Positions 1 through 64,000 of a stretch of 64,000 nt of DNA are shown here, piece by piece (within the stretch, counting starts at the first letter, position 1; each line of letters begins with the position of its first letter). This stretch comes from Spirochaetota bacterium (GTDB lineage Bacteria > Spirochaetota > UBA4802 > JAGODF01). A program made the position numbers and the translations under genes. The stretch covers positions 26,886 through 90,885 of the forward strand of contig JARKUF010000016.1 of NCBI GenBank assembly GCA_029974015.1. The letters run 5' to 3'. The notes under the pieces were generated by a model. The model was not told the origin of the DNA and did not search any database. It was given only the letters and a program-made list of their open reading frames with translations.

Positions 1-2
1 GG

Positions 3-142
3 ATGCGGGCAGAGGATTTTCCTAATGCGGAATGGATATTCGACAGAGTAGTTTCCCTGCCCATATATCCTGATATGAATGAGGCGGAAGCAGACTATGT
101 TATTGAGAATGTAATTGACATAGTAAAAAAGCGCAGGAGATA
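3..142 (+). CDS. 3' end of a DegT/DnrJ/EryC1-family PLP-dependent aminotransferase (partial, runs off the window start)
   Basis: In-frame translation ...NAEWIFDRVVSLPIYPDMNEAEADYVIENVIDIVKKRRR* matches the conserved C-terminal LPxYP...eeeqdyVie motif of the DegT family; stop TAA at 140-142. Confidence 0.4.
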
Positions 143-205
143 AAGGTAACCACCAAGGCCGGGCCTCTCACGGAAAAGGGCCCACTCGGTGACGGGAGAG
201 CGGCA

Positions 206-745
206 ATGGATATAGACCACACAGGTTCGGGTTTTTTGCTGACGAAAGTATCGAAATTAATCGTCGTTTTTGCTGGTATCATTGTCGGATTATTGCTGAT
301 TAGGATTTGTATCGTTCCTTTTACGGTAAGCGACTCCACCATGCTGCCGAATTTCAACCCGGGAGAGAGAACGTACTTCTTGAAGTTGGGACCTGTTAGA
401 AAGGGAGATGTGGTCCTCATCGATAGCCCCATAGAAGAAGGCCGGGTGGTACTCAAGCGCATCCTCGCCGTGGAGGGAGAAGTCGTTGAGGTCAAAAACC
501 GTGAAATTTTGGTAAATGGTAAATCGGCGGAGTTCTCTTGGAAGACAGTCCGGAAGGACACGCGGATTTTTCCCATGAGCTTTTCCGGAAGGGACAATTT
601 CCCGGCGCTGAAGCTGAAACGCGGTGAGTATTTTGTCATTGGTGATAATTTGGATTACGCAATGGACAGCCGATTTTTCGGTGCCGTACGCGCGGACGCC
701 ATAATCGGCAAGCATCTATATACCTTGCCTTTTCAGGGGCCATAA
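206..745 (+). CDS. lepB: Signal peptidase I
   Basis: N-terminal transmembrane segment, then catalytic-region motifs including GDNLDYAMDSRFFG (the GDNRxxSxDSR box of SPase I). Confidence 0.8.
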   Translation: MDIDHTGSGFLLTKVSKLIVVFAGIIVGLLLIRICIVPFTVSDSTMLPNFNPGERTYFLKLGPVRKGDVVLIDSPIEEGRVVLKRILAVEGEVVEVKNREILVNGKSAEFSWKTVRKDTRIFPMSFSGRDNFPALKLKRGEYFVIGDNLDYAMDSRFFGAVRADAIIGKHLYTLPFQGP

Positions 746-765
746 ACGGTTTCAGGATACGGAAG

Positions 766-1494
766 TTATTTAGCTGATTTGGATCTCGCGTATTCGAGAT
801 TCGCCTTTATGACGCCGCTTTCAGGGTTGATCAAGCTCGCTTTCTCGAAGTACTTCACAGATACGTCGTATTTTCCCATGGACATGAGACTGTAGCCCAC
901 ATTGTTCATTATCTCCGCTGATGAGGGATTCATGGCCAGTGCGGCAGTGAAGGCCGTGTTGGCTTCTGAAACCCGATCGAGCTTCATGAGCACCAGGCCC
1001 AGGCTGTTGTACGCCGGGTACAGCTCAGGGTTGATGGATATGGCCTTTTCCAGAAGTTCCTTTGCCTTCCAGTTATTATCGAAATGCATGGCGAGTCTGC
1101 CGTATACGAAGTACAGCATCGCTTCCTTTTTTATTTCGAGCCCCTTTTTGACATAATTCTCAGCGTCCTTATATTTTTTTAGGTCCGAAAGCATAAGGGC
1201 GGCATCGATATACGGATCGATACTGTCAGGGCGAATTTGCATGCATTTTTGAAAATGCTGGAGTGAAAAATCGTGGTTGCCGAGCTTCCAGTGATTATGG
1301 GCGGCGAGATAACGTTGTTTATAGTTAGGAGACGTAGGGTCGCCGTCCTTCTTAACGTCAAGCTCGTCGGCGATCATTTTCAAGGATTCTCGATTTTTAT
1401 TCTCGTCGAAGAGCCGGAGGGCCTCCTCGTAGGATGCGAATGCGGCGGCAGAGCTAATTATGAGAATGGAAATAATCGTTAAGGGAAGCCTCAT
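766..1494 (-). CDS. Secreted TPR-repeat protein
   Basis: Start placed at the ATG at 1494 (MRLPLTIISILIISSAAAFA signal peptide, GGAGA RBS upstream). The longer ORF back to 1590 would overlap ppdK. Several TPR-like helical repeats are present. Confidence 0.55.
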   Translation of the reverse strand: MRLPLTIISILIISSAAAFASYEEALRLFDENKNRESLKMIADELDVKKDGDPTSPNYKQRYLAAHNHWKLGNHDFSLQHFQKCMQIRPDSIDPYIDAALMLSDLKKYKDAENYVKKGLEIKKEAMLYFVYGRLAMHFDNNWKAKELLEKAISINPELYPAYNSLGLVLMKLDRVSEANTAFTAALAMNPSSAEIMNNVGYSLMSMGKYDVSVKYFEKASLINPESGVIKANLEYARSKSAK

Positions 1495-1520
1495 CTTCTG
1501 TCTCCATCGGTATGGTTGTT

Positions 1521-1549
1521 CTCCCGGGAGGCCATGGGCCTCCCGGGAG
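1521..1549. repeat. Perfect 29-nt palindrome (13-bp arms, 3-nt loop) just downstream of the ppdK stop
   Basis: CTCCCGGGAGGCC-ATG-GGCCTCCCGGGAG. The two arms are exact reverse complements. No U-run follows on either strand. Confidence 0.6.
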
Positions 1550-1555
1550 AAGTAT

Positions 1556-4273
1556 TTAGCTGTTTTTAAGGACCGCCTGGGCGGCGGCAAGGCGGGCTAT
1601 TGGGACGCGAAAGGGAGAACAGCTCACATAATCCAGCCCCACCATGTGGCAGAACTCTACCGAGCCTGGATCGCCTCCGTGTTCTCCGCATATTCCAAGC
1701 TTTAAGCCGGACTTGACGCTTCTGCCTTTTTCTACCGCCATCTTCACAAGCTTGCCCACACCGTCCCGGTCCAGGGTCCTGAATGGATCGCCGGGAAGGA
1801 TTTTTTTATCGATGTACTCAGGAAGGAATTTGCCGGCATCGTCACGGCTGTAGCCGAATGTCATCTGGGTAAGGTCGTTTGTCCCGAAGGAGAAGAACTG
1901 AGCTTCGCGTGCAATTTCGTCGGCAGTTACGGCGGCCCTGGGCACTTCTATCATGGTCCCCACAAGGTATTGTACGGTGATCCCCTTTTCCTTCATAACC
2001 TTCTCAGCGGTATTGACGATGATTTGCTTTTGCATTTTTAGCTCATTCACATGGCCAACTAAAGGCACCATGATTTCGGGTTTTACATCGACACCTTCTT
2101 TTTTAAGCTGACAGGCAGCTTCAAATATTGAGCGCGCCTGCATCTCGGTAATCTCCGGATAAGTAATCCCTAATCGGCATCCACGGTGCCCTAACATGGG
2201 ATTGAACTCATGGAGTGATTCGACCTTTGTCTTGATGACAGACACGGGGACCTGGAGGTCTTTTGCTATCTCCTTTTGCTCCCGGTCTTCATGGGGTACG
2301 AACTCATGTAGGGGCGGATCCAGGAGGCGGATGGTGACGCCGAAGCCGTGCATGGCCTTGAGTATCCCGTAGAAATCCTTCCTCTGCATCTTCAGCAATT
2401 TGGACAAGGCCTTCTTTCGCCCAGCGACATCTTCGGCTAAGATCATTTCGCGCATGGCCTTGATGCGGTCACCTTCAAAGAACATGTGTTCCGTGCGGCA
2501 GAGGCCGATGCCTTCGGCGCCGAATTTCCTGGCGACAGTGGCATCATGTGGTGTGTCGGCATTGGTGCGCACGCCGAGCTTGCGTATCTCGTCGGCCCAT
2601 TTCATGATGGTGCCAAAATTGCCGGATAAGCGGGCCTCAATGGTTTTCACTTCGCCAAGCATCACTTCGCCTGATGAACCGTCAAGGGAAATGTAATCTC
2701 CCTGCTTGACGGTGGCTGGCCCCACCTTGAAGAGCTTTTTTTTGTAGTCGATTTCGAGCTGGCCGCAGCCGGATACACAGCATTTGCCCATTCCTCTTGC
2801 TACGACGGCAGCGTGGGAAGTCATTCCCCCCCGGGCTGTTAGAATACCCTGGGCCGCAGACATGCCTTTGAGGTCTTCAGGGGAGGTTTCGACCCTCACG
2901 AGGATCACTTTTTCACCACGGCCGCTCCACTCTTCGGCATCATCCGCGTTGAAAACCACTTTACCCACCCCCGCGCCGGGCGAAGCAGGCAGGCCCTTGG
3001 TAAGGACCGTGCGTTTTGCCTTGGGATCGATGGTGGGGTGTAGAAGCTGATCAAGGGAGGCGGGGTCTATTCTAAGAAGGGCCTGTTCTTTTGTTATGAG
3101 CCCTTCATTGACCATGTCTACTGCGATCTTAACCGCGGCCGCCGCGGTGCGCTTCCCATTGCGGGTTTGTAGCATCCAGAGCTTCTGGTTCTGGATGGTG
3201 AACTCGATGTCCTGCATGTCCTTATAATGGTGCTCGAGCTTATTATAGATTTCCTTGAGCTGGCCATAGGCGGCGGGCATGTATTCTTCAAGGGAAAGAA
3301 AATTTTTCTTTCGCTCAGTTTCTTTTATCTTGTTTTCTCTGGCCCATTTCTGCGAACCGAGGACCGTAACTTGCTGGGGAGTTCGAATGCCGGCAACTAC
3401 GTCCTCCCCCTGGGCGTTGATAAGATACTCGCCGTAAAAATGGTTGTCTCCCGTGGAGGGGTCCCGTGTGAAGGCAACCCCTGTGGCGCAATCATCGCCC
3501 ATATTGCCGAAAACCATGGCCTGTACGTTAACGGCCGTTCCCCAGCTGTCTTCGATGGCGTTCATCTTGCGGTAAAGGATGGCACGCTCGTTCATCCAGG
3601 AACCGAAGACGGCGCCGATGGACCCCCAGAGTTGTTCGTGCGGATCGGTGGGGAAGTCTTTCTTTAATCTTTTCTTGATGAGGTCTTTGAACATGGCGAC
3701 GAGTTCTTTGAGGTCGTCCACGGTCAGTTCAAGGTCCATTTTTACTTTACGTTTCTTTTTCAAGGCGTCCATGGCCTCTTCAAAGGGGTCGTGCTCGTCT
3801 TTTGATTCGGGTTTCAGGCCCATGACGACGTCGCCGTACATCTGAATGAAGCGCCGATAGGAATCCCAGCCAAAACGTTCGCTGCCGGATTTTTGAATGA
3901 TGCCCTGGACGGTTTTGTCATTCAGCCCGAGGTTCAGGACCGTGTCCATCATACCAGGCATGGAGGCACGGGCGCCGGAACGGACCGAAACCAGTAGGGG
4001 GTTCGCGGGATCTCCGAAATTTGCGCCCATGTGTTTTTCAACTTTTTTCATGGCGGCGTCAACTTCTTCCCTGAGCCCCTCCGGGTATTTTCTGTCGTTC
4101 CTGTAGAATTCCGTGCACACTTCGGTAGTGATTGTAAAGCCCGCTGGAACTGGGATTCCGAGGTTGGACATTTCAGCTAAATTTGCCCCCTTGCCCCCCA
4201 GGAGGTTTTTCATGTCAGCTTTGCCTTCCGATGCTCCTCCGCCGAAGAAATAGACCCTTTTTACTGTTGCCAT
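1556..4273 (-). CDS. ppdK: Pyruvate, phosphate dikinase
   Basis: 905 aa. The N-terminal ATP-grasp region, the central phosphohistidine domain ([16 protein letters not shown]) and the C-terminal PEP-utilising domain are all recognisable. Confidence 0.95.
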
Positions 4274-4466
4274 CCCGATATCTCCTTGCTATCAATGATT
4301 GATAATCAGTGCGGGATTGTATATACCGAAATGACTGTATAAGGTCAAGTCGATTTATCGGAGCAAAAAGAAAAAAGTGTCGTCATTTATGAATAGCGGT
4401 TATATTATTCACATCGATTTTTTTGAAGAATACTTTGCCGCAGATAGCAGTACACGGTAAGGGGTT

Positions 4467-5780
4467 TTGAATATGAAAATATTTAAGGGAATTGGGGCCT
4501 TGCTCTGTGCCGCGTCAATGGGCGGCAGTGTCATCGCTCAGGGTCTATCCTCGTCAATGGGTGGCATTACGACAGTTGTAAACGACGGACCAATGGATGC
4601 AATACGTAATCCGGCCCTCCTTGTCCGCGAAAAGAAGACAGCGGGAATTGGCCTGTCTTTGATGTACCGACCTTATGTATCTCAATCTCTGTCCGCGGAT
4701 ATGGATGTGCAATCTCCCTGGTTATCATTCGAGGACAAGGAGCTCTCTTTCGTTGATCCGGAATTATTTATGGCCCTTGGAGGCTGTGCGGCTTATTATA
4801 AAACAGACCGTCATTCAGTGGCGTTTTCTTTTTCCCAATCCCGGGAATCCGAAAGCGGGGGTTCTTTAATTAGATATGATGTCTCTCCCGCCTTTACTAC
4901 TATAAGATTTTTCTCGGACAAAGAGAGTACAACCTGGAAATCCGAGGGTTTCGTTAGTTATGGTTTTCGCGTAGGGGACGGGTTTTCAGTAGGAATTATG
5001 TTTCAACTGCAAAGAAAGGTTGAAAAATCCGGCGAAACGATTAAAAGCTATTTTGATACAACCTATGTCACATTTGAGAACAGGGGAAGGACGTCATTTA
5101 TTCACTCGTCTACCGTAAAGGCGGGCGCCCTCTATGTCGCGGGCAGATTTCAGGCAGGGCTCATTGCATCAGCCGGAGAGTACTCTTTTATGTTGACGGA
5201 TTATCGTGACATAAAAATCGATTACAGCGGGTCAGATAGTTATTACATTTCAGATACAACGTCGCTGACGAGGGCGTACAGTGCCGGCCCGGGAGGCCTT
5301 GCGGGAATTTCCTATGACCTGACGGGCGCTATCACGATTGCCGCTGAAGCGGGGGGAGTTTTCCCGGTTACCTATTCACGGTCAATGTTGTCGCCTTCAA
5401 CGGCGGGGTATTTCAAATTTGAAGAAGAGACGGAAAACTGTGGCGGTTTCTTTTTTGCCGCAGGCATGAAGTATACGGTGGACCACAGCCTTGCATTGGC
5501 ATGGGGCGCCCATGGGATGTTTTTCTCTTTCAAAACTAATGGGGAAACAAACACTTCTAAGGACGTATCCAATATGTCGATTAGTTATTTCAGTTTCAGG
5601 TTTGGTATTGAAAAAAGGATCGTAACGAATGGATATATTGCGCTTTTTACGGCCGCCGAATGCACCAGCATCGAGGTAAATTCTCACCAGGCCCATGGGG
5701 GAGGGCTAGAAATGAGATTTTCTTTAGCCCAGGCCCGGACGTATATTCTGGGCGGGTTGTCTTACATCCATTATTACTAA
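4467..5780 (+). CDS. Hypothetical outer-membrane beta-barrel protein
   Basis: Signal peptide (MKIFKGIGALLCAASMGGSVIAQG), alternating amphipathic beta-strand pattern, and a C-terminal aromatic end (...YIHYY) typical of outer-membrane proteins. Confidence 0.45.
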   Translation: MNMKIFKGIGALLCAASMGGSVIAQGLSSSMGGITTVVNDGPMDAIRNPALLVREKKTAGIGLSLMYRPYVSQSLSADMDVQSPWLSFEDKELSFVDPELFMALGGCAAYYKTDRHSVAFSFSQSRESESGGSLIRYDVSPAFTTIRFFSDKESTTWKSEGFVSYGFRVGDGFSVGIMFQLQRKVEKSGETIKSYFDTTYVTFENRGRTSFIHSSTVKAGALYVAGRFQAGLIASAGEYSFMLTDYRDIKIDYSGSDSYYISDTTSLTRAYSAGPGGLAGISYDLTGAITIAAEAGGVFPVTYSRSMLSPSTAGYFKFEEETENCGGFFFAAGMKYTVDHSLALAWGAHGMFFSFKTNGETNTSKDVSNMSISYFSFRFGIEKRIVTNGYIALFTAAECTSIEVNSHQAHGGGLEMRFSLAQARTYILGGLSYIHYY

Positions 5781-5795
5781 TTGGGACATGACTGT

Positions 5796-6737
5796 TTAGA
5801 GGTATTTGTTCACCCGCCGAAGAAAACATGCGTCGAAATTTTCGCACCTGGCGCAGTATTCGTCGTCTTCATTAAAATCCGCTTCTTCACAGATGCCATG
5901 TATATTGCCCTCTGTCATGATGCGGATGTAGTTTATGTACTGCACCTCATCGTCGTTAAGTGCGTCGGCGCCGTGCCTTTCAAGTTTTTTAAGTATTGCG
6001 ATCTTGTATTCCGTGTTCTTGTCGAAGTGTGTATTAGATTTTTCCTGGAGGGTCCTTTTGTGTTCATCGAGGTTTTTCATCAGCCTGTTTTGCATAATCT
6101 TTGTCTTGAACGAAATTGTATGTTTTCGGAAAATCAGGAAATAAACGAGGCCGAAAAAAAGCCCTCCTAAGTGTCCCAGATGGGAAATATTGCTAACGCC
6201 GCCCTGGAGCTCCAGGAAAAGCTCAAGGAGACCGTAAAGGACCACAAGATACTTTGCCTTAATGGGGAGGAAGAAAAACAGCAGAAGCTCCGCATTGGGA
6301 TACAATATGCCGAAGGCGAGCAGAAGGCCGAATACGGCCCCGGATGCGCCAATGGTTGGGATAAGCAAAAAAGGACTTTCCGGCCCATGGATTATCAGGC
6401 TGAAAACAAAGATGGTGATGCCGGCGCCTATGCCGGTGAAAAAATAGTAAAAGAGAAAGCGCCTGCTACCCCATTCCTGTTCGATGGGGATGCCGAAAAT
6501 AAGGACGGCATACATATTAAAAAGGATATGGGGAAAGTTCGCATGAAGGAACATATAGGACGCAAACTGCCACAGATAATGCTTTTCGATAATGGTATAA
6601 GGTTTTAAAGCGAAGTATTCAAGTATTATATCCATGCTTCCCATTGTTTGGAAGATGAAGATGATGATATTTACGACTATCAGTTTCATTACAAGCCCCT
6701 GATAGCCCCGCTGGTTTTCCATTTTCATTTTAGGCAA
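5796..6737 (-). CDS. Rhomboid-family intramembrane serine protease with a Cys-containing C-terminal cytoplasmic tail
   Basis: Rhomboid catalytic motifs GASGAVFGLL (Ser) and HLGHLGGL (His) in a polytopic membrane core. About 110 aa of tail carries CEEADF...EYCARCENFDAC. Confidence 0.75.
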   Translation of the reverse strand: MPKMKMENQRGYQGLVMKLIVVNIIIFIFQTMGSMDIILEYFALKPYTIIEKHYLWQFASYMFLHANFPHILFNMYAVLIFGIPIEQEWGSRRFLFYYFFTGIGAGITIFVFSLIIHGPESPFLLIPTIGASGAVFGLLLAFGILYPNAELLLFFFLPIKAKYLVVLYGLLELFLELQGGVSNISHLGHLGGLFFGLVYFLIFRKHTISFKTKIMQNRLMKNLDEHKRTLQEKSNTHFDKNTEYKIAILKKLERHGADALNDDEVQYINYIRIMTEGNIHGICEEADFNEDDEYCARCENFDACFLRRVNKYL

Positions 6738-6903
6738 CCTCTAATTAGGTTTTCCCGCCAGCCTTAGGCGGGCGGGAAAATTCAATACCGGCAACCTGTA
6801 ATTATGAGGTTTTTCCGCCCGTCTTCGGGGGGGGACCTCAGTGCATAGTGTGCCGGTAGTTGTAATTTATGGGAACCTTAAAATAATATTTTTTGATGTT
6901 CCC
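6733..6903 (+). repeat. MITE-like modular repeat, copy A (composite, with the left inverted repeat and hairpin modules duplicated in tandem)
   Basis: GGCAACCTCTAAT + hairpin AGGTTTTCCCGCCAGCCTTAGGCGGGCGGGAAAA, then a second GGCAACCTGTAAT + hairpin, then TGCCGGTAGTTGTAATTTATGGGAACC and the right end ...GATGTTCCC. Flanked by TTTA at 6729-6732 and 6904-6907. Confidence 0.7.
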
Positions 6904-6967
6904 TTTAGCCTATTCCATCATTGTTGATGAGTATTCCGAAACTACAGTTCGAAGGGGTAGCGTAAAG

Positions 6968-7303
6968 TCATTTTTTCCACAGTGGACATATTTCGGACGA
7001 CCCCGGCATGAATCGCCTGCATACCATGGGACGGGTTTCGTATATCTCGCAGGAGTAGCGGCCTTCCTCCCATACGAGAAAAGGACAGCCGCTGATTGTC
7101 CTTCCGGTCTTTGAGGAAACGAGATGGTCTCCAACCCAGAGGGGGCTTTCATTTTCGAGGATATGGAAAATGTCGTCCCTTAGCTCCCTCCTCCATCTCT
7201 CGTGGTCTTCTGTTTCTATAAGGTCAACCAGGGCCGCCATGTTGGCCAGGCAGCATTTGCCGCATCGGATACATTCGATATTTTTTATCTTTTTGTTTTT
7301 CAT
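6968..7303 (-). CDS. YkgJ/UPF0153-family Fe-S or Zn-binding protein
   Basis: CIRCGKCC (CxxCxxCC) near the N-terminus, further conserved Cys (CPF, CEIY, CRRF), about 110 aa. Confidence 0.5.
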   Translation of the reverse strand: MKNKKIKNIECIRCGKCCLANMAALVDLIETEDHERWRRELRDDIFHILENESPLWVGDHLVSSKTGRTISGCPFLVWEEGRYSCEIYETRPMVCRRFMPGSSEICPLWKK

Positions 7304-7506
7304 GACCCTGGGGTAAAGTGTCCCGCTCCTCGTCCGGGGCCGAGGACGTCAAAAATATTTGACATTGTAAATATTACGGCTATCGTTATTATTTGGCAAC
7401 TTTTATTAGTTTTCCTGTGAATTTGTGCGGAGGGCCGCCTTTCCCCGAAATATGCCCTGTCATTTCCTGCGGGAAATGATTTATATTTAAAGGATGGTTT
7501 TGAATA

Positions 7507-9393
7507 GTGTGTATGATGAACTATATTTGTCGAATGTCGCAGATTATTGCCTTCATTTTGGCGCTCACGCCGCTCTATGCCGCCGAGTTTCGCCTGGAGG
7601 CGACGCCTTCAGCTCTGGAAATTCCTGCGGGCGGAGAGGGCCTTGTCAGTCTGGTGTTCGACATCCCCGGGGGAAGCCATATTTACGGAAATCCCCTTGG
7701 ACCCGGCACGGGGAAACCTACCACCGTGTCGGTCCAAAATACCCATAGGGGCATCGTCTTCAAAGCTCCCCGATTTTCCGAGGCGAAGATTCATTTTTCC
7801 CAGGGCGACAGAGGTTATGTCAGGATATACGAGAAAAAAGCATATATATTTCTTCCCGTCACGGTAAGAAAAGATGTTGTTCCGGGTAAAAAGAGGGTCG
7901 TTCTTACGGTCGATTCTCTCTTGTGCAGTCAGAACAGTTGTGTTCCCAAAATAATGAATCTGGATTATGTGGTGAAGGTCCTGCCCGAAGGGAGTCGGAC
8001 CTCATCAGCAGACCCACTCCTTCTCGAAATGTCACGGCGTGCGAAGGAAGCAGGGAGCGCGCTGGATCCAATTTCGGGTAAAGCCGGAAGTGAGACTGAA
8101 CAGGTTGATATACCTTACGATTTCCAGCCGAGGTATCTTGCCGGGGAGAATGTCACAAATATCATCCAGGCGATTTTATTCGGCATCATTGCCGGACTCA
8201 TACTGAACTTCATGCCCTGTGTTCTTCCCGTTGTGAGCCTCAAAGTAGTCGGCTTCATCACCATGGGGCATGACGACAGGAAGAAAGTGCTGAAGATGGG
8301 GATTCTTTTTTCTTTAGGCATCCTCACGGTGTTTCTTGTCCTTGCAACCCTGGCGGCATTCCTGGGGTTTGGCTGGGGGGAACTTTTCAAGAAACAGGGT
8401 TTTTTGCTGGTGATGATCGGCATTGTCTTCGCGATGGGATTGTCAATGTTTGAGGTTTTTACTCTGTCTCCGCCTTCGTTTTCGGGAAAGGCCCCAGGGG
8501 AAGGTCTCCATCCTTTGTTGGAGTCGTACGGTAAGGGGCTCCTGGCGACGCTCCTCGCCACGCCCTGCAGCGGCCCCTTTCTCGGAGGCACCCTGGCCTG
8601 GGCGCTTTTACAGCCTCCCGTCATCGTCTTCGTCATCTTTACGAGCGTCGGCCTGGGGATGGCCGTCCCTTATCTTGTCCTCTCCGCGAAACCATCCCTT
8701 CTTAAGTTTATTCCAAAACCGGGGGAATGGACAATCACTCTGGAAAGGTTCATGGGCTTCTTGCTGATGGGGACCACGGTCTATCTACTGGGAATTTTAG
8801 AACAGGGGCTCCTGTTGCCGGCACTCTGGTTTCTTCTTCTCGTTTTCATGGCATTCTGGCAGTATGGAAAATACGGTTCTCCGGTAAACCCGCCGCTAAC
8901 GAGGGCATTGTCGGCGGCCGCTCTTCTCATCATTCTCGTCGGAGGATACTGGTCCATATTCCATTCCCAGGGCGGCGCGGGTAGCGAAGGAACGGAAATA
9001 CACTCCGGAGACTTCAGCTTGCGGAAACTCGCGGAGAACAACGGTTTGGGGAAGATAACTGTCGTAAAGTTCACCGCGGACTGGTGTCCCAATTGCAGGC
9101 TCGTTGAGAGCACGTCCCTATACACCGAAAAAGTGGGCAGGCTTATCAGGGAAAACGGGATTGATCTCGTGACGGCGGACATTACCCGCCACAATGCCGA
9201 GGCTGAGGGTGTGATGAAAAAACTTGGCACCCGTTCCATCCCCTTTCTCGCGGTCTTTCCTCCCGGCGAAGGTTTTACGAGGCCCTGGTGCCTTCGTGAT
9301 ATGTATTCAGAAGACGATGTGGTGGGCGCCCTTATGAAGGCGCTGAAGGAAGTCCCCGAAATAAGCGTGGACGATATAATTTTTGGAAAGTGA
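7507..9393 (+). CDS. dsbD: Thiol:disulfide interchange protein DsbD (N-terminal periplasmic domain, CcdA-like transmembrane core, C-terminal thioredoxin domain)
   Basis: Signal peptide, a polytopic membrane core with paired Cys (FMPCVLPV, ATPCSGPF), and a C-terminal thioredoxin fold with WCPNC. Confidence 0.8.
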   Translation: MCMMNYICRMSQIIAFILALTPLYAAEFRLEATPSALEIPAGGEGLVSLVFDIPGGSHIYGNPLGPGTGKPTTVSVQNTHRGIVFKAPRFSEAKIHFSQGDRGYVRIYEKKAYIFLPVTVRKDVVPGKKRVVLTVDSLLCSQNSCVPKIMNLDYVVKVLPEGSRTSSADPLLLEMSRRAKEAGSALDPISGKAGSETEQVDIPYDFQPRYLAGENVTNIIQAILFGIIAGLILNFMPCVLPVVSLKVVGFITMGHDDRKKVLKMGILFSLGILTVFLVLATLAAFLGFGWGELFKKQGFLLVMIGIVFAMGLSMFEVFTLSPPSFSGKAPGEGLHPLLESYGKGLLATLLATPCSGPFLGGTLAWALLQPPVIVFVIFTSVGLGMAVPYLVLSAKPSLLKFIPKPGEWTITLERFMGFLLMGTTVYLLGILEQGLLLPALWFLLLVFMAFWQYGKYGSPVNPPLTRALSAAALLIILVGGYWSIFHSQGGAGSEGTEIHSGDFSLRKLAENNGLGKITVVKFTADWCPNCRLVESTSLYTEKVGRLIRENGIDLVTADITRHNAEAEGVMKKLGTRSIPFLAVFPPGEGFTRPWCLRDMYSEDDVVGALMKALKEVPEISVDDIIFGK

Positions 9394-10973
9394 AGATAAT
9401 GCAGGAAATTAAAACATCGGGAAACGGTTTTACCGGGGACTACTACCGGGAACTCCTGGAAAACTTAAACGAATACATTTACTGCTTCATGTACGAAGAC
9501 GGTGTTCAGGTCTCGTCCTTCCATTCCTCCCGTTGCCGGAAGGTCACAGGGTACGATGCGGAAGAATTGGAAAAAATCCCGGATCTATGGTTTTCAATGA
9601 TACATGCAGATGACCGTAAGGAAGTGGATGCATTTCTAAGTACTTTTGGCATGGAGAAGCGGGAGGGTTCGATTGAGCACAGAATAACCCACAGGGACGG
9701 ATCGGTCCGATGGGTGTCGAATGCAGTGTCGGTGGAATTGGACGAGGGCGGTGGAATCATTCGGATGAACGGTCTCATCCATGACATAACCCGGCGCAAA
9801 TCCGTGGAAGGGGAGCTGGTGAAGCTGTACAGGGCGGTGGAGCAGAGTCCCGCGACCGTGGTGATCACTGACGTTCAGGGCGCTATCGAATATGTCAATC
9901 CCAAGTTTACGAGCCTCACAGGGTACAGCTTCGATGAGGCAATTGGCCAGAATCCGCGGGTCCTGAAATCCGGCGAACAGGGGAGGGATTTTTACGCGAA
10001 ACTCTGGAAAACGATCCTATCCGGTGAGGAGTGGCGCGGGGAGTTCCATAACAAAAAAAAGAACGGGGAGTTATACTGGGAGCAGGCATCTATTTCCCCC
10101 ATCCGGGACCGTGACGGAAAGGTGACCCATTTTGTTGCTGTGAAGGAAGACGTGACGGCGCGAAAGGCCGCCGAGGAGGCCCTCAGGGAAAGCGAAGAAA
10201 AGCTTCGCCAGCGCAATGAGGCCATGGAGAAAGACCTCAGCCTAGCGCAGTTGATCCAGAGGTCATTTCTGCCGGACAAGCCCCCGGTCCATGAAGGGCT
10301 TACGATCGATTATCGATATCTCCCTCTGGAGAAGGTGGGGGGCGATTACTTCACGTTCAAAGACAATGAAGACGGTTCCTTCGGTGTGTTTTTAGGAGAT
10401 GTGGCGGGCCATGGAGTGGCTGCTGCGCTCTTTCTTGCGTTGGTGAAATCGGTGGCGGACCGTATTTCCTCGGAATACGGAAGCGCTCCGTCCCAGTATC
10501 TCGGAGAGCTGAACAGATTGCTTGTCAAAGAAATGGTCCAGAACTTTATCACCGCGGTATATTGCCTTTTCAGGATGGAGGAAGGCCGGGTTACTCTGAC
10601 CATTGCAAACGGCGGCCATCCCTATCCGCTGATTTACAGGGCCGGAGAAAGGACCGTTGCACCCGTTAAAACTGCGGGGACGGTAATCGGTATGGTCGAA
10701 ACCGCCTTGTACAGGACTGAAACGCTGGAGTTGAGTCCAGGTGACAGAGTTTTCATATATACCGACGGCATACCTGAAACGGAAAACGACGGAAAAGAGA
10801 TCATCGGTTTCGATAAGGAACTGGAGGAACTTTTTAAACGGTCCCAGCGCGAGGACCTCGGTGAGACCCTCGACTCGATTATTGAAGAAGTGAGGCGCTT
10901 CGCAGGCGGCAATATGCTCGATGATGATATCGCTATCATTGGAGTTGAAGTGAAACCATGGGGACCTCGATGA
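9390..10973 (+). CDS. PAS/PAC sensor protein with a C-terminal PP2C-type (SpoIIE/RsbU-like) serine phosphatase domain
   Basis: Two PAS/PAC-like segments, a coiled-coil linker, and then GGDYF...LGDVAGHGVAAALF...IYTDGIPE, which is typical of PP2C/SpoIIE phosphatases. The start overlaps the dsbD stop (ATGA). Confidence 0.75.
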   Translation: MKIMQEIKTSGNGFTGDYYRELLENLNEYIYCFMYEDGVQVSSFHSSRCRKVTGYDAEELEKIPDLWFSMIHADDRKEVDAFLSTFGMEKREGSIEHRITHRDGSVRWVSNAVSVELDEGGGIIRMNGLIHDITRRKSVEGELVKLYRAVEQSPATVVITDVQGAIEYVNPKFTSLTGYSFDEAIGQNPRVLKSGEQGRDFYAKLWKTILSGEEWRGEFHNKKKNGELYWEQASISPIRDRDGKVTHFVAVKEDVTARKAAEEALRESEEKLRQRNEAMEKDLSLAQLIQRSFLPDKPPVHEGLTIDYRYLPLEKVGGDYFTFKDNEDGSFGVFLGDVAGHGVAAALFLALVKSVADRISSEYGSAPSQYLGELNRLLVKEMVQNFITAVYCLFRMEEGRVTLTIANGGHPYPLIYRAGERTVAPVKTAGTVIGMVETALYRTETLELSPGDRVFIYTDGIPETENDGKEIIGFDKELEELFKRSQREDLGETLDSIIEEVRRFAGGNMLDDDIAIIGVEVKPWGPR

Positions 10974-12763
10974 ATTACAAGGGTTTGCTGGAGAAAATGA
11001 TGGCCGTACTCGAGGGTTTCCAGACGGTCCTCATTTACATTAAGGGTTCGCCGGACCCTGACGCAATCGCCTCGTCCTTTGCCGTGAAAAAATTATGCGA
11101 CCGTCTTGGAGTGAAATCGGACATCGTGGCGTCCCAGGGGCCGTCACTTCCCCAGAACAAGGCGATGCTAAAAAAGTTCGGCATCCCGGTGAAGTATGAG
11201 AAAAAGCCCGAGAAGCTCCAGCATTATGACGCTTATGTGATTGTCGATTACCAGTCGGCCAGGGTGAAGGGCCTTCCTTTCAAAATGAAATGCGCCCTCC
11301 ACATCGACCATCACGAGGAGATTCAGGAAGATGTTGAAGTGGCCCTGAAAATTACGAACAAGAAAGCCGGATCGACGAGCACCATTATGGCCCTGGCCTT
11401 CCAGGATTCAGGGACTGTCGGATTGGGAGAGATAATGGGAGCCATTGCCACCCCACTTGTCTTCGGCATAAGGACCGATACCGACAATTATCTACACGCC
11501 GGAGACGACGATTTCCGCGCCATGACGTTCCTCTCAAAATATGCGGACCAAAAAGCGATCAATGAGATATCTGGAATAGCCTTTTCCGAGGATACACTGG
11601 CCATCCTCGAGAAGGCCATGAAAAACAGGACCATTTTCAAAGACTGGCTGATCACAGGTGTCGGTTTTATCGACGAAAAGGAACGTGACAGCATTGCCGT
11701 GATCGCCGATTTTCTCTTGAATGCCGAGGCGATAAAGACGGCGGTGGTGTATGCGGTTGTGGAGAGAAATGGAGGGAAAAACCTGGTCCTTGACGCGTCC
11801 CTCAGGACGAGGGACAAGGACCTGGACCTCGACTTTTTTATCAAACAAATTACCCAGGAAGGAGGGGGCAGGCGGTTCAAAGGGGCGTTCCAGGTGGACC
11901 TGGACTACTTCATCAACAGCCCTGACATGGACCTTCTCTGGGACCTGGTGAACCGGACGACTCTAAATGTTATCATGGTGAAGAGAAGCGAAATCCATTT
12001 CATCGAACTTAAAGGGTTCTATTACCGCATGAAGAAAAAACTAGGGTCCTTCTTTTATCGGATGGTACCGGCGCTTATTCTTGCGTCGCTCGTGGCATGG
12101 GGAGGTACGGCGTGCGGCCGGAAGTACGGCATGGGCAGGGCCGTGCGGCCCGAAGCGAAGGCGGAAGTGGAGATTCTCTCAAAACACGGTTGTGCTCTGA
12201 TGAGGTTCCGCGACTTCGACATTGCCGTACAGGAGATTGGAACTGAGGACTGGAAAAAAATTCTTGAGTTCGAAACATTCAGGAGCAAAAAAAACGTATC
12301 GCAGACGAGGCTTCCCCGGTTGCTTTTTTTCCACGTTGTCGTCGCGAATGTGGGAAAGAAGCCTGTTTCCCTTGGAGATATTATGCTTATGTTCGGGGAA
12401 ACGGTGAAAAAACCACTATCAGTCGCGGAAGCGGAGGAGCGGTGCAAATCCCCGGTCTATGCGGCCATCGATTACAAGAGGCTCCTGGGGGTCCGACGGT
12501 ATCTTGGGGAAGCTTGGTGCTTTAGGGAAATCAACTACGAACATGAAGTGATCGATTATCATTTTACTGCTATTGCTCCGGGTGATTCCATTATCCGCAT
12601 CGTAGCATTCGATTGGGTGCCTGTCCAGGAGAGGGAGATGCAACTCCTTTCGATGATAAAAGTTGAAAATGGGGAGGAAAAAGCAGCGCGTTTTCATTTT
12701 AAAAGGCTTGAATTTAGAACGAAGGGAAAATATTTCGTGAATACGCATAAAACAGAGAAGTAG
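10958..12763 (+). CDS. DHH-family phosphoesterase (NrnA-like DHH + DHHA1) continuing in-frame into a ~244-aa C-terminal region of unknown function
   Basis: DHH motif (ALHIDHHEE) and a GGGH-like DHHA1 region (QEGGGRRFKGAF). No stop codon before an internal ATG at 12029, which is followed by a signal-peptide/lipoprotein-like segment (MKKKLGSFFYRMVPALILASLVAWGGTAC). Confidence 0.55.
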   Translation: MGTSMNYKGLLEKMMAVLEGFQTVLIYIKGSPDPDAIASSFAVKKLCDRLGVKSDIVASQGPSLPQNKAMLKKFGIPVKYEKKPEKLQHYDAYVIVDYQSARVKGLPFKMKCALHIDHHEEIQEDVEVALKITNKKAGSTSTIMALAFQDSGTVGLGEIMGAIATPLVFGIRTDTDNYLHAGDDDFRAMTFLSKYADQKAINEISGIAFSEDTLAILEKAMKNRTIFKDWLITGVGFIDEKERDSIAVIADFLLNAEAIKTAVVYAVVERNGGKNLVLDASLRTRDKDLDLDFFIKQITQEGGGRRFKGAFQVDLDYFINSPDMDLLWDLVNRTTLNVIMVKRSEIHFIELKGFYYRMKKKLGSFFYRMVPALILASLVAWGGTACGRKYGMGRAVRPEAKAEVEILSKHGCALMRFRDFDIAVQEIGTEDWKKILEFETFRSKKNVSQTRLPRLLFFHVVVANVGKKPVSLGDIMLMFGETVKKPLSVAEAEERCKSPVYAAIDYKRLLGVRRYLGEAWCFREINYEHEVIDYHFTAIAPGDSIIRIVAFDWVPVQEREMQLLSMIKVENGEEKAARFHFKRLEFRTKGKYFVNTHKTEK

Positions 12764-12776
12764 CGGCGAGGTAGCG

Positions 12777-13070
12777 ATGAAGATGGAAAGGGACGCGATA
12801 ACGAGGCTTGCCGAAATCGCGAAACTTGAACTTTCCAGCGAGGAAAAGGTTGAGTTTTCCAGCCAACTTTCCGGAATAGTGGATTATTTGGGAATAATCA
12901 ACGAGCTCGATACTTCAGGGGTGGAACCTGCCGGGCATATTCTGGAATTGAAAAACGTACTGCGCCCGGATTTTGTCACCGATTCGCTCCCAGTGGAAAA
13001 AATCAGGAGCTTTTCACCGGAGTTCGAAGATGGACATGTGGTGGTCCCCCTCATCATAGAGGATTATTGA
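12777..13070 (+). CDS. gatC: Asp-tRNA(Asn)/Glu-tRNA(Gln) amidotransferase subunit C
   Basis: 97 aa. N-terminal ...ITRLAEIAKLELSSEEKVEFSSQLSGIVDYL... is typical of GatC. Confidence 0.65.
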   Translation: MKMERDAITRLAEIAKLELSSEEKVEFSSQLSGIVDYLGIINELDTSGVEPAGHILELKNVLRPDFVTDSLPVEKIRSFSPEFEDGHVVVPLIIEDY

Positions 13071-13130
13071 GCGTAGGTAAATCCTATTGGGATTCCCCAA
13101 AGAGAATTATTCAAAGCGGTAATAGCGATA

Positions 13131-13712
13131 ATGAGGCTTTTCATCGCCCTGGAAATCGAGAGAAGCGTCCTCCAAGGGCTAACTCCGGTTTTCGACATGC
13201 TTTCACGGCACCCTCTCTTTTTAAAGGCCGTGCCAATTGATAATTGTCATGTAACGCTCAAATTCTTCGGTGAGTGCAGGGCCGGGCCTTCTTCCGATAT
13301 TGTACGCGAATTCACCTCTATCAAACTTCCGGAGGGACCAATTCCTTACCGGCTTCGGGGGCTTGGTGCTTACCCAAATCTTGCCCGGGCCTCGGTTCTA
13401 TGGTGCGGCGTCGAAACGGACGGAAATGCCCTGAGGGACCTCAACGAGGCAGTGGAATTATTCGCCGGCAGATTCGGCTTTCCCAGGGAAACGAGAAGCT
13501 TTAAGCCCCACCTGACCCTCGCCAGAGTACGAAAGGGCATGAAGCTGACGTCCCAGGTGGCTGGATATTTCAGAGATAGCCAAGAAAAGGAATTTGCTTT
13601 ATCATCATTTACCCGCCTTTCGCTTTTCTCATCTTCTCTTACGTCTCGGGGGCCCATATATCAGGTTCTGGCGCAATCATCACTAATATTTCACCTCACG
13701 CCGGAAATGTAA
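13131..13712 (+). CDS. thpR: RNA 2',3'-cyclic phosphodiesterase (LigT/ThpR, 2H phosphoesterase)
   Basis: Two H-x-T/S-x motifs (CHVTLKF and PHLTLAR) with the spacing expected for the 2H superfamily. Confidence 0.7.
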   Translation: MRLFIALEIERSVLQGLTPVFDMLSRHPLFLKAVPIDNCHVTLKFFGECRAGPSSDIVREFTSIKLPEGPIPYRLRGLGAYPNLARASVLWCGVETDGNALRDLNEAVELFAGRFGFPRETRSFKPHLTLARVRKGMKLTSQVAGYFRDSQEKEFALSSFTRLSLFSSSLTSRGPIYQVLAQSSLIFHLTPEM

Positions 13713-13735
13713 TGATTAGGGTTTGTCTAAGAATG

Positions 13736-13762
13736 AAAAACCCGCTCTTTCGAGCGGGTTTG
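13736..13762 (-). terminator. Rho-independent terminator for flaB (a hairpin shared with the convergent thpR)
   Basis: AAACCCGCTC-TTTC-GAGCGGGTTT. On the minus strand the stem is followed by TTTTTCATTC. Confidence 0.7.
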
Positions 13763-13806
13763 CGGTTGGACCACGGTATTCCCTACTAAACTGATAAAGT
13801 ATCTTT

Positions 13807-14658
13807 TTAGGTGCCGAGAAGCTGTAAAATCGTCCTCGACTTCATGTTCGCCTGAGCCAGCATTGCAGTACCACTCTGCGTCAGAATCTGGTCTTTGGTC
13901 AGATCAACGAGAGTTTCGGCCATATCAGCGTCCCTTATGCGGCTTTCAGAAGCCTGGAGGTTCTCGTAGGCGTTCATAAGTCCGCGGGCTGCGTGTTCAA
14001 GCCTGTTGTAGTAAGCACCAAGGTCCGCTCTTTGCTTGCTGATCTTGTGCAGCGCGTCGTCAACGATCCCTATGGACCTATTGGACAGTTCCGCGGTGCT
14101 GAGATTGGCAAGGAACCTGCCAGTCCTTTCCTTGAGGCCAAGCCCCAGTGAAGTCATCGTCTGGATGTATACGCGCTCCCTCTGGTGCATGTTGGGCCCC
14201 ATATGGAACCACATACTTGCGGTAGCGTTGGTCCTTGCAAAGTCGCCGAGGAGGAGCCTGAATTTGTTAAACTCCGCCTGGGAGGCGATGCGGTCAACTT
14301 CGTCGATCAGAGCTGATACTTCCACCTGAATGAGCTGTCTGTCACCCTGGGTGTATATCCCGTTCGACGACTGCACCGCGAGAACCCTGATTCTCTGCAG
14401 AATGGCCGCGGTCTGGTTGAGATATCCTTCGGCCGTCTGCACGAAAGACATGCCGTCTTCCGTATTCCTTTCCGCCTGCCTGAGGCCTTGAATCTGGGCC
14501 CTCATTTTTTCGGAAACGGCCAGTCCTGAAGCGTCGTCACCGGCGCGGTTGATCCGCATACCCGATGCAAGCTGCTCCATTGACCGGTTTACGTCCCAGT
14601 GCTTGAACTTGAGCGCTCTGTTTGCGTTTATAGCGCTCATGTTGTGGTTGATAATCAT
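13807..14658 (-). CDS. flaB: Flagellin (spirochete core filament protein FlaB)
   Basis: [18 protein letters not shown]... and the C-terminal ...[27 protein letters not shown] are conserved flagellin N- and C-terminal domains. The closest resemblance is to Leptospiraceae FlaB. Confidence 0.9.
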
Positions 14659-14679
14659 GGTTAAACACTCCTTTGTTTG

Positions 14680-14711
14680 TTTACGCCTGATCTCCCTATC
14701 AGGCTTTAATA
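14680..14711 (-). promoter_or_regulatory. Possible sigma-28 (FliA)-type promoter for flaB
   Basis: The minus strand reads TAAAG-N16-GGCGTAAA about 25-55 nt upstream of the flaB ATG, a partial match to TAAA-N15-GCCGATAA. An AAAGGAG RBS precedes the ATG. Confidence 0.25.
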
Positions 14712-15070
14712 CCAGGTTGCGCTTTTTATTTCAGGGAATACCCTTGAAATGCTGCAACCGTTCATTCCCGCACATATCACGCCGGATAGAATGGTTCCAG
14801 CATCGTTTGATAAAGTTTTCAAAGATCCTTTCGCGAGTCCTTCGTTTCGCTCGGGTCTCGGCCCTTACGATGAAATTATCGTATAAATATTATGCGAAAT
14901 TAAAGGTGAATATCAGTAATAATCCATGTTTTAAGTCGTTTATTGATGGTAATGGTTCTTTTTCGGCATGATTTAGCTATTTTTCAGAATTTTTTGCAAA
15001 TTTGTCCTTAATCTTTATTTCGGCATATGAAATTTTTCCATGAGGAGTTTTTTTTAAAAAATCCATCAAA

Positions 15071-15126
15071 CTCTGGACTTATGTTTTCATGCCGTCTAAG
15101 GCGGGCGGGAAAACATAAGTCCAGAG
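15071..15126. repeat. Hairpin-module variant of the repeat family, with alternative 18-bp perfect inverted arms
   Basis: CTCTGGACTTATGTTTTC...GGCGGGCGGGAAAACATAAGTCCAGAG. It shares the GCGGGCGGGAAAA core with the other copies. Confidence 0.55.
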
Positions 15127-15253
15127 AAATTGTCCGTGAATGCGTTTTTTTAAACTGTGTTGTACTCAAAAGGTCTCTCGGTGAGAAATTTTCTTGACTA
15201 TGACGTTTCCAGACAGGTTCCTAAGGTAATCGTTTTCAAGGACGCACAGTGTA

Positions 15254-16462
15254 ATGGCAAGGTCTAATATAAAAACCCGGGCAGCGGGATTGCACCTGCT
15301 CAAGCTTGCGCTTATCGCCGTTCTCCTTTCCGCAATGCCCCTCCCGGGAAAAGCCGGGAATTCAGTGAAAGTTGTTTTTTGGAATTCCCGGGAATACGTT
15401 TCGCTTTACGACTTTATCAATACGACAAACATCGACAACTCCTTCGATATCATCACCCAGAGGGGAAAATTATATCGTAAAGCGGCCATAGCGGTTTACC
15501 AGGTCGGTTTTCCTGTCGCTCTGGTGAACGGGAAGGTCGCCAGGGCGGATTATCCCGTGGCCAGGAATAAGGGTGAGGTTTTAATGCCCCTTCCTTTATT
15601 TTTCCCGCTTGCGCGTTCCCTCTACCATGATATGCAGGTGGTTCGGACAGGGAACACCATATCCATCGGCGCCGAACAACAGGAGAAGGAGCAGGAGATA
15701 GCGCAGCAGGAAAGGCCCCCCTCCACAGGGACGGAAGAAAGAATATCTTTCATTATCATTGATCCGGGGCACGGAGGCCGGGACCCCGGGGCCATCGGCC
15801 ACGGTTCCCGGGAAAAGGACATCACTCTGTGGATAGCGCGGTATCTTGCCAGAGAGCTGAAGGAGAAGGCTGGAAATGTGCGGATAAAGTTCACCCGCTC
15901 AAATGACCGATTTGTGGAACTTTCGAGGCGTACGGAGATCGCCAATGGCATGCTGACGGGCTCCGGGAACGGGATCTTTATCAGCATTCATGCCAATGCA
16001 TCTTTGTCGCCGAAAATCTCGGGATATGAAACATATTTTTTGTCCCCAAATCCGACAAATGAAGAGGCTCGGACAACGGCGACGATTGAAAACAATGTCA
16101 TTGTCATGGAGAACACGGCTTCGAAGAAAAAATACGATGATGTGGAATATTTAGAGGCCCTCATGCTGACCACCCAGATACAGAGGGAGAGCTCCACCTT
16201 AGCAGGGGAGATACAGAAAAGCCTTGCGAGGGAAGTGAAGGAGTTCAAGTCCCGGGGAGTGAAAAAAGCCGATTTTTATGTACTCAGGGGGGCCCTCATG
16301 CCCGCCGTACTGGTAGAGGTGGGATATATTTCCAATTCCAAGGAGTCTCGTTATCTTAAGAAAGACGCTTACCGGCGAAAACTGGCCCGCGGAATAGCCA
16401 GGGGGGTGATAGGGTTCATCACCAGGTATAATGACGGGATACATGATCTTTCAAAACCTTAA
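15254..16462 (+). CDS. N-acetylmuramoyl-L-alanine amidase (Amidase_3, AmiC-like) with an N-terminal AMIN-like region
   Basis: Signal peptide. IIIDPGHGGRDPGAIGHGSREKDITL and later His/Glu residues match the Zn-amidase catalytic core. Confidence 0.8.
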   Translation: MARSNIKTRAAGLHLLKLALIAVLLSAMPLPGKAGNSVKVVFWNSREYVSLYDFINTTNIDNSFDIITQRGKLYRKAAIAVYQVGFPVALVNGKVARADYPVARNKGEVLMPLPLFFPLARSLYHDMQVVRTGNTISIGAEQQEKEQEIAQQERPPSTGTEERISFIIIDPGHGGRDPGAIGHGSREKDITLWIARYLARELKEKAGNVRIKFTRSNDRFVELSRRTEIANGMLTGSGNGIFISIHANASLSPKISGYETYFLSPNPTNEEARTTATIENNVIVMENTASKKKYDDVEYLEALMLTTQIQRESSTLAGEIQKSLAREVKEFKSRGVKKADFYVLRGALMPAVLVEVGYISNSKESRYLKKDAYRRKLARGIARGVIGFITRYNDGIHDLSKP

Positions 16463-16586
16463 ACCGGGGTGGCGGCAGAACTCGGGCGGTAAAAAACAGA
16501 TATGTAGCTAAAAAATAAGTGACAGTTGGAGGCTCTCTTTATATGGTGCGGAACGATATTATTTAGATCAAAATGGCAAAATAAGC

Positions 16587-16632
16587 AATTATGTTTTCCC
16601 GCCCGCCTTAGGAGGGAGTGAAAACATAAATT
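16587..16632. repeat. Hairpin-only copy of the repeat family
   Basis: AATTATGTTTTCCCGCCCGCCTTAGGAGGGAGTGAAAACATAAATT. The ATGTTTTC/GAAAACAT arms are the same as in the copy at 15071. Confidence 0.5.
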
Positions 16633-16646
16633 TTCAAGGTAGCCTT

Positions 16647-17210
16647 ATGAAACTCATCAAGTGGTTAAATGCGAAAGCGGCCGGATATGCAGAAAGGTAC
16701 CGAGGGCTTGACAGGATTGGAAGGACCCGCTTCCTTGTTCTTCTGATTTCACTCATGCTCATCGCCGATTACCTGATGTTCTGCTTTCATACTGATAAAA
16801 ATATTTTTAATATTTTTCCGGCCCTGCCAAGACTCGATTTCCAAAGCGATATTGTAATTCATGTTCCTGATCTGGACGCGAAAACCATTCTCAGGGAAGG
16901 GCGCAGGGTCCTCGTCCCTGAGAAAAAGGAAAATTACGCCGCCCTTATCTATAAGATGGTGGTGAAGGGATCAAAGTTTGAGAATACGGCGCACATCGTT
17001 CCGGTGATTACCTATGTCCGCAATATATGGGTGAGCGGGGACAATTGCGTCATTGACGTGGACTACGAAGCGGGTAAAGAGAGGATTGAAGCTGTACAGG
17101 GTTCCGACGATGCATTCAGTCTGTCCCTGGAAAAATCGATCATGGATAATATTCCGGGGATAAAAAAAGTCCACCTTCTCCTCAACGGATTTCCCCGAAA
17201 GCTGTGGTAG
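16647..17210 (+). CDS. Membrane-anchored GerMN-domain-like protein
   Basis: N-terminal transmembrane helix. The C-terminal region (...IPGIKKVHLLLNG...) resembles GerMN/LpqB-like domains. Weak assignment. Confidence 0.35.
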   Translation: MKLIKWLNAKAAGYAERYRGLDRIGRTRFLVLLISLMLIADYLMFCFHTDKNIFNIFPALPRLDFQSDIVIHVPDLDAKTILREGRRVLVPEKKENYAALIYKMVVKGSKFENTAHIVPVITYVRNIWVSGDNCVIDVDYEAGKERIEAVQGSDDAFSLSLEKSIMDNIPGIKKVHLLLNGFPRKLW

Positions 17211-17267
17211 CTTCGCTTTTCTTCTCCCCATCTGAGTCCCGTCCATTACATCTTTCAGAGTGTTTGC

Positions 17268-18080
17268 ATGGATTCTATCCTGTCTCCTGATGATTTTGGC
17301 TTTATGGTAAAGCTCCTGGGCGCAGCCGGGGGTATGGGCATGTCTATTCAAGAGGGAGGCGCAGCAGTGCGCCGCAAGGATGACAATTCCATAGTGACCC
17401 AGGCCGATATAGAAATCCAGGAGTTCCTCATCCGGGAGCTTTCCTGCAGGTTCCCCACCATGAAATTTATCCACGAGGAGGACCGGGAAGAGAGCTTTGG
17501 AGAAGTGGATGAAACGACGTTGCTTGCGGTCATAGACCCCATCGACGGGACCGCCGTTTTTTCCATGGGTTTGCCTACCTGGAGCGTGTCCGTCGGCATA
17601 TTTAAAGGATTCACCCCCCTCTATGGATTCGTCTATAGTCCAGGGTGCCGCATGATGTTCCATAACGATGACAAAGCGGCCTATTTAAACGGCGTTCCCG
17701 TGAGAGTGGACCGGGACATGCCCGTGGAGGCGGAAACCAATATTTTCGTAACAGCAGAATTATTCAAAAATTACACGCTGACTTTTCCCGGCAAGGTGCG
17801 CAATCTCGGTTCAACGGCCCTCCATGGCTGCCTTGTTGCGGACAATGTTAGGAACAGGACCCTGGCTTTCATCGGCAGATCTTACCTGTGGGACTGGGGG
17901 GGCCTTATGCCCATAGTCCTGAAGGCCGGGGGCTCTCTGAGATACATGAGCGGAAAAGAGCCCGACATAAGGGAAATTATCGCAAATTCATTCCTTCTAA
18001 CGGAATATTGTATTGCCTATTCTTCGGCAAAATTTGATTATATCACGGATTTGTTCGGAAGCTTAGGGCGTACAAAATGA
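17268..18080 (+). CDS. Inositol monophosphatase / CysQ-family phosphatase
   Basis: Metal-binding motifs VIDPIDGT and WDWGG are characteristic of the IMPase fold. Confidence 0.7.
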   Translation: MDSILSPDDFGFMVKLLGAAGGMGMSIQEGGAAVRRKDDNSIVTQADIEIQEFLIRELSCRFPTMKFIHEEDREESFGEVDETTLLAVIDPIDGTAVFSMGLPTWSVSVGIFKGFTPLYGFVYSPGCRMMFHNDDKAAYLNGVPVRVDRDMPVEAETNIFVTAELFKNYTLTFPGKVRNLGSTALHGCLVADNVRNRTLAFIGRSYLWDWGGLMPIVLKAGGSLRYMSGKEPDIREIIANSFLLTEYCIAYSSAKFDYITDLFGSLGRTK

Positions 18081-18174
18081 CGCGGTTCCGGGCACATCAT
18101 ATTTTACCAACTGCGAAAACCGAATAGGGGTTGACGGCAGTTAGTTAGTAATCGGGTAAGGTGCATAATCGATT

Positions 18175-20211
18175 ATGAAACTCGCGCTGGTGTCGGAAAA
18201 GGTCAGGGCAATGATCCCCTCCTTCCCGGATTCGGAGGAGGTTATCGCCGTTGCGTCCGACGCATCTGAACATCTTGCCGACATTCTGGAACGGGCCGAA
18301 GAAAAGCCGGTCCTGGCCCTGGTTTTCCTGGAAGCCGAAGATTTTTCTAATTTCGTTGACTGCTTCCGTCAGATAAATTATCGGGATCTTGTGTACAGAA
18401 TCGTCCTCTTCGATCCCGGTGGGGCCCACGACTCAGTTTGCGATGAGGACCTGGGAATAATTTACGATATGCGCACATCACCCCTCTCCGCAGTGGAATT
18501 TCATTTCCTCCTGCGCAGGGGATTCGCGTTTCTTCGGGAGTACTACGACTTCCGGGCTGACAAGGACGAAAAATATCTCCAGCTTCTTGACACGAAGCAG
18601 GACCAGGAAGACCTCATCAACATCGGAAAATCGCTCTCTGTGGAGAAGGACCCCGACACACTTCTCAGGGTGATACTTTTTCTCAGTAAAAAAATTACCG
18701 GGGCCGACGCCGGGAGTATCTATCTTATTGAGAAGAATGAAAAAGGTGAAAACCAGCTTCGGTTTAAATATTCACACACTTTTTCCAAGGACATCCCAAT
18801 TGAGGAATTCGTGATGCCAATGGACATGAAGTCCATTGCCGGGTATGTGGCGATCACCGGGAAGGTCCTGAACCTGGAGGACATGTACAATCTCCCCGCT
18901 GGCTCCCCCTTCTCTTTCAATACGTCGATAGATGCACAGCACCGTTATCGCTCGAAGACCATGCTCGCCGTTCCTATGCGCAACCATATCGACGAAATCA
19001 TCGGAGTCATACAGCTTCTCAACAGCAAAGAAAACCTCCAGGACACACAGTTGGTAACGGGTAACGAAGCATTCGAAATACGGCTTGAAACGCCTGAAGA
19101 TTTTGACACCAAGGTATTGCCTTTCGATCCACGCTATGAAGGTCTAATGGAGGCGGTTGCGAGCCAGGCCGCCATAGCGATGGAAAACAACAGGATGATA
19201 AAACAGATTGAGACGCAGTTCGAGGAGTTTGTCAGGGCATCGGTCAACGCGATTGAATCGCGGGACAAGGCCACGTCCGGACATTCCTTCCGGGTCGCCG
19301 AGATCTGCAAGGAAATGGCGCGGGCTGTAAATGAAGAGACCGAAGGGGTCTTTGGGGACGTCTCTTTCTCCGCCACGGAAATAAAAGAACTTGAATACGC
19401 CGCCCTGCTCCATGATTTTGGTAAAGTTTATATCGACCTTGCGATCTTCATGAAAGGTAAAAAGCTTTTCCCCAAGGACTATGAAAACCTGATAATGAAG
19501 ATCAACTATCTGTACCGCGTCATCGAGCTCCAGTATCTGATCTGTGATGCCGGCTGTGCCGAGGCAACTTTTTCCGAGGAGGCCCGAAAACAGGTGGAAT
19601 CGTTTAAAATTGGCCGAAAGGAGAAACTGGAGGCTATCCGAAAAGCGAAGGAAACGATCGCTTCACTGAATGAACCGACGGTGACCGAAAGGGACCCTGG
19701 GGAGATACTTGATTCCGTGATGCTGGAAATCGGCCAGATCCTCTGCCGAGATATTGAGGGGAATTCCATAGAGATTCTGGACGGTCCCACTCGTGCCAAC
19801 CTTTCCATCAGAAGGGGCAGTCTGAACGAGGAGGAAAGGAAGGAGATAGAAAGCCACGTACTACATACTTACAATTTCGTCAGCAGGATACCGTGGCCAC
19901 CGGAGTTCAAAAACATCCCGGAAATTACTTTGAAACACCATGAAAAGCTTGATGGCACAGGGTATCCCCAGGGGTTAAAGGGAAAAGACCAGATTCCCGT
20001 TCAGGCGAGGATGATGGCCATTGCAGACATATACGATGCCCTGACCGCATCTGATAGGCCTTACAAGCGGGCCATCTCAAAGGATGTAGCAATCCGCATC
20101 CTTACCGAAGAGGCGAAAAACAATAAGATAGATACCGATCTTCTGGATATCTTCGTGCGGTATAAAATCCATGACAAGGTCGACAAGGATTCCTTCAGAA
20201 TGGCCGACTGA
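18175..20211 (+). CDS. Signal-transduction protein: N-terminal receiver-like region, GAF domain, HD-GYP c-di-GMP phosphodiesterase domain
   Basis: GAF-like central region. HD domain with LLHDFGK and the HD-GYP signature HHEKLDGTGYPQGL. Confidence 0.75.
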   Translation: MKLALVSEKVRAMIPSFPDSEEVIAVASDASEHLADILERAEEKPVLALVFLEAEDFSNFVDCFRQINYRDLVYRIVLFDPGGAHDSVCDEDLGIIYDMRTSPLSAVEFHFLLRRGFAFLREYYDFRADKDEKYLQLLDTKQDQEDLINIGKSLSVEKDPDTLLRVILFLSKKITGADAGSIYLIEKNEKGENQLRFKYSHTFSKDIPIEEFVMPMDMKSIAGYVAITGKVLNLEDMYNLPAGSPFSFNTSIDAQHRYRSKTMLAVPMRNHIDEIIGVIQLLNSKENLQDTQLVTGNEAFEIRLETPEDFDTKVLPFDPRYEGLMEAVASQAAIAMENNRMIKQIETQFEEFVRASVNAIESRDKATSGHSFRVAEICKEMARAVNEETEGVFGDVSFSATEIKELEYAALLHDFGKVYIDLAIFMKGKKLFPKDYENLIMKINYLYRVIELQYLICDAGCAEATFSEEARKQVESFKIGRKEKLEAIRKAKETIASLNEPTVTERDPGEILDSVMLEIGQILCRDIEGNSIEILDGPTRANLSIRRGSLNEEERKEIESHVLHTYNFVSRIPWPPEFKNIPEITLKHHEKLDGTGYPQGLKGKDQIPVQARMMAIADIYDALTASDRPYKRAISKDVAIRILTEEAKNNKIDTDLLDIFVRYKIHDKVDKDSFRMAD

Positions 20212-20274
20212 GGTATCGGCATCGTTATTTCACCCGCCGGTTGCTTGCGGGGAGGTGCGAGATGATGAGGTGAC

Positions 20275-22152
20275 ATGATGGCAGACCTGAAAAAACTATT
20301 GGATGCATACGAACTGGACGGAAAATCAATCTGCGCGATCGAATTACAAACCTACCGGAAGTACTGGGACCGCACGTCTTTTCTGACAAAAGAAAAGGGC
20401 GGTCTTCCGACTAGAAATTTTATCCCGGTGAAATCGAGCGAATTTATTGAACAACAGCTTTTAGTCGCCGCAGGCATGCTCGAAATAGGCGTTAGGAAAG
20501 GCGATTTTGTCGCCGTTTTTTCGCCGAACTCGCTCCGCCATGCCGTGGAAATCTACGCGATTATGTCGATCGGTGCGGTGTACGTTCCGATATATCCTTC
20601 TCTCCATGAAGACCTGGCGTGGAATCTCCTGACCCATTCCGGCGCCCGTGTAGTTTTTACCGGTTCTCTTGGGCAGTATCAGAAGGCGCTCCCCATGCTT
20701 AACCGCGTGAAAACTCCACTACGCAAACTTATTGTGGACTTTCCGGTGAATACGGAAGATCAAAATGTTCTCACCTACGAGGTGTTGATGCGGATGGGAG
20801 AGACTTCGAACAGAATTGAAGAAGTGCTAAAATCTGTTCAGAGTTTGAAGGAGAACGATTTGGCTGCCCTGGTGTACACGGCCGGAACCATGGGAATCGC
20901 AAAGGCGGTCATGTTGACTCACGGAAACTTCCTGGCCCAATCGCCTCTGGAGGACCTTTTCGACATAACCGCCGACGATACAAGACAGTCCCATCTTCCT
21001 TTTAGCCATGTCTTTGGGCTCTCTTCGGACCTCTTCGCTTCGGCGCTAATCGGTTCGAAAATGGCCATATCCCACACTTTCGACACTGAGGAAATTGTGA
21101 GCGATATATCTGAAATCAAACCCACGGTCATGTGTTCCGTCCCGAGAATGTACGAGAAACTGTACGTACATGTCCTCCAGGTGATTGAACAGTACGGCTC
21201 GTTTAAAAAGCTGCGCTACACCTTTGCCCTTAACGTAGCGAAAGAGTATTTTATGAGGAAGGTTTTCGGAAAACGAATACCTTTGTTTCTCCGCGCTATG
21301 AAGCTCCTTATGGCCCCCTTCTATTCGAAGGTGAGAAAAATCATCAGCATGGACAAGATGCGGATACTATTCTCTGGCGGAGGGCCGCTTTCCGTGGAGG
21401 TTGCTTATTTTTTCGGGGGCATAGGTCTGGAGATTCTTGAGGGATACGGCCTGACCGAAACCTCCCCGGTAATTAACGTCAATCTTCCGGGGAAAAGCAA
21501 GCCAGGCACCGTCGGCCCCCCCCTAAAGGGGGCCGAGGAAAAGATATCGGACGAGGGGGAAATACTTGTTAAAGGGCCCATGGTATGCCGGGGATACTAC
21601 AATTACTCGGGGGAGGACGCCAACGACTGTTTTACCAGCGACGGATTTTTCCGCACCGGCGATGTGGGGGTTTTCACCTCCGATGGTAATCTTATGATCA
21701 CGGGCCGACTGAAGGACCTCATCATTACCTCGGGAGGGAAGAACATAGCCCCCCTCCCCATTGAATCTTTGTTTACCGCGGATGAATTCATAGAAAACTT
21801 CTGCATTGTTGGAGACAAACGGAAATATCTTTCCGCCCTCGTGGTGCCAAATTTCGACAGACTTCGAGAATACGCCAGACAAAAAAACATAGAGTACGAA
21901 ACGAACGAGGACCTCGTTACCAACATTGAAATAATTGCTTTTTATCGAAAACGCATCGAGGACATCTCGGATACCCTGGCCAGGTTCGAACAGATAAAGA
22001 AATTCACCCTTCTGCCCCATAGTTTCTCAGTCGAAACGGGAGAGTTGACCCTGACCTACAAGTTCAAAAGAAGCGTTATTCAGGACAAGTACAAGGATCT
22101 GATTGATAAAATGTATCCCGAAAGCAGTCTTATGGCAACCCCAAAAAATTAG
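20275..22152 (+). CDS. Long-chain acyl-CoA synthetase (AMP-binding enzyme family)
   Basis: AMP-binding box LVYTAGTMGIAKAVMLTHGN, and GYGLTETS, TGDVG and GRLKDLIITSGGKNI motifs. Confidence 0.8.
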   Translation: MMADLKKLLDAYELDGKSICAIELQTYRKYWDRTSFLTKEKGGLPTRNFIPVKSSEFIEQQLLVAAGMLEIGVRKGDFVAVFSPNSLRHAVEIYAIMSIGAVYVPIYPSLHEDLAWNLLTHSGARVVFTGSLGQYQKALPMLNRVKTPLRKLIVDFPVNTEDQNVLTYEVLMRMGETSNRIEEVLKSVQSLKENDLAALVYTAGTMGIAKAVMLTHGNFLAQSPLEDLFDITADDTRQSHLPFSHVFGLSSDLFASALIGSKMAISHTFDTEEIVSDISEIKPTVMCSVPRMYEKLYVHVLQVIEQYGSFKKLRYTFALNVAKEYFMRKVFGKRIPLFLRAMKLLMAPFYSKVRKIISMDKMRILFSGGGPLSVEVAYFFGGIGLEILEGYGLTETSPVINVNLPGKSKPGTVGPPLKGAEEKISDEGEILVKGPMVCRGYYNYSGEDANDCFTSDGFFRTGDVGVFTSDGNLMITGRLKDLIITSGGKNIAPLPIESLFTADEFIENFCIVGDKRKYLSALVVPNFDRLREYARQKNIEYETNEDLVTNIEIIAFYRKRIEDISDTLARFEQIKKFTLLPHSFSVETGELTLTYKFKRSVIQDKYKDLIDKMYPESSLMATPKN

Positions 22153-22235
22153 GTTTTCCCGCCCCCCAAAGGCGGGTGGAAAAACCTAATTGCCGGGTTT
22201 GCCTGAGTAATAATTTATGCGAAACTAAAAAACTC
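22147..22235 (+). repeat. Truncated repeat copy (hairpin plus degenerate right modules) that overlaps the stop codon of the acyl-CoA synthetase gene
   Basis: AATTAGGTTTTCCCGCCCCCCAAAGGCGGGTGGAAAAACCTAATT, followed by a TGCC...TAATTTATGCGAAAC module. The TAG stop (22150-22152) lies inside the left arm. Confidence 0.55.
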
Positions 22236-22274
22236 AATTATGTGAGCTTCTCTTATAAATTAGTAGAGGTTTTC

Positions 22275-23009
22275 ATGCGAAACATCATCTTTTTGTCCGT
22301 ACTATTGGGGGTTCTTTCTTTGGGCTTCAGCCGTTGCGGCAGGGAGGAGGAACCTCGCCAGGTCGATTTAAAGAAAAACAAAGTTGTCGGCATGATACTA
22401 CGAGAAAACTCGGTCATGAGGATCGATCCTATCGTATACGCGGCCAGGGTAATGCTTCTAAAAAGAGCGGAACTTGTCGAGATCCTCGACCGCTCAAAGG
22501 AACCGGCCACTGTGAGCGGGTCAACCGGGTATTGGTACAAGGTCAAGGCCAGCAACGGCATTTCCGGGTGGATATGGGGGAAAAACATCCAGTTTTTTAA
22601 CAACAAGAACAAATCGAGTATCGACAGTTATGTTTCTTCCTTTTGGGAAGAGGAATCAAAGAGGGTGATGAAAACAATTTCGGGGAAATGGTGGAGCGTC
22701 GACCAGAGGGGAGATTTCACGAGGCACGCCCTTGAAATATCGCCCGATGGGAAATATAAATCGTACCTTCGGGGAGGAAACCCTATTTCGGGGGAGTACA
22801 ATCTCAATTTCAAGGACAACGAAATCATCTTCCTCAAAGGAACCACCTTCAATACGAGCCTCCACATAATACATCGGGGGACAATGGTGTATCTGGAAAA
22901 AGATAATGATAAGGATTTCATCAAGTTTCAGAAAACATCCTCCAGCCTCGATGAAGACAAGCCGGTGCAGGAAGGAGGACCCAAAGAGGGGGAGGATGCG
23001 AATCAATAG
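22275..23009 (+). CDS. Secreted or lipoprotein candidate with an SH3b-like domain
   Basis: Start placed at MRNIIFLSVLLGVLSLGFSRCG, because the longer ORF back to 22176 would run through the repeat. ...YWYKVKASNGISGWIWGKNIQ resembles bacterial SH3. Confidence 0.4.
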   Translation: MRNIIFLSVLLGVLSLGFSRCGREEEPRQVDLKKNKVVGMILRENSVMRIDPIVYAARVMLLKRAELVEILDRSKEPATVSGSTGYWYKVKASNGISGWIWGKNIQFFNNKNKSSIDSYVSSFWEEESKRVMKTISGKWWSVDQRGDFTRHALEISPDGKYKSYLRGGNPISGEYNLNFKDNEIIFLKGTTFNTSLHIIHRGTMVYLEKDNDKDFIKFQKTSSSLDEDKPVQEGGPKEGEDANQ

Positions 23010-23769
23010 GTTTTTAGCGCATGCCGGCGTTGGTTCTCGCAGGAATGTGGAAGAGCTTGTCAGGGAAGGGAGAGTGAAGGTCAACGGAAGGGCCGTGTAC
23101 GACCTTTCCACCGATATCGATCAGGACAAGGATATCGTGGAATATGCTGGCAGGCGCGTCCGGATTGAAGGGTATCACTATCTGATCCTTAACAAGCCTA
23201 AGGGGTATCTCACCACTGTGGATGACGTGCAAAACCGCCTCAAGGTGATGGACCTTGTCCCTGAAAGGTACAAAAACGCCGGCGTAGTCCCGGTGGGGCG
23301 GCTCGACAGGGACACGGAGGGGCTTCTTCTGATGACCAACGATGGCGACGCTGCATACGTTCTGACTCATCCGAAATTTGAGATTGAAAAGGAATACCTG
23401 GTTGAGCTGGACAGGCCCTTGGAGGATGCGGTAAGGGATAAAATCTGTAAAGGGATCTTCATGTACGGCAGGAGGACCAGGCCCGCGGAAATCGTTTTTC
23501 TGGATGATTCCAAAAAGCGGGTATTGCTCAAAATCAAGGAAGGGAAGAAACGGCAGGTCCGGATCACCTTCGGAAATTTTTCTTACCGAGTAAAAAAACT
23601 TACACGAGTGTCCTTTGGCCCCCTCCAGGTGCGAGGAATCAATTCAGGATCCTATCGCCTCCTAAAGGAACGTGAAATCCAGGCTCTTAAAAAAATCGTC
23701 CGTCAGGCCCTCAAAGAAAGAGGGAAGCGGGGCGGATACCCACGCAGTAAGCCTACCCCTATAATATAG
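22996..23769 (+). CDS. Pseudouridine synthase, RsuA/RluB family (S4 domain plus catalytic domain)
   Basis: Start at MRINRFLAHAGVGSRR (S4 RNA-binding). The catalytic motif is RLDRDTEGLLLMTNDG. Confidence 0.75.
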   Translation: MRINRFLAHAGVGSRRNVEELVREGRVKVNGRAVYDLSTDIDQDKDIVEYAGRRVRIEGYHYLILNKPKGYLTTVDDVQNRLKVMDLVPERYKNAGVVPVGRLDRDTEGLLLMTNDGDAAYVLTHPKFEIEKEYLVELDRPLEDAVRDKICKGIFMYGRRTRPAEIVFLDDSKKRVLLKIKEGKKRQVRITFGNFSYRVKKLTRVSFGPLQVRGINSGSYRLLKEREIQALKKIVRQALKERGKRGGYPRSKPTPII

Positions 23770-23848
23770 TCACCCCTAAGCCCCATATTTTTTCTAATTA
23801 TTTACCGCCTCAGGGTCGAATATTTAATGTAGACCCATGCTATCCTCA

Positions 23849-23968
23849 GGCAACCTCTAATTACCAGGTTTACCCGCCAGCCGGAGGCGGGCGGAAAAAA
23901 CCAATGTTGAGTTTGCCAGCAGTAACAATTTTTGGGAATCTTAAAAATTAAATTTTTTTGAGGTTCCC
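23849..23968 (+). repeat. MITE-like modular repeat, copy B (full length)
   Basis: GGCAACCTCTAATTACC + hairpin AGGTTTACCCGCCAGCCGGAGGCGGGCGGAAAAAACC + TTGCCAGCAGTAACAATTTTTGGGAATC + TTAAAAATTAAATTTTTTTGAGGTTCCC. CTCA abuts both ends (23845-23848 and 23969-23972). Confidence 0.7.
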
Positions 23969-23992
23969 CTCAGTTTATTCTATATCGGGAAC

Positions 23993-24586
23993 ATGAATAT
24001 TATGCAGAATATGGATTTTTATTCGGGCAGGGACGCCAGGGCGATGAATAATTCAATGGCCATCCATGACGCGGACAATGTTGCGCGCCTCGATGCGATG
24101 TACAGGAAGGAAGCCGACAGAAACAAAAAACGTGCATCCCGTATGATGTCCCTGATAATAGGACTGTGCATAGTATCTTTTACGGCCGGAATAGCGGTGG
24201 GAATCAAGTTCGCCGCCGGTTCCCAGGCCCAGTTAATAGATGACGATACCCGGGAAGCGATGTCCCAGATTGGGAGCAAGGTTTCGAACCTCATTCCGCA
24301 TGCCGAGGCATCGGTGAAGGGCATTGCCCCGAAAACGGTGTTTCCGCGGTCGCATTATCCCTACGTGATTAAGCTTCAAAAGCTCTATGCTCATAAGGAG
24401 TCGCAGGAAATTGCCCGGTTCCTTTCCCAGAAGGGCCATACGGTAATACTGTCCCAGAATGCGGGAAAATACAAGCTGTACGTTGGACCCTACCGTGTTC
24501 AAAACGAGGCCGAACTGGCCCTCAAGCGTATTTCCGAGTATGATAAGGCAGGGTGGTTCGATAAGCTGCAGGTAGTAAAACGGTAG
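23993..24586 (+). CDS. SPOR-domain cell-division/septal peptidoglycan-binding protein (FtsN/DedD-like architecture)
   Basis: Cytoplasmic N-terminus, one transmembrane helix (LIIGLCIVSFTAGIAVGI), and a C-terminal SPOR-like domain (YVIKLQKLYAHKESQEIARFL...YKLYVGPYRVQNEAELALKRI). Confidence 0.6.
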   Translation: MNIMQNMDFYSGRDARAMNNSMAIHDADNVARLDAMYRKEADRNKKRASRMMSLIIGLCIVSFTAGIAVGIKFAAGSQAQLIDDDTREAMSQIGSKVSNLIPHAEASVKGIAPKTVFPRSHYPYVIKLQKLYAHKESQEIARFLSQKGHTVILSQNAGKYKLYVGPYRVQNEAELALKRISEYDKAGWFDKLQVVKR

Positions 24587-24600
24587 CCCGCAGATATTGG

Positions 24601-25494
24601 TCAATACTGCATGTTCTCGATAATCTCGAGGAGCGGCTTAGCGTACCGATCGTGGGCGCCCTCGTTGAAAATAATACGCACAATGCATCCGAGCCTTCCC
24701 TTCGCCAAATAGCCTTCATATCCCGAAAAAGCAGGATAGCCATGATGGTCGATCTTATTGATGACCCGGTATCTGTCGCGGAACAGTTCCTTTCTCTCGT
24801 AGATGTCATCAGTTAGGATGATGCGCCAGTGCCCGGTGAGCTCTTCTATTGATGATATGGTCGATTTAAATTTTTCACTGTCGACGGATAGCAGAGCGTC
24901 GAAGGAGTCCTTTTTCATTTTCCGCGATTTCTCTTCGGCTCCGAAACGAAGGCCCGCAAGGATTCCGTGGTACAGGTAATCATGACGTTTTCTAAGGCTT
25001 GTCCTGAGAATCACAGTGTCGAAAGGGGATTTGAGGCGGTAATGGGTGATACAGTTTTCAATGACAACCGCATTTTCGGTCCGATATACAAGCAAAGGGG
25101 CTTTTTCGATATGGCGCATGTACCGGGGGCCTTCCCTCTTTTTCAATTTTGCGACTGCATCGGAGGCTTTCCACTGCGCCCTGTAGATACGGTCGTTGCC
25201 TGCTGGCATTGCAAGGATTGACTGTAGAATGTTTAAGCCTTCGGTTATATGGTGGTTTTTTATTAAATCCAGACCGTGATTCAGATAAAAATCGATTCCG
25301 GAAAGGGAAACCGCCTTATATTTGTACTCCGGCTTGCCGGAAGTCCATATTTTACCCTGTTTGTCAATATGATAGGCGTTTCCGTCCAAATCCTTGATGA
25401 GGACCCATCCCGGGAGCTGGGCATACAAATATACACTGCAGTTCAAAATGATAAAAATAAATGATGAAATTTTTTTTGGTATTTCTGAAATCAT
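24601..25494 (-). CDS. Hypothetical secreted protein
   Basis: Signal peptide (FIFIILNCSVYLYAQ). No recognisable catalytic motifs. Confidence 0.35.
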   Translation of the reverse strand: MISEIPKKISSFIFIILNCSVYLYAQLPGWVLIKDLDGNAYHIDKQGKIWTSGKPEYKYKAVSLSGIDFYLNHGLDLIKNHHITEGLNILQSILAMPAGNDRIYRAQWKASDAVAKLKKREGPRYMRHIEKAPLLVYRTENAVVIENCITHYRLKSPFDTVILRTSLRKRHDYLYHGILAGLRFGAEEKSRKMKKDSFDALLSVDSEKFKSTISSIEELTGHWRIILTDDIYERKELFRDRYRVINKIDHHGYPAFSGYEGYLAKGRLGCIVRIIFNEGAHDRYAKPLLEIIENMQY

Positions 25495-25678
25495 AGGGTA
25501 TACTTATAAAGAGCAATAGGCAATTTCTTATTATATAGTATTCATTATTGCTTTGTTTTTGTATTGAAATGAGTAGTGCATGCGATTAATCCTGCCGCAG
25601 GGTGCGAGATGGTAACGGATCAATGGTATTTGTATCGGCATTATTTTCAAGAGAATATTGTTTTTTTGAGGAGACGAC

Positions 25679-25915
25679 ATGTTAAACCAAAAGGAAAGGA
25701 GCACATCAATGAATGCCCATGCAAGAGGTAGGAAAAAATCGGTAAAACTCCCCGATGATTATGAAACCCTGGATATGGTCGTGGAGAGGGTTGAAAAAGA
25801 ATATATTTTAAAGACACTTGAGCTGACCAACTGGAACCTCCAGAAGACGAGCCGCGTGCTTGATATCGCACGCAATACGCTCAAGGCGAAAATAAAGAAG
25901 TACGGCATTGAGTAA
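25679..25915 (+). CDS. Fis-family small DNA-binding protein (HTH_8)
   Basis: C-terminal ...YILKTLELTNWNLQKTSRVLDIARNTLKAKIKKYGI is the Fis-type helix-turn-helix. Confidence 0.55.
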   Translation: MLNQKERSTSMNAHARGRKKSVKLPDDYETLDMVVERVEKEYILKTLELTNWNLQKTSRVLDIARNTLKAKIKKYGIE

Positions 25916-25941
25916 CTGAAGAAATCGGACACCGAATGGTG

Positions 25942-26994
25942 TCAGACAAGCATAATGATCACGAGCAGGCCAATTAAAAGGGCTCCTATTAGGAGCGCTA
26001 GATAGAGAAGACTCTGGCTGTCCTTTCCTGCTTTCACTTCCGCTGTCTGGACGGTTTCCATTTCTATCTTGACGTTTTCCTCCTCTACGATTTTCGCGAG
26101 GATGTTTTTTGCGACTACGCCGTAAATAGCGAATCCCCCTTCCCTGAGGGGGATTTTCGCTTTGACACGGGCCTTGACGGGGAGCATCTCACCGTCAGAG
26201 GTTAATGCCTTCTGGGCCGTCGCCACCTTAACTGCGATATCGTCGTTCTCATTTGTCAGAAGGACCTTCATCCTATCGCCGGGCAGGATGTCGTTTATGT
26301 ATTTTCCCTTCACGGGGGAAACGATGACGCGGCCGTCTACTATGTGCTCCGCCTCCTTCTCGATTTTGGCGATGAGTTTTTCCTCTTCCGATTCGGAAGA
26401 CGTGTCCTCGTCGACAGGTTTCTCTCTGGAGATCGGCACTGTTTCTGCAGGTATCCCCAAAAGCTCAAGTTGAAGGGAGCTTGTTTTCTCGAAATTGAGC
26501 TGGCACTGTGTTTCGTCACGTTGGTAGTATTTTTCAATTATCTCAACAAGAATGTCGGTTACAATTTCAATGTTATTGTCAACGATGTACTCGAATATGT
26601 CGTACCCTCCAAGGGAATCCGCCAGGTGGCGGGTGAATTCGTAGGATCCTCCGCTTCCGGAGCCGGGTTTCAATTCACTGCCGACATAATCCTTGAATTT
26701 TGAATAGAAAAATTTCCAACCATCGTTGATGGAAACCTTGTCGTGAATGGACTTCGTATCCGTAAGAAGTGAATTAATATTCATAATATAGTTGTGCTCA
26801 ATGTTGAAAAAGACGAGGAATACTCCGTAGGTGTGCCCTCCCGCAGAGAACCTGCCTTTGATGATGATGACGTCGTCAAGCTGGCCGTTGACCATCTGTT
26901 TTGCTTTTTCCACATCGCCTCCGGTGTATTTCATGGCGATGTTGATCTGTCTGGTTTTCTCCCCGAGAGAATCGTACTGGTTGGTTTCTGCCAT
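25942..26994 (-). CDS. Hypothetical tail-anchored membrane protein with an N-terminal UBA-like helical domain and an acidic linker
   Basis: A UBA-like N-terminal helical segment (...EKTRQINIAMKYTGGDVEKAKQMVNGQ...), a Glu/Asp/Ser-rich linker, and a single C-terminal transmembrane helix (LLYLALLIGALLIGLLVIIMLV). Translationally coupled to the upstream gene (2-nt gap). Confidence 0.35.
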   Translation of the reverse strand: MAETNQYDSLGEKTRQINIAMKYTGGDVEKAKQMVNGQLDDVIIIKGRFSAGGHTYGVFLVFFNIEHNYIMNINSLLTDTKSIHDKVSINDGWKFFYSKFKDYVGSELKPGSGSGGSYEFTRHLADSLGGYDIFEYIVDNNIEIVTDILVEIIEKYYQRDETQCQLNFEKTSSLQLELLGIPAETVPISREKPVDEDTSSESEEEKLIAKIEKEAEHIVDGRVIVSPVKGKYINDILPGDRMKVLLTNENDDIAVKVATAQKALTSDGEMLPVKARVKAKIPLREGGFAIYGVVAKNILAKIVEEENVKIEMETVQTAEVKAGKDSQSLLYLALLIGALLIGLLVIIMLV

Positions 26995-26996
26995 GG

Positions 26997-27494
26997 TTAT
27001 CCCTTTGGCGCTTCGGCTATGAATTTTTCCAGTATTTCGTATTTTTTCTGAGGCGGCAGGTTTATGAGACGCTTCAAGTTCTGGAACACCAGGGGCATGT
27101 ATTTCAAAGACGTTTCCAGGATAAAATAACCGTCCTTATCCAGATTATTAATAAAGGTCACCTTGTTTGAAGGCAGTTTTAAGCCGAGGATGGGTCCGTA
27201 AAACATGATAATGTGCTGTGGAGACAGGTATTTGATGTTCAGACGGTTGACGCCTAATTCAAGGCGGCGAACCCGGACATAATTCTTATACTTTTCGAGG
27301 GGGATATTTTCCCAGCTTTTGGGGTTTCCGGCTATCAAAACGGCTATGCGATCGTTTTCTTTCGAAACTACCACCTGGAAATAGGTGTTATATATCTTGT
27401 AAGATGAAAGGAGCCCAAAAAGGCTGTCATCTCCGCTCTTAAGCATCTCTCGCGCTTTTTTTAAGGAATGCCGTGCTGCCATAGAATGCACCAT
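26997..27494 (-). CDS. Hypothetical protein (possible roadblock/LC7-like fold)
   Basis: 165 aa with no clear motifs. The alternating hydrophobic pattern in residues ~10-60 loosely resembles roadblock/MglB domains. Weak. Confidence 0.3.
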   Translation of the reverse strand: MVHSMAARHSLKKAREMLKSGDDSLFGLLSSYKIYNTYFQVVVSKENDRIAVLIAGNPKSWENIPLEKYKNYVRVRRLELGVNRLNIKYLSPQHIIMFYGPILGLKLPSNKVTFINNLDKDGYFILETSLKYMPLVFQNLKRLINLPPQKKYEILEKFIAEAPKG

Positions 27495-27580
27495 TATGTT
27501 AGAGAAACCATTCCGTCATTATTACACTGCGATATCTTATAAATCAAGTACGATTTTTTACCGTCCAGTCCAGCGTGGGG

Positions 27581-28138
27581 TTATACCGGACAGTATATAA
27601 CGGTGTTTCCTTCGAGGAGTTGCCGTATCGTTCTCATGGAATGCATGGAATGAAGAAGAGTTTCGGCCCTGGCGGTGTCAATTTCAAGAAAAGTTGCAAT
27701 GTCCATGGGAATGGCCGTTTTATTGACCATGAGGTAGTTGATGATGTCCCGTTCCTGTGGATGAAGGTCACCTATGAAAAAATTATTTTCGATGAGGCTT
27801 TCGGTTATGACGACGAGCCTGATATTGTTGACAGCGGTGTATGATTTGAAGACCGAGGCGATATTGATTGCAGCGATTTCCGATATTTGCGCCAGCTTGA
27901 CGTAGAAATGGTTTTCATCGTCTCTGGATTTAAAAATAAGGCGAATGATGAATTCGTCGATAAAAGAAGGGTCCAGGACGCGGTATCCCTCGAAATCAAG
28001 GAGAAGCACCTCCCCTTTGTGGATATGCACAAGGTTTACCATGACCCGGGAGTAAAGTTCCTTCCCCACCGGTCTTGTGATAAGGTCGGGTATTGTTGGC
28101 TTTAATTCAGGGGCTATTTTATTAAGCTTGATTATCAT
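27581..28138 (-). CDS. STAS-like (DUF4325-like) domain protein with a possible C-terminal winged-helix DNA-binding domain
   Basis: ...GEVLLLDFEGYRVLDPSFIDEFIIRLIF... matches the STAS-like 'lDF.gv...sFldEl' pattern. The C-terminal ERDIINYLMVNKTAIPMDIATFLEIDTARAETLLHSM looks like a MarR/TrmB-type wHTH. Confidence 0.4.
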   Translation of the reverse strand: MIIKLNKIAPELKPTIPDLITRPVGKELYSRVMVNLVHIHKGEVLLLDFEGYRVLDPSFIDEFIIRLIFKSRDDENHFYVKLAQISEIAAINIASVFKSYTAVNNIRLVVITESLIENNFFIGDLHPQERDIINYLMVNKTAIPMDIATFLEIDTARAETLLHSMHSMRTIRQLLEGNTVIYCPV

Positions 28139-28315
28139 TGATTGCCAGAAGTAGCGCTTTTATGTAGGTCCGGTGGAGAGTGCTGCCCTGGAATAAAGGG
28201 GCGCTTTTGGGCTGTTCACTCGATGTTATGCGTAGCTACCGGATGAAGCGACGTTCGAGGTACTATTCTTATCGGCCATTATTCTCCATGTATTTAGAAC
28301 TTCCAGGGGTTATAG

Positions 28316-29206
28316 TCAACCCGTCAGGGAGATGGATATCTGGGTGCCGGGGAAAAGGCTGAGACCGTTTTTTCTGAATGAATGTGTGGCAGTCCCGGTT
28401 TTGCGGTTGTACATTACTGAGACCGAAGCATTTTCGGAACGGATAAATATACTTCCCCGGAGTTTTTCGATTATTGAGTTTACCTGGCTAAGACCGTAGC
28501 CGAATTCGCGCTTGCTTGATATCGTCGTAGTGAGGGCCATTTCAATAAGACTGGCCGGCGAATCGTAATTGATCCCCGATTTTAACGCGAAACTTTCCCG
28601 GATCCCTATTCCGGAATCCGAGATTACCAGGCGCACTATTTGTTGGGTGCCGTAGGAGTACGCCTGCATGGAAAGAAACCCGGAGTCGAGACTGTGTTCG
28701 TAAATGTTCTGGCATATCTCAGATATGACTGTGACAAAATAATCTACGTTGGTGTCGCTGATCCAGTTTTTGAGGAGATGTCTCGCTCTCTTGCGAAAAA
28801 CCGCTATAGCTCCTGAAATTGCCCTGATACTATCCCTCTCCTTGTTAGGGATGTCTGTTATCTCCACGAGGCTCCTGCTCTGAGGGCTGCGCTTGAGGAA
28901 AAAACGTTCATCCAGACTCTCCCTCATATTGAATACACACTTTTTGAAGAAATCCATACGGTAGAGATACTGGTGAACGGCCAGGGGGATGTTGCTCAGG
29001 GAGAGTTTTTCACCGGTATTTCTCAGGTAGTTCCTGCCTAGTAGCAAAAGGCCGATCATTGAATACGGTTCAATGAATGTCAGCTTCGACAGGTCGAGGC
29101 ATTCTACCTTGCCGGAGTAAAGCCTTGTTTGTAGGTTTAAAACCTCTTCGAAGGCGTATGAATCGTTGAAAGCGTCAGGTAACAGCAGTGAATTCCTGGA
29201 TGGCAC
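28316..29206 (-). CDS. Fused STAS-like N-domain + GHKL (RsbW/SpoIIAB-type) ATPase/kinase domain protein
   Basis: The N-terminus ...ECLDLSKLTFIEPYSMIGLLLLG... is STAS-like. The C-terminus has the GHKL boxes EICQNIYEHS (N box), LVISDSGIGI (G1) and GYGLSQVNSIIEKLRGSIFIRS (G2). Confidence 0.55.
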   Translation of the reverse strand: MPSRNSLLLPDAFNDSYAFEEVLNLQTRLYSGKVECLDLSKLTFIEPYSMIGLLLLGRNYLRNTGEKLSLSNIPLAVHQYLYRMDFFKKCVFNMRESLDERFFLKRSPQSRSLVEITDIPNKERDSIRAISGAIAVFRKRARHLLKNWISDTNVDYFVTVISEICQNIYEHSLDSGFLSMQAYSYGTQQIVRLVISDSGIGIRESFALKSGINYDSPASLIEMALTTTISSKREFGYGLSQVNSIIEKLRGSIFIRSENASVSVMYNRKTGTATHSFRKNGLSLFPGTQISISLTG

Positions 29207-29298
29207 CGCAAGTATCCCTTGGGAGCAAAAAAAACCCGCCTTTTCCCATTACGGCACAGTGAATCCAAAGCGCTGAGTGGATTTTTTTCATTTTGTTG

Positions 29299-29408
29299 TT
29301 GACAAAAAAACCAATATTTTATTTTTTGGTTATTAGTCGTCCTCCTATTTTTTTTGACGAACCTCCAAATCAACTCTTCAAGGGGATTTTATATCCCCTT
29401 TTTTTTTT
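29299..29408 (+). ncRNA. Candidate small RNA (orphan TTGACA-type promoter element to an orphan intrinsic terminator)
   Basis: TTGACA at 29299-29304. About 80 nt downstream is a strong terminator with no upstream plus-strand gene. The intervening sequence carries two CCUCC motifs (GTCGTCCTCCTATTTTTTTT, GACGAACCTCCAAATC). Confidence 0.2.
29382..29408 (+). terminator. Rho-independent terminator with no protein-coding gene upstream on its strand
   Basis: GGGGATTTTATATCCCC followed by T10. Confidence 0.6.
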
Positions 29409-29472
29409 GAAAAGCTGTAATAATCACCCGGGATCACAAAAATTGTTGCAGTTGGTAACGTTTATTTATTAT

Positions 29473-29577
29473 GTCAACCACCTCCGCCTGGCGGAAAACT
29501 TTAGTGCTGAGACTGCGAGTAGTTACAATTTATGGGAATCTTGAAAATTCAATTTTTAGAGGTTCCCAGCTATAGGG
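29473..29577 (+). repeat. MITE-like repeat, copy C (degenerate left half, intact right modules)
   Basis: GTCAACCACCTCCGCCTGGCGGAAAAC... then CTGCGAGTAGTTACAATTTATGGGAATC + TTGAAAATTCAATTTTTAGAGGTTCCC. Confidence 0.55.
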
Positions 29578-29698
29578 TATATACTGAAATACAGATATTC
29601 AAAAGTTGCAACTATTTTTGATATATCAGTGCCAAATTTTTTGAAATAAATTCATCGGGATGGAATGGGGAATGGTTTCCCGGACCACAATATAATTG

Positions 29699-29729
29699 TT
29701 GACGTAATATCTTTACATAAGGTATACTA
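29699..29729 (+). promoter_or_regulatory. Putative sigma-70 promoter reading toward bactofilin, through repeat copy D
   Basis: TTGACG-N19-TATACT (an 18-nt spacer if -35 is read as TGACGT), about 190 nt upstream of the bactofilin ATG. The intergenic element at 29787-29907 would be part of the 5' UTR. Confidence 0.3.
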
Positions 29730-29786
29730 TGATAAATTGTGCCCTATGTGTTTCGCGGCACGGTTGTTCAGGGTTATGTGGGTAAT

Positions 29787-29907
29787 GGCAACCTCTAATA
29801 TTTAGATACTCCCGCCCGCCGAAGTCGGTCGGGAATATCTAACTGCTGAATTTGCCGGTAGGTACATTCTTTGGGAAACTTAAAAATTTTAATTTTTAGA
29901 GGTTCCC
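29787..29907 (+). repeat. MITE-like modular repeat, copy D (full length), located in the bactofilin 5' leader
   Basis: GGCAACCTCTAATATTTAG + hairpin ATACTCCCGCCCGCCGAAGTCGGTCGGGAATAT + TGCCGGTAGGTACATTCTTTGGGAAAC + TTAAAAATTTTAATTTTTAGAGGTTCCC. It ends 15 nt before the bactofilin ATG. Confidence 0.7.
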
Positions 29908-29922
29908 TATTGTTGGGTTAAA

Positions 29923-30285
29923 ATGGCACGAGCGATAAAGCAAATCGAAGACAATATCGTCAACAGCATCATCGGGGAAGGGTCGGAGTTTAAGGGTGAA
30001 TTCAATATTAATGGGCTCCTCAGGATTGACGGCAAGTTCAAAGGAACCATCCAGACTGACGGCAAGGTGCTAATTGGAAAGTCGGGAGAGGCAGTGACCG
30101 ACATCAAGGCCCGTGTCGTGGTGGTGGGTGGATATGTGAAAGGAAATATTTTTGCCGGGGAGAGGGTTATCATGCTTTCCACGGGGAAGGTCACCGGCAA
30201 TATTATCACCCCGAGCCTAATTATGGAAGACGGCGTCATTTTCGAAGGAAACTGCATCATCAACAAAAAGGAAGAAATCGCCTGA
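29923..30285 (+). CDS. Bactofilin (DUF583 cytoskeletal protein)
   Basis: 120 aa with repeated beta-helix signature segments (...GKVLIGKSGEAVTDIKARVVVVGGYVKGNIFAGERVIMLSTGKVTGNI...). Confidence 0.8.
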   Translation: MARAIKQIEDNIVNSIIGEGSEFKGEFNINGLLRIDGKFKGTIQTDGKVLIGKSGEAVTDIKARVVVVGGYVKGNIFAGERVIMLSTGKVTGNIITPSLIMEDGVIFEGNCIINKKEEIA

Positions 30286-30303
30286 CTGGAAGGCGGTACC
30301 CAC

Positions 30304-30747
30304 ATGATCGAGATATATTCCACCAGTACCAAAAAAGAAGAAAAGACCAGGGTCAAAGGGAAGAAAAAAACCAACGTGGCGGTGCGGCGCGAAGAAACGT
30401 TTTCGGGCTCCCTTGAAAGCTGCCTCCAATTCAGGATAGAAGGGAGCCTGGATGAGCTCATGGATGAGTTAAAGGACCAGGAGCAAAGCTTTCTTGAAAA
30501 GCAAAATCTTTTTGAGCTTTCAAAGTATAAGGCTATTATACGGCATATACTTAAAATGGCCCTCGATGACGGTTTTAGGACGACGGTGTTGAAACGGGCC
30601 CGGGCGGACAGGTCAGACTATCTCATAGTACAGAAGATAAACGAAAAGATAGATTATATTCAGAGTAAGATTACAGGCGCCGCGGCTTTCAACTTGCTCA
30701 AGGAAATCGAGGAGATCAGGGGGCTTCTTCTGGATTTGACGTTTTGA
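30304..30747 (+). CDS. YaaR-like (DUF327-like) protein
   Basis: About 147 aa, with a charged N-terminal tail and a helical body. Its position immediately upstream of holB-ricT matches yaaR in Firmicute gene order. The family call is by context and weak similarity. Confidence 0.35.
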   Translation: MIEIYSTSTKKEEKTRVKGKKKTNVAVRREETFSGSLESCLQFRIEGSLDELMDELKDQEQSFLEKQNLFELSKYKAIIRHILKMALDDGFRTTVLKRARADRSDYLIVQKINEKIDYIQSKITGAAAFNLLKEIEEIRGLLLDLTF

Positions 30748-30854
30748 TCCGGCCGTGGCGGCCCGCCCAAACAGACGAAACTCAGCCCCGTATTTTTCAT
30801 GGCGCCCTCTAACATCCCGTCACTCCTGTGTAACACCTGGTCTCAAATCATGGT

Positions 30855-31859
30855 ATGGAAGGACCGCGTGAGTTGAATAATGTGTACAAAGATATAGTTG
30901 GTCATGCTCGTCTGAAAGGCGCACTGGCGGGGCTTCTTGAGGCGGGAACGATGCCCGGGACCGTTCTTTTCTACGGACATGCCGGTGTGGGTAAATGCAT
31001 GATGGCCCTGCGGACCGTCATGGCGCTCCATTGCCGGTCGGAGGCCCCCCCGTGTCTCATCTGCGGAGATTGCGTCAGATTGGAGGCCGGGGTCCATCCC
31101 GATTCAATTTTTGTTGCCCCCGGAGAGCGGGGGATCATACCCATCGGAAGCGAAGAGAAGAAGGAAGGCGGGTCCATCCGCTGGCTCCTCGAAAGACTCT
31201 CCCTCAGGTCGTTTTCCGGTGTCACCACCGCCGTTATCAATGGAGCAGATCGTATCAGGCCCGAGGGCCAGAACGCCCTTCTTAAAACGATAGAGGAACC
31301 GTCGCCGGGCACCTACCTTTTTTTAGTGGCGGCGGGGACTTCATCGCTTTTGCCGACTATCCTTTCTAGATGCATGAAAATGAAGTTCGGACCCCTCCGG
31401 GAAAGCGAGATATTGGGTATTCTTGAAAAAAAGAGGTTGCATGGCGAAAATTCTCCTGTAATAGCGGAAATCTGCGGCGGTTCCGCGGAATACGCCCTGC
31501 GTCTCGCCGGAGAATCGACCATCGAGGACTTCCGTGCGGCCGCGGAATGTGTGAGCTCCCTGGCAAGGGGAGGCATGCCTTCTCTCGCCGCCGTTTCGGT
31601 CCTGGAAAAAAAATTTGGAGGGGATTTTCTTCTCGAGATGCTTGTGAATATTTACAGAAGAAACCTTCTCGATCTCGTTAATCGTGAAGGAAAAGGCGGG
31701 ATTGTCGGGGATTTTTTTGGAAATGCGTTTCTTGACGGGACGGAGGATGTGGTCCGTATACAAAAAATCCTCTTAGCGGCAAGGAAAAGTATTGTAAGGA
31801 ACGTGGGGACCGTCAACGCCCTGAGGGGTGTTGCATATTCCGATGAATACGCCGTATAA
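30855..31859 (+). CDS. holB: DNA polymerase III subunit delta'
   Basis: A degenerate Walker-A region (GHAGVGK), the zinc-module CxxC pairs (CRSEAPPCLICGDC), and the SRC motif (LLPTILSRC), which is the hallmark of clamp-loader delta'/tau. Confidence 0.7.
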   Translation: MEGPRELNNVYKDIVGHARLKGALAGLLEAGTMPGTVLFYGHAGVGKCMMALRTVMALHCRSEAPPCLICGDCVRLEAGVHPDSIFVAPGERGIIPIGSEEKKEGGSIRWLLERLSLRSFSGVTTAVINGADRIRPEGQNALLKTIEEPSPGTYLFLVAAGTSSLLPTILSRCMKMKFGPLRESEILGILEKKRLHGENSPVIAEICGGSAEYALRLAGESTIEDFRAAAECVSSLARGGMPSLAAVSVLEKKFGGDFLLEMLVNIYRRNLLDLVNREGKGGIVGDFFGNAFLDGTEDVVRIQKILLAARKSIVRNVGTVNALRGVAYSDEYAV

Positions 31860-31924
31860 CGGCTGAAGGTAAACTTTATTTGGTTTTATAGGATGCCTTC
31901 GGCGGGAAAGGAAAATTTCCAGCA

Positions 31925-32046
31925 GGCAACCTCTAATATTTACGATTATCCGCCCGCCCAAGGCTGACGGAAAATGTTAAATGCTGAGTTTGTCAGTAGT
32001 TGCGATTTATGGGGACCTAAAAAATTTAATTTTTTGAGGTTTCTCC
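31925..32046 (+). repeat. MITE-like modular repeat, copy E
   Basis: GGCAACCTCTAATATTTACG + ATTATCCGCCCGCCCAAGGCTGACGGAAAATG + TTTGTCAGTAGTTGCGATTTATGGGGACC + TAAAAAATTTAATTTTTTGAGGTTTCTCC. A hairpin fragment GGATGCCTTCGGCGGGAAAGG lies just upstream at 31891-31920. Confidence 0.65.
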
Positions 32047-32070
32047 GAACGTTGAAAAGGACGGTGCGCC

Positions 32071-32940
32071 GTGGAAACACATGAAGTGACGAGCGTTAAA
32101 CTAAGGAACAGTTACCAAACTTGTATTGCGGATGTAAACCATCTTTTCGTGAAGAAAGGATCGCTTTGCATCTTGGAAACTGAACATGGCGTTGATATCG
32201 GGAAAATTTGCAAGCGGGGTATGTTCAGGGAAAGGAAAGAAATCAGCGGGAAACTCCTCAGGGTGCCGAACGGTGAGGACTTGAACCAGATACCTGATAT
32301 TGAGAACATCGAGCGGCGGGCCTTCGATGTGTGCCGAAACAAGGCGCGGGAAAAGAAACTGGATTTGAAACTGATCTCCGTGAAATGTCTCTTCGATAAA
32401 ACGAAGATCATTTTCTATTTTGTGGCTGAAAACCGTATCGATTTCCGCGAACTTGTCCGCGAGCTTGCTTCGGTGTTCAGAACCAGAATAGAAATGCGGC
32501 AGATCGGCGTGCGCGACGAGGCGAGACTCGTCGGAGGTTTCGGCCCCTGCGGCAGACAACTCTGCTGTACCCACATGAAAGACGGTTTCGATCCCGTTTC
32601 GATCAAGATGGCGAAGGAGCAGAACCTGAACCTCAACTCCCTGAAAATTTCGGGGATGTGCGGCAGGCTTCTGTGCTGCCTAAGCCATGAATATGAGGTG
32701 TACAAGGAACTATTCAGGGATTTCCCGACGCCCGGTTCGCAGGTCGATGTGGGAGGAAAGATATTCGTGGTGGAATCGATAGAACCGTTGAAAAGTAAAA
32801 TTAAGTTGAAGTTCCAGGACATGAGCATCGAAGTGTCTTCCAAGGACGTCATCAGGGAAAACAACAAAATTTCCGTAATGCCCAAGGTGGCCCAGCGTTT
32901 GCTCAACACCGCCGGAGACATTCAGGACGATGATTTTTGA
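32071..32940 (+). CDS. ricT: PSP1 C-terminal-domain protein (RicT/YaaT-like)
   Basis: Cys-containing PSP1 motifs (...GFGPCGRQLCCTHM...ISGMCGRLLCCLSHEY...). Positioned directly after holB as in Firmicutes. Confidence 0.65.
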   Translation: METHEVTSVKLRNSYQTCIADVNHLFVKKGSLCILETEHGVDIGKICKRGMFRERKEISGKLLRVPNGEDLNQIPDIENIERRAFDVCRNKAREKKLDLKLISVKCLFDKTKIIFYFVAENRIDFRELVRELASVFRTRIEMRQIGVRDEARLVGGFGPCGRQLCCTHMKDGFDPVSIKMAKEQNLNLNSLKISGMCGRLLCCLSHEYEVYKELFRDFPTPGSQVDVGGKIFVVESIEPLKSKIKLKFQDMSIEVSSKDVIRENNKISVMPKVAQRLLNTAGDIQDDDF

Positions 32941-32960
32941 CATGATCCGCAGAGGCTGAG

Positions 32961-34877
32961 ATGAAAAAGCTGTTTTATGTGACAACCCCGATTTACTACG
33001 TGAATTCCGAACCTCATATAGGGCATGCTTATACCACTATATTGGCGGACTTTCTGAAGCGTTTTTACATGATGATAGGTTATGACGCATATTTCCTTAC
33101 CGGGACGGACGAACACGGAGACAAGATAGCAAAGGCGGCCCAGGAGAACGGCGCTTCCCCTCAGGAATACACCGACAGGATCAGTTCCTCCTTCAAACAG
33201 GTCTGGAAAGAAATGGATTTGCAGTACGATGATTTCATCAGGACCTCCGAGGGGCGCCACCGAAAGGCGGTCCAGTCCATACTTCAGAAGGTGTACGACG
33301 GCGGCGATATATATTTCGGCAGTTATGGGGGATACTACTGTTTCGGATGCGAGAGATATTTCACAGAGAAAGAAATGTCGGACGGCAAGTGCCCTGACCA
33401 CGATACGAAGCTCGAATACATTGAAGAAAGCAACTACTTCTTCAAGATGAGCAAGTATCAGGGCTGGCTTATTAATCATATTAAGGCCAACCCGGATTTT
33501 ATCCGTCCCGAACGGTACCGCAATGAGGTTATGTCGCTTCTCGAGGGGGAGGTTCTGGAAGACCTGTGCATCTCCCGTCCTAAGGCGAGGCTCAAGTGGG
33601 GCATACCCCTTCCCTTCGATGAAAACTACGTTACCTATGTCTGGTTCGATGCCCTGATAAATTATGTGAGCGCACTGGGGTATCCTGACGGAGATACATT
33701 CCGGAAGTACTGGCCGGCGGCACAACACATAATCGCGAAGGACATCGTGAAGCCCCACGGTGTTTTCTGGCCCACGATGCTTAAAGCGGCGGGTATTGAG
33801 CCCTATCGGCACCTGAACGTTCACGGGTACTGGAACATGGAAGAGGCGAAGATGTCTAAAAGCCTTGGCAACGTTGTGCGTCCTGTGGATTTGATGAAGA
33901 AGTTTGGCGATGATCAGATACGGTATTTCTTCCTCAGAGAAATGACTTTCGGCCTCGACGCAAAGTTTTCAGAGGAATCGGTCATAAACCGCATCAACTA
34001 CGATCTGGCCAATGATCTCGGCAATATGGTGAAGAGGTCCTTCAATATGGCGGAGAGGTATTTCGGGGGGAAAGTGCCGCCGTATCCTCAGGAGGCGGTA
34101 CATGAACGGGATATTCTGAAGGAAAAATTTATCCGCGCCCTGGATGAATATGTTGATAATACCATGGCGTTCAGGTTTAATTCCGGAATCCAACATCTCT
34201 GGGAATTTATAGGCTCTTTAAACAAGTACATCGACGAAACAAAACCCTGGGTTCTGGCCAAAGAGGGGAAAACCGGCCATCTTTCCGCTGTGATTAGAAA
34301 CCTGCTGGAATCCTGCTTCGCCCTGGCCGTCGTTCTTTCGCCGGTCCTCAGGAACGCATCGGTTAAAATTCTTGAAGCCCTGGATATGGCAGGTTCGCAA
34401 TTCGATAGGATGAAGATCATAAGCCTGGATTCACTTGAGGACGGAGGGGCCGTGCGTGACGTGGGAGTACTCTTCCCAAAGCTCGAGAAGGAAGGATTGG
34501 AAGGCGACGCATCGGTAAAAAAGGAGCAGAAAATGGCGGAGAACGATGGACTCATAGACATAAAAGAATTTGCAAAGGTTGATATCCGGGTGGCGGAAAT
34601 CTTGAAGGCCGCCCGCATTGAAGGTTCTGACAAGCTCCTGGAGCTTGAAATCGATTCAGGCGGAGAAAGGCGCACACTGGTGGCCGGACTGGCGAAACAG
34701 TACGATGCGGAGTATCTGGTGGGGAAGAAAATCCTTCTGGTGGCCAACCTGAAGCCAGCCACTATCTTCAAAAGGACTTCGCAGGGTATGCTTCTCGCGG
34801 CAAAGAAAGAAAAAAACGATGCCCCGGTGCTCATCGAAATTGATCCATCGATACCGAACGGCGCCAGGCTTAGCTAA
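32961..34877 (+). CDS. metG: Methionine--tRNA ligase with a C-terminal tRNA-binding (EMAP-like) domain
   Basis: Class I signatures HIGHAYT and KMSKS, a Zn knuckle (CFGCERYF...CPDHDTKLE), and the C-terminal ...VDIRVAEILKAARIEGSDKLLELEIDSG... OB-fold tRNA-binding domain. Confidence 0.95.
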   Translation: MKKLFYVTTPIYYVNSEPHIGHAYTTILADFLKRFYMMIGYDAYFLTGTDEHGDKIAKAAQENGASPQEYTDRISSSFKQVWKEMDLQYDDFIRTSEGRHRKAVQSILQKVYDGGDIYFGSYGGYYCFGCERYFTEKEMSDGKCPDHDTKLEYIEESNYFFKMSKYQGWLINHIKANPDFIRPERYRNEVMSLLEGEVLEDLCISRPKARLKWGIPLPFDENYVTYVWFDALINYVSALGYPDGDTFRKYWPAAQHIIAKDIVKPHGVFWPTMLKAAGIEPYRHLNVHGYWNMEEAKMSKSLGNVVRPVDLMKKFGDDQIRYFFLREMTFGLDAKFSEESVINRINYDLANDLGNMVKRSFNMAERYFGGKVPPYPQEAVHERDILKEKFIRALDEYVDNTMAFRFNSGIQHLWEFIGSLNKYIDETKPWVLAKEGKTGHLSAVIRNLLESCFALAVVLSPVLRNASVKILEALDMAGSQFDRMKIISLDSLEDGGAVRDVGVLFPKLEKEGLEGDASVKKEQKMAENDGLIDIKEFAKVDIRVAEILKAARIEGSDKLLELEIDSGGERRTLVAGLAKQYDAEYLVGKKILLVANLKPATIFKRTSQGMLLAAKKEKNDAPVLIEIDPSIPNGARLS

Positions 34878-34946
34878 AAAAGAGCCCAAGTTCCACTCCT
34901 TTCAAAATTGGCTAACGGAGGCAGTACGGAGAGGACAGGGAACGAG

Positions 34947-35438
34947 ATGAAAATAGGAATACTTTCCGACACACATAACAATCTCGGCATGACAAAAAAA
35001 GCCGTCGAGGTTTTTAAAGAAAAAAAGGTGGACTTGGTAATCCATGCCGGCGATCTGACGTCGCCGAAGGTTCTCGAACTTTTCGGCCACTTGAAATGCC
35101 GCTTTGTTCTGGGGAACGGTGATATAGATGTTGAGATGATCAACAATAAATCTGAAGAGTTGGGTTTCGGGAAGGTGGAAGAGTTCTGCGATATTGAAAT
35201 CGAGGGGAAACGGATTTTTGTGTTCCATGGCAATAATGTGCCGCTTTTTCGGAAAACTGTGGCCTCGGGGAAATATCATTATATAATAAAAGGTCATACA
35301 CATTTTTTTGAAAACTACGTGTCAAACAAATCCAGGATCATAAATCCAGGGACCCTCTATGGGAATGATGAATGCACTGTGGCCATACTTGATACCGATC
35401 TGGATAGGGTGGTAAAGATCCGTATTGAGGATTCCTGA
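34947..35438 (+). CDS. Metallophosphoesterase, YfcE/MJ0936 family
   Basis: MKIGILSDTHNN... GDL...GNGD...GHTH metal-binding motifs. Confidence 0.7.
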   Translation: MKIGILSDTHNNLGMTKKAVEVFKEKKVDLVIHAGDLTSPKVLELFGHLKCRFVLGNGDIDVEMINNKSEELGFGKVEEFCDIEIEGKRIFVFHGNNVPLFRKTVASGKYHYIIKGHTHFFENYVSNKSRIINPGTLYGNDECTVAILDTDLDRVVKIRIEDS

Positions 35439-35605
35439 CCCGGTGCATTTAGAATTCTGGTCGGTATTCATCCGTAAAGCCGGGGGGCCTAAAAAAAATC
35501 CAAAAGATGGTATTATTATGTCGTATTTTGGTGGGCTGGCCCGGGTTTTTATTTCTTGACAGAATACCCCTCGTGCAGTAATTTAGGTTTTCTCAAAATT
35601 TCGGG

Positions 35606-36544
35606 GTGCGGATCACTGCGAACGTCGTGCAATTTTCGGAAAACGCATATGCCAAGGTCAATCTGCACCTTGAAATCCTCAACAGAAGACACGACGGGTA
35701 TCATAACATTTTCAGCCTCATGATATCAGTGGAGGAGAGTGATCTTTTAAAACTGGAAACTCTGGACGTGTACGACCGAGAAGGCCCAATAGAAGTCGAA
35801 ATAATTTCAGACGGGGGCAAGCACGAGTGGCTCCTGGCGACGATTCCAGTTTGGGACAACTTGATAACCCGGGCGGCAAGGGCGTATTTTAACAAGGCCG
35901 GAAAGTCGTGCAAAATTTCTCTTCACGTCGAGAAAAATATTCCCGCCGGGGGCGGCCTTGGCGGAGGCAGCAGCGATGCCGCAGCGATGCTCAGGCTCCT
36001 CAACTCTCAGCTCGATTATTACAGCAACGATGAGCTTATGAGACTGGCCGGAACTATCGGCGCCGATGTGCCGTACTGCCTGAGTGGAGGTTGCGCGATC
36101 TGCGAGGGCACGGGGAGCGAGGTTACGGTTCTCGACGGGGCCCTTGACTACTGGCTTCTCATTGCCAACAATAACGTGGCCGTCGATACCGGCGCCGCAT
36201 ACAGAGCTCTTGGCAGGAGCACCGAACACGACTCTGAGGCCGCGATGGCCGACCGGGCTGGTATAGACCAAAAGAAAATGCTTTTCGAGAAAGGTGTGGG
36301 CGCCAACGATCTCGGTGTTTTCAGGGCTGTCCTTAAAAATGATTTTGAACCTGTCATTTTTAAGGACCATCCTGAACTCGAAATGATAAAAAATTCGATG
36401 ATTGAGTACGGCGCCGATTACGCTGCGATGACCGGATCAGGCTCGAGCATAATCGGCGTTTTCAGGGATTACGATGTCGTTCGAGGCGCGGAAGCGAAGC
36501 TTGCGCCGTCCGCGGCGCAGCTTATTCTTACTCGGATAATTTAA
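35606..36544 (+). CDS. ispE: 4-diphosphocytidyl-2-C-methyl-D-erythritol kinase
   Basis: GHMP-kinase motif PAGGGLGGGSSDAAAML and the N-terminal KVNLHLEIL segment typical of IspE. Confidence 0.8.
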   Translation: MRITANVVQFSENAYAKVNLHLEILNRRHDGYHNIFSLMISVEESDLLKLETLDVYDREGPIEVEIISDGGKHEWLLATIPVWDNLITRAARAYFNKAGKSCKISLHVEKNIPAGGGLGGGSSDAAAMLRLLNSQLDYYSNDELMRLAGTIGADVPYCLSGGCAICEGTGSEVTVLDGALDYWLLIANNNVAVDTGAAYRALGRSTEHDSEAAMADRAGIDQKKMLFEKGVGANDLGVFRAVLKNDFEPVIFKDHPELEMIKNSMIEYGADYAAMTGSGSSIIGVFRDYDVVRGAEAKLAPSAAQLILTRII

Positions 36545-36664
36545 GGCAATCTCTAATAATTAGGTTTTTTCGTCCGCCGAAGCCGGGAGGAAAAACTTAA
36601 GCCCTGAGTATGCCAGCAGTTACAATTCATGAGAACTTCAAAAAATTATTTTTTAGAGGTTCCC
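36545..36664 (+). repeat. MITE-like modular repeat, copy F (full length), inserted between the ispE stop codon and tRNA-Gln
   Basis: GGCAATCTCTAATAATT + AGGTTTTTTCGTCCGCCGAAGCCGGGAGGAAAAACTT + ...TATGCCAGCAGTTACAATTCATGAGAAC + TTCAAAAAATTATTTTTTAGAGGTTCCC. TTAA abuts both ends (36541-36544, which includes the ispE TAA stop, and 36665-36668). Confidence 0.7.
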
Positions 36665-36687
36665 TTAAATAATTTAAAGGAGAATAT

Positions 36688-36759
36688 TGAGGCGTGGCCA
36701 AGTGGTAAGGCACCGGGTTTTGGTCCCGGGATTCCAAGGTTCGAATCCTTGCGCCTCAG
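36688..36759 (+). tRNA. tRNA-Gln (anticodon UUG)
   Basis: Manual cloverleaf fold. Acceptor stem TGAGGCG/CGCCTCA; D-arm GCC-AAGTGGTAAG-GC; anticodon stem CCGGG/CCCGG with loop TTTTGGT (anticodon TTG); T-arm CAAGG-TTCGAAT-CCTTG; discriminator G. CCA is not encoded. Closely parallels E. coli tRNA-Gln. Confidence 0.75.
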
Positions 36760-36771
36760 ATTCATGGTACC

Positions 36772-37524
36772 ATGAAGGGCGATTCAGCGATTAAAGCCAT
36801 TGTCCTCGCAGCAGGCAAAGGCGTCCGGATGCAGTCAGACCTTCCTAAGGTGCTGCATACCCTCGCAGGGAAACCCCTTGTTCTTCATGTCATAGAAAAC
36901 TTGCGAATGGCGGGTGTAGAAAATATTGTAACCGTCGTTGGATACCGGGGGGAGCTTGTCGCTGAAGTTTTAGGGCCGTCGGTAAAGGTTGTTTGGCAAC
37001 GCGAGCAGCTCGGAACGGGCCATGCGGTTATGCAGGCCGAGAAGGAATTCGGGGCGCATACGGGAAATGTAATCATCGCCTGCGGCGATGTACCGCTCCT
37101 GAGCGCCGAGTCATTTTCGAGGCTGCAAGAAGACATGTGCGATCCGAAAACGGGCGCCGCGGTGATCACGATGCTCCAGGATAATCCCCATGGATATGGC
37201 AGGATTATAAGGGACGCTGACGGTTCGCTACTGCGCATCGTTGAGGAAAAAGACGCAAGCGACGAAGAGCGTACAATCAGTGAAGTAAATACCGGCACCT
37301 ATGCTTTCAAGACGTCACTGCTTTTCGAAGGATTGAAGACGATAGGTACAGACAACGCCCAGGGAGAATATTATCTTCCCGATGTTATTGGGCATGTCAG
37401 GCGGAGTGGTTTTCTTGTAAAGGCGCGCCTTCTCGAAAACGCCCTTGAAGGTTCGGGGATTAATTCGCAAGAGGAACTCCGAAGGCTTGAGGAAGAAGCA
37501 GCGTCCATCGTGGCGGGTAAATGA
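36772..37524 (+). CDS. Sugar-nucleotide pyrophosphorylase corresponding to the N-terminal uridyltransferase domain of GlmU only (no left-handed beta-helix acetyltransferase domain)
   Basis: N-terminal AIVLAAGKGVRMQSDLPKVLH (the G-x-G-T-R/K-M nucleotide-binding loop). At 250 aa it ends where the GlmU linker would begin. Sits directly upstream of prs, as glmU does in Firmicutes. Confidence 0.6.
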   Translation: MKGDSAIKAIVLAAGKGVRMQSDLPKVLHTLAGKPLVLHVIENLRMAGVENIVTVVGYRGELVAEVLGPSVKVVWQREQLGTGHAVMQAEKEFGAHTGNVIIACGDVPLLSAESFSRLQEDMCDPKTGAAVITMLQDNPHGYGRIIRDADGSLLRIVEEKDASDEERTISEVNTGTYAFKTSLLFEGLKTIGTDNAQGEYYLPDVIGHVRRSGFLVKARLLENALEGSGINSQEELRRLEEEAASIVAGK

Positions 37525-37566
37525 AAGGATTTAAAAGATTCAGATCGATCAGGGGTTGAATTACCA

Positions 37567-38502
37567 ATGGAAGCAATGAAAATCTTTTCCGGAACCGCAA
37601 ATCCGACCCTTGCGAAGGAAATAGCTGATTATCTGAGAATACGACTTTCCGAAGTAGAAATCATCAAATTCAAGGATAACGAGCTTTCAATCAAGATATG
37701 TGAAAATGTGCGGGGTGTTGACGTTTTCATCATCCAGCCCACTTCAAACCCGGCGAACGAACATTTAATGGAACTGCTCCTCATGATTGACGCGGCCCTG
37801 AGGGCCTCGGCGAAGAGGATCACGGTGGTAATTCCATATTTCGGTTATGCACGGCAGGACCGAAAGGTGGAACCAAGGGTACCCATTTCCGCCAAGGTGG
37901 TGGCGAACCTTCTCCAGGCAGTGGGGATAAACCGCATGCTGACCATGGACCTGCATTCTGAACAGATACAGGGTTTTTTCGATATCCCCGTGGACAATCT
38001 AATTGCAGCTCCCATTTTTGTTCAGTATTTAAAAGGTCTTTCAATCGGAGACTCTGTGGTGGTGTCACCTGACACCGGGGGCGTGGTGAGGGCCCGTTTT
38101 TTAGGGAAAAAGATCGATGCGGGGCTCGCCATTATAGACAAGAGGAGGCCAAAGCCGAACGATTCCAAAGTGATGAATGTGGTCGGTGAAGTGAAAGGTA
38201 AGAATTGCATACTCTTGGACGATATGGTCGATACTGGAGGCTCCATCTGTCAGGCGGCCAGAGCACTTAAAGAGAGCGGCGCCGACGATATTTACTGTGT
38301 TTCGACTCACGCCGTCCTTTCCGGTGAGGCCCCGGGAAAACTGAAGGCCGCAGATTTTAAAGAAATTATTTTTACCAACACGATTGAAATACCGATTGAG
38401 AAAAGGCCGGATAATATGACAGTCCTTTCCGTGGCGCCGCTTTTCGGTGAGGCGATAAAGAGAATCCATGAGGGGGAGTCGGTGAGCTCCTTGTTCCTTT
38501 GA
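37567..38502 (+). CDS. prs: Ribose-phosphate pyrophosphokinase
   Basis: PRPP synthetase motifs, including the PRPP-binding loop DDMVDTGGSI and the divalent-cation site. Confidence 0.9.
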   Translation: MEAMKIFSGTANPTLAKEIADYLRIRLSEVEIIKFKDNELSIKICENVRGVDVFIIQPTSNPANEHLMELLLMIDAALRASAKRITVVIPYFGYARQDRKVEPRVPISAKVVANLLQAVGINRMLTMDLHSEQIQGFFDIPVDNLIAAPIFVQYLKGLSIGDSVVVSPDTGGVVRARFLGKKIDAGLAIIDKRRPKPNDSKVMNVVGEVKGKNCILLDDMVDTGGSICQAARALKESGADDIYCVSTHAVLSGEAPGKLKAADFKEIIFTNTIEIPIEKRPDNMTVLSVAPLFGEAIKRIHEGESVSSLFL

Positions 38503-38587
38503 TCTCCTGACAAAAAAACGGTTCAGCCCGGGAATTAGGCGATAGCGCAGAATTAATTGTGCAGAATTTTTTTTACGGAGTAGAAAG

Positions 38588-39232
38588 ATGCAAAAACATG
38601 TATTGAATGCGGAAGTTCGCAATGAATTTGGAAAGAACGCGAGCCACAGGCTTCGCAGGAGGGGATTTATTCCCACGGTCATGTATTCTCACGGAAAAAC
38701 CGAGTCCCTCCAGGTGGCGCAGAAGGACATGTTCAAAATATTCAAGGGAAACATCTCTGAAAGCGTTCTACTTGACCTCTTCATCACGAATCGGTCCGAC
38801 GATGTGAATCACCGGGTGTTTGTGAAAAGTTACCAAATAAATCCGATAACCGACGAGATCATCCATCTTGACCTTTTTAAAGTTACCGCGGGGGAAAAGA
38901 TCCATACCAAGGTCCCGGTCGAGATCACGGGCACAGCGAAAGGCGTTCGCCTGGGAGGAATCCTCGATTTCATCGAGCGTGAGCTCGAAATCGAATGCCT
39001 CCCGGCAGATATTCCCGAGAAGATAGTTCTTGATGTAACAAATTTGGAGATTGGGAACTCAATACATATTAGAGATATTCCCGTCTCGGGTTCTCTGAAA
39101 TTCAAGAGCGATGAGGAGAGGGTCGTAGTTACCGTACTGGCGCCCCATAAGGCTGAGGAAGCCGTGGTTGAGGAAGCCGTAGCCGCGGAAGGCGAGACGC
39201 CCGCTAAGGTGGAGCCGAAGAAAGAGGAATAA
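38588..39232 (+). CDS. rplY: 50S ribosomal protein L25 / general stress protein Ctc
   Basis: N-terminal L25 beta-barrel (...RNEFGKNASHRLRRRGFIPTVMY...) and the Ctc-type C-terminal extension. Confidence 0.85.
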   Translation: MQKHVLNAEVRNEFGKNASHRLRRRGFIPTVMYSHGKTESLQVAQKDMFKIFKGNISESVLLDLFITNRSDDVNHRVFVKSYQINPITDEIIHLDLFKVTAGEKIHTKVPVEITGTAKGVRLGGILDFIERELEIECLPADIPEKIVLDVTNLEIGNSIHIRDIPVSGSLKFKSDEERVVVTVLAPHKAEEAVVEEAVAAEGETPAKVEPKKEE

Positions 39233-39317
39233 ACTCCTGTCGCTCCCTTGTTCTCCCGAAAGGCGGGCCAGGAATTCCGCAGGGCGGGGAAATTATTCAA
39301 AGGAGGGCTGAAGGTAT

Positions 39318-39932
39318 TTGAAATTAATCGTTGGTTTCGGAAATCCCGGCGAAAGATACAATAATAACCGACAGAATATCGGTTTTAAGGTCGTCGATAT
39401 CCTCGGCAACAACGCGAATATCGAGATCAAGGTAAAAAAGAAGAAATCCATCATCGGCCGGGGTAAAATTGAAAAAACAGAAGTGGTGCTTCTGAAGCCC
39501 CAGACATTTGTTAATATAATTGGGGAATCTGTTCTTTACATTGCCTCGTTTCTAAGGATAAATGTGAAGGATATCATTTGCGTTCTTGAAGACACTTCCC
39601 TGGATATCGGTGAACTCAGGGTGGACCATGTAAGCTCGAAGATCAAACACGCCGGGATTGAGTCGATGACAAAGGCGCTCAAGTCCGACAGATATGCCAA
39701 GGTGCGTGTCGGAGTGGGCATGCCCGCGGGTAAAGCCAAATTGGAAGAATACCTTCTTCAAGACTTCACTGATGACGAGAACCTCATCCTCATCGACGTT
39801 CTCAACAAGGCCGAGGCTGCCGTGAGAATGCTCCTCACGCACACCATTGAGGATGTACAAAATAAGTACAATCCCGAAGGTGCTGTTAAGTTCGAAAAAA
39901 GAAAGGTCAGGAAAATCAGGATCCGACGCTGA
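39318..39932 (+). CDS. pth: Peptidyl-tRNA hydrolase
   Basis: MKLIVGFGNPGERYNNNRQNIGF... (the conserved Pth N-terminus containing catalytic His) and downstream motifs. Confidence 0.85.
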   Translation: MKLIVGFGNPGERYNNNRQNIGFKVVDILGNNANIEIKVKKKKSIIGRGKIEKTEVVLLKPQTFVNIIGESVLYIASFLRINVKDIICVLEDTSLDIGELRVDHVSSKIKHAGIESMTKALKSDRYAKVRVGVGMPAGKAKLEEYLLQDFTDDENLILIDVLNKAEAAVRMLLTHTIEDVQNKYNPEGAVKFEKRKVRKIRIRR

Positions 39933-40002
39933 TTCCGGGAGCCGGGTTACCTTGCACCATCTTATACAAAAAAACCATACAAAAGCATGCGAAGATTTCC
40001 CC

Positions 40003-40743
40003 ATGGAAAAGGGCGGGCGGAATATACCGCGCGTTCTTGCTTTGTTCCTATGTAATTTTGCAGTGATAGTTGCTTTGTATGAAATACCTGCGGGTTCCCA
40101 GGAACGTGAAATTGTCGTAGAGGATTTTCATGGATATTCGTCTACTATTTTTACCCGGTGGCTTATCCGTGACGCGGGGAAAAAGGAGGCTTCTTCTACA
40201 TATAGGCTCCAGTCAGATGGAGGAAACTGGTATCTGGCCGCGGATTCGAAGCGGAATTCCATACAGATCGCCAGAAGGGTCACCTGGAACCTGAACACCC
40301 ATCCAATTCTCACCTGGCGGTGGAGGGGCCGCCGTCTCCCCACGGGGGGCAATGAATCGGCGGGAAGCACCAATGACAGCGCCGCCTCGATTTATGTGAT
40401 TTTTCAGAGGGCGAAGGTGCCCTTTCTCCCCTGGGACAAACAGCCGATTAACGTGATTAAGTATGTATGGAGCACCACTCTGCCTGTGGGGCGAGTCTTG
40501 CATAAAAGCAAAGAAAAACTCGGTGTGACAATATACGAAGGGAGATTTGTAGTACTGCAATCGGGTAATGGCAGGCTGGGTGAATGGATTTCCGAACGCA
40601 GAAATGTTCTAGAAGATTACCGACGCCTCTTCGGGAGCGCTCCTCCCGGGAATCCCATACTCATAGCAATACTCACCGACTCAAATGCGACGGAAAGCGC
40701 CGCTTCCGCCGATTACGACGATATCACGATTACAGCGCGCTGA
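40003..40743 (+). CDS. Hypothetical exported protein (possibly DUF3047-like)
   Basis: Start placed at MEKGGRNIPRVLALFLCNFAVIVALY (signal peptide). The longer ORF back to 39847 would overlap pth. Contains a WRW motif. No known catalytic signature. Confidence 0.35.
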   Translation: MEKGGRNIPRVLALFLCNFAVIVALYEIPAGSQEREIVVEDFHGYSSTIFTRWLIRDAGKKEASSTYRLQSDGGNWYLAADSKRNSIQIARRVTWNLNTHPILTWRWRGRRLPTGGNESAGSTNDSAASIYVIFQRAKVPFLPWDKQPINVIKYVWSTTLPVGRVLHKSKEKLGVTIYEGRFVVLQSGNGRLGEWISERRNVLEDYRRLFGSAPPGNPILIAILTDSNATESAASADYDDITITAR

Positions 40744-40780
40744 TCCGAACCCTTTAAGATTGGTATAACAGAGCGGATCT

Positions 40781-41470
40781 TCACCGGAGTCCTTTCAGGG
40801 CCGACTCCTTCAGCTTGGAAACGTTTTCATTGACGGCGCCATTATGAAAGGCGGCGTTTCCCGCTACCACGATACGGGCGCCCGCCCTTACTACCGCGGC
40901 GATGTTTTCCTGAGTAATGCCTCCATCCACTTGAATCATGACATTTTCTGAGAGACCCGCTTTAGAAATAAGTTCGCGCAGTTCCATTATCCTTCTCATG
41001 GAAATTTCGAGAAACTTCTGTCCGTAAAATCCCGGATCCACCGACATCAAAAGGACCATATCGAGGTATGGCAGAAGGTCGACGACGTTTGAGATGGGCG
41101 TGGCGGGATTAAACGAAAGGCCGGCCATTGTACCGGAACTTCGTATCTGGTCCAGGATTCTAATGGGGAATCGCGTGCTTTCGTAATGAATTGTAATGAT
41201 TTTCGGAGTCAGTTCAATGTAGCGTGAGAGTGACGATTCCGGTGATGCAATCATCAGATGGACATCGAGAGGTATGTTCGTATGGCTTATAAGATTTTTG
41301 ATATAACCGGGGCCGAAGGTCAGATTGGGGACGAAGCAACCGTCCATGACGTCGATATGAAGAAAGTCGACGACTCCGGGATCGAGTTTTGCCACGTCGT
41401 GCCCGAAAGTAGCGAGGTCAGCGGCTATTATGGACGGAGAGATGAGAACGGATCCAGTGTCATTCCACAT
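40781..41470 (-). CDS. rpe: Ribulose-phosphate 3-epimerase
   Basis: TIM-barrel RPE motifs (...SPSIIAADL..., HIDVMDG, HLMI, DGG). Confidence 0.85.
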   Translation of the reverse strand: MWNDTGSVLISPSIIAADLATFGHDVAKLDPGVVDFLHIDVMDGCFVPNLTFGPGYIKNLISHTNIPLDVHLMIASPESSLSRYIELTPKIITIHYESTRFPIRILDQIRSSGTMAGLSFNPATPISNVVDLLPYLDMVLLMSVDPGFYGQKFLEISMRRIMELRELISKAGLSENVMIQVDGGITQENIAAVVRAGARIVVAGNAAFHNGAVNENVSKLKESALKGLR

Positions 41471-42491
41471 TGAATTTGAATACCTTTATCACCCTCTTTT
41501 CCACTGCTATTCCGACCTTCGCGTTTCCGGTCCGGTGGAAAATAAAATTAACAGCCTGCCCGGGATTTCGCGGGGCCAAGTAACACAGACGCTTGGAGAC
41601 ATTGTCTTCAACGAAGGCCTCATAAAGTCCGGGTTTTTCGTCGGCGGGTATTGTGTAGTTGACCATCTCGTAGGACCGAAAGGGATGTTCTTCCATCCTG
41701 TAATAATTCACGTTAAGGGTGATTTGTTCGCCCTTGTTTATTTTCGCGCCCCTGGCGGGGACCTGTGACGTTACAATGCCTGCGGCTTCGAGCTGATGTA
41801 CGTTCGAGATAGACTGTTGCACATACACGCCCTTGGCGGCAAGCATGGTGAAACAAAGGTCGATAGATTGCCCGGTAACATCGGGCATCTCCATCGTATT
41901 CTCGATTTTGCCCGCCGATAGAAGGAGGTTTACTTTTCGCTCGAGGGTTATCTTTTCTCCTGCTCGCGGCGATTGGTCTATAACTACATTTTCCGCGATT
42001 TTTTCGGAAGGGATGTATGAAATAACGCCTACCGGGAGAGAAACGGTCCTGTCATTAACATGCTGGTTTTTTAATTTGTTGAGGGCGAAGGGCAGTTCAA
42101 GGCCCACCACCCCCGGGACTTCAACGAAAAGATTGCTTCGGCTCAGGGTTAGATGAATGCGGCTTCCAGTGGTTACTATGGCGCCGGGTTCGGGATGCTG
42201 GTCGAGTATAACGCCGCTTTCCATTTCGTAGATATTGCGATAGCTCAACTGGGGACGCAGTTCTTTTCGAATAATGGTATTGCTCACATCGATGTAGCGC
42301 TTGCCCAGTACGTTGGGCACCTCGATTTCACCCTCGGGCTTAGTTAGAAAAATAAGTATGATGGTGGATATGAAAAGAAAAAGTGAGAACCCGAGGAAGA
42401 AAATGAACATAATTCTTCTGATGGTCCTGAAATAAAACGACTTTGGCAAATGCTCCTCACCCGTGTGAGGGGGTTTTTTTTCCTGATTCAT
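41460..42491 (-). CDS. Membrane-anchored protein with three PASTA domains
   Basis: Transmembrane helix (IMFIFFLGFSLFLFISTIILIFL) followed by three PASTA-like repeats, each starting VPNVLG / VPGVVG / MPDVTG. Start placed at MNQEKK (42491). Confidence 0.55.
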   Translation of the reverse strand: MNQEKKPPHTGEEHLPKSFYFRTIRRIMFIFFLGFSLFLFISTIILIFLTKPEGEIEVPNVLGKRYIDVSNTIIRKELRPQLSYRNIYEMESGVILDQHPEPGAIVTTGSRIHLTLSRSNLFVEVPGVVGLELPFALNKLKNQHVNDRTVSLPVGVISYIPSEKIAENVVIDQSPRAGEKITLERKVNLLLSAGKIENTMEMPDVTGQSIDLCFTMLAAKGVYVQQSISNVHQLEAAGIVTSQVPARGAKINKGEQITLNVNYYRMEEHPFRSYEMVNYTIPADEKPGLYEAFVEDNVSKRLCYLAPRNPGQAVNFIFHRTGNAKVGIAVEKRVIKVFKFNVE

Positions 42492-42746
42492 ATAGGATTT
42501 TACCAGCCAGGCAAGCGTTCCGCGCGGCGTGCCGCGCACAAGGTAGGAAACAGCGGAGTACAGGCTGTAGTCAAGCATAAATAGAGGTTGGTTCGGTTTT
42601 TCCGAGGGCAACGGCACGGAAAATAATGTTGACAATATAGAGAGGTGCTGACTAATGGGATTTACGGCTCTCTTCTCCTTGTTTTATGTTCATATTTCTA
42701 AATTTAGTAGTAAATTTATCATCTTCATGCACCTGGAGGTCTGGTT

Positions 42747-44897
42747 GTGAATATTGCGAAATTATACAGCGATACCTACAATGCCGAAGACATAACTCGG
42801 GAAAGCTTCTTTAACATAGGCGGCCCCCATGGGTTCATGCGCTGGGGGATTTATATTCTCCTGGTTATCTCTGCCAGCTATCTTGCCTACACCCTCATAC
42901 GGCGTGTCATAATCTGGAGACAGGGGAAGGGCGAGCTCAGGACCGACTTTCCTGAAAAGAGAATTTGGGCAGTTTTTAAGTATGTTTTTCTCCAGCTTAA
43001 GATACTGCGGGAATCGTATGCCGGCATCATGCACGCCGCGTTTTTCTTCGGTTTTGCCGGTCTCTTTGGTGTAACGCTTCTCATCATGTTCCAGGACGAC
43101 TTCACGGAGCTTTTCTTCCACACGAGAATTCTCTACGGAAATTTCTATCTTTACTGGTCCTTTTTCGCGGAGATCTTCGGAATCATTGTTCTGGTCGGTT
43201 GCATAATGGCGCTGTGGAGGCGCTACAAAGTGAAGCCTTCGAGGCTGGATACGAAACCCACCGACACGTTCGCTCTGGTGCTTATCACCATCATCACGGT
43301 AACCGGCTTTACCACTGAGGGAATCCGGATAGCACTTTCCGGCTTTCCAAAATTCGAAGTCTGGTCTTTCGTGGGATATATCACCGCCTTCGCCTTTAAC
43401 TGGATGGGCATTACCGCTATGGAAGTTGTGCATTACATAAGCTGGTGGATACACGTCCTCGCGGCCTTTATCTTCATAGGCATCATAGCCAGCGACAAGC
43501 TGGGCCATGTCCTCATCTCGGCATTGAACGTGTACTTTATGAACCTGAAGAACGAGAGCAGCGCGACCAAATTCACCATGCCAATAATACCGCCCTCGGA
43601 ATTTGAAACGGCGGAAAGTTTCGGCGTAGGCTCAATTGAGCAATTTACCTGGAAACAGCTTATGGACAGCGATGCCTGCACACGATGTGGAAGGTGCCAG
43701 GACAACTGCCCGGCCTGGCTCACCGAGAAACCTCTCTCGCCGAAAAAGATACAAATCGACACCAAGTCCGCGATGGACGAGCGTGTCCCCATGGTCATGG
43801 AAGCCAGAAAGGGAGCGGAAGACTTGGCTGCGGTCGATCTGACCGCCATCGAATCGAAGGCCCTTCTTGGCGACCATATTCTGGACGACGAAATCTGGTC
43901 CTGCACCAACTGCGCCGCATGTATGGAGGCGTGCCCCGTCAACATTGAACATGTCCCGAAGATCAACGATATGCGCCGTTACAAAGTTCTCATGGAGGCC
44001 TCGCTGGCCCCCGAACTTCAGACGACGTTCTCGAACCTTGAAACGAATTTCAACCCATATGGCTTTGCCTTCGCCAACAGAGGGGACTGGCTTCCCGCCG
44101 ATCTCGGCGTGAAGACGATGGCGGAAGACCCGGAAGTTGATTTCCTCTACTTCGTCGGGTCCCCGGCGTCGTACGACAAGAAGACCCAAAAAATCGCAAT
44201 CGCCTTCGTGAAGATCATGCAGAAGGCGGGATACAAGATCGGCATTCTCGGCGCCGAAGAAGCGGACTCCGGCGATGCGGCCCTGAGGGGAGGAAACGAG
44301 TACCTCTTCCACGCCCTGGCTACCCAGAACCTCAGCACCTTTAAAGCCTATGGCGTGAAAAAGATCGTCTGCACCTGCCCCCACGACTACAACGTGATTA
44401 AGAAAGAATACAGGGAATTTTCGAAGGTGGGTGTAGATGCAGAGGGGAACCCCCTGGAAGCGGGCTACGAAGTTTACCATCACAGCGAAATACTGGCCGA
44501 CATCATCAAGAACGGGAAGATTAAGCTTGTGGAAGGCATCAATGCGAAGGTCACCTATCACGATTCCTGCTTTCTCGGCAGATACAACGAAATATACGAC
44601 CAGCCCAGGAACATTATCAAGGCGGTCCCCGGTTCGGAATACGTAGAGATGAGTAGGCACCACGGCAAAAGCTTCTGCTGCGGCGCCGGCGGCGCGAGGA
44701 TGTTCATCGAGGAGCACCTTGGGACGCGCATAAACCAGTTCAGGACCAGGGACGCACAGGCCACCGGGGCCCAGGTTATCTGCACGGCCTGCCCGTTCTG
44801 CTTCACCATGCTCTCCGACGGCCTTGACGAGCTCGGCATAGAAAACATGAAGACGATCGACATTGCCGAGCTTGTTTACAACGCGATGGAGAAGTGA
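42747..44897 (+). CDS. Membrane-bound Fe-S oxidoreductase: NarI-like (nitrate reductase gamma / DsrM-like) heme-b membrane domain fused to an HdrD/DsrK/GlpC-like domain with two [4Fe-4S] motifs and two CCG cysteine-rich domains
   Basis: About 250 aa of transmembrane region with conserved His. CTRCGRCQDNCP and CTNCAACMEACP ferredoxin motifs. CCG-type motifs (CTCPHDY, HDSCFLGRYN, CCGAGG). Confidence 0.6.
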   Translation: MNIAKLYSDTYNAEDITRESFFNIGGPHGFMRWGIYILLVISASYLAYTLIRRVIIWRQGKGELRTDFPEKRIWAVFKYVFLQLKILRESYAGIMHAAFFFGFAGLFGVTLLIMFQDDFTELFFHTRILYGNFYLYWSFFAEIFGIIVLVGCIMALWRRYKVKPSRLDTKPTDTFALVLITIITVTGFTTEGIRIALSGFPKFEVWSFVGYITAFAFNWMGITAMEVVHYISWWIHVLAAFIFIGIIASDKLGHVLISALNVYFMNLKNESSATKFTMPIIPPSEFETAESFGVGSIEQFTWKQLMDSDACTRCGRCQDNCPAWLTEKPLSPKKIQIDTKSAMDERVPMVMEARKGAEDLAAVDLTAIESKALLGDHILDDEIWSCTNCAACMEACPVNIEHVPKINDMRRYKVLMEASLAPELQTTFSNLETNFNPYGFAFANRGDWLPADLGVKTMAEDPEVDFLYFVGSPASYDKKTQKIAIAFVKIMQKAGYKIGILGAEEADSGDAALRGGNEYLFHALATQNLSTFKAYGVKKIVCTCPHDYNVIKKEYREFSKVGVDAEGNPLEAGYEVYHHSEILADIIKNGKIKLVEGINAKVTYHDSCFLGRYNEIYDQPRNIIKAVPGSEYVEMSRHHGKSFCCGAGGARMFIEEHLGTRINQFRTRDAQATGAQVICTACPFCFTMLSDGLDELGIENMKTIDIAELVYNAMEK

Positions 44898-45062
44898 CGA
44901 AGATGGGCTGAAAAGGACCCCCGTTTCATTTTAGCGGGGGTTTTTTGTTTTATGGGGAGTGCCTGGTTTTTCCAGGAAAAGGCCCCATGTTGATTGTTGG
45001 TCACAAGGGAGACTTGAAAAGCGGTAAGGCGGGTCTCCTTAAAAAAAATATTATTTTTAGGA

Positions 45063-47426
<2,364 letters not shown>

Positions 47427-47448
47427 GAGAATAGCGGCATTTTACACA

Positions 47449-47480
47449 AAAAAGGGAGGAATGATTTCCTCCCTTTTTTG
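47449..47480 (+). terminator. Rho-independent terminator of hppA
   Basis: AAAAAGGGAGGA-ATGATT-TCCTCCCTTTTTTG. Confidence 0.75.
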
Positions 47481-47495
47481 TGCCCATTATTTGTT

Positions 47496-47590
47496 GGCAA
47501 CCTCTAATTATGATTTTCCGCCCGCCTTTGGCGGCCGGAAAAAGCTAATTATTCGAGTTTGCCAAATCTTAGTTTTTAAGGCTTCACTGA
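47496..47590 (+). repeat. MITE-like repeat, copy G (left inverted repeat and hairpin intact, right modules degenerate)
   Basis: GGCAACCTCTAATTATG + ATTTTCCGCCCGCCTTTGGCGGCCGGAAAAAGCT + ...GAGTTTGCCAAATCTTAGTTTTTAAGGCTTCAC. Confidence 0.6.
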
Positions 47591-47765
47591 AGTTGTAAAA
47601 ATTTATTGCCGATTTCATTTTTTTTGATTATCATTATAGAAGGATTTTCGTAAAACTCATTTTAAGACTTATTCTTTTGAGGTTTCCATCTGCAAAAGGT
47701 TCTAATTTCAAATATTTTACGCGGCGCTTAAAATTGCGGGATTGTAAAATAAGCTCCGTCATAAC

Positions 47766-48668
47766 ATGGAGAGGACCGTGAAAAAAACTACCCTGGTTTT
47801 GATTATGTTGGTTTTTGCCGCAGTATCGTACTGCACCAGAAAGACAGAGCGGGAGGGAATAAACATTCACTCCGTAGTGGGAGACGTGAAACTCCTGACG
47901 GCAAAGGGGGAACTCTCGCCAAAGGCAGGCGACCCGGTTTCAATGGGAGACGGGATTGTCACGGCCGGGGCTTCGATGATTGATCTGGTTTATGCCGACA
48001 GGGGCATTATCAGAATAGGTGAAAACTCCAATGTTAAAGTAGAAGAGCTTTTTTCGGATGCCGAAAAGGACAATGCCCGTTTCGGCATGGAGAAAGGCGC
48101 TATGCTTGCGAGCATCTCACGTCTGAGTAAAAACTCAAGCTTCGAAGTGAAATCCTCTACTTCCGTGGCCGCTGTGCGCGGCACCACGTTTCGCGTAATA
48201 GCCGGAGATAAAAGTTCAAAAATAGACGTGGTCAAGGGAAGGGTCCGCGTGACGCCGGTCCATGCCGGTAAATTGCTTTTAGAGAGCGCCGCAGAGGTAG
48301 AAACGAACAGAGCTGTGGCCCTGGATGTGGAGGCCGTTACCGGTATCGCGGAGAAGAAAAAGGCGGTTGAGGTGACGGTCATCCCGAAGGAGGAAGTGAA
48401 GGCGATCCGGGAGGAGCTTAAGAGCTTGCCAGGGGATGCTGCGGTAGCTGATGAGGTGTTGCGGGAAACACGCGAAATAATTACCGCACCGGCGCAGGAT
48501 GAAGCGGAAGCCGAAAAAGATAATGCTGTGAAAGAAGAAAAAAGGCGCCCGGAGCGCAAGGCGGCAGTCAAAAGAAAAGATGAGGTAAAACAGCAAGATG
48601 AAAAACAGGAAGTGACCGGCGTAAGGGACGAGAAAAAGAGCAAAATACCTCTGGCGCCGAATCTATAA
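47766..48668 (+). CDS. FecR-domain protein (probable lipoprotein) with a charged, Lys/Glu-rich C-terminal tail
   Basis: Signal peptide with Cys (LVFAAVSYC). A FecR-like beta segment (VVGDVKLLTAKGELSPKAGDPVSMGDGIVTAGASMIDLVYADRGIIRIGENSNVKV). Confidence 0.45.
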   Translation: MERTVKKTTLVLIMLVFAAVSYCTRKTEREGINIHSVVGDVKLLTAKGELSPKAGDPVSMGDGIVTAGASMIDLVYADRGIIRIGENSNVKVEELFSDAEKDNARFGMEKGAMLASISRLSKNSSFEVKSSTSVAAVRGTTFRVIAGDKSSKIDVVKGRVRVTPVHAGKLLLESAAEVETNRAVALDVEAVTGIAEKKKAVEVTVIPKEEVKAIREELKSLPGDAAVADEVLRETREIITAPAQDEAEAEKDNAVKEEKRRPERKAAVKRKDEVKQQDEKQEVTGVRDEKKSKIPLAPNL

Positions 48669-48810
48669 TGTAGATAAAAACCCATTTGTGGTTTTTTTCT
48701 TGCAATTTTTCTTCTATTACAAATTATAGCCAAAATTTGTATTTTTATCACTTTTCCCTGTCAGGCTTGACGGGGAGGGTGAAAAACACAATTTATTCAA
48801 CCAGGAGGCT

Positions 48811-50076
48811 TTGATGAAGAAGCTACTCGTTCTCATGGCCATTCTTATGGCCGCATGTTTTGTAATGCCCGCCATGGCACAGCCCGCACTAGCTTCGGGT
48901 TCAGATTCCGGCGTGGCTAAACTCACTTATGGTCCCGACAAATGGATCGACCTGCACTTGCTGTTCCAGATGCAGTATACGAATAAGTATACGTGGAATC
49001 CAGAAAATGTTTTAGACAAAAGTGATCCTAAAAATCCACTACCAATACCAGGTACTGGTGAAACCGAAAGCGATGGTGTCTGGGCGAGCGACTTTGCACC
49101 TAAAAGGATGCGCGTAATGTTCAATGGGCAGGTTGCCGAGAATTTAACTTTCTTTGTAGAAACAGATATTTACAATGACAGTCTCGAACGATATTCGTTA
49201 TTTCTGCAAGATGCCTATTTCAACTATAAGGTTGCCGATGAACTTCAAATTGCCTTCGGTATGATTCTCCTTCCCTTTATGCATCATAACAGGCAATCGG
49301 CCGTTTCCCTGCTCGGTGTTAACTACAACACAGCGGCCGTTAATATTGCCGAGTCGACAGTATGGCGCGACTACGGGGTAGAGTTCAGGGGCCTTCTGGC
49401 TAATAAGATGATCGATTACCGGATCGGCGTTTTTGACGGAATAGAAAGAAAAGTTGATAAAGCCGTTGGTTCCAGTGATGATATAAATCCAAAAGGCCTT
49501 CCGAGAGTTACCGGCCGCGTACAGGTCAACTTTATGGATGCGGAAGACGGATTCTTCTACAGCGGTAACTATCTTGGTAAAAAGAAGATCGTTTCTCTTG
49601 GCGGCGGTATCGATTACATGAGGGATGCTCGTGAAATTAGCGGTTCTGTTAAGGATTATCTTGGATGGACGGTCGATCTAACAGTGGATTATCCGATCAA
49701 TCCTACAATGGTGCTTGCGTTCCAGGCCGCTTATGTTCAACTCTCAAACCGTCCCGGAAGCGTTTCAATATCAGGAGTTACTGGTCTTTCTATGCCTGAA
49801 GATGAGACAGGATATTTTGCTCAACTCGGCTTGTTAATCAACAATACTTTCCAGCCCGTGTTGAAATACTCCGCGTGGGTGTTTGAAGATGCTGCAGGCG
49901 GGGACGATGCTACACTGCGCTATCTCACCCTGGGGCTCAACTACTTCATCAATGGGCACAATGCTAATATCAAAATGGAATACCAGATGCCCATCGGTAA
50001 TGTGGCGAGCGGTCTGAAACAGGCTGACATTCCCAACCAGCAGGTGTTCACAATTCAGGCCCAGCTTTTCATCTAA
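48811..50076 (+). CDS. Outer-membrane porin-like beta-barrel protein
   Basis: Signal peptide (MMKKLLVLMAILMAACFVMPAMAQPA), amphipathic strands, and a C-terminal ...FTIQAQLFI ending in an aromatic residue. Confidence 0.45.
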   Translation: MMKKLLVLMAILMAACFVMPAMAQPALASGSDSGVAKLTYGPDKWIDLHLLFQMQYTNKYTWNPENVLDKSDPKNPLPIPGTGETESDGVWASDFAPKRMRVMFNGQVAENLTFFVETDIYNDSLERYSLFLQDAYFNYKVADELQIAFGMILLPFMHHNRQSAVSLLGVNYNTAAVNIAESTVWRDYGVEFRGLLANKMIDYRIGVFDGIERKVDKAVGSSDDINPKGLPRVTGRVQVNFMDAEDGFFYSGNYLGKKKIVSLGGGIDYMRDAREISGSVKDYLGWTVDLTVDYPINPTMVLAFQAAYVQLSNRPGSVSISGVTGLSMPEDETGYFAQLGLLINNTFQPVLKYSAWVFEDAAGGDDATLRYLTLGLNYFINGHNANIKMEYQMPIGNVASGLKQADIPNQQVFTIQAQLFI

Positions 50077-50103
50077 TTTATTCAAGCCTGAAACGATTAT
50101 TGG

Positions 50104-50142
50104 CAAAAAAAGGGGACGCCCCGCAGGGTGTCCCTTTTTTTT
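50104..50142. terminator. Bidirectional rho-independent terminator between the convergent porin and nagB genes
   Basis: A7-GGGGACGCCCCGCAGGGTGTCCC-T8: a GC-rich hairpin flanked by an A-run and a T-run. Confidence 0.7.
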
Positions 50143-50151
50143 AATGCCGGT

Positions 50152-50943
50152 TCAGCGCCCTATCTTCTTTTGAACAAGCTGTTTGTGGTCGCGTATCCAG
50201 TTATAGTATTCCTTTCTTTGCAGCGCGGATGCCGCTTCCTCGTCGAGGACTACGGTAACGAAGGGGTGAAGCTGAAGCGCCGATGCGGTTACCTGGCTGG
50301 TTACGGGCCCCTCGATGAATTTGGCGCAGGCTTCGGCCTTTTTTTTGCCATTTGCGACGAGGAGTATTTTTCGAGCGTCGAGTATGGTCCCCACCCCCAT
50401 GGTGATGACGAAGCGCGGTACTTGGTCGATGCTTTCGAAAAATCTCGAGTTGTCTTCAATGGTCTTCTGGGCAAGCGCCTTGACCCTGGTTCGGCTTGCG
50501 AGGGAGGAGCCGGGCTCGTTGAAGGCTATGTGCCCGTTGCGTCCAATTCCAAGCACCTGAAGGTCGATGCCGCCCGCTTCAAGTATTTTCTGTTCATACC
50601 AGGCGCAGAATTCCTCGGGGTCGTCGGTGTTGCCCTGGGGGACGAATTCGTTGGCGGGTACTGTATTTATATGCTTGAATAGGTTTTCCTGCATGAAATA
50701 ATTATAGCTGTTGGGGTGAAGGGGCGCAAGCCCTATATATTCATCAAGATTAAAGGATTTAATTTTGGAAAAATCGAGCCCTTCTTCCTTATGAAGCCTC
50801 ACAAGCTCCTTATATGTGCCGGAGGGAGTGTCCCCGGTGGCGAGGCCGAGTACGGAATCGTGTTTTTTCCTAATTTGCGCCGCAATGAGACCGGCGGAAA
50901 TTTTGCTCATTTCTTCGTAGTCGTGCGCGATGACGATTTCCAT
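50152..50943 (-). CDS. nagB: Glucosamine-6-phosphate deaminase
   Basis: Start at MEIVIAHDYEEMS (an AAGGAGAG RBS upstream). Contains GLATGDTP, NLDEY and GIGRNGHIAFNEPGS, which are NagB signatures. Confidence 0.85.
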   Translation of the reverse strand: MEIVIAHDYEEMSKISAGLIAAQIRKKHDSVLGLATGDTPSGTYKELVRLHKEEGLDFSKIKSFNLDEYIGLAPLHPNSYNYFMQENLFKHINTVPANEFVPQGNTDDPEEFCAWYEQKILEAGGIDLQVLGIGRNGHIAFNEPGSSLASRTRVKALAQKTIEDNSRFFESIDQVPRFVITMGVGTILDARKILLVANGKKKAEACAKFIEGPVTSQVTASALQLHPFVTVVLDEEAASALQRKEYYNWIRDHKQLVQKKIGR

Positions 50944-51065
50944 GTTTATGCTCTCCTTTGGAGAAAAGATGGCTTCGGCGGAAGCCTGATTGATTAGGTA
51001 GTCGCGCCCTGGAAATGAAATAGTCAAGAAAAAAAAATTTTTAAGTCAGCGTGCGCCAGCGCAGT

Positions 51066-52463
51066 TTACCATTCCCCGGTTTTGAGGTATTCGTCCATTG
51101 ATTGGGCGGCTTTGCGGCCTGCGCCCATGGCCAGGATTACGGTTGCGGCGCCGGAGACAATGTCACCGCCCGCAAAGACGCCTCTTTTGGAAGTGCGCAT
51201 CGTCTCCTCTTGTACAACGATGGTGCCCCATTTCGACCGCTCCAGGCCGGGTGTCGTTTTTTGGATTATCGGGTTTGGAGAATTTCCAATGGCGATGATA
51301 GCCAAGTCGATGTCGATGGCGAATTCGGAGCCCTTCACGGGGACAGGGCGGGGACGGCCGGAAGAATCAGGCTCCCCGAGTTCCATGCGAAGGCACTCCA
51401 CGGCCCTGAGTCGGCCCTTATCGTCCCCTATGAAGCGCGTTGGATTTGAGAGAAGCCTGAAGATTATCCCTTCCTCTTCGGCGTGGTGGACCTCCTCCGC
51501 TCTTGCGGGGAGTTCATTCCTCGTGCGGCGGTATATGATATAGACATTCTCTCCACCGAGGCGTCTGGCGGTGCGCGCGGCGTCCATGGCCACATTGCCT
51601 CCGCCGAAAACACCGACATTTTTCCCTTTGATTATGGGAGTGTCGTACAAGGGAAACATGTACGCCTTCATGAGGTTTGCACGGGTGAGATACTCATTGG
51701 CCGAATATACTCCAATCAGGTTTTCACCGGGGACTTCGAGGAAAAGGGGAAGGCCCGCGCCGGTGCCTATGAATATGGCATCGTATCCCTGGCTGAGGAG
51801 GTCGTCAATGGTTTCGGACATGCCCACAACGCGGTTAAGGGCAATTTGCACTCCGAGTTTTTTAAGGGCCTCAATTTCGTATTGCACAATCGCTTTAGGC
51901 AGGCGGAATTCGGGAATGCCATAGACGAGGACACCGCCGGGACTGTGTAGCGCCTCAAATATTGTTACATCATGGCCGAGTTTACGGAGCTCGCCCGCGG
52001 CGGTGAGCCCCGCGGGGCCGGAGCCCAGAATGGCGATTTTTTTGCCGGTTGGGGGCAGGGTTTTCTGCGCGGCAAGCTGTTCGCGCTCACGCTCGTAATC
52101 AGCGGCAAAGCGTTCCAGATGGCCTATCGCAACGGGCTGGAATTTTTTTGCGAGGATGCAGCGCTCCTCGCATTGGATTTCCTGGGGGCAGACGCGGCCG
52201 CATACGGCCGGAAGGGAGTTGGTCCTCTTGATTATTTCAATGCTGTCGAGGAAGCGCTCCTCGGATATTGCCTTGATGAAGGCAGGAATGTCAATGCGCA
52301 CGGGACAGCCTTCGACGCATGTGGGCTTTTTGCATTGAATGCAGCGTTTTGCTTCAATTACGGCCTGTTCGTCGGTGAGGCCGAAGGGGACCTCATTGAA
52401 ATTCCGGATTCGTTCGGCCGGGTCCTGCTCGTTCATTTTCTGCCTTGGGGTCCTATTTGCCAT
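51066..52463 (-). CDS. Glutamate synthase small-subunit-like FAD/NAD(P)H oxidoreductase with N-terminal [4Fe-4S] clusters (NfnB/SudA/GltD family)
   Basis: CIQCKKPTCVEGCP...CGRVCPQEIQCEERC, then two Rossmann GxGxxG sites (ILGSGPAGLTAA and VFGGGNVAMDAA). Stop/start overlap with the upstream PyrK-like gene. Confidence 0.8.
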   Translation of the reverse strand: MANRTPRQKMNEQDPAERIRNFNEVPFGLTDEQAVIEAKRCIQCKKPTCVEGCPVRIDIPAFIKAISEERFLDSIEIIKRTNSLPAVCGRVCPQEIQCEERCILAKKFQPVAIGHLERFAADYEREREQLAAQKTLPPTGKKIAILGSGPAGLTAAGELRKLGHDVTIFEALHSPGGVLVYGIPEFRLPKAIVQYEIEALKKLGVQIALNRVVGMSETIDDLLSQGYDAIFIGTGAGLPLFLEVPGENLIGVYSANEYLTRANLMKAYMFPLYDTPIIKGKNVGVFGGGNVAMDAARTARRLGGENVYIIYRRTRNELPARAEEVHHAEEEGIIFRLLSNPTRFIGDDKGRLRAVECLRMELGEPDSSGRPRPVPVKGSEFAIDIDLAIIAIGNSPNPIIQKTTPGLERSKWGTIVVQEETMRTSKRGVFAGGDIVSGAATVILAMGAGRKAAQSMDEYLKTGEW

Positions 52464-53304
52464 AGCCGGTAACTCCGTCTAACGCGCAGCGGTGTCCTTG
52501 TTCCATCGAAGTTTTCTCCTCGTCGCGGTACGAGCCGAGCCTCGTCAAGAGTTCATTGAAATCGACTTTGTGCCCGTCGAATTCGGGGCCGTCAACGCAT
52601 GTGAACTTTTTTTCGCCGCCTACGGTCACGCGGCATCCGCCGCACATCCCTGTCCCGTCAACCATGATGGAGTTGAGGCTCACCAGTGTTGGAATCGCCT
52701 TTTCGCGAGTGAGGTCGGAGACCGCTTTCATCATGGGGAGCGGTCCAATGGCGACGACGAGGTCCACTTTTTCGCGGGCAATGATTTCACCAAGGGCTTC
52801 GGTGACGAAGGCTTTGCGTCCATAGGACCCATCGTCGGTGCAGACTATTGTTTCGTCGCCGGTCTCCCTCATCTCTTTTTCGAGGGCGATGAGGTCCTTT
52901 GTCCTTGCGCCGATGATGTTTATCACCCTGTTGCCTTCAGCTTTCATTGCCGTGGCGATGGGGTAAATGGGCGCGACGCCGATGCCGCCTCCGACGCACA
53001 CCACAGTCCCGTATTTTTTGATTTCAGTGGGATGTCCCAGGGGCCCGGCGATGTCGAGTATGATGTCGCCTGCTTTCAGTTTGGAGAGGTCCGTTGTGGT
53101 TTTGCCCACAACCTGGTACATGAGGGTAATGGTGCCGGATTCACGGTCCGAATCCGCTATGGTAAGGGGTATGCGCTCTCCTTTTTCACCGATCCTGAGT
53201 ATGATGAACTGGCCAGCCTTCCTGTGGGCTGCCACATACTCGGCCTTTACTATCATTTTCCCCGTATTGGGGCTTATCATTTCGTTGGAAACTATTGTAT
53301 GCAT
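52453..53304 (-). CDS. PyrK-like ferredoxin-NAD(P)+ reductase subunit (NfnA/SudB-type, FAD + [2Fe-2S])
   Basis: FNR-like RxxS flavin and GGGIGVAP NAD-binding motifs. A C-terminal [2Fe-2S] Cys cluster (GTGMCGGCRV...FTCVDGP). Confidence 0.7.
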   Translation of the reverse strand: MHTIVSNEMISPNTGKMIVKAEYVAAHRKAGQFIILRIGEKGERIPLTIADSDRESGTITLMYQVVGKTTTDLSKLKAGDIILDIAGPLGHPTEIKKYGTVVCVGGGIGVAPIYPIATAMKAEGNRVINIIGARTKDLIALEKEMRETGDETIVCTDDGSYGRKAFVTEALGEIIAREKVDLVVAIGPLPMMKAVSDLTREKAIPTLVSLNSIMVDGTGMCGGCRVTVGGEKKFTCVDGPEFDGHKVDFNELLTRLGSYRDEEKTSMEQGHRCALDGVTGYGK

Positions 53305-53350
53305 TGGCCGTTCCGGTTGAATATATTAGCGCTAAAGCGTACAAGTTAAG

Positions 53351-53434
53351 GGCAACCTCCAATAATCAGGTTTTTCCTCCCGCCTTCCGCGGTCGTAAAA
53401 ACCTGACTGATTAATTTAATTTTTAGAGGTTGCC
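53351..53434 (+). repeat. MITE-like repeat, copy H1 (short form: left inverted repeat, hairpin, right inverted repeat, no middle module), with perfect terminal inverted repeats
   Basis: GGCAACCTCCAATAATC + AGGTTTTTCCTCCCGCCTTCCGCGGTCGTAAAAACCT + GACTGATTAATTTAATTTTTAGAGGTTGCC. TTAA at 53346-53349 (one extra G before the repeat) and at 53435-53438. Confidence 0.7.
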
Positions 53435-53499
53435 TTAATATTAAACAGCGACAGTTTGGTACATTGACCCGGCACTGCAAGAACAATTCTCTGTCAAAC

Positions 53500-53570
53500 T
53501 TATGGGGACCTTTTACTCAGGTTTTTCAGCCCGCCGGCGTCGGGCGGGAAAACCTGTGTGATTAATTTGC
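53500..53570 (+). repeat. MITE-like repeat, copy H2 (rearranged/truncated derivative adjacent to H1)
   Basis: ...TATGGGGACC-TTTTACTC-AGGTTTTTCAGCCCGCCGGCGTCGGGCGGGAAAACCT-GTGTGATTAATTTGCC. Confidence 0.55.
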
Positions 53571-53631
53571 CACGAAAGGCCTTCGCCAATTTTGCTAAAA
53601 GAAATGCAAAAATAGGCGAGTAAGCTCCAAT

Positions 53632-54687
53632 TCACACGGATGCATTCCGTATATATGATTGTGCTTCTTCAATAGCATTATAATCTGTCAAAACAAGGGG
53701 GTCGATGCCGTTTCTCATCAGGCGCACTCTGGTTTCCGCAATGTGGGATTGTCTTGCATGGCATTTTCCCTCATCGAACATAATTATCGTCTCAATCCCA
53801 TAGGAGCCTGCAAGCCGGTAGAGAAGTTCAAATCTGTCTCGTGGGCTTCGGAGGCAGGGACAGAGGGGCCTGAAGGAAAATGCGCGGATAATTTCCTCAT
53901 GGAGTTCGGCGGATTCCGTGTTGTGGGAGAGGTCAAAGCTCCTTCGGCCTCCGCAGATATCGTCCTCAAGTATGTAAAATCCAAGAGCCTCCAGGGCATC
54001 GAGGATATCGTGTCCGCTGGCGCAGCAACCCGAGATCATGGTGGGAAGTCCAAAGGGAGGCCTGTCAGTCGGGGCGTTGAGTAAGGCTTCTAATATTCCG
54101 GTGAGGAATGGGTAAACCACTTCGAATGGGAGAGAGAGGCCGCCTTGAAATATAGTAAATAATTGGGATTGGGCCATTGATTTAGGCTTTTCTGCCCGCA
54201 ATGCCGCAATTCCTCGAATAACACGCCGCAGGGTATTGTACATTTCGGCGGCTTTACGAAGTGCTGTAGGGTCCGGAATTGACGAGATGGAGGCATTTTT
54301 TACGTTTTTCAGAAAGGATGCGAGTGTGGACTTCCATGCACCGATTGATGGTTCACCGGGTTCCGGTGGTATGTTTTCAACTGGCAAAGTTTTCACGCCG
54401 GGAAGGCAGTCTTTGAAATGGCGACACTGGGCAGGGAAGGCATATACATCGGCTGTATTTTCAATTTGGGAAGGGAAACCGGGGGAGCAATCTTTATTCA
54501 AAAAGTTCGGTACAATTAGAGGGGTGATTCCGTGGGCGGAAAGTATTTCAAAAGGAAGAAAATCACAGGGAAACGCTATAATTGTTCCGGAAAATTCTTG
54601 TTTGTTTTCAAGAGGCCCTTCCCAGAAGGAGTGGATTGCATTTGTGATTTCTCCGACGAGGCAAGATATGGTAAGCTCTGTTTCCAT
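53632..54687 (-). CDS. 2-hydroxyacyl-CoA dehydratase / benzoyl-CoA reductase subunit-like protein (HGD-D family)
   Basis: Length and spaced Cys residues (SGCCASGHD, DICGGRRS, CPC) are consistent with the HGD-D/BcrB/BadE fold. No partner activase gene is seen nearby. Confidence 0.4.
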   Translation of the reverse strand: METELTISCLVGEITNAIHSFWEGPLENKQEFSGTIIAFPCDFLPFEILSAHGITPLIVPNFLNKDCSPGFPSQIENTADVYAFPAQCRHFKDCLPGVKTLPVENIPPEPGEPSIGAWKSTLASFLKNVKNASISSIPDPTALRKAAEMYNTLRRVIRGIAALRAEKPKSMAQSQLFTIFQGGLSLPFEVVYPFLTGILEALLNAPTDRPPFGLPTMISGCCASGHDILDALEALGFYILEDDICGGRRSFDLSHNTESAELHEEIIRAFSFRPLCPCLRSPRDRFELLYRLAGSYGIETIIMFDEGKCHARQSHIAETRVRLMRNGIDPLVLTDYNAIEEAQSYIRNASV

Positions 54688-54751
54688 TGTTTTTCGTTTG
54701 GGGTTTCAGGTATTTAATCCTTGAGACATCATAATGTTGGCTTTGAATTGT

Positions 54752-54871
54752 GGCAACCTCTAATAATTAGGTTTTCCCGCCCGCCTTCGGCGGGCGGGAA
54801 AACCTAAGTCCTGAGTATGCCAGTAGTTACAATTTATGGGAACCTCAAAAATTTAATTTTTAGAGGTCCCC
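54752..54871 (+). repeat. MITE-like modular repeat, copy I (best-preserved full-length copy)
   Basis: GGCAACCTCTAATAATT + AGGTTTTCCCGCCCGCCTTCGGCGGGCGGGAAAACCT + AAGTCCTGAGTATGCCAGTAGTTACAATTTATGGGAACC + TCAAAAATTTAATTTTTAGAGGTCCCC. TTGT abuts both ends (54748-54751 and 54872-54875). Confidence 0.75.
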
Positions 54872-54943
54872 TTGTTCAAATAAAAAAAATGAGAGGTGGG
54901 GAACCTCTCAAGAAAGGGTAGTGTTTATGAAAGCGATAAATTT

Positions 54944-55780
54944 TTAATCGAGATAATCCTGTAGATGGGCGTACTTTTGTTTGATTTTGTTCATGGCCCT
55001 TGATTCAATCTGGCGCACAGTTTCAGCGGAGATGCCGAACTCATTGCCCACTTCTTTAAGAGTGACGGGCCTGTCGTCATCAAAACCGAATCTCATTCGA
55101 AGAATGCGTTTTTCGTTGTCCATAAGGGAATTCAAAGCTTCGTCGAGGGTTTTTTTGAGCTCGTCCCTGCCGAGGTTAAAATCAGGGGATTTTGTCGTTT
55201 CGTCCTCAACCACTTCCATAAGATTGAAATCGCCATCGTTAAGAGGGTATTCGAGGGACACGGTGGGCTGGAAGACTTCCTGTATTTCAAGGACTTCCTT
55301 TACATCGATTCCTAAGAGTTCGGCGATTTCATAGGTATTTGGTTCTCTTCCATTTTCGCTGATTAGTATCTCCCGGGCCTTTGTAATATTTTTAAAGAGA
55401 TCCCCTTTTCTTATAGGGATGCGTATGGTCCTGCTCCTCTTGGCTATGAAGCGCGTAATGTAATGCTTGATCCAATACGAGGCGTAGGTGGAAAACCTGC
55501 ATCCCATGCTGTAATCGAATTTTTCAGCGGCGCGTATGAGCCCGAGATTGCCTTCCTGGATTAGATCAATGATGGAGGGTTCAATGGAAGTATAGTTTTT
55601 CGCTATTTTTACGACAAGCCTGAGGTTTGAATTGATAAGCTTTTCTTTTGCGTTTTCGTCTCCCTCACATTTTGACTTTGCAAGGGTAGATTCCTCTTCA
55701 TGGGTTAACAGATTAATCTTGTTTATAGATGAAAAATAATTGGAGAGGCACATTTCATCGCCAGAGAAATAACTTTTCAT
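54944..55780 (-). CDS. Sigma-70 family RNA polymerase sigma factor, group 1/2-like (RpoS/RpoD-type) lacking region 1.1
   Basis: Start at MKSYFSG (an AAGGA RBS upstream). Region 2 DLIQEGNLGLIRAAEKFDYSMGCRFSTYASYWIKHYITR...TIRIP. Region 4 TLKEVGNEFGISAETVRQIESRAMNKI. Confidence 0.75.
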   Translation of the reverse strand: MKSYFSGDEMCLSNYFSSINKINLLTHEEESTLAKSKCEGDENAKEKLINSNLRLVVKIAKNYTSIEPSIIDLIQEGNLGLIRAAEKFDYSMGCRFSTYASYWIKHYITRFIAKRSRTIRIPIRKGDLFKNITKAREILISENGREPNTYEIAELLGIDVKEVLEIQEVFQPTVSLEYPLNDGDFNLMEVVEDETTKSPDFNLGRDELKKTLDEALNSLMDNEKRILRMRFGFDDDRPVTLKEVGNEFGISAETVRQIESRAMNKIKQKYAHLQDYLD

Positions 55781-56084
55781 GGTTTTTATCCTTTTCTTCA
55801 GGCTATCATAATATAAAGCAAGAACCATGCCATGTATTGGCATATTATAATATTTTGCATTATTTTTATAAAATTATTAAATGCTGGATGGGGAGGGAAA
55901 TCGCATTATTTGTAGGAGGGATTGGTACAAAAAAACAAGTATTACATTACTTGATTATACAATTTTTAGTATAACTGAGTAGAATATTTACGTATTGCTT
56001 ATAATTGTCAAGGTTCTGCCAATTACACTTGGAATAATATCTAAACCTTAGCAAATGGTTTTGGGACGAATTGTATAGCGATAA

Positions 56085-56135
56085 GTGTATATTTATTACA
56101 CATGTCAATTATTGATATGTGTATAATATTTACAC
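56085..56135. promoter_or_regulatory. Two copies of a GTGTA-N7-TACAC palindrome (candidate operator pair) inside a ~370-bp AT-rich region upstream of the sigma factor gene
   Basis: GTGTATATTTATTACAC (56085-56101) and GTGTATAATATTTACAC (56119-56135), centres 34 bp apart. Confidence 0.3.
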
Positions 56136-56220
56136 GATTGAGAAGATATTACTAGCGCAATTCGTTATCAAGAGGGGAGGATAAAAGAAAACCATTGCAG
56201 GGTTGAAGTTTATTAGAATA

Positions 56221-56335
56221 GGCGCCATATTTATTAGGTTTTCCCGCCTTTTCAGAGGGTGGGAAAACCCAAGTACCGCGTTTGCCAGAAGTTCCAATTT
56301 ATTGGAATCTTAATAATCTAATTCTTTGAGGTTCC
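56221..56335 (+). repeat. MITE-like repeat, copy J (degenerate)
   Basis: GGCGCCATATTTATT + AGGTTTTCCCGCCTTTTCAGAGGGTGGGAAAACCC + ...TTTGCCAGAAGTTCCAATTTATTGGAATC + TTAATAATCTAATTCTTTGAGGTTCC. Confidence 0.5.
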
Positions 56336-56367
56336 AAAAAGCTGTTTAATGGAAAAATTTTACCTGG

Positions 56368-56571
56368 TTACTTAATATTGTACTTTTTCTTAAACTTATC
56401 CACGCGGCCAGCGCTGTCGACTATCTTCTGCTTCTTTGTATAGAATGGGTGGCAGTTGGAGCAAATCTCAACCCTCATGTTTGGCACGGTAGATCGGGTT
56501 TTGATCTCGTTCCCGCATGCGCATTTTATTACTGTTTCCTCGTAGTTGGGGTGTATTCCTTTCTTCATCAC
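56368..56571 (-). CDS. rpmE: 50S ribosomal protein L31
   Basis: [47 protein letters not shown]: the Zn-ribbon CxxC...CxxC form of L31. Confidence 0.9.
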
Positions 56572-56581
56572 GATACCTCGT

Positions 56582-57961
56582 TTAAGTATTCATGGCCTTG
56601 AAAAACGCCTTGTTGTTCTTGGTTGCCCGCATCTTCTCCGTTAGAAGCTCCATTGCTTCCAGCGGACTCATTGCTGATATGACTTTTCTAAGTATCCATA
56701 TTTTATTAAGTTCATCCCCGTCAAGCAGAAGTTCTTCTTTTCTTGTGCCGGATTTGTTAATATCGATTGCCGGGAAAATGCGCCTTTCCACAAGTTTTCT
56801 GTCGAGGTGAAGCTCGCAGTTGCCCGTTCCTTTAAATTCCTCGAAAATGACCTCGTCCATTCGGCTTCCAGTGTCAATTAGCGCTGTGGAGAGTATGGTA
56901 AGGCTGCCTCCTTCCTCAATGTTGCGGGCGGCGCCGAAAAACCTTTTCGGCTTGTGCAGTGCATTGGAGTCTACGCCGCCGGAAAGGATTTTGCCGCTCG
57001 TGGGAACCACCTGGTTATAGGCCCGGGCAAGGCGGGTGATGGAGTCGAGTAGAATAACGACGTCCCTTTTATGCTCCACGAGACGTTTTGCCTTTTCAAG
57101 GACCATCTCCGCCACCTGGACGTGACGGGAAGCAGGTTCGTCGAAGGTGGACGATATTACTTCTCCCCGAACGGAGCGGGACATGTCGGTAACCTCCTCC
57201 GGGCGTTCGTCAATAAGGAGTACTATAAGGACCACCTCGGGGTGGTTCGTCGTTATCGAGTTGGCTATCTTCTGAAGCAGAATAGTTTTTCCGGTCCGGG
57301 GAGGGGCGACTATGAGGGCGCGTTGGCCCTTTCCAATGGGTGTGACGATGTTCATAATTCTCATCTCGATGTTTTCCGTTTCAGTCTCGAGATTAATGCG
57401 TTCCATCGGGTATAATGGCGTCAGGTTATCGAAGAAAAACCGCCTCTGGAGGTTTTCAGGATTTTCATAGTTTACGGCTTCAACCCGCAGAAGGGCGTAG
57501 AAGCGTTCGTTGTCCTTTGGGGGGCGGATCTGGCCGGTGACTGTATCACCTGTTCTAAGGCCGAAAAGGCGGATTTGCGAGGGGGATACATAGATATCGT
57601 CCGGGCCGGGAAGATAATTGTAGTTGGGTGATCTGAGAAAGCCGTAGCCGTCGTTCAGTATTTCAAGCACTCCGCTTGAGAAAATCAGGCCGTTACGCTC
57701 GGTCTGGGCCTTGAGTATCTCAAAAATTAGGTCCTGTTTCTTTAGGCCGGACATGCCTTCAAGGGACATCCCCTTGGTAATGGAAAAAAGCTCGTTTATG
57801 GTCTTGGTTTTTAATTCCGCCAGGTCGAGCCTGTTTTCGTTTGGGGCCATTTTTTTCTGCCCATTGCCGTTTGGAGTAGGCTGGGCGGGGGGCGCCGGTG
57901 ATTCGTTCTCGCCGTTCTTGGATTTAGCGCCCTGCCTCGGGGTTTCAGATAACCTTGCCAT
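56582..57961 (-). CDS. rho: Transcription termination factor Rho
   Basis: N-terminal RNA-binding OB domain, Walker [17 protein letters not shown]- and R-loops, and a C-terminal ...[30 protein letters not shown]. Confidence 0.95.
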
Positions 57962-58320
57962 GTATCACCTTTAATGCGTTATTATTTTGATAGGGTGCGC
58001 GGTCCTTCAGGGGCCGACACAGTATCGTCAAGATTTGCCTCACCTGTGTAACCGGAGAAATCAGTTCACGGGGGTACGAACATCAAATAAAATTATCACG
58101 GATAAGAACCGTCTTAGCGGAGCTTGTTGACGTAAAAAAGTCGGCTATTCGGTCAAATCTTCTGTCCTGAGTTATTGTTAAGATAGTTTACAAGGGATAA
58201 ATCATCGGGATTACGCGCGAAACAGTAAAAATAACCATGTATGAAATAAATCGAGGAAGAGGATAATTTAGAATTATATATCAATGATAGTAGGAGTTTT
58301 GTTTTAGTCAAGAAAAATAT

Positions 58321-59289
58321 TCACTTTTTTTTCCTGGTCGGCTTTTCCTCGATTGAAATGCCGTGTTTCAATGCCCTGGTAGCCAGGGCCTGTTTGGTAA
58401 GTTTTAGGGCCGAGGCCGCGTTTGTTAGGCTGTTGCCGTGTTCTTTGAGTGTTTCCCCTATTATGATTTTTTCTATTGATTCAAGCCTATGGTCCAGGGA
58501 TTGTTTCTTCAGATTTTTTTGAGAAGTAAGGGCGGCAACGGGGATATTTGATTCCCTGTCGCACATTATGAGGAACCCGATGGATTGCTTTTTATTATAC
58601 ATGGGCACCTTTTCATAATACAATCCAAGCTCCTGATTGTAGAAGAGTATCTCTTCGTTCTCATTATAATAGAAATCATTTTTCCCGGGGTCTCCCAGGG
58701 ATTTCTCAACTGATGTTATGTCGTAGTCGTTTCCGAAATTTTGGACAAGTATCGCTTCAAAATGGCCGTTATAAAACATGGTTTTCCCGGCAGTATTCAT
58801 GGCGTAGAGGGGCCGAGGGAGATGCTCCAGAATGAGATAGATGATCCAGTCCAGAATCTGGTCGTCCCTCTGTTTTTCGATCTGTCGAGGACAGGGCTGT
58901 TTTTTGGCGGTGTTTTCGCTGGCCTCTAACAGTTGAAGCCTCGACCATTTACCCTGGGCTTCCCCGAACAGGTTGATGACGGAAAATTCGCGGTGGCGGG
59001 TTACATGGGGCAGTAGGTCGTCAAGGGTCATTTTTCTTAGAAGCTTTTGGATAAACTGGTCGGTTTTTTGTTTTTTAACACGTTCAATATCGCTAAGCTC
59101 CGATATAAGGTCCTCTTTTCGCAAAATGCCCAGAAGATTTCCCGTCTTCGAAACTACCGGCAGTATGGGGATATCGTCCAAAAAAAAATGTCGCATCACA
59201 TCTTCGGGGTCCATTTTACCGGGATCGTAAGGGTTCTCCTCGAATTCACGCGTCAATTCTTTTGTGTTTTCTTTATTTTTGTCCTGCAT
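58321..59289 (-). CDS. Putative regulator: CBS domain + PAS-like domain + C-terminal Fis-type HTH (HTH_8), without an AAA+ domain
   Basis: CBS-like HFFLDDIPILPVVSKTGNLLGIL. The C-terminal IIGETLKEHGNSLTNAASALKLTKQALATRALKHGI matches the HTH_8 motif. Confidence 0.45.
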   Translation of the reverse strand: MQDKNKENTKELTREFEENPYDPGKMDPEDVMRHFFLDDIPILPVVSKTGNLLGILRKEDLISELSDIERVKKQKTDQFIQKLLRKMTLDDLLPHVTRHREFSVINLFGEAQGKWSRLQLLEASENTAKKQPCPRQIEKQRDDQILDWIIYLILEHLPRPLYAMNTAGKTMFYNGHFEAILVQNFGNDYDITSVEKSLGDPGKNDFYYNENEEILFYNQELGLYYEKVPMYNKKQSIGFLIMCDRESNIPVAALTSQKNLKKQSLDHRLESIEKIIIGETLKEHGNSLTNAASALKLTKQALATRALKHGISIEEKPTRKKK

Positions 59290-60087
59290 TTAAATCCCCA
59301 AAACATCGAACATGGAATACAGTCCGGGAGGCCTGCCGAGGAGAAACTCAAGGGCAAGGACCGCTCCCATGGCAAAGTTTTCGCGGTTCGTTGCGCGGTG
59401 GGTGAGCTCCAGCCGCTCACCTGAACCGATGAAAAACACAGTATGTTCACCGACAATATCGCCGCCTCGCATCGCCATCATGCCTATTTCCCCGTTTTTC
59501 CGCTCCCCGATCAATCCGCATCGGCCCGTTACTTCGTTGAGATTTGCTAGTTCGGGGGTCGAGGTCTTGATGACGTTGAGGAGCTTCATGGCTGTGCCGG
59601 AAGGGGCGTCCTTCTTGTGTCGGTGGTGAGATTCAATTATCTCGATATCATATCTGTCTCCAAGGGTTTTTGCGGCGAGCTCGGTCAGTTTGAATAGAAG
59701 ATTCACCCCAACGGACATATTCGGGGAAAAAACAACGGGTATTCTTTGCGCAGCTTTTGATATTTGTTCAGCCTGGGTTGGGGTAAGTCCCGTGGTGCCA
59801 ATGACCATTGGTTTGCCCGACGCGACTGCTTCGTTGAGAAGGGCGAGGGTTGCGGAGGGCGAGGTGAAGTCGATTATACCGTCGGCATTTGCGAGGGATG
59901 CGGCGTTGATGGGCTCGATGACTGTTTCCACATTGTCAAACTGTAGCAGTTTTCCGGCCTTCGATCCCAGGGCGGGCGATTCAGGGTGTTCAAATGCGGC
60001 GGCAAGAGTATGCCCACGTTCCAGGAGGAGTGCAAGAATAGACCGGGAAACCCTTCCCGCGGCGCCGTTCAGTGCAATACGGCTCAC
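59290..60087 (-). CDS. dapB: 4-hydroxy-tetrahydrodipicolinate reductase
   Basis: N-terminal Rossmann GAAGRVSRSI and the DapB motif ESHHRHKKDAPSGTA. Confidence 0.9.
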   Translation of the reverse strand: MSRIALNGAAGRVSRSILALLLERGHTLAAAFEHPESPALGSKAGKLLQFDNVETVIEPINAASLANADGIIDFTSPSATLALLNEAVASGKPMVIGTTGLTPTQAEQISKAAQRIPVVFSPNMSVGVNLLFKLTELAAKTLGDRYDIEIIESHHRHKKDAPSGTAMKLLNVIKTSTPELANLNEVTGRCGLIGERKNGEIGMMAMRGGDIVGEHTVFFIGSGERLELTHRATNRENFAMGAVLALEFLLGRPPGLYSMFDVLGI

Positions 60088-60980
60088 AGCGGTATCCCAT
60101 ATTCTTTCATGGCATTTATCAAAACCTCGGTATTTTCCGCCCTCATGGATGTGAGGGGAAGACGGATTTCACCGCTACAGAGTCCGAGTAGCTCCATGGC
60201 GCGTTTCACCGGTATAGGGTTGGTTTCAAGGAACATTGCCCTGCAGAGCGGAAGGAGGCGATAAAAGAGGGTGCGGGCATCATCGATTTTTCCATCATCG
60301 AAGAGGGTGATAATTTTTTTTACATCGGCCGGGAGAAGGTTTGAGAGGACCGATATGACACCGCGCCCACCGATGGAGAGGACCGGCAGAAGAAGATTGT
60401 CGTCGCCGGAAAGAAGCGTAAGCCTCTCTCCGCAAAGTTCTATCACCCTCATCATCTGGGATATGTCTCCAGTAGCTTCCTTTATGGCAACGACATTGTC
60501 GCAGGCTTCCACGAGGGTCTTGATGCTTTCAGGAAGGAAGTTAACACCGGTGCGGCCGGGAATATTATATAGCACTACGGGTATTTTCACCGATCGGGCT
60601 ATTTCTGAGAAATGGCGGATGAGGCCCTCCTGGGTGGGACGGTTATAGTAGGGGTTCACCAAAAGCAGAGAGTCGACGCCGTTCTCCTGGGCGGACTGGG
60701 AGAGGCATACCGCTTCGGAGGTGGAGTTTGAGCCGGTGCCCGCCATGACCTTCACGCGCCCGGCGACAATCTCTACGACCTTACGAATAAACTCCTTGTG
60801 TTCTGCGAAGGATACCGTTGGCGATTCTCCGGTAGTTCCCATGGGTACTATTCCGTCGACACCGCCTTCGATTTGCCGTTCGATGAGTGTCCCGGCCGCA
60901 TCGTAATCGATTTTTCCGTTTCGGAAAGGCGTGATAAGCGCGGTATAGAGTCCTGTACACATGTTGTTTCCTTTTTTCAC
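60084..60980 (-). CDS. dapA: 4-hydroxy-tetrahydrodipicolinate synthase
   Basis: TIM-barrel DapA motifs (GTTGESPT, the Schiff-base Lys region AIKEATGD, YNIPGRTG). The start may be at the internal Met at 60962. Confidence 0.9.
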   Translation of the reverse strand: MKKGNNMCTGLYTALITPFRNGKIDYDAAGTLIERQIEGGVDGIVPMGTTGESPTVSFAEHKEFIRKVVEIVAGRVKVMAGTGSNSTSEAVCLSQSAQENGVDSLLLVNPYYNRPTQEGLIRHFSEIARSVKIPVVLYNIPGRTGVNFLPESIKTLVEACDNVVAIKEATGDISQMMRVIELCGERLTLLSGDDNLLLPVLSIGGRGVISVLSNLLPADVKKIITLFDDGKIDDARTLFYRLLPLCRAMFLETNPIPVKRAMELLGLCSGEIRLPLTSMRAENTEVLINAMKEYGIPL

Positions 60981-61345
60981 TTAACGAGAGTGACGGAATC
61001 TCCGAGTTTTTCCATAAAAATTTTTTTGTCGAACCGGCCGTCCTTGAAATCGTTCTCGAAGAGATACAGCAAGAGGAGGCGATTGGACTTCAGGAATTCG
61101 ATTTCTGCCGGATAAGCATACACTTTGATATTATCATCGCTGAGGAGGATGTGGAGCTTCACTTTCTGGCCCTTTTCCAGTCGATACTCGTCCCGGGCCG
61201 CCGCCTTTTGCATGATTCCCGAAGCCTTGTCGAGTTTCATTATGTCTTCTGCCTGATCGTCACGCATAAAAGTCGTGCAGGAAACGAAAAAAGACATGAT
61301 GATGACGGCTGAAAGAACCCTGCTGTTTATACTGAAAGCTGACAT
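60977..61345 (-). CDS. Hypothetical small lipoprotein
   Basis: Start placed at MSAFSINSRVLSAVIIMSFFVSCTT (a lipobox-like FVSC). The longer ORF back to 61450 has no RBS support. Confidence 0.35.
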   Translation of the reverse strand: MSAFSINSRVLSAVIIMSFFVSCTTFMRDDQAEDIMKLDKASGIMQKAAARDEYRLEKGQKVKLHILLSDDNIKVYAYPAEIEFLKSNRLLLLYLFENDFKDGRFDKKIFMEKLGDSVTLVK

Positions 61346-61486
61346 TGGTTCTACCTGCTTTTTTGGTTGCACATGCTGAATTCCGCTTCGGGTCCGGCGG
61401 TTAGAAGCAAATATGGCGAATCCGGGGAGTGTCCCTCCCCCACGCCACACTTTACACGAGCGGCAAGGTTGCTGTCAATATTAATA

Positions 61487-61894
61487 TCACCTGTGGTACG
61501 CAGTCCCCTGGCAGGAGGCGATGAGGCGTCCTCCATTGCCCCGTACCTCTATTTTCCAGACGCTTATTTTTCGGGTTGAGCTGACTGGCTCCGCCACCGC
61601 GGTAATTCGCTCCCCATCCTGCCCCCCGGCGATGTAGTTGATGTTCATCGACAGGGCCAGGGCCATAGTTCCGAGGGAATTGCATGCAACGGCGAAGGCC
61701 TGGTCGGCGACGGCGTATACTATGGCGCCGTGAGCGCGTTCAACTGCGTTAAGGTACTGTGGTCGTATGGTGATTGAGCAACGTGCGAACCCCTCCGCCG
61801 CTTCCTCCACTTCAATTCCGAGATGTGAGGCCATGGGGTCTTTCCCCACCACGGTTCGCGCATATTCCACCGGGTTTTTTATCGTGTCGTGCAT
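61487..61894 (-). CDS. PaaI/YbgC-type hotdog-fold acyl-CoA thioesterase
   Basis: The hotdog motif region ...HGAIVYAVADQAFAVACNS...GRLIASCQGTAY is typical of PaaI-family thioesterases. Confidence 0.6.
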   Translation of the reverse strand: MHDTIKNPVEYARTVVGKDPMASHLGIEVEEAAEGFARCSITIRPQYLNAVERAHGAIVYAVADQAFAVACNSLGTMALALSMNINYIAGGQDGERITAVAEPVSSTRKISVWKIEVRGNGGRLIASCQGTAYHR

Positions 61895-61906
61895 CGATTT
61901 CGCCTC

Positions 61907-62515
61907 CTACAGGGTGTACATCTCGCGAATATCTTCTCCGGGCTGTATGAGGGTCCCGCTTTCATCAACACAGGTGTTCCGGTATTTCAGGACGGATATT
62001 ACTTCTTGAGTTTCGATGTGGTGTACAGACTTGAGCTTTTTGATTTTCATGAGCAGGTTCTTGTATTTGCCGTAATCATCGGTTATTACCTCTGCAACAA
62101 AGGAGTTTTCCCCCTGTACGTGGAGATTGGAAAAAACAATAGGTTCCTGGCTAAGAAGCGCGATCAGTTTTTCATCATGGTGAGGATTGTCAATCTTCAT
62201 AAAAAAATGGAATTTTTTCGTCATGGCGCGATAATCTCCCATGCCGAAATCCGATTTGGATTTAAGCACTTCGATGATTTTCTGTGTTTCCATGGCGATG
62301 AGGGCCGGAACCCCCGAAGAAAGGGTGATAGATTTGAGTTTTCCTATCCATGACCCCAACTGTGTTTTATCGTCAAAATTGACGTCCATAAGATAGCTGT
62401 GCCGGCCCATTATATGAAATAGTGATATTACGTGGGGGTTGTTTTTTAAATTATCAATGAAATCGGCCCCATTTCCCCAATTTTGTATGAAAACGATGGC
62501 ATGGATGATGTTCAT
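61907..62515 (-). CDS. Protein with two tandem Lrp/AsnC-type C-terminal (RAM) domains and no N-terminal HTH
   Basis: Two ~80-aa segments with the beta-alpha-beta-beta-alpha-beta RAM pattern (...IHAIVFIQNW...VISLFHIMGRHSYLMDV... and ...FHFFMKIDNP...VFSNLHVQGENSFVAEV...). Start placed at MNIIHA. Confidence 0.35.
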   Translation of the reverse strand: MNIIHAIVFIQNWGNGADFIDNLKNNPHVISLFHIMGRHSYLMDVNFDDKTQLGSWIGKLKSITLSSGVPALIAMETQKIIEVLKSKSDFGMGDYRAMTKKFHFFMKIDNPHHDEKLIALLSQEPIVFSNLHVQGENSFVAEVITDDYGKYKNLLMKIKKLKSVHHIETQEVISVLKYRNTCVDESGTLIQPGEDIREMYTL

Positions 62516-62841
62516 AGTGTCCTCCGGTATTTGCATGGCGGCCGGCGCAAATCGTCGCCGGAGCTGATTATTTAAAGGTTCCCTTAAGTTAATAACACAG
62601 AATGGCAGTCCTTTTCCTTTTTCAAGCACAATAAAGGGTTATTCGACTGGGCTGACAGGATGTAATTAGGGGTTCCTTTGTTGAAGGGTATGATAATGTA
62701 AAAAAAACTTGATTTTATTGAGGTGTTTTCTATTATTGTATTTTGATCTCTCTGGTATTGCTTGTTTTATTATCTATATGATCCTGCACGTTGAGGAGAG
62801 TGGCAAAGCCACTCTCCTTTTTGTAATAACATGTACTGGTC

Positions 62842-63297
62842 TTGATCATGGAAGCCGCGAGCGTTAAGGACAGGGTCATCGGAGCCGTAGAGGATACGGC
62901 GGATGATCTGGGGTATATGGTCTACGACATTTCTGTGCTCATTCGCGGGGAAAATTCAAAGCTGATCGTCAAAATCGACCATCTCCGTGGAATATCCCAC
63001 CAGGACTGTGAACTTTTCAGCGTAGACCTCTCGCGCAGGTTGGATGGCATGGAATTGCTGCCGAATTATTCACTTGAGGTTTCTTCGCCCGGGCTCGACA
63101 GAAAGATCCGTACCATTGAAGAATACAGGAGATTTTCCGGGGCCCCCGCCAAGATAGTCTACGAAGAAGGGGACATGCGGAAGGCGGTACGCGGATTTAT
63201 CGTAGATATAGGGGATGATGCAGTGACAGTTAAGTCGGAGGAAGGCGCCGTGACGATCGAGTTTTCGAGGATTGTTGGTGCGAATCTTGCGTATTGA
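62842..63297 (+). CDS. rimP: Ribosome maturation factor RimP
   Basis: ...DLGYMVYDISV...LIVKIDHLRGISHQDCELFS...LEVSSPGLDRKI... matches RimP. Directly upstream of nusA. Confidence 0.8.
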   Translation: MIMEAASVKDRVIGAVEDTADDLGYMVYDISVLIRGENSKLIVKIDHLRGISHQDCELFSVDLSRRLDGMELLPNYSLEVSSPGLDRKIRTIEEYRRFSGAPAKIVYEEGDMRKAVRGFIVDIGDDAVTVKSEEGAVTIEFSRIVGANLAY

Positions 63298-63347
63298 ATC
63301 CCGCGCCATGGCCGAGTATGCGCAATATATTTTCTTTAATTTCAAGC

Positions 63348-63464
63348 GGCCTATAAAAATTTGGTTTTCCCGCCCGCCTTCGGCGTACTGGAAAACTAAA
63401 TTGCAGGGTCTGCCAGTAGTTACAATTTATGGGAACCATTAAAATTTAATTTTAAGAGGTTCCC
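63348..63464 (+). repeat. MITE-like repeat, copy K (degenerate left inverted repeat, intact middle and right modules) between rimP and nusA
   Basis: GGCCTATAAAAAT + TTGGTTTTCCCGCCCGCCTTCGGCGTACTGGAAAACTAAA + ...TCTGCCAGTAGTTACAATTTATGGGAACC + ATTAAAATTTAATTTTAAGAGGTTCCC. Confidence 0.6.
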
Positions 63465-63493
63465 TTCAAAGATTTAACCGGGAAGGGGTTGTC

Positions 63494-64000
63494 ATGAGCA
63501 ACAACTTTTTTGAAGCATTGCATCAAATTGCCACCGAGAAGAGCATCCCAAGAGAGGCGATCGAGGAAATCGTGGAATCCGCCATGCTTTCCGCCTACAA
63601 AAAGCAGTATGGGATCACCAATAACGTGCGCGTCGTTTTTGACAGGAACGACAACAGCGTCAAGATTGTGACACGAAAAATGGTGGTGAACAATCCCCGG
63701 AACTTCGCCGAGGAAATCGCCATGGAGAAGGCGAAACGATTGTTTGAAGGTGTGAAGTTAGGGGACGAAATCGATATAGAAGAAAACCCCTTCGATTCTT
63801 TCGGGCGAATCGCCGCCCAAACGGCGAAACAGGTCATAATACAGAAGATTAAAGAAGCGGAAAAGAACATTATTTACGACGACTTCAAGAGCAAAGAAGG
63901 GGAATTGATAAACGGTTATCTGCAGAGGAAGACGAAGGACAGGATGTTCATCGACTTAGGCAAGACCGAAGGCATACTTCCGGCGAAGGAACAGTCCCCA
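63494..64000 (+). CDS. nusA: Transcription termination/antitermination protein NusA (5' part; continues beyond the window end)
   Basis: MSNNFFEALHQIATEKSIPREAIEEIVESAMLSAYKK... is the conserved NusA N-terminal domain; the S1 domain begins at ...GELINGYLQRKTKDRMFIDLGKTEGILP. Confidence 0.85.
   Translation, partial: MSNNFFEALHQIATEKSIPREAIEEIVESAMLSAYKKQYGITNNVRVVFDRNDNSVKIVTRKMVVNNPRNFAEEIAMEKAKRLFEGVKLGDEIDIEENPFDSFGRIAAQTAKQVIIQKIKEAEKNIIYDDFKSKEGELINGYLQRKTKDRMFIDLGKTEGILPAKEQSP

Follow-up and report, generated by a model that had tools for sequence, protein, structure and literature searches.

A conserved candidate small RNA gene with two anti-Shine-Dalgarno motifs upstream of the bactofilin operon in Leptospiraceae-like spirochaetes

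Introduction

The segment 29299-29408 of the spirochaete DNA analysed here (the whole 64-kb stretch, hereafter the window) is probably a self-contained small RNA (sRNA) gene of the plus strand, whose product would pair with the ribosome-binding sites of messenger RNAs. The preliminary description of this DNA had proposed an orphan plus-strand sRNA gene running from a TTGACA hexamer to an intrinsic terminator, and this proposal is supported in silico by the borders of conservation, by the non-coding character of the sequence, by a covarying terminator and by the lack of a counterpart in Rfam. On the comparisons of sequence made here, the family of the unit is absent from Rfam and limited to one sub-lineage among uncultured Leptospiraceae-like spirochaetes.

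Layout of the candidate gene

Inspection of the sequence places TTGACA at 29299-29304 of the plus strand and TCCTCC at 29340-29345, so that the first CCTCC occupies 29341-29345, while the second CCTCC (29362-29366) lies within TTGACGAACCTCCAAA (29354-29369); the sequence around the two motifs reads GUCCUCCUAUU and AACCUCCAAA. The arms of the hairpin, AAGGGGAT and ATCCCCTT, extend over 29380-29400 with a TTTAT loop, and a run of ten T continues up to 29408. The TTGACA hexamer, both CCTCC motifs and the terminator are thus exactly where the preliminary description had located them. The elements of the unit are collected in Table 1, and the 16-nt core is likely to be the seed region.

Table 1. 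Elements of the candidate sRNA gene, in positions of the window
Element	Position	Strand	Basis or remark
TTGACA(A) box	29299..29305	+	-35-like hexamer at the left edge of conservation; in 31/31 homologues, 34-35 nt 5' of TCCTCC
Semi-conserved 34-nt stretch of fixed length (CAAT/CAAC, TGG(T/C))	29306..29339	+	Alignments; consensus helix not predicted
Motif 1, TCCTCC[T/A]A (CCUCC = anti-Shine-Dalgarno)	29340..29347	+	Invariant columns in 30 aligned sequences
U-rich linker	29348-29355	+	Directly 3' of motif 1
16-nt core TTG[A/G]CGAACCTCCAAA with motif 2 (CCUCC 29362-29366)	29354..29369	+	15/16 positions invariant
Pyrimidine-rich spacer, variable	29370..29379	+	Between core and terminator; 7-21 nt across homologues
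Intrinsic terminator, stem AAGGGGAU/AUCCCCUU, loop UUUAU, U10 tail	29380..29408	+	8-bp stem

The composite of TTGACA followed by two CCTCC motifs occurs once in the 64-kb window, against 0.037 occurrences expected. With this composite unique and the terminator rare in the window, the arrangement of hexamer, two CCUCC motifs and terminator exceeds chance.

The unit is located in a gap of 716 bp (29207-29922) that contains only mechanical open reading frames (ORFs), of 83, 78, 46, 38, 36 and 34 aa. No Pfam match was obtained for the 83-, 78- and 46-aa ORFs, the tblastn similarity of the two ORFs that overlap the conserved block was split across reading frames, and the four gap ORFs outside that block had none among the tblastn matches listed for the relatives. 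The earlier statement that no plausible ORF lies between 29206 and 29923 agrees with the missing Pfam matches of the tested ORFs and with the frame-split similarity.

To the left, a cluster of minus-strand genes ends with that of a HATPase_c protein (28316-29206); to the right, on the plus strand, are bactofilin (29923-30285), DUF327, holB, PSP1 and metG. It had also been claimed that the terminator has no upstream plus-strand gene to serve, and indeed none is found within 3.3 kb, none lying closer than 25709-25915, with 24601-29206 occupied by minus-strand genes. The former label "STAS-GHKL" for 28316-29206 stands in one half: only HATPase_c was found there by Pfam, and the STAS-like part, a weak DUF4325 match, belongs to the next gene (27581-28138, minus strand).

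Conservation across relatives

The window DNA is identical to a contig of the metagenome-assembled genome (MAG) GCA_033811455.1, an identical contig also occurs in SRR23724709, and the identical-protein contigs L001-L003 come from the same strain with 100% identical DNA, which makes them uninformative for comparison. By means of a protein-anchored scan, with one genome per GTDB species, 14 species were obtained (L004-L017; labelled uncultured Leptospiraceae, Leptospira or Spirochaetota MAGs), with bactofilins 82-94% identical to that of the window. When the region 29100-30000 was compared with these 14 loci by blastn, only the start of bactofilin and the block 29297-29407 aligned, the latter with 72-86% identity; this block was matched in 13 of the 14 loci, and the unit in the fourteenth was recovered by pattern search. 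The other intergenic DNA remained unaligned but for a 24-nt piece of L005 at the bactofilin promoter. In the same loci the identity amounts to 33-56% for holB, 38-68% for DUF327 and 58-76% for the HATPase protein. In the alignments, conservation begins at TTGACA and ends with the T-run. The preliminary description had named conservation in related genomes as a check, and the block 29297-29408 proves to be the sole conserved part of the 716-bp gene-free region.

A scan of 241 million metagenome records with the exact pattern TCCTCCNA-N(2-12)-TTGNCGAACCTCCAAA yielded 24 contigs, about one chance match being expected by our own estimate, and the full architecture (TTGACA, 34-35 nt, motif 1, core, hairpin and T-run) is present in every contig that reaches far enough. 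A further relative with the unit, L086, was fetched by protein identity, bringing the total to 15 related genome or contig loci and 24 metagenome contigs, equivalent to 31 distinct sequences. Throughout these 31 sequences the unit measures 109-121 nt, counted from TTGACA-3 to the end of the T-run, and both TCCTCC[T/A]A and TTG[A/G]CGAACCTCCAAA are unchanged, so that the two CCUCC motifs are invariant in 31/31; the earlier view of these motifs as functional features is strengthened accordingly. The distance from CCTCC to CCTCC is 19-23 bp across homologues and 21 bp in the window.

The unit is found in single copy at each locus that carries it, on the bactofilin strand and 293-1154 nt upstream of bactofilin, which is seen in every contig reaching far enough. 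Diverged copies of the core with up to three substitutions were found neither in the rest of the window, nor in 40 unrelated loci, nor in the distant relatives L082-L085, and none with up to two substitutions was found in the distant relatives L087-L089. In seven more distant relatives, whose bactofilin is 75-87% identical, the upstream region is 100-360 nt long and has no unit.

The terminator

Both strands of the 64 kb were scanned under strict terms (a stem of 6 bp or longer, four or more G-C pairs and seven or more T), and three terminators were detected in the window, compared with about 0.03 per window in block shuffles. The other two (50110-50142 and 54882-54910) are situated directly behind gene ends and the one at 29380-29408 is an orphan, its hairpin having been found by a consensus scan as well. 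All homologues possess the terminator, at +79..+110 from TTGACA, with a run of T5-T10 on the plus strand only, the minus strand of the hairpin having no U-tail. Within it, A-GGGG-A/U-CCCC-U is invariant, and the invariance of GGGG/CCCC counts against the sRNA reading.

Compensatory changes were observed at two stem positions (AU<->GC at one, UA/AU/GC at the other). In a hairpin-only alignment 89.3% of the cells are paired and the covariation score reaches 0.243, where the shuffles give 81.2% and 0.107; 0/500 shuffles scored as high and the slid controls were all far lower. On MAFFT alignments RNAalifold had recovered no more than the 4 G-C pairs, as the arms of the terminator were out of register between clades; the hairpin-only alignment corrected this. 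A covarying hairpin with a strand-specific T-run indicates transcription termination, and the textbook intrinsic terminator of the preliminary description is confirmed as rare, orphan, universal, strand-specific and covarying.

Coding potential and RNA structure

From its sequence, the unit is judged to be non-coding, in view of frame-breaking indels, a core that falls in different frames and the negative Pfam searches. Homologues differ in the length of the internal T-run (6-11 nt) and of the spacer that precedes the hairpin (7-21 nt), with indels that are not multiples of 3, and the invariant core reads D-E-P-P-N in the 83-aa ORF of the window and R-T-S-K in the ORF of L007; such indels and frame shifts exclude a protein.

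It is the primary sequence that is conserved, not the structure, as expected of seed regions. Besides the terminator, no consensus helix was found by RNAalifold, and the folds of single sequences contain weak, clade-specific hairpins in differing registers. A 5' hairpin between TTGACA and CCUCC can be formed in each clade and was rejected as a conserved element, since its registers differ; nor does it help to place the transcription start. The predicted unpaired probability of motif 1 is 0.36-0.98, varying with the clade and the start-site model, and that of motif 2 and the core is 0.24-1.0 across clades and 0.87-0.93 in the window; for both motifs of the window it is 0.81-0.93. The predicted fold of the window places the first CCUCC in a loop of 14 nt above a weak 5-bp stem (UCGUC/GACGA) and the second in a single-stranded stretch, and the fold z-scores of -2.6 and -2.7 are mainly owed to the terminator. 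The description of the CCUCC motifs as exposed is consistent with these models, in which they are predicted to be largely unpaired.

Promoter and transcription start

All homologues have a perfect TTGACA, with an A/T-rich tract upstream in most clades, and the box is presumably a -35 element or an activator site. In no clade does a canonical -10 element stand 16-18 nt downstream of TTGACA (the sequences there are TTTTTT, TTTTGT, TGATGT and similar, without the A at -11), and in the window only TTTTTT is present at 17 nt, in line with the earlier caveat that the -10 is unconvincing. In some clades a box resembling TATACT, TAATAT or TATTAG occurs 24-27 nt after TTGACA: TATACT is present 26-27 nt downstream in the L007, L013 and L016 clades, with TGn in the L007 clade, and the window clade has only a poor counterpart (TATTAG, TATCAG, CTCGCAG), neither the position nor the sequence of the box being conserved. 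A start set by the TATACT box would fall at or after the first CCUCC, and so motif 1 might be promoter or discriminator DNA, not RNA. The stretch 29306..29339 belongs either to the promoter, as its spacer and -10 region, or to the RNA, as its 5' part. Upstream of TTGACA, AT-rich boxes resembling a -10 occur in some clades; the window and L061 have none.

Other promoters in these genomes look canonical, such as that of bactofilin in the window and TTGCAA-16-TAATAT before a 47-aa gene in L007; with a perfect TTGACA and no -10 at the normal distance, the promoter of the unit may therefore depend on an activator or on a different sigma factor. Promoters of the sigma54 (-24/-12), sigma28 (GCCGATAT), ECF and Bacteroidetes (TAnnTTTG) types were considered by inspection of the upstream region, and none fits any set of clades consistently. 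The sigma28-type -10 consensus GCCGATAT does occur 15 nt upstream of TTGACA in the L007 clade only (L007:5426-5440). A minus-strand promoter, TTTTCA-16-TAAAAT, within the hairpin was also rejected, its -10 being the AU-rich loop and its -35 not being conserved. In a Leptospira sRNA survey, the promoter motifs of L. interrogans are described as poorly defined.

Genomic neighbourhood

Bactofilin has a sigma70-like promoter of its own, TTGACG-18-TATACT (29699-29728), about 190 nt upstream of the gene, and the flank of its -35 element (AATTGTTGAC) is conserved in L005 and L086. The spacer that separates the unit from bactofilin shows no conservation across species and is full of palindromic repeats particular to each. 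The 46-aa ORF at 29665-29805 (plus strand) spans the bactofilin promoter and is a called gene in the MAG annotation (L001 4743-4883); with no Pfam match and none among the tblastn matches listed, it is probably a false gene call. Among the loci without the unit, L082-L085 have a common conserved AAATTTTACTTG motif about 60-90 nt upstream of bactofilin, followed by a -10-like box that is TATTAT in L082 and L085 and a weaker AT-rich box in the other two.

In four clades (L007, L016/L013, L006 and L061) a highly conserved 47-aa gene of the opposite strand separates the unit from bactofilin, for example L007:5590-5733 (minus strand), with equivalents in L006, L013, L016, L017, L061 and the whole L007 clade. 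Its product, MRKTILKLLEYGWPDRIIASYLMIKPAIVKYYRRKYRISRNEYQGFY, is basic and HTH-like, with 70-100% identity across clades and, as its sole Pfam match, a weak one to GerE (E 0.14). The gene has a strong AAGGAGG Shine-Dalgarno (SD) sequence, its promoter in L007 being the one given above, and its coding sequence ends 61-89 nt after the core, with the stop codon 15-30 nt past the T-run of the sRNA in L007 and L016, the two that were checked. The gene was found neither in the window nor in the L005/L070/L086/L015/L014 and L004/L012/L065 clades. The 47-aa protein is basic and HTH-like (weak GerE) and not hydrophobic, which led us to discard a type I toxin-antitoxin system.

Strong minus-strand intrinsic terminators, for example AATCCCGGTTCCCGGGATT followed by T8, are situated 18-60 nt to the left of TTGACA in L016 (about 5414-5433), L017, L013 and L006, and in clades with such a left terminator the mRNA of the 47-aa gene may read through the sRNA gene in antisense. 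Neither the window (fold z = +0.4) nor the L007 clade has a left terminator. Further to the left, the four minus-strand genes of the window at 25942-29206 (350 aa, 165 aa, DUF4325/STAS-like and HATPase_c) have the look of a partner-switching module; this cluster adjoins the unit in most clades and is missing in the L007 clade, where a transporter-like gene is found about 700 nt away instead.

A repeat of about 50 nt, AGTAGTTACAATTTATGGGAACCTTAAAAATTTAATTTTTAGAGGTTCCC, with the palindrome GGGAAC..N~22..GTTCCC, is present at 29519-29568 and 29859-29908, with further copies at 6889, 23954, 36650, 53420, 54752 (minus), 54838 (minus), 54857, 54899 (minus), 62569 and 63450. The 15-mer at its 3' end occurs 12 times in the 64 kb, against 0.2 expected. 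The repeats are often found 15-55 nt upstream of start codons, with one 37 nt before tRNA-Gln, and one divergent intergenic region contains both orientations. The exact sequence is species-specific, and analogous GGGAAC..GTTCCC palindromes are present in the same spacer of the relatives, with three tandem copies in L066; the repeat may serve as a promoter cassette or an operator, or belong to the REP/MITE-like elements. A GC-rich hairpin, CCCGCCCGCCGAAG(T/G)CGG(T/G)CGGG, beside GGCAACCTCTAATA at 29786-29835 and in the inverse arrangement at about 54766-54800 (minus strand), appears to belong to the same repeat family.

Proposed mechanism and targets

In the reading that we favour, transcription would begin between the TTGACA box and the first CCUCC and halt at the strong intrinsic terminator ending at 29408; with a start anywhere in that interval, the RNA would be about 65-110 nt long. 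The 16-nt core, including motif 2, would be part of this RNA, as might motif 1; it would have no conserved structure besides the terminator, presenting one or two invariant, mostly single-stranded anti-SD stretches, UCCUCC(U/A)A and UUGRCGAACCUCCAAA. The U-rich linker and the long 3' U-tail would be features of the Hfq type. The most likely mechanism would be base pairing with the GGAGG-type ribosome-binding sites of particular mRNAs, for which the ideal target would be AUUUGGAGGUUCGYCAA, and this pairing would block the binding of the 30S subunit and lower the translation or the stability of the target mRNAs.

An SD sequence is used by about half of the genes in the window and the full GGAGG by only a few of them, so that the extended core could select a small regulon. 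Targets were sought in the 64-kb window from duplex energies and from complements of the seed; the matches amounted to no more than chance-level 9-mers, and none stood at a credible start codon. In relatives, pairing is possible between motif 1 and the stretch from SD to AUG of the neighbouring 47-aa gene (in L007, GGAGGGAA with UUUCCUCC), and in L061 both motifs pair with the region of this gene, at -31.8 kcal/mol; as modelled, pairing of the sRNA with the ribosome-binding site of the 47-aa gene in the relatives is no more than suggestive. As the cognate target this gene was rejected, since the site upstream varies (GGAG, GGAA, GGAC) and the pairing is roughly that of SD and anti-SD only, with the exception of L061.

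Alternative explanations

A first alternative accepts the RNA as real and assigns it another role, the titration of a protein or of another RNA as a sponge or decoy, for example as a mimic of the 16S rRNA 3' tail, and not the occlusion of ribosome-binding sites; this is rather unlikely. The invariance extends far beyond CCUCC, over a 16-nt core with one variable position, and exceeds what SD pairing needs, an extended target was not found in the 64-kb window, and the core (UGGnnnACCUCC / UGGCGAACCUCC) appears loosely similar to the 16S rRNA 3' end (GGAUCACCUCC), a resemblance that is a lead only. However, the target scan was limited to 64 kb, long invariant seeds are typical of base-pairing sRNAs too, and no candidate protein partner is linked to the unit in all clades.

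A broader scheme, in which the RNA would be a two-headed mimic of the 16S anti-SD tail, would form a module with the convergent 47-aa HTH-like protein of the four clades (with antisense read-through to a dedicated terminator), would tune the translation of the minority of mRNAs with a strong GGAGG, or the availability of 30S subunits, throughout the lineage and might be transcribed from a non-canonical promoter (TTGACAA with a distant -10), is quite unlikely.

It is very unlikely that the functional product derives from the minus strand, where the motifs read GGAGG..GGAGG, as the 3' UTR of the convergent 47-aa mRNA or as the 5' leader of the HATPase operon. The conserved 47-aa gene converges on the unit in four clades, the terminators to the left of TTGACA in L006, L013, L016 and L017 would permit read-through of the unit, and the HATPase operon begins 92 nt to the left in the window. 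Nevertheless, the unit is kept in the window and in the two groups of clades without the 47-aa gene, the L007 clade keeps it with neither the HATPase cluster nor a left terminator, and the window has no left terminator either. Moreover, the T-run is conserved solely 3' of the hairpin on the plus strand, with no U-tail on the minus strand, where no start codon was found after either GGAGG.

The synteny and shared orientation with the operon in 39/39 loci carrying the unit raise the question of a cis-acting 5' leader or attenuator of bactofilin-DUF327-holB, with the terminator as its expression platform and a pairing of CCUCC with the GGGG arm as its antiterminator; by inspection, CCUCC could in principle pair with the invariant GGGGA arm. 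This is highly improbable, as the start codon is preceded by 293-1154 nt of unconserved, repeat-filled spacer, and the operon's own promoter together with the convergent 47-aa gene intervening in four clades indicates that the unit is not the operon leader. Furthermore, no aptamer-like conserved structure was found by RNAalifold, the terminator is very strong (8 bp and U10), and the distant relatives run the operon from a region of 100-360 nt without the unit. A riboswitch or attenuator is recognised by a structured sensor and a regulated gene immediately downstream, and the unit has neither.

Just as improbable is a module acting at the DNA level, that is, a set of transcription-factor sites for divergent genes with an irrelevant RNA product. 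The TTGACAA box is a 7-bp palindrome, of 11 bp in the L007 and L016 clades, and the CCTCC boxes of the window are about two helical turns apart (21 bp), but this spacing varies from 19 to 23 bp, the covarying hairpin and strand-specific T-run indicate termination, and the flanking genes vary between clades. Finally, a small protein encoded by the 83-aa plus-strand or the 78-aa minus-strand ORF, mechanical frames that span the unit, is effectively refuted by the negative Pfam searches, by indels that are not multiples of 3, by the different frame of the core between clades and by fragmented tblastn similarity.

Significance and comparison with known RNAs

The regulatory RNAs of the Leptospirales are poorly known, and the unit, from an uncultured lineage, represents a cleanly bounded sRNA candidate of deep conservation whose 16-nt seed is invariant. 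The 31 sequences constitute a ready family model for annotation of the Rfam type, the motif AUUUGGAGGUUCGYCAA supplies a concrete target to be searched for, and the odd geometry of the promoter, a perfect -35 with no -10 at the usual distance, could inform the promoter rules of the group. No concept is challenged by these results, anti-SD sRNAs being well established.

With Rfam 15 at the gathering threshold, only tRNA-Gln was found in the whole window, and no rRNA. For 29100-30000 at E<=10, the best sub-threshold matches had E values of 0.2-10 and were driven by the terminator or by low complexity. A CCUCC sRNA or a bactofilin-linked sRNA is not mentioned in the Leptospira sRNA surveys consulted. 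The 3' tail of 16S rRNA has ACCUCC in common with the unit, which differs from it as an element of about 110 nt with its own terminator and is not an rRNA gene.

RsaE/RoxS of the Firmicutes, sX13 and RepG carry conserved unpaired C/U-rich motifs that pair with G-rich ribosome-binding regions, and they are independent genes with intrinsic terminators. Their motifs are UCCC or CCCC in hairpin loops, whereas the unit differs in motif, structure and taxa and has no match in Rfam. Both sX13, from Xanthomonas, and RepG, from Helicobacter, are mentioned in PMC4615179.

A close parallel in kind is offered by sRNAs with repeated anti-SD motifs that repress translation, which are established through the cuckoo/CcsR/NfeR1 examples; the cuckoo RNA family comprises RSs0680/CcsR1-4 of Rhodobacter and alpha-r14/NfeR1 of Sinorhizobium (PMC4615179). 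Like the cuckoo RNAs, the unit is a short sRNA candidate with repeated anti-SD motifs, an intrinsic terminator and a conserved intergenic neighbourhood, a small gene adjoins in part of the family, and occlusion of the ribosome-binding site is presumed (PMC4615179). The cuckoo motif CCUCCUCCC, however, is placed in the loops of 2-4 modular stem-loops whose stems are dominated by compensatory changes, and in the unit, which has neither this loop motif nor the 2-4 modular stem-loops, CCUCC is embedded in a long, invariant, single-stranded core. The cuckoo family is found in Alphaproteobacteria only, often in tandem copies, whereas the unit is present in one copy in a spirochaete host. Most likely, therefore, the sRNA family is new, and its mechanistic kind, the anti-SD sRNA, is already familiar.

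Follow-up and report, generated by a model that had tools for sequence, protein, structure and literature searches.

The question raised by this locus is why short identical direct repeats should abut both ends of several copies of an element of about 120 nt, scattered along the 64 kb of DNA analysed here (hereafter the window). The original prediction saw such tetranucleotides at copies F, I, A, B and H1, and read them as target-site duplications left by a transposase that makes 4-bp staggered cuts. This reading is supported by a duplication of exactly 4 bp, an AT-rich target, empty sites in relatives and a nested insertion. With a probability that we put at about 85%, the copies belong to a family of non-coding, non-autonomous MITEs, moved in trans by a DDE-type transposase with 4-bp staggered cuts at TTAA-like, AT-rich sites.

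Copies of the element in the window

A profile derived from three copies, when run over the 64 kb, detected 10 full-length copies, all on the + strand, together with 5 short or degenerate ones (Table 1). Every copy in the window is intergenic or lies at a gene end, and copy I is the nearest to the family consensus.

Table 1. Copies of the element, and a 9-nt repeat beside copy F, in the window (window positions).
Feature	Coordinates	Strand	Flanking tetranucleotides	Remarks
Copy A	6733..6903	+	TTTA at 6729-6732 and 6904-6907, around the whole	Composite: truncated left module (6733-6789), then full element (6790-6903)
c15	15067..15126			Hairpin-only relic, no recognisable terminal repeats
c16	16574..16644		No matching flanks	Short left-module form
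Copy C22	22134..22252	+	TTAT at 22130-22133 and 22253-22256	119 nt
Copy B	23849..23968	+	CTCA at 23845-23848 and 23969-23972	120 nt
Copy D29a	29457..29567	+		5' end truncated or degenerate
Copy D29b	29787..29907	+	Different, TAAT/TATT	Full element
Copy E31	31925..32044	+	Unrelated, AGCA/CCGA	Full element; directly upstream, ~60 nt of degenerate hairpin-like sequence (31860-31924)
Copy F	36545..36664	+	TTAA at 36541-36544 and 36665-36668	Full, 120 nt; between ispE and tRNA-Gln, left TTAA overlapping the TAA stop of ispE
ATAATTTAA	36669..36677	+		9 nt; exact second copy of 36536-36544
G47	47496..47563		No matching flanks	Left module only, in the order GGCAACCTC, hairpin, GAGTTTGCC
Copy H1	53350..53434	+	TTAA at 53346-53349 and 53435-53438	Short, 84-85 nt, its two ends enclosing the G+C-rich hairpin; left junction with an additional G (53350)
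H2	53502..53572		No matching flanks	Short left-module form
Copy I	54752..54871	+	TTGT at 54748-54751 and 54872-54875	Full, 120 nt
Copy J56	56215..56336	+	AATA/AAAA	Left end degenerate
Copy K63	63345..63464	+	TTCA at 63341-63344 and 63465-63468	120 nt; left end mutated (AGCGGCC)

Two of the insertions have changed how a neighbouring gene ends. At copy F, the duplicated tetranucleotide takes in the stop codon of ispE, and the ORF of an AMP-binding enzyme (20275-22152) terminates 19 nt into C22, so that its last six codons are derived from the element.

The housekeeping proteins of the window are most similar to those of MAGs labelled Spirochaetes or Spirochaetota, with an identity to the nearest relative of 85% for MetRS and of 57-80% for the other proteins. 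The G+C content of the window is 49%, and its GC skew, taken in bins of 4 kb, is positive throughout. The window is identical to JAPXOM010000014.1 (GCA_033811455.1) and to several Logan contigs; no strain polymorphism was seen among the assemblies carrying the window proteins, which are identical where they overlap, bar one mismatch in an 872-nt contig. Three assemblies end within copy I, as is expected of a high-copy repeat. The family, which may make up a few percent of the source genome, visibly breaks assemblies.

All the 11 full copies over about 72 kb (the window and L143, a copy 4.4 kb to its left) point the same way, regardless of the direction of the flanking genes, and the metagenome loci with several copies (L126, L133 and L136) are also internally concordant in orientation. 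A shared orientation in 11 cases out of 11 is not what a simple cut-and-paste DDE model predicts. Elsewhere, at five loci, the element is oriented opposite to the local sign of GC skew, which makes a link with replication a lead only. Should co-orientation prove to be genome-wide and to flip at the origin and terminus, the family would represent a duplication-making transposon tied to the direction of replication.

Architecture of the element

Full copies are 116-121 nt long and short forms 35-85 nt, which leaves no room for an ORF. The terminal inverted repeats span 12-17 nt (left GGCAACCTCTAAT..., right ...TTAGAGGTTCCC), and both ends, read inwards, carry GG[CG]AACCTCTAA. Between them, the element is built of two modules. 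The left one consists of the end repeat, a G+C-rich hairpin of 17-20 bp at element positions 16-56, whose loop is often TTCG or GAAG, and a degenerate inverted end repeat, GAGTATGCC, which occupies positions 59-70 and corresponds to the inverted left end. A linker of 16 nt follows, carrying a near-invariant motif, GCCAGTAGTTA, which contains GTAG and lies 3' of the palindrome. The right module (positions 87-120) is composed of an end repeat, an A/T loop and a further end repeat.

The hairpin is preserved across subfamilies, with changes on both sides at 6 of the 12 predicted pairs. Folded as single-stranded DNA, copy I gave a minimum free energy of -37.6 kcal/mol (z-score -9.6). A search of Rfam at gathering thresholds returned only the tRNA-Gln, the element being unmatched.

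The short forms are single modules. The left module stands alone in G47, H2, c16 and L133:3114, in each case without matching flanks, and these forms may have arisen by deletion rather than by transposition. In a Leptospirales MAG (L108), the right module alone makes up a mini-element of 35 nt, with TAAA on both sides as oriented.

Flanking tetranucleotides

All five tetranucleotide pairs first reported, those of copies F, I, A, B and H1, are indeed present, and two more perfect pairs, at C22 and K63, had been overlooked. A pair is carried by 7 of the 10 two-ended copies of the window, H1 being counted among them only with an offset of 1 nt. Copies D and E, described from the start as lacking a pair, do lack it (D29b and E31 in Table 1).

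The comparison of left and right flanks was extended to a non-redundant set of 22 two-ended copies, which comprised those of the window, L143, L120-L136 (from a pattern scan of metagenomes) and L077 and L108 (both from one Leptospirales MAG). Element ends were placed where GGCAACCTC and GAGGTTCCC gave their best ungapped match, ignoring the flanks. Identical tetranucleotides abut the element in 13 of the 22 copies, as against 14 of 462 pairs (3.0%) in a between-copy control in which left and right flanks were taken from different copies; the binomial P is about 7e-15. Identical 5-mers were found in none of the 22 copies, and the duplication is therefore exactly 4 bp long. When the register was shifted, 0-1 matches were obtained, except for 3 at the symmetric shift of 8. 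A perfect pair is absent from the remaining 9 copies; for some of these (E31 and L121b) decay or neighbouring fragments are the explanation, for others they are not.

It had been pointed out that the tetranucleotide differs between copies and is the same on the two sides of each, and this pattern extends to the 13 pairs of the larger set, in which at least 12 different sequences occur. Independent metagenome contigs, which differ widely in G+C, obey the same rule, with ATAT (twice), CTAT, TCAA, AATA and TATT; the copies at L120, L124 and L130 are nearly identical. The preference for AT-rich targets is also borne out, since the G+C content of the duplicated tetranucleotides is 10%, compared with 37% over the 20 bases adjacent to them. 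The tetranucleotides have the consensus T-T-A-A by position, and TTAA, with 4 of the 15 duplications, is the target most often used; several duplications, namely CTCA, TTGT, TTCA and TCAA, contain no TA. Beyond AT-richness, the insertion sites have nothing in common.

Empty and nested sites

Orthologous sites without the element had been suggested as a check, and the check succeeded at copy I. The closest relative available (L147, from JGI samples 3300007351 and 3300007352) has the gene order dapB-rho-L31-sigma-HGD-D as in the window, without copy I. Its spacer between sigma and HGD-D aligns with that of the window through the sigma terminator hairpin and over the insertion point. Once copy I and one TTGT are removed, the two sequences align without gaps (GAATTGTTCAAA in the window and GAATAGTTCAAA in the relative), and the empty site holds a single, near-identical tetranucleotide. 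The alignment scored 90 with one TTGT kept, 82 with both kept and 81.5 with none kept.

A second site of this kind is paralogous. In the metagenome locus L136, a copy of 121 nt is nested inside a second one, whose right module it interrupts at a TTAA in the A/T loop; without the inner copy and one TTAA, what is left is an element of 118 nt, colinear with the consensus from end to end. The nested insertion thus provides a paralogous empty site that is also precise. At L120, the reconstructed empty site is CGACCATATGATATATAG, with a single ATAT. No metagenome locus was orthologous to the window.

Other spacers of the window are empty in relatives. The holB-PSP1 spacer measures 211 nt in the window, where it contains E31, while its counterparts in L148 and L150 have 29 and 15 nt, respectively; the ispE-tRNA-Gln spacer, which is the site of copy F, is empty in L150 and L152; and the rluB-SPOR spacer is empty in L150, where it aligns on both sides of copy B and is too diverged for a resolution of 4 nt. 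No copy of the element was found in 43.5 kb of sequence from relatives, while its density in the window is about one copy per 4-5 kb. The expansion is, therefore, specific to this lineage, which has undergone a burst of the element.

Mechanism and alternative explanations

In the mechanism that we propose, a transposase encoded elsewhere in the genome would bind the end repeats and make cuts staggered by 4 nt in AT-rich targets resembling TTAA; the element would be joined to the cut ends, and repair of the two 4-nt gaps would leave the same tetranucleotide on each side. That the enzyme is of the DDE type and acts in trans is what we infer from the end repeats together with the fixed length of the duplication. 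The earlier statement that the window contains no transposase gene holds true, as no transposase domain is present in any gene called across it.

At the sequence level, all the features by which MITEs are recognised (Delihas 2011, PMC3184786) are present: small size, no coding capacity, terminal inverted repeats, a duplication of fixed length and variable sequence, dispersed and mostly intergenic copies, and filled versus empty sites. MITEs have been reported to be abundant in Spirochaetes (PMC11602168). As a parasite of bacterial genomes, the element is of an ordinary kind, while this family and its transposase are undescribed, as judged against the named families that could be checked. With it, a spirochaete lineage that has been little sampled gains a MITE family documented in detail, whose empty sites are precise and whose duplication is exactly 4 bp long.

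One alternative is a spread through single-stranded DNA by a tyrosine HUH enzyme, either as a REP/BIME-like element served by a RAYT or as a derivative of IS200/IS605, inserted in one orientation at replication forks. The co-orientation of all 11 full copies, independent of gene direction and on DNA with positive GC skew throughout, would follow from it, and the strong hairpins and the near-invariant GTAG-containing motif are reminiscent of such elements. REP/BIME sequences mobilised by RAYTs are palindromes of 20-40 nt with a GTAG head, and they have neither target duplication nor terminal inverted repeats. IS200/IS605 elements have a single fixed target of four or five nucleotides, on their left flank and not on the right, and make no duplication. 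The present element, in contrast, has both the 4-bp duplication and clear terminal inverted repeats, which excludes a REP/BIME, and its flanking tetranucleotide is variable and two-sided, which excludes a derivative of IS200/IS605. Its orientation is, moreover, opposite to the local sign of GC skew in five other loci, and we consider an HUH enzyme very improbable.

The element might instead be a module of the host, regulatory or structural (a terminator, a promoter or a hairpin for RNA stability), spread by recombination and flanked by repeats only incidentally. This would suit copies that are always intergenic and abut gene ends, as well as a G+C-rich hairpin conserved through compensatory changes. 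However, a promoter and terminator scan found no site recurrent within copies, and the hairpin is bordered by T upstream and by A downstream, the opposite of the arrangement in an intrinsic terminator. The orientation of the element is independent of that of the flanking genes, and relatives manage with empty sites. A host module is thus very unlikely as the origin of the family, although individual copies may have been co-opted later.

A site-specific recombinase, of the tyrosine or serine type, would also leave integration products flanked by short direct repeats, which would then be the crossover core common to element and target. Such a core must match the element and hence be constant, whereas at least 12 different tetranucleotides were seen, at insertion sites alike only in their AT-richness; we regard this explanation as highly implausible. 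Finally, that the matches are a product of chance, favoured by the AT-richness and low complexity of intergenic DNA and by freely chosen boundaries, is hardly credible: the flanks are AT-rich (37% G+C) and H1 does require its 1-nt offset, but boundaries set from the end-repeat consensus alone still give the 13 matches in 22, shifted registers give almost none, and two empty sites (those of copy I in L147 and of L136) are precise.

Comparison with known mobile elements

The duplications of 4 bp invite comparison with the families that make them. The IS5 group duplicates 4 bp at YTAR sites and has ends starting with GG or GA. The element shares with it the length of the duplication, the GG at its ends and a T-A-centred target that allows TTAA; however, YTAR fits only a minority of the tetranucleotides, the end repeat bears no evident resemblance to GGAAGGTGCGAA, and the one IS5-like gene seen (at L019) is not bounded by the end repeat. 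The piggyBac elements of eukaryotes insert strictly at TTAA and have ends of the form CCC...GGG, and the ends of the related IS1380 family start with CC. Here, too, the duplication is of 4 bp, and TTAA is the commonest target and the consensus in the window family. A piggyBac-like element was rejected, as TTAA accounts for only 4 of the 15 duplications and the ends are GGC...CCC. Derivatives of IS630/Tc1-mariner elements (Correia- or RUP-like), which duplicate TA, were likewise discarded, since the duplication is here of 4 nt and several instances are without TA.

Duplications of exactly 4 bp, called 'highly conserved', characterize the IS701 family (De Palmenaer et al. 2008, PMC2266710), which is also widespread across phyla (PMC2266710). 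The duplications of the window family vary, no IS701 transposase was found near any copy, with about 75 kb of the source genome covered, and the IS701 end consensus, ---YACT-Y--YR (PMC2266710), does not fit GGCAACCTCTAAT, which has A at position 4, CC at positions 6-7 and YACT in no register. As parents of the window family, IS701, the IS5 group and IS1380 are no more than candidates.

Closer in overall character are Nezha, of Anabaena and Nostoc, and other bacterial MITEs, which likewise have no coding capacity, measure less than 200 nt, fold very stably and carry terminal inverted repeats between flanking direct repeats (PMC3184786); they also share with the element an intergenic location, a high copy number and a mobility shown by filled versus empty orthologous sites. 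Nezha differs in having a parent, ISNpu3, while the spirochaete element was matched to no parent IS. Compared with bacterial MITEs, the element of the window is peculiar in its two modules and four end-repeat-like sequences, and it is unrelated in sequence to the named families that were checked. As far as it is described in PMC3184786 (citing Chen et al. 2008), the MITE Chunjie of Geobacter uraniireducens is 178-235 nt long, with end repeats of 21 nt and duplications of 9 bp. In that description, it resembles the present element in its AT-rich target, insertion between the genes of operons, stable hairpin and occasional overlap with gene ends, and differs from it in dimensions, as the window element measures 120 nt, with end repeats of 12-17 nt and duplications of 4 bp.

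Search for the transposase

An autonomous element with matching end repeats, which would be the expected source of the enzyme, was found neither in the window nor in about 200 kb of metagenome loci, and neither in viral contigs nor in plasmids. In detail, the window and the metagenome loci contained no end-repeat pair at IS-like spacing, the scans of viral contigs gave nothing or chance matches only, and BLAST of the end repeat against plasmids gave matches at chance level only. A literature search on the end-repeat strings produced nothing relevant.

A collection of genomes (596 Gb) was also scanned with the 14-mer GGCAACCTCTAATA, which is too short to be selective, so that most of the 117 loci obtained are chance matches. 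Real short elements were recognised at 8 of the 117 by nhmmer and a search for paired end repeats. The IS5-like transposase gene of L019 was considered as a possible parent and rejected, because the adjoining 14-mer belongs to an ordinary terminator hairpin rather than to the end of an IS.

An end repeat shared with other phyla

Of the loci obtained with the 14-mer, six further ones, from other phylum-level groups, contain short elements with unrelated interiors, each ending in GGCAACCTCTAATAAT and its inverted copy. Their lengths are 176 nt (L068 and L032), 130 nt (L025), 101 nt (L082, with TTAA on both sides), 80 nt (L075) and 63 nt (L114). With up to 2 mismatches and within 4 kb, about 1.5 end-repeat pairs would be expected by chance over all the loci; the pairs observed are all within 600 nt.

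Judging from these sequences, the 16-nt end repeat GGCAACCTCTAATAAT suggests a conserved transposase that would recognise it across distant phyla. A bolder reading, which we regard as unlikely, is that GGCAACCTCTAATAAT marks a widespread and unrecognised transposase lineage, moving short elements that carry no cargo and are unrelated to each other, in no fewer than five groups at phylum level (Spirochaetota, Bacillota, Omnitrophota, Planctomycetota and an unclassified MAG), with 4-bp duplications at TTAA-like sites and with insertion, or retention, in one orientation relative to the replication fork. It would be uncommon for an element that makes duplications and has terminal inverted repeats to be strand-specific.

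The site of copy F

It should be noted that the empty site of copy F does not correspond exactly to the window. In L152, the sequence at this position is ...CGCATCATATAAAGGAG..., in which ATCATATAA occurs once, while the window reads ...CGGATAATTTAA[element]TTAAATAATTTAAAGGAG..., with ATAATTTAA on both sides of the element, the right-hand one lying beyond the right TTAA. The L152 site is thus 9 nt shorter than the window after removal of copy F and one TTAA, and because of the 9 extra bases (the second ATAATTTAA), a simple excision of copy F does not regenerate the L152 sequence. The simplest reading of the two sequences would be that 9 nt of the AT-rich spacer were duplicated in tandem and that the element entered at the first TTAA.

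Distribution of the end repeat

The terminal inverted repeat GGCAACCTCTAATAAT is not confined to the element studied here, as it also terminates short elements whose interiors are unrelated in sequence. These were found in genome-collection loci from an unclassified MAG, Clostridiales, Oscillospiraceae, Omnitrophota and Planctomycetota. Since otherwise unrelated short elements have these ends in common, the comparison of sequences suggests that many MITE families would be served by a single conserved transposase lineage.

Short elements with GGCAACCTCTAATAAT ends, and the terminator close to copy I (rc, reverse complement)
Feature	Locus	Positions	Strand	Flanks
Short element, GGCAACCTCTAATAAT ends	L068	3800-3975		
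Short element, GGCAACCTCTAATAAT ends	L032	1349-1524	rc	
Short element, GGCAACCTCTAATAAT ends	L025	3189-3318		
Short element, GGCAACCTCTAATAAT ends	L075	4964-5043	rc	
Short elements, GGCAACCTCTAATAAT ends, two copies	L082	4092-4192 and 4579-4679		TTAA at both flanks
Short element, GGCAACCTCTAATAAT ends	L114	5380-5442	rc	
Sigma-factor gene terminator, hairpin GAGAGGTTCCCCACCTCTC	window	54893-54911	minus	

Insertion sites and adjacent genes

The terminator hairpin of the sigma-factor gene lies 25 nt away from copy I and is kept in the element-free closest relative (L147, about 4720-4740). Within it, a 10-nt stretch, AGAGGTTCCC, exactly matches the end repeat of the element; this may be a chance match, or the sequence may be one that attracts the transposase. 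Three contigs (L141, L144 and L145; one from NCBI and two from different Logan runs) all terminate within copy I (54752-54871), at window positions 54761, 54780 and 54838. Short-read assemblies of this organism are broken up by the repeat.

At copy F, the 9-mer ATAATTTAA is present on either side of the element (window 36536-36544 and 36669-36677), the right-hand occurrence being outside the right TTAA. In the closest relative (L152), there is a single ATAATTTAA, as ATCATATAA, and the F site is therefore 9 nt longer than predicted from a simple 4-bp duplication.

Copy C22 contributes to a coding sequence. At this junction (window 22130-22152), the ORF of an AMP-binding enzyme (20275-22152) extends 19 nt inside the copy, so that its final six codons and the stop codon are supplied by the element. 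From the reconstructed empty site we infer by hand that the original ORF would have stopped a few codons past TTAT.

Orientation and arrangement of copies

All the full-length copies (11 of 11) in a stretch of about 72 kb (window 6733-63464 plus L143:18560-18672) share one orientation, independently of the strand of the flanking genes, and GC skew is positive in every 4-kb bin of this stretch. Copies are likewise co-oriented within each of the multi-copy metagenome loci L126, L133 and L136. In five other loci, however, the element is oriented against the sign of the local GC skew.

In L126 (730-1728, a region also represented by L121 and L137), a VapC-like PIN toxin lies with its antitoxin between two near-identical, co-oriented copies that are separated by 876 nt, a layout resembling that of a composite transposon. 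The surrounding patch has low G+C and contains more small toxin-antitoxin-like genes.

Among the metagenome loci L120, L125, L128, L130 and L131, contigs of different samples join the left flank of one insertion to the right flank of another; L128 matches L120 on the left of the element and L125 on the right, and the insertions in L120 and L125 both show an ATAT duplication. These mixed flanks are due either to chimeric assembly across the repeat or to recombination events between copies.

In the relative with 75% MetRS identity (L150:12913-16044), the Metallophos gene is separated from ispE by a DNA methyltransferase (N6_N4_Mtase) together with a HinfI-like restriction enzyme; the equivalent position in the window is a plain intergenic spacer.

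Follow-up and report, generated by a model that had tools for sequence, protein, structure and literature searches.

The best explanation of the repeats as a whole, and one that we hold to be very likely, is a family of non-coding MITEs that carry terminal inverted repeats (TIRs), make a 4-bp target-site duplication (TSD), and are mobilized in trans. The repeats were followed through the window, by which we mean the whole 64-kb stretch of DNA that was analyzed. A sequence-only reading of the window had already described a dense family of MITE/BOX-like repeats, and this view is supported by features that it had not seen, namely exact 4-bp TSDs and empty orthologous sites in four relatives. The copies are small, multiple, and non-coding, they are bounded by TIRs and flanked by a duplication of fixed length, and they are polymorphic for presence and absence, as MITEs are. 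Their size and TIRs agree with those of prokaryotic MITEs, which measure about 50–800 bp and have TIRs of at least 10–15 bp.

Copies of the element in the window

A full copy consists of the modules L, H, M, and R, in this order. The 16-mer of the H arm, GCGGGCGGGAAAACCT, matched the 64-kb window 24 times with at most 3 mismatches, compared with 0.81 matches expected from shuffles, and the L 13-mer matched 15 times with at most 2 mismatches (1.44 expected). A repeat finder placed the copies into families with 6–14 members. Both strands of the window were searched with an nhmmer profile built from seven copies. The search revealed 10 full-length copies of ~120 bp, all on the plus strand, and 5–6 partial copies (at 6733, 47496, 53351, 53508, 15071, and 16587). 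An 11th full copy lies 4.3 kb upstream of the window (locus L036), on the same strand. The local density of the family amounts to approximately one copy per 4–6 kb, which would extrapolate to several hundred copies genome-wide. The copies are listed below with refined element boundaries, which lie 0–2 nt inside the raw nhmmer match coordinates; L′ and R3′ are motifs described in the next section.

6733–6903, plus strand: composite copy, an L+H unit (6733–6789) fused to a full L-H-M-R unit (6790–6903); flanks TTTA/TTTA; syntenic site empty in the relatives L031, L033, L039, and L041
15071–15126, no strand assigned: hairpin-only relic in the form of a nearly perfect palindrome of 56 nt, which consists of the H 3′ arm plus AAGTCCAGAG with its exact complement; missing from four relatives
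16587–16631, no strand assigned: hairpin-only (H) copy, ‘TTATG’ subfamily
22134–22252, plus strand: full copy; TSD TTAT/TTAT; the copy contributes six terminal codons plus the stop to an AMP-binding gene
23849–23968, plus strand: full copy; TSD CTCA/CTCA; start of a SPOR gene 25 nt downstream; absent in the relatives
29454–29567, plus strand: full length, but L and H have decayed; flanks AGTT/AGCT
29787–29907, plus strand: full copy; flanks TAAT/TATT; start of a bactofilin gene 16 nt downstream
31925–32044, plus strand: full copy with holB on one side and the PSP1 gene on the other; TSD decayed
36545–36664, plus strand: full copy; TSD TTAA/TTAA, with the stop codon of ispE inside the left one; followed after 23 nt by tRNA-Gln
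47496–47585, plus strand: degenerate short copy, L-H-L′ and an R3′-like end; directly after the terminator of the H+-PPase gene
53351–53434, plus strand: short form of 83 bp composed of TIR, H, and TIR; TIRs perfect, GGCAACCTC / GAGGTTGCC; TTAA on either side
53508–53572, plus strand: left-half-only copy with degenerate L, H, and L′
54752–54871, plus strand: full copy nearest to the consensus (95%); perfect hairpins; TSD TTGT/TTGT; two assemblies break inside it
56221–56336, plus strand: full copy with 75% identity to the consensus; flanks AATA/AAAA; situated between two minus-strand genes, rpmE and one for a sigma factor
63345–63464, plus strand: full copy between rimP and nusA; TSD TTCA/TTCA; nusA start 30 nt downstream

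All 15 loci named in the sequence-only reading carry the repeat, and the element at 54752–54871 reads as first described. Three copies begin slightly earlier than given, at 22134 instead of 22147, at 29454 instead of 29473, and at 63345 instead of 63348. The copy placed at 29473 had been taken for an M+R-only unit, which it is not, as it spans the full length with a decayed L and H. The statement that the repeats are always intergenic is nearly right; copy 22134, however, covers the final codons of gene 20275–22152, and the 4-bp flanking duplicate of copy 36545 reaches into ispE. The modular variants that had been noted are real and comprise left halves, the 83-bp short form, a duplicated L+H, and, in other genomes, M+R-only units.

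The copies are 75–95% identical to the consensus. The palindrome at 15071–15126 looks as though hairpin-templated repair had ‘perfected’ a half-element. At 29454–29907, two equally oriented copies are ~310–330 bp apart, and the same arrangement occurs in an unrelated metagenome contig with 54% GC (L012, 1878–2311, and L026, 4864–5299). The sequences between the paired copies of the window and of the metagenome contig have no similarity.

Anatomy and folding of the element

Aligned copies delimit the full element exactly, from GGCAACC to GGTTCCC over ~120 bp, with variants of 83 bp and ~70 bp. Its TIRs are 12–13 bp long (GGCAACCTCTAA / TTAGAGGTTCCC). That L and R are terminal inverted repeats holds for the consensus, in which GGCAACCTCTAAT and the reverse complement of TTTAGAGGTTCCC are identical at 11 of 13 positions, and copy 53351 has a perfect TIR pair of 9–12 bp. 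The element contains, however, two further TIR-like motifs inside, which makes four copies of one motif per element instead of two. The motifs and the linker between the two palindromes are as follows.

L, GGCAACCTCTAA, forward: left terminus
L′, GAGTTTGCC, reverse and degenerate: completes the left palindrome of ~70 nt, which encloses the GC-rich hairpin H
Linker, AGTAGTTACAATTTAT, 16 nt: joins the left and right palindromes
R5′, GGGAACCTT, forward: partner of the right end in the AT-looped hairpin R
R3′, TTAGAGGTTCCC, reverse: right terminus

The left half, from L through H to the start of M, thus forms a palindrome of ~70 nt, in which GGCA..CTC pairs with GAG..TGCC just after H. H had been described as a 10-bp hairpin, which applies to its GC core; the stem extends up to 19 bp in the best copy. 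R is itself a hairpin, as proposed, with R5′ pairing with the right end across an AT loop. In terms of the four motifs, the short form at 53351 is TIR-H-TIR (83 bp), and the copies at 47496, 53508, 16587, and 15071 are left-half units. The complete element folds into two strong hairpins both as single-stranded DNA (−37.6 kcal/mol, z = −9.6) and as RNA (−61.7 kcal/mol, z = −9.3).

Hypervariability is restricted to the 3–4 nt loop of hairpin H. This loop exists in two versions that mirror each other, TTCG versus GAAG/CGAA (for example, at 54786–54789 and 36579–36582), and this pattern in the sequence suggests that the center of the palindrome may invert.

The element has no coding capacity, as stop codons occur in all frames apart from a short read-out ORF. 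A peptide-coding reading of M-R was rejected, for only a few copies possess the ATG, most having TTTGCC instead; a peptide search with the product of the M-R read-out frame gave no match. On both strands, T's stand before H and AAAACC after it. A role of H as an intrinsic (Rho-independent) terminator was dismissed, as neither strand has a downstream U-tract, and a terminator scan of 53300–56700 called neither H nor R. A sigma-70 promoter inside M was likewise rejected for want of a consistent hexamer pair.

Target-site duplications and empty sites

A perfect 4-bp direct repeat lies directly outside the TIRs in 9 of 15 independent copies from the window and other genomes (binomial P = 5 × 10−11). 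The duplicated sequences are TTTA, TTAT, CTCA, TTAA, TTGT, and TTCA in the window and TTTA, ATAA, and AAAA in the other genomes. Three further copies show a single-base difference between their 4-bp flanks. In the controls, no match was obtained at length 5 or at shifts of 1–7 nt, flanks that were not partners agreed in 2.9% of cases, and a 2-bp (TA-type) duplication was found in 1 of 15 copies. The six copies without a perfect TSD are also the most diverged ones, which fits a loss of the duplication by decay. The exact 4-bp TSDs tell that the copies arrived by transposition.

With the conserved flagellin gene (flaB region), we retrieved the syntenic 20-kb region from four relatives, the related Spirochaetota L031, L033, L039, and L041 with GC contents of 43–58%. 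Gene order is conserved in this region. The source genome carries five repeat loci there, and each of the four relatives carries none of the five. In L033 and L041, the empty site where the AMP-binding gene ends matches the window after deletion of the element and one copy of TTAT, which allows an exact reconstruction of the site. The insertions built up in the source lineage after its split from the sampled relatives, and the copies then decayed roughly neutrally.

Distribution and assembly breaks

One pattern from module M, used as the query, retrieved two family-bearing contigs of Spirochaetes bacterium ADurb.BinA120 as well as about 20 metagenome contigs, whose GC contents range from 31 to 55%. 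The loci in the other genomes have nothing in common with the window save the element itself, and synteny is absent. The sequence-only reading had named a family of only local copies as the outcome that would speak against it; the matches in ADurb.BinA120 and the metagenomes lie outside the locus. Its occurrence on contigs of 31–55% GC suggests that the element has spread horizontally, along with a transposase, among bacteria of digesters. One of these contigs, Ga0208460_10007020 with 37% GC (L017, 2263–4431), bears two oppositely oriented copies, one full and one M+R-only, surrounded by small ORFs that resemble toxin–antitoxin pairs; short tandem repeats (AAGTCT and GATGAAA units) precede the M+R copy.

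The statement that the element matches no named family held in every collection searched. Viral contigs and phage and plasmid collections contained no match to it. Rfam at gathering thresholds over the whole window returned tRNA-Gln (36687–36760) as the sole match, and a permissive Rfam scan of one copy gave generic hairpins of at most 24 bits versus cut-offs of 45–150. A full-text literature search for the TIR sequences yielded unrelated primers only.

Two independent assemblies break within copy 54752. Contig JAPXOM010000014.1 (GCA_033811455.1) ends at window position 54761 and the Logan contig SRR21487926_948019 at 54838. Such breaks are expected, because a high-copy repeat fragments short-read assemblies. 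The family therefore needs masking and annotation in this poorly known Spirochaetota lineage of anaerobic digesters, as it breaks assemblies and alters the C-terminus of at least one protein.

Host genes next to the copies

Copy 22134 provides the gene for the AMP-binding enzyme (20275–22152) with six new last codons and a stop codon (window 22132–22152). The C-terminus changes from ..L-I-N-stop to ..L-M-A-T-P-K-N-stop; the relatives end in ..E-S-S-I-L*. Seven copies are located 16–45 nt upstream of a start codon or a tRNA in sense orientation, several of them inside operons. The element thereby occupies the leader of about seven genes or operons, including rimP-nusA, holB-PSP1-metG, and a tRNA. 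The putative effects on the host would thus comprise new C-terminal codons with a stop in one gene, hairpins within the 5′-UTR or operon of about seven transcripts, and outward-facing −35-like and Shine–Dalgarno-like motifs at the element ends.

Several individual sites deserve mention. As tRNA-Gln (36687–36760) begins 23 nt after copy 36545, the region upstream of the tRNA now consists of MITE sequence (window 36541–36760). The predicted start codon of a rhomboid gene on the minus strand (6728) is 4 nt from the left end of a MITE (window 6726–6745), and the TIR places a Shine–Dalgarno-like GAGG on the minus strand 9 nt before this ATG. The L end of copy 54752 and its flank make up a promoter-like TTGCCA-17 nt-TATGAT on the minus strand (window 54728–54756), the sole such site found, which faces a 2-hydroxyglutaryl-CoA dehydratase-like gene (53632–54687). 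The apparent intrinsic terminator of the sigma-factor gene (window 54890–54910, minus strand, followed by T8) includes GGGGAACCTCTC, located 20 nt from copy 54752, of which 11 of 12 positions agree with the MITE terminal repeat.

Uniform orientation

The claim that all copies share one orientation proved correct for the 10 full copies of the window, for 11 of 11 when the upstream copy is included, and also for the partial copies that bear a TIR. The two-sided sign test gives a value of about 0.001. Copies 6733, 54752, and 56221 sit among minus-strand genes, and seven others lie 16–45 nt upstream of plus-strand starts. Because the copies ignore the strand of the local genes, their uniform orientation is not due to transcription. 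An asymmetric target motif was also rejected as the cause, for the TSDs are T-rich in the window and A-rich elsewhere, which makes the polarity inconsistent. The GC skew stays positive over the whole window, and the syntenic regions of the relatives show the same sign, so that all copies share one orientation relative to the presumed direction of replication.

At short metagenome loci, the GC skew relative to copy orientation was positive in four cases, negative in one, and mixed in one. On the low-GC metagenome contig, the full copy and the M+R copy are oppositely oriented 1.3 kb apart; thus, the orientation rule is not absolute across hosts. Orientation biases linked to replication are known for several IS families, mostly in Firmicutes, with the strongest in the IS200/IS605 families, and the same survey records no such bias in Spirochaeta (PMC3971601). 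Our literature search found no report of a replication-linked orientation bias for a MITE.

It is possible, although we consider it rather doubtful, that the direction of replication sets the insertion orientation of this MITE, one way per replichore and the opposite way on the other. If so, a DDE transposase would assemble asymmetrically and integrate at the fork, or the element would bear a selected strand-polar signal. In an otherwise ordinary family, only the uniform orientation could bring new insight. Should it hold genome-wide, the family would offer a simple natural system for the coupling of DDE transposition to replication, which is unreported in the phylum.

Mechanism and alternative explanations

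We infer that the copies are mobilized in trans by a DDE transposase that makes 4-bp staggered cuts. In such a mechanism, a DDE-type cut-and-paste (or copy-paste) transposase from a full-length IS elsewhere, which would share the same ends, would bind the TIRs and insert the element at A/T-rich intergenic sites, the staggered cut giving rise to the 4-bp TSD. The shorter forms (TIR-H-TIR, left half, and M+R) may have arisen by internal deletion or represent sub-units that retained a TIR pair, and the internal TIR-like motifs could serve as additional binding sites or be remnants of sub-units that became fused. Inverted TIR pairs 0.7–2.5 kb apart were sought at more than 40 loci, and the genes of the window as well as the ORFs beside copies elsewhere were compared with Pfam. 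No partner IS or transposase with matching ends GGSAACCTCTAA...TTAGAGGTTSCC was found in the window, in 8.4 kb upstream, or beside the copies elsewhere, and the window contains no paralogs. A uniform orientation of 11 of 11 copies is not expected of a cut-and-paste element with symmetric TIRs.

That orientation would follow naturally, one way per replichore, if the repeats were REP/REPIN-like or IS200/IS605-derived (PATE) elements, moved as single-stranded DNA through their hairpins at the fork by an HUH (Y1) transposase. The copies do lie uniformly on the strand of positive GC skew, and IS200/IS605 elements are those with the strongest replication-linked bias (PMC3971601). The two strong hairpins, with a DNA-fold z of −9.6, are consistent with this route. 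So is the conserved linker, which has GTAG. This tetranucleotide is typical of REPs. To our knowledge, however, IS200/IS605 and REP/RAYT elements make neither TSDs nor TIRs. The exact 4-bp TSDs and true TIRs observed here largely refute such an identity; moreover, the left flanks vary, without a constant tetra- or pentanucleotide as the target, and recur on the right, and no RAYT or TnpA gene and no Y1 domain was found among the annotated genes in the ~74 kb of the source genome examined. We consequently rate an HUH origin as exceedingly unlikely. Almost as little speaks for a structured RNA gene or a cis-regulatory RNA family (sRNA, UTR element, mRNA stabilizer, or attenuator) kept by selection. 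In its favor, the RNA fold is very stable (z = −9.3), and seven sense copies lie 16–45 nt before a start codon or tRNA, several in operons. Double changes were observed at 11 pairs versus 5.0 in shuffles, and some copies (e.g., copy 29787) have compensatory changes in H. Controls with a slid register, however, gave similar counts of double changes, and among 14 copies the paired cells were standard in 83.9% versus 81.7% in column shuffles, with 16% of the pair cells broken. Some selection for pairing in H may exist. The match of the modules to the consensus is 77–89% at a mean pairwise identity of 70%, so the decay is even across modules, which together with the weak covariation is more in keeping with a selfish element than with an RNA under selection. 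Three copies run antisense to the genes around them, four relatives have the orthologous genes without the element, Rfam gave no match above threshold, H has no downstream U-tract on either strand, and the TSDs reveal arrival by transposition. An RNA family is thus highly unlikely.

A MITE could, finally, have been partly domesticated, with outward promoters or ribosome-binding sites, hairpins that protect operon mRNA, or a strand-polar signal for replication or segregation. Such a signal would explain the orientation of 11 of 11 copies, regardless of gene strand, by selection. The TTGCCA-17-TATGAT site formed by the L end upstream of gene 53632–54687, the GAGG that the reverse complement of the TIR places before the rhomboid ATG, and the stop codon that one copy lends to one gene point in the same direction. 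Each of these effects, however, is confined to a single copy. The even decay across the element and the two opposite copies 1.3 kb apart on the low-GC contig also argue against domestication, and no polar motif was identified, which leaves this possibility very unlikely.

Comparison with known systems

The likeness to BOX, Correia, and RUP elements that had been pointed out is valid as an analogy but not as membership, for Correia and RUP are flanked by TA and the family described here by a 4-bp duplication. Correia elements (CREE) of Neisseria are ~100–155 bp long, have 26-bp TIRs, duplicate TA, and form co-transcribed hairpins, and their ends can create promoters. Both they and the present family are small, non-coding, TIR-bounded MITEs that are densely spread in intergenic DNA, have internal-deletion variants, and possess promoter-capable ends. 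In contrast to the 26-bp TIRs and TA of Correia elements, however, the TIRs here are 12–13 bp long with an exact 4-bp TSD of variable sequence; the two share no sequence similarity and belong to different phyla. RUP and BOX of Streptococcus pneumoniae are likewise small, modular, hairpin-forming intergenic repeats of variable module content. RUP is a TIR-bounded MITE that duplicates TA and is mobilized in trans by an IS630-type transposase, and BOX is defined by the sequence modules boxA, boxB, and boxC. Neither is known to share sequence or TSD length with the present family, whose modules are repeated TIR-like motifs and a GC hairpin, and the resemblance to BOX is limited to modularity.

Among DDE elements, IS of the IS5 group and IS701 make 4-bp duplications and have GG ends, and the IS5 target is YTAR. 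The family shares with them the 4-bp TSD, the GG ends, and A/T-rich targets, although its TSDs (TTAA, TTAT, TTGT, TTCA, CTCA, TTTA, ATAA, and AAAA) are looser than YTAR. By analogy, these features would be compatible with an IS5-group or IS701-like partner. REP/BIME/REPIN repeats and the PATEs of IS200/IS605 also are GC-rich hairpins repeated in intergenic DNA, and an orientation bias relative to replication is typical of single-stranded DNA transposons. They are, however, without TIRs or TSDs, both of which are present here.

A genome cluster of Spirochaetes, mainly Leptospira, Sediminispirochaeta, and Treponema, contains on average ~145 MITEs per genome at low coding density (PMC11602168). 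Thus, MITE-rich spirochetes were already known. The family described here, compared with those MITEs by description, comes from an uncultured Spirochaetota lineage of anaerobic digesters. We conclude that it is a previously unnamed family, which works like MITEs of the Correia/RUP type and is not a member of them.
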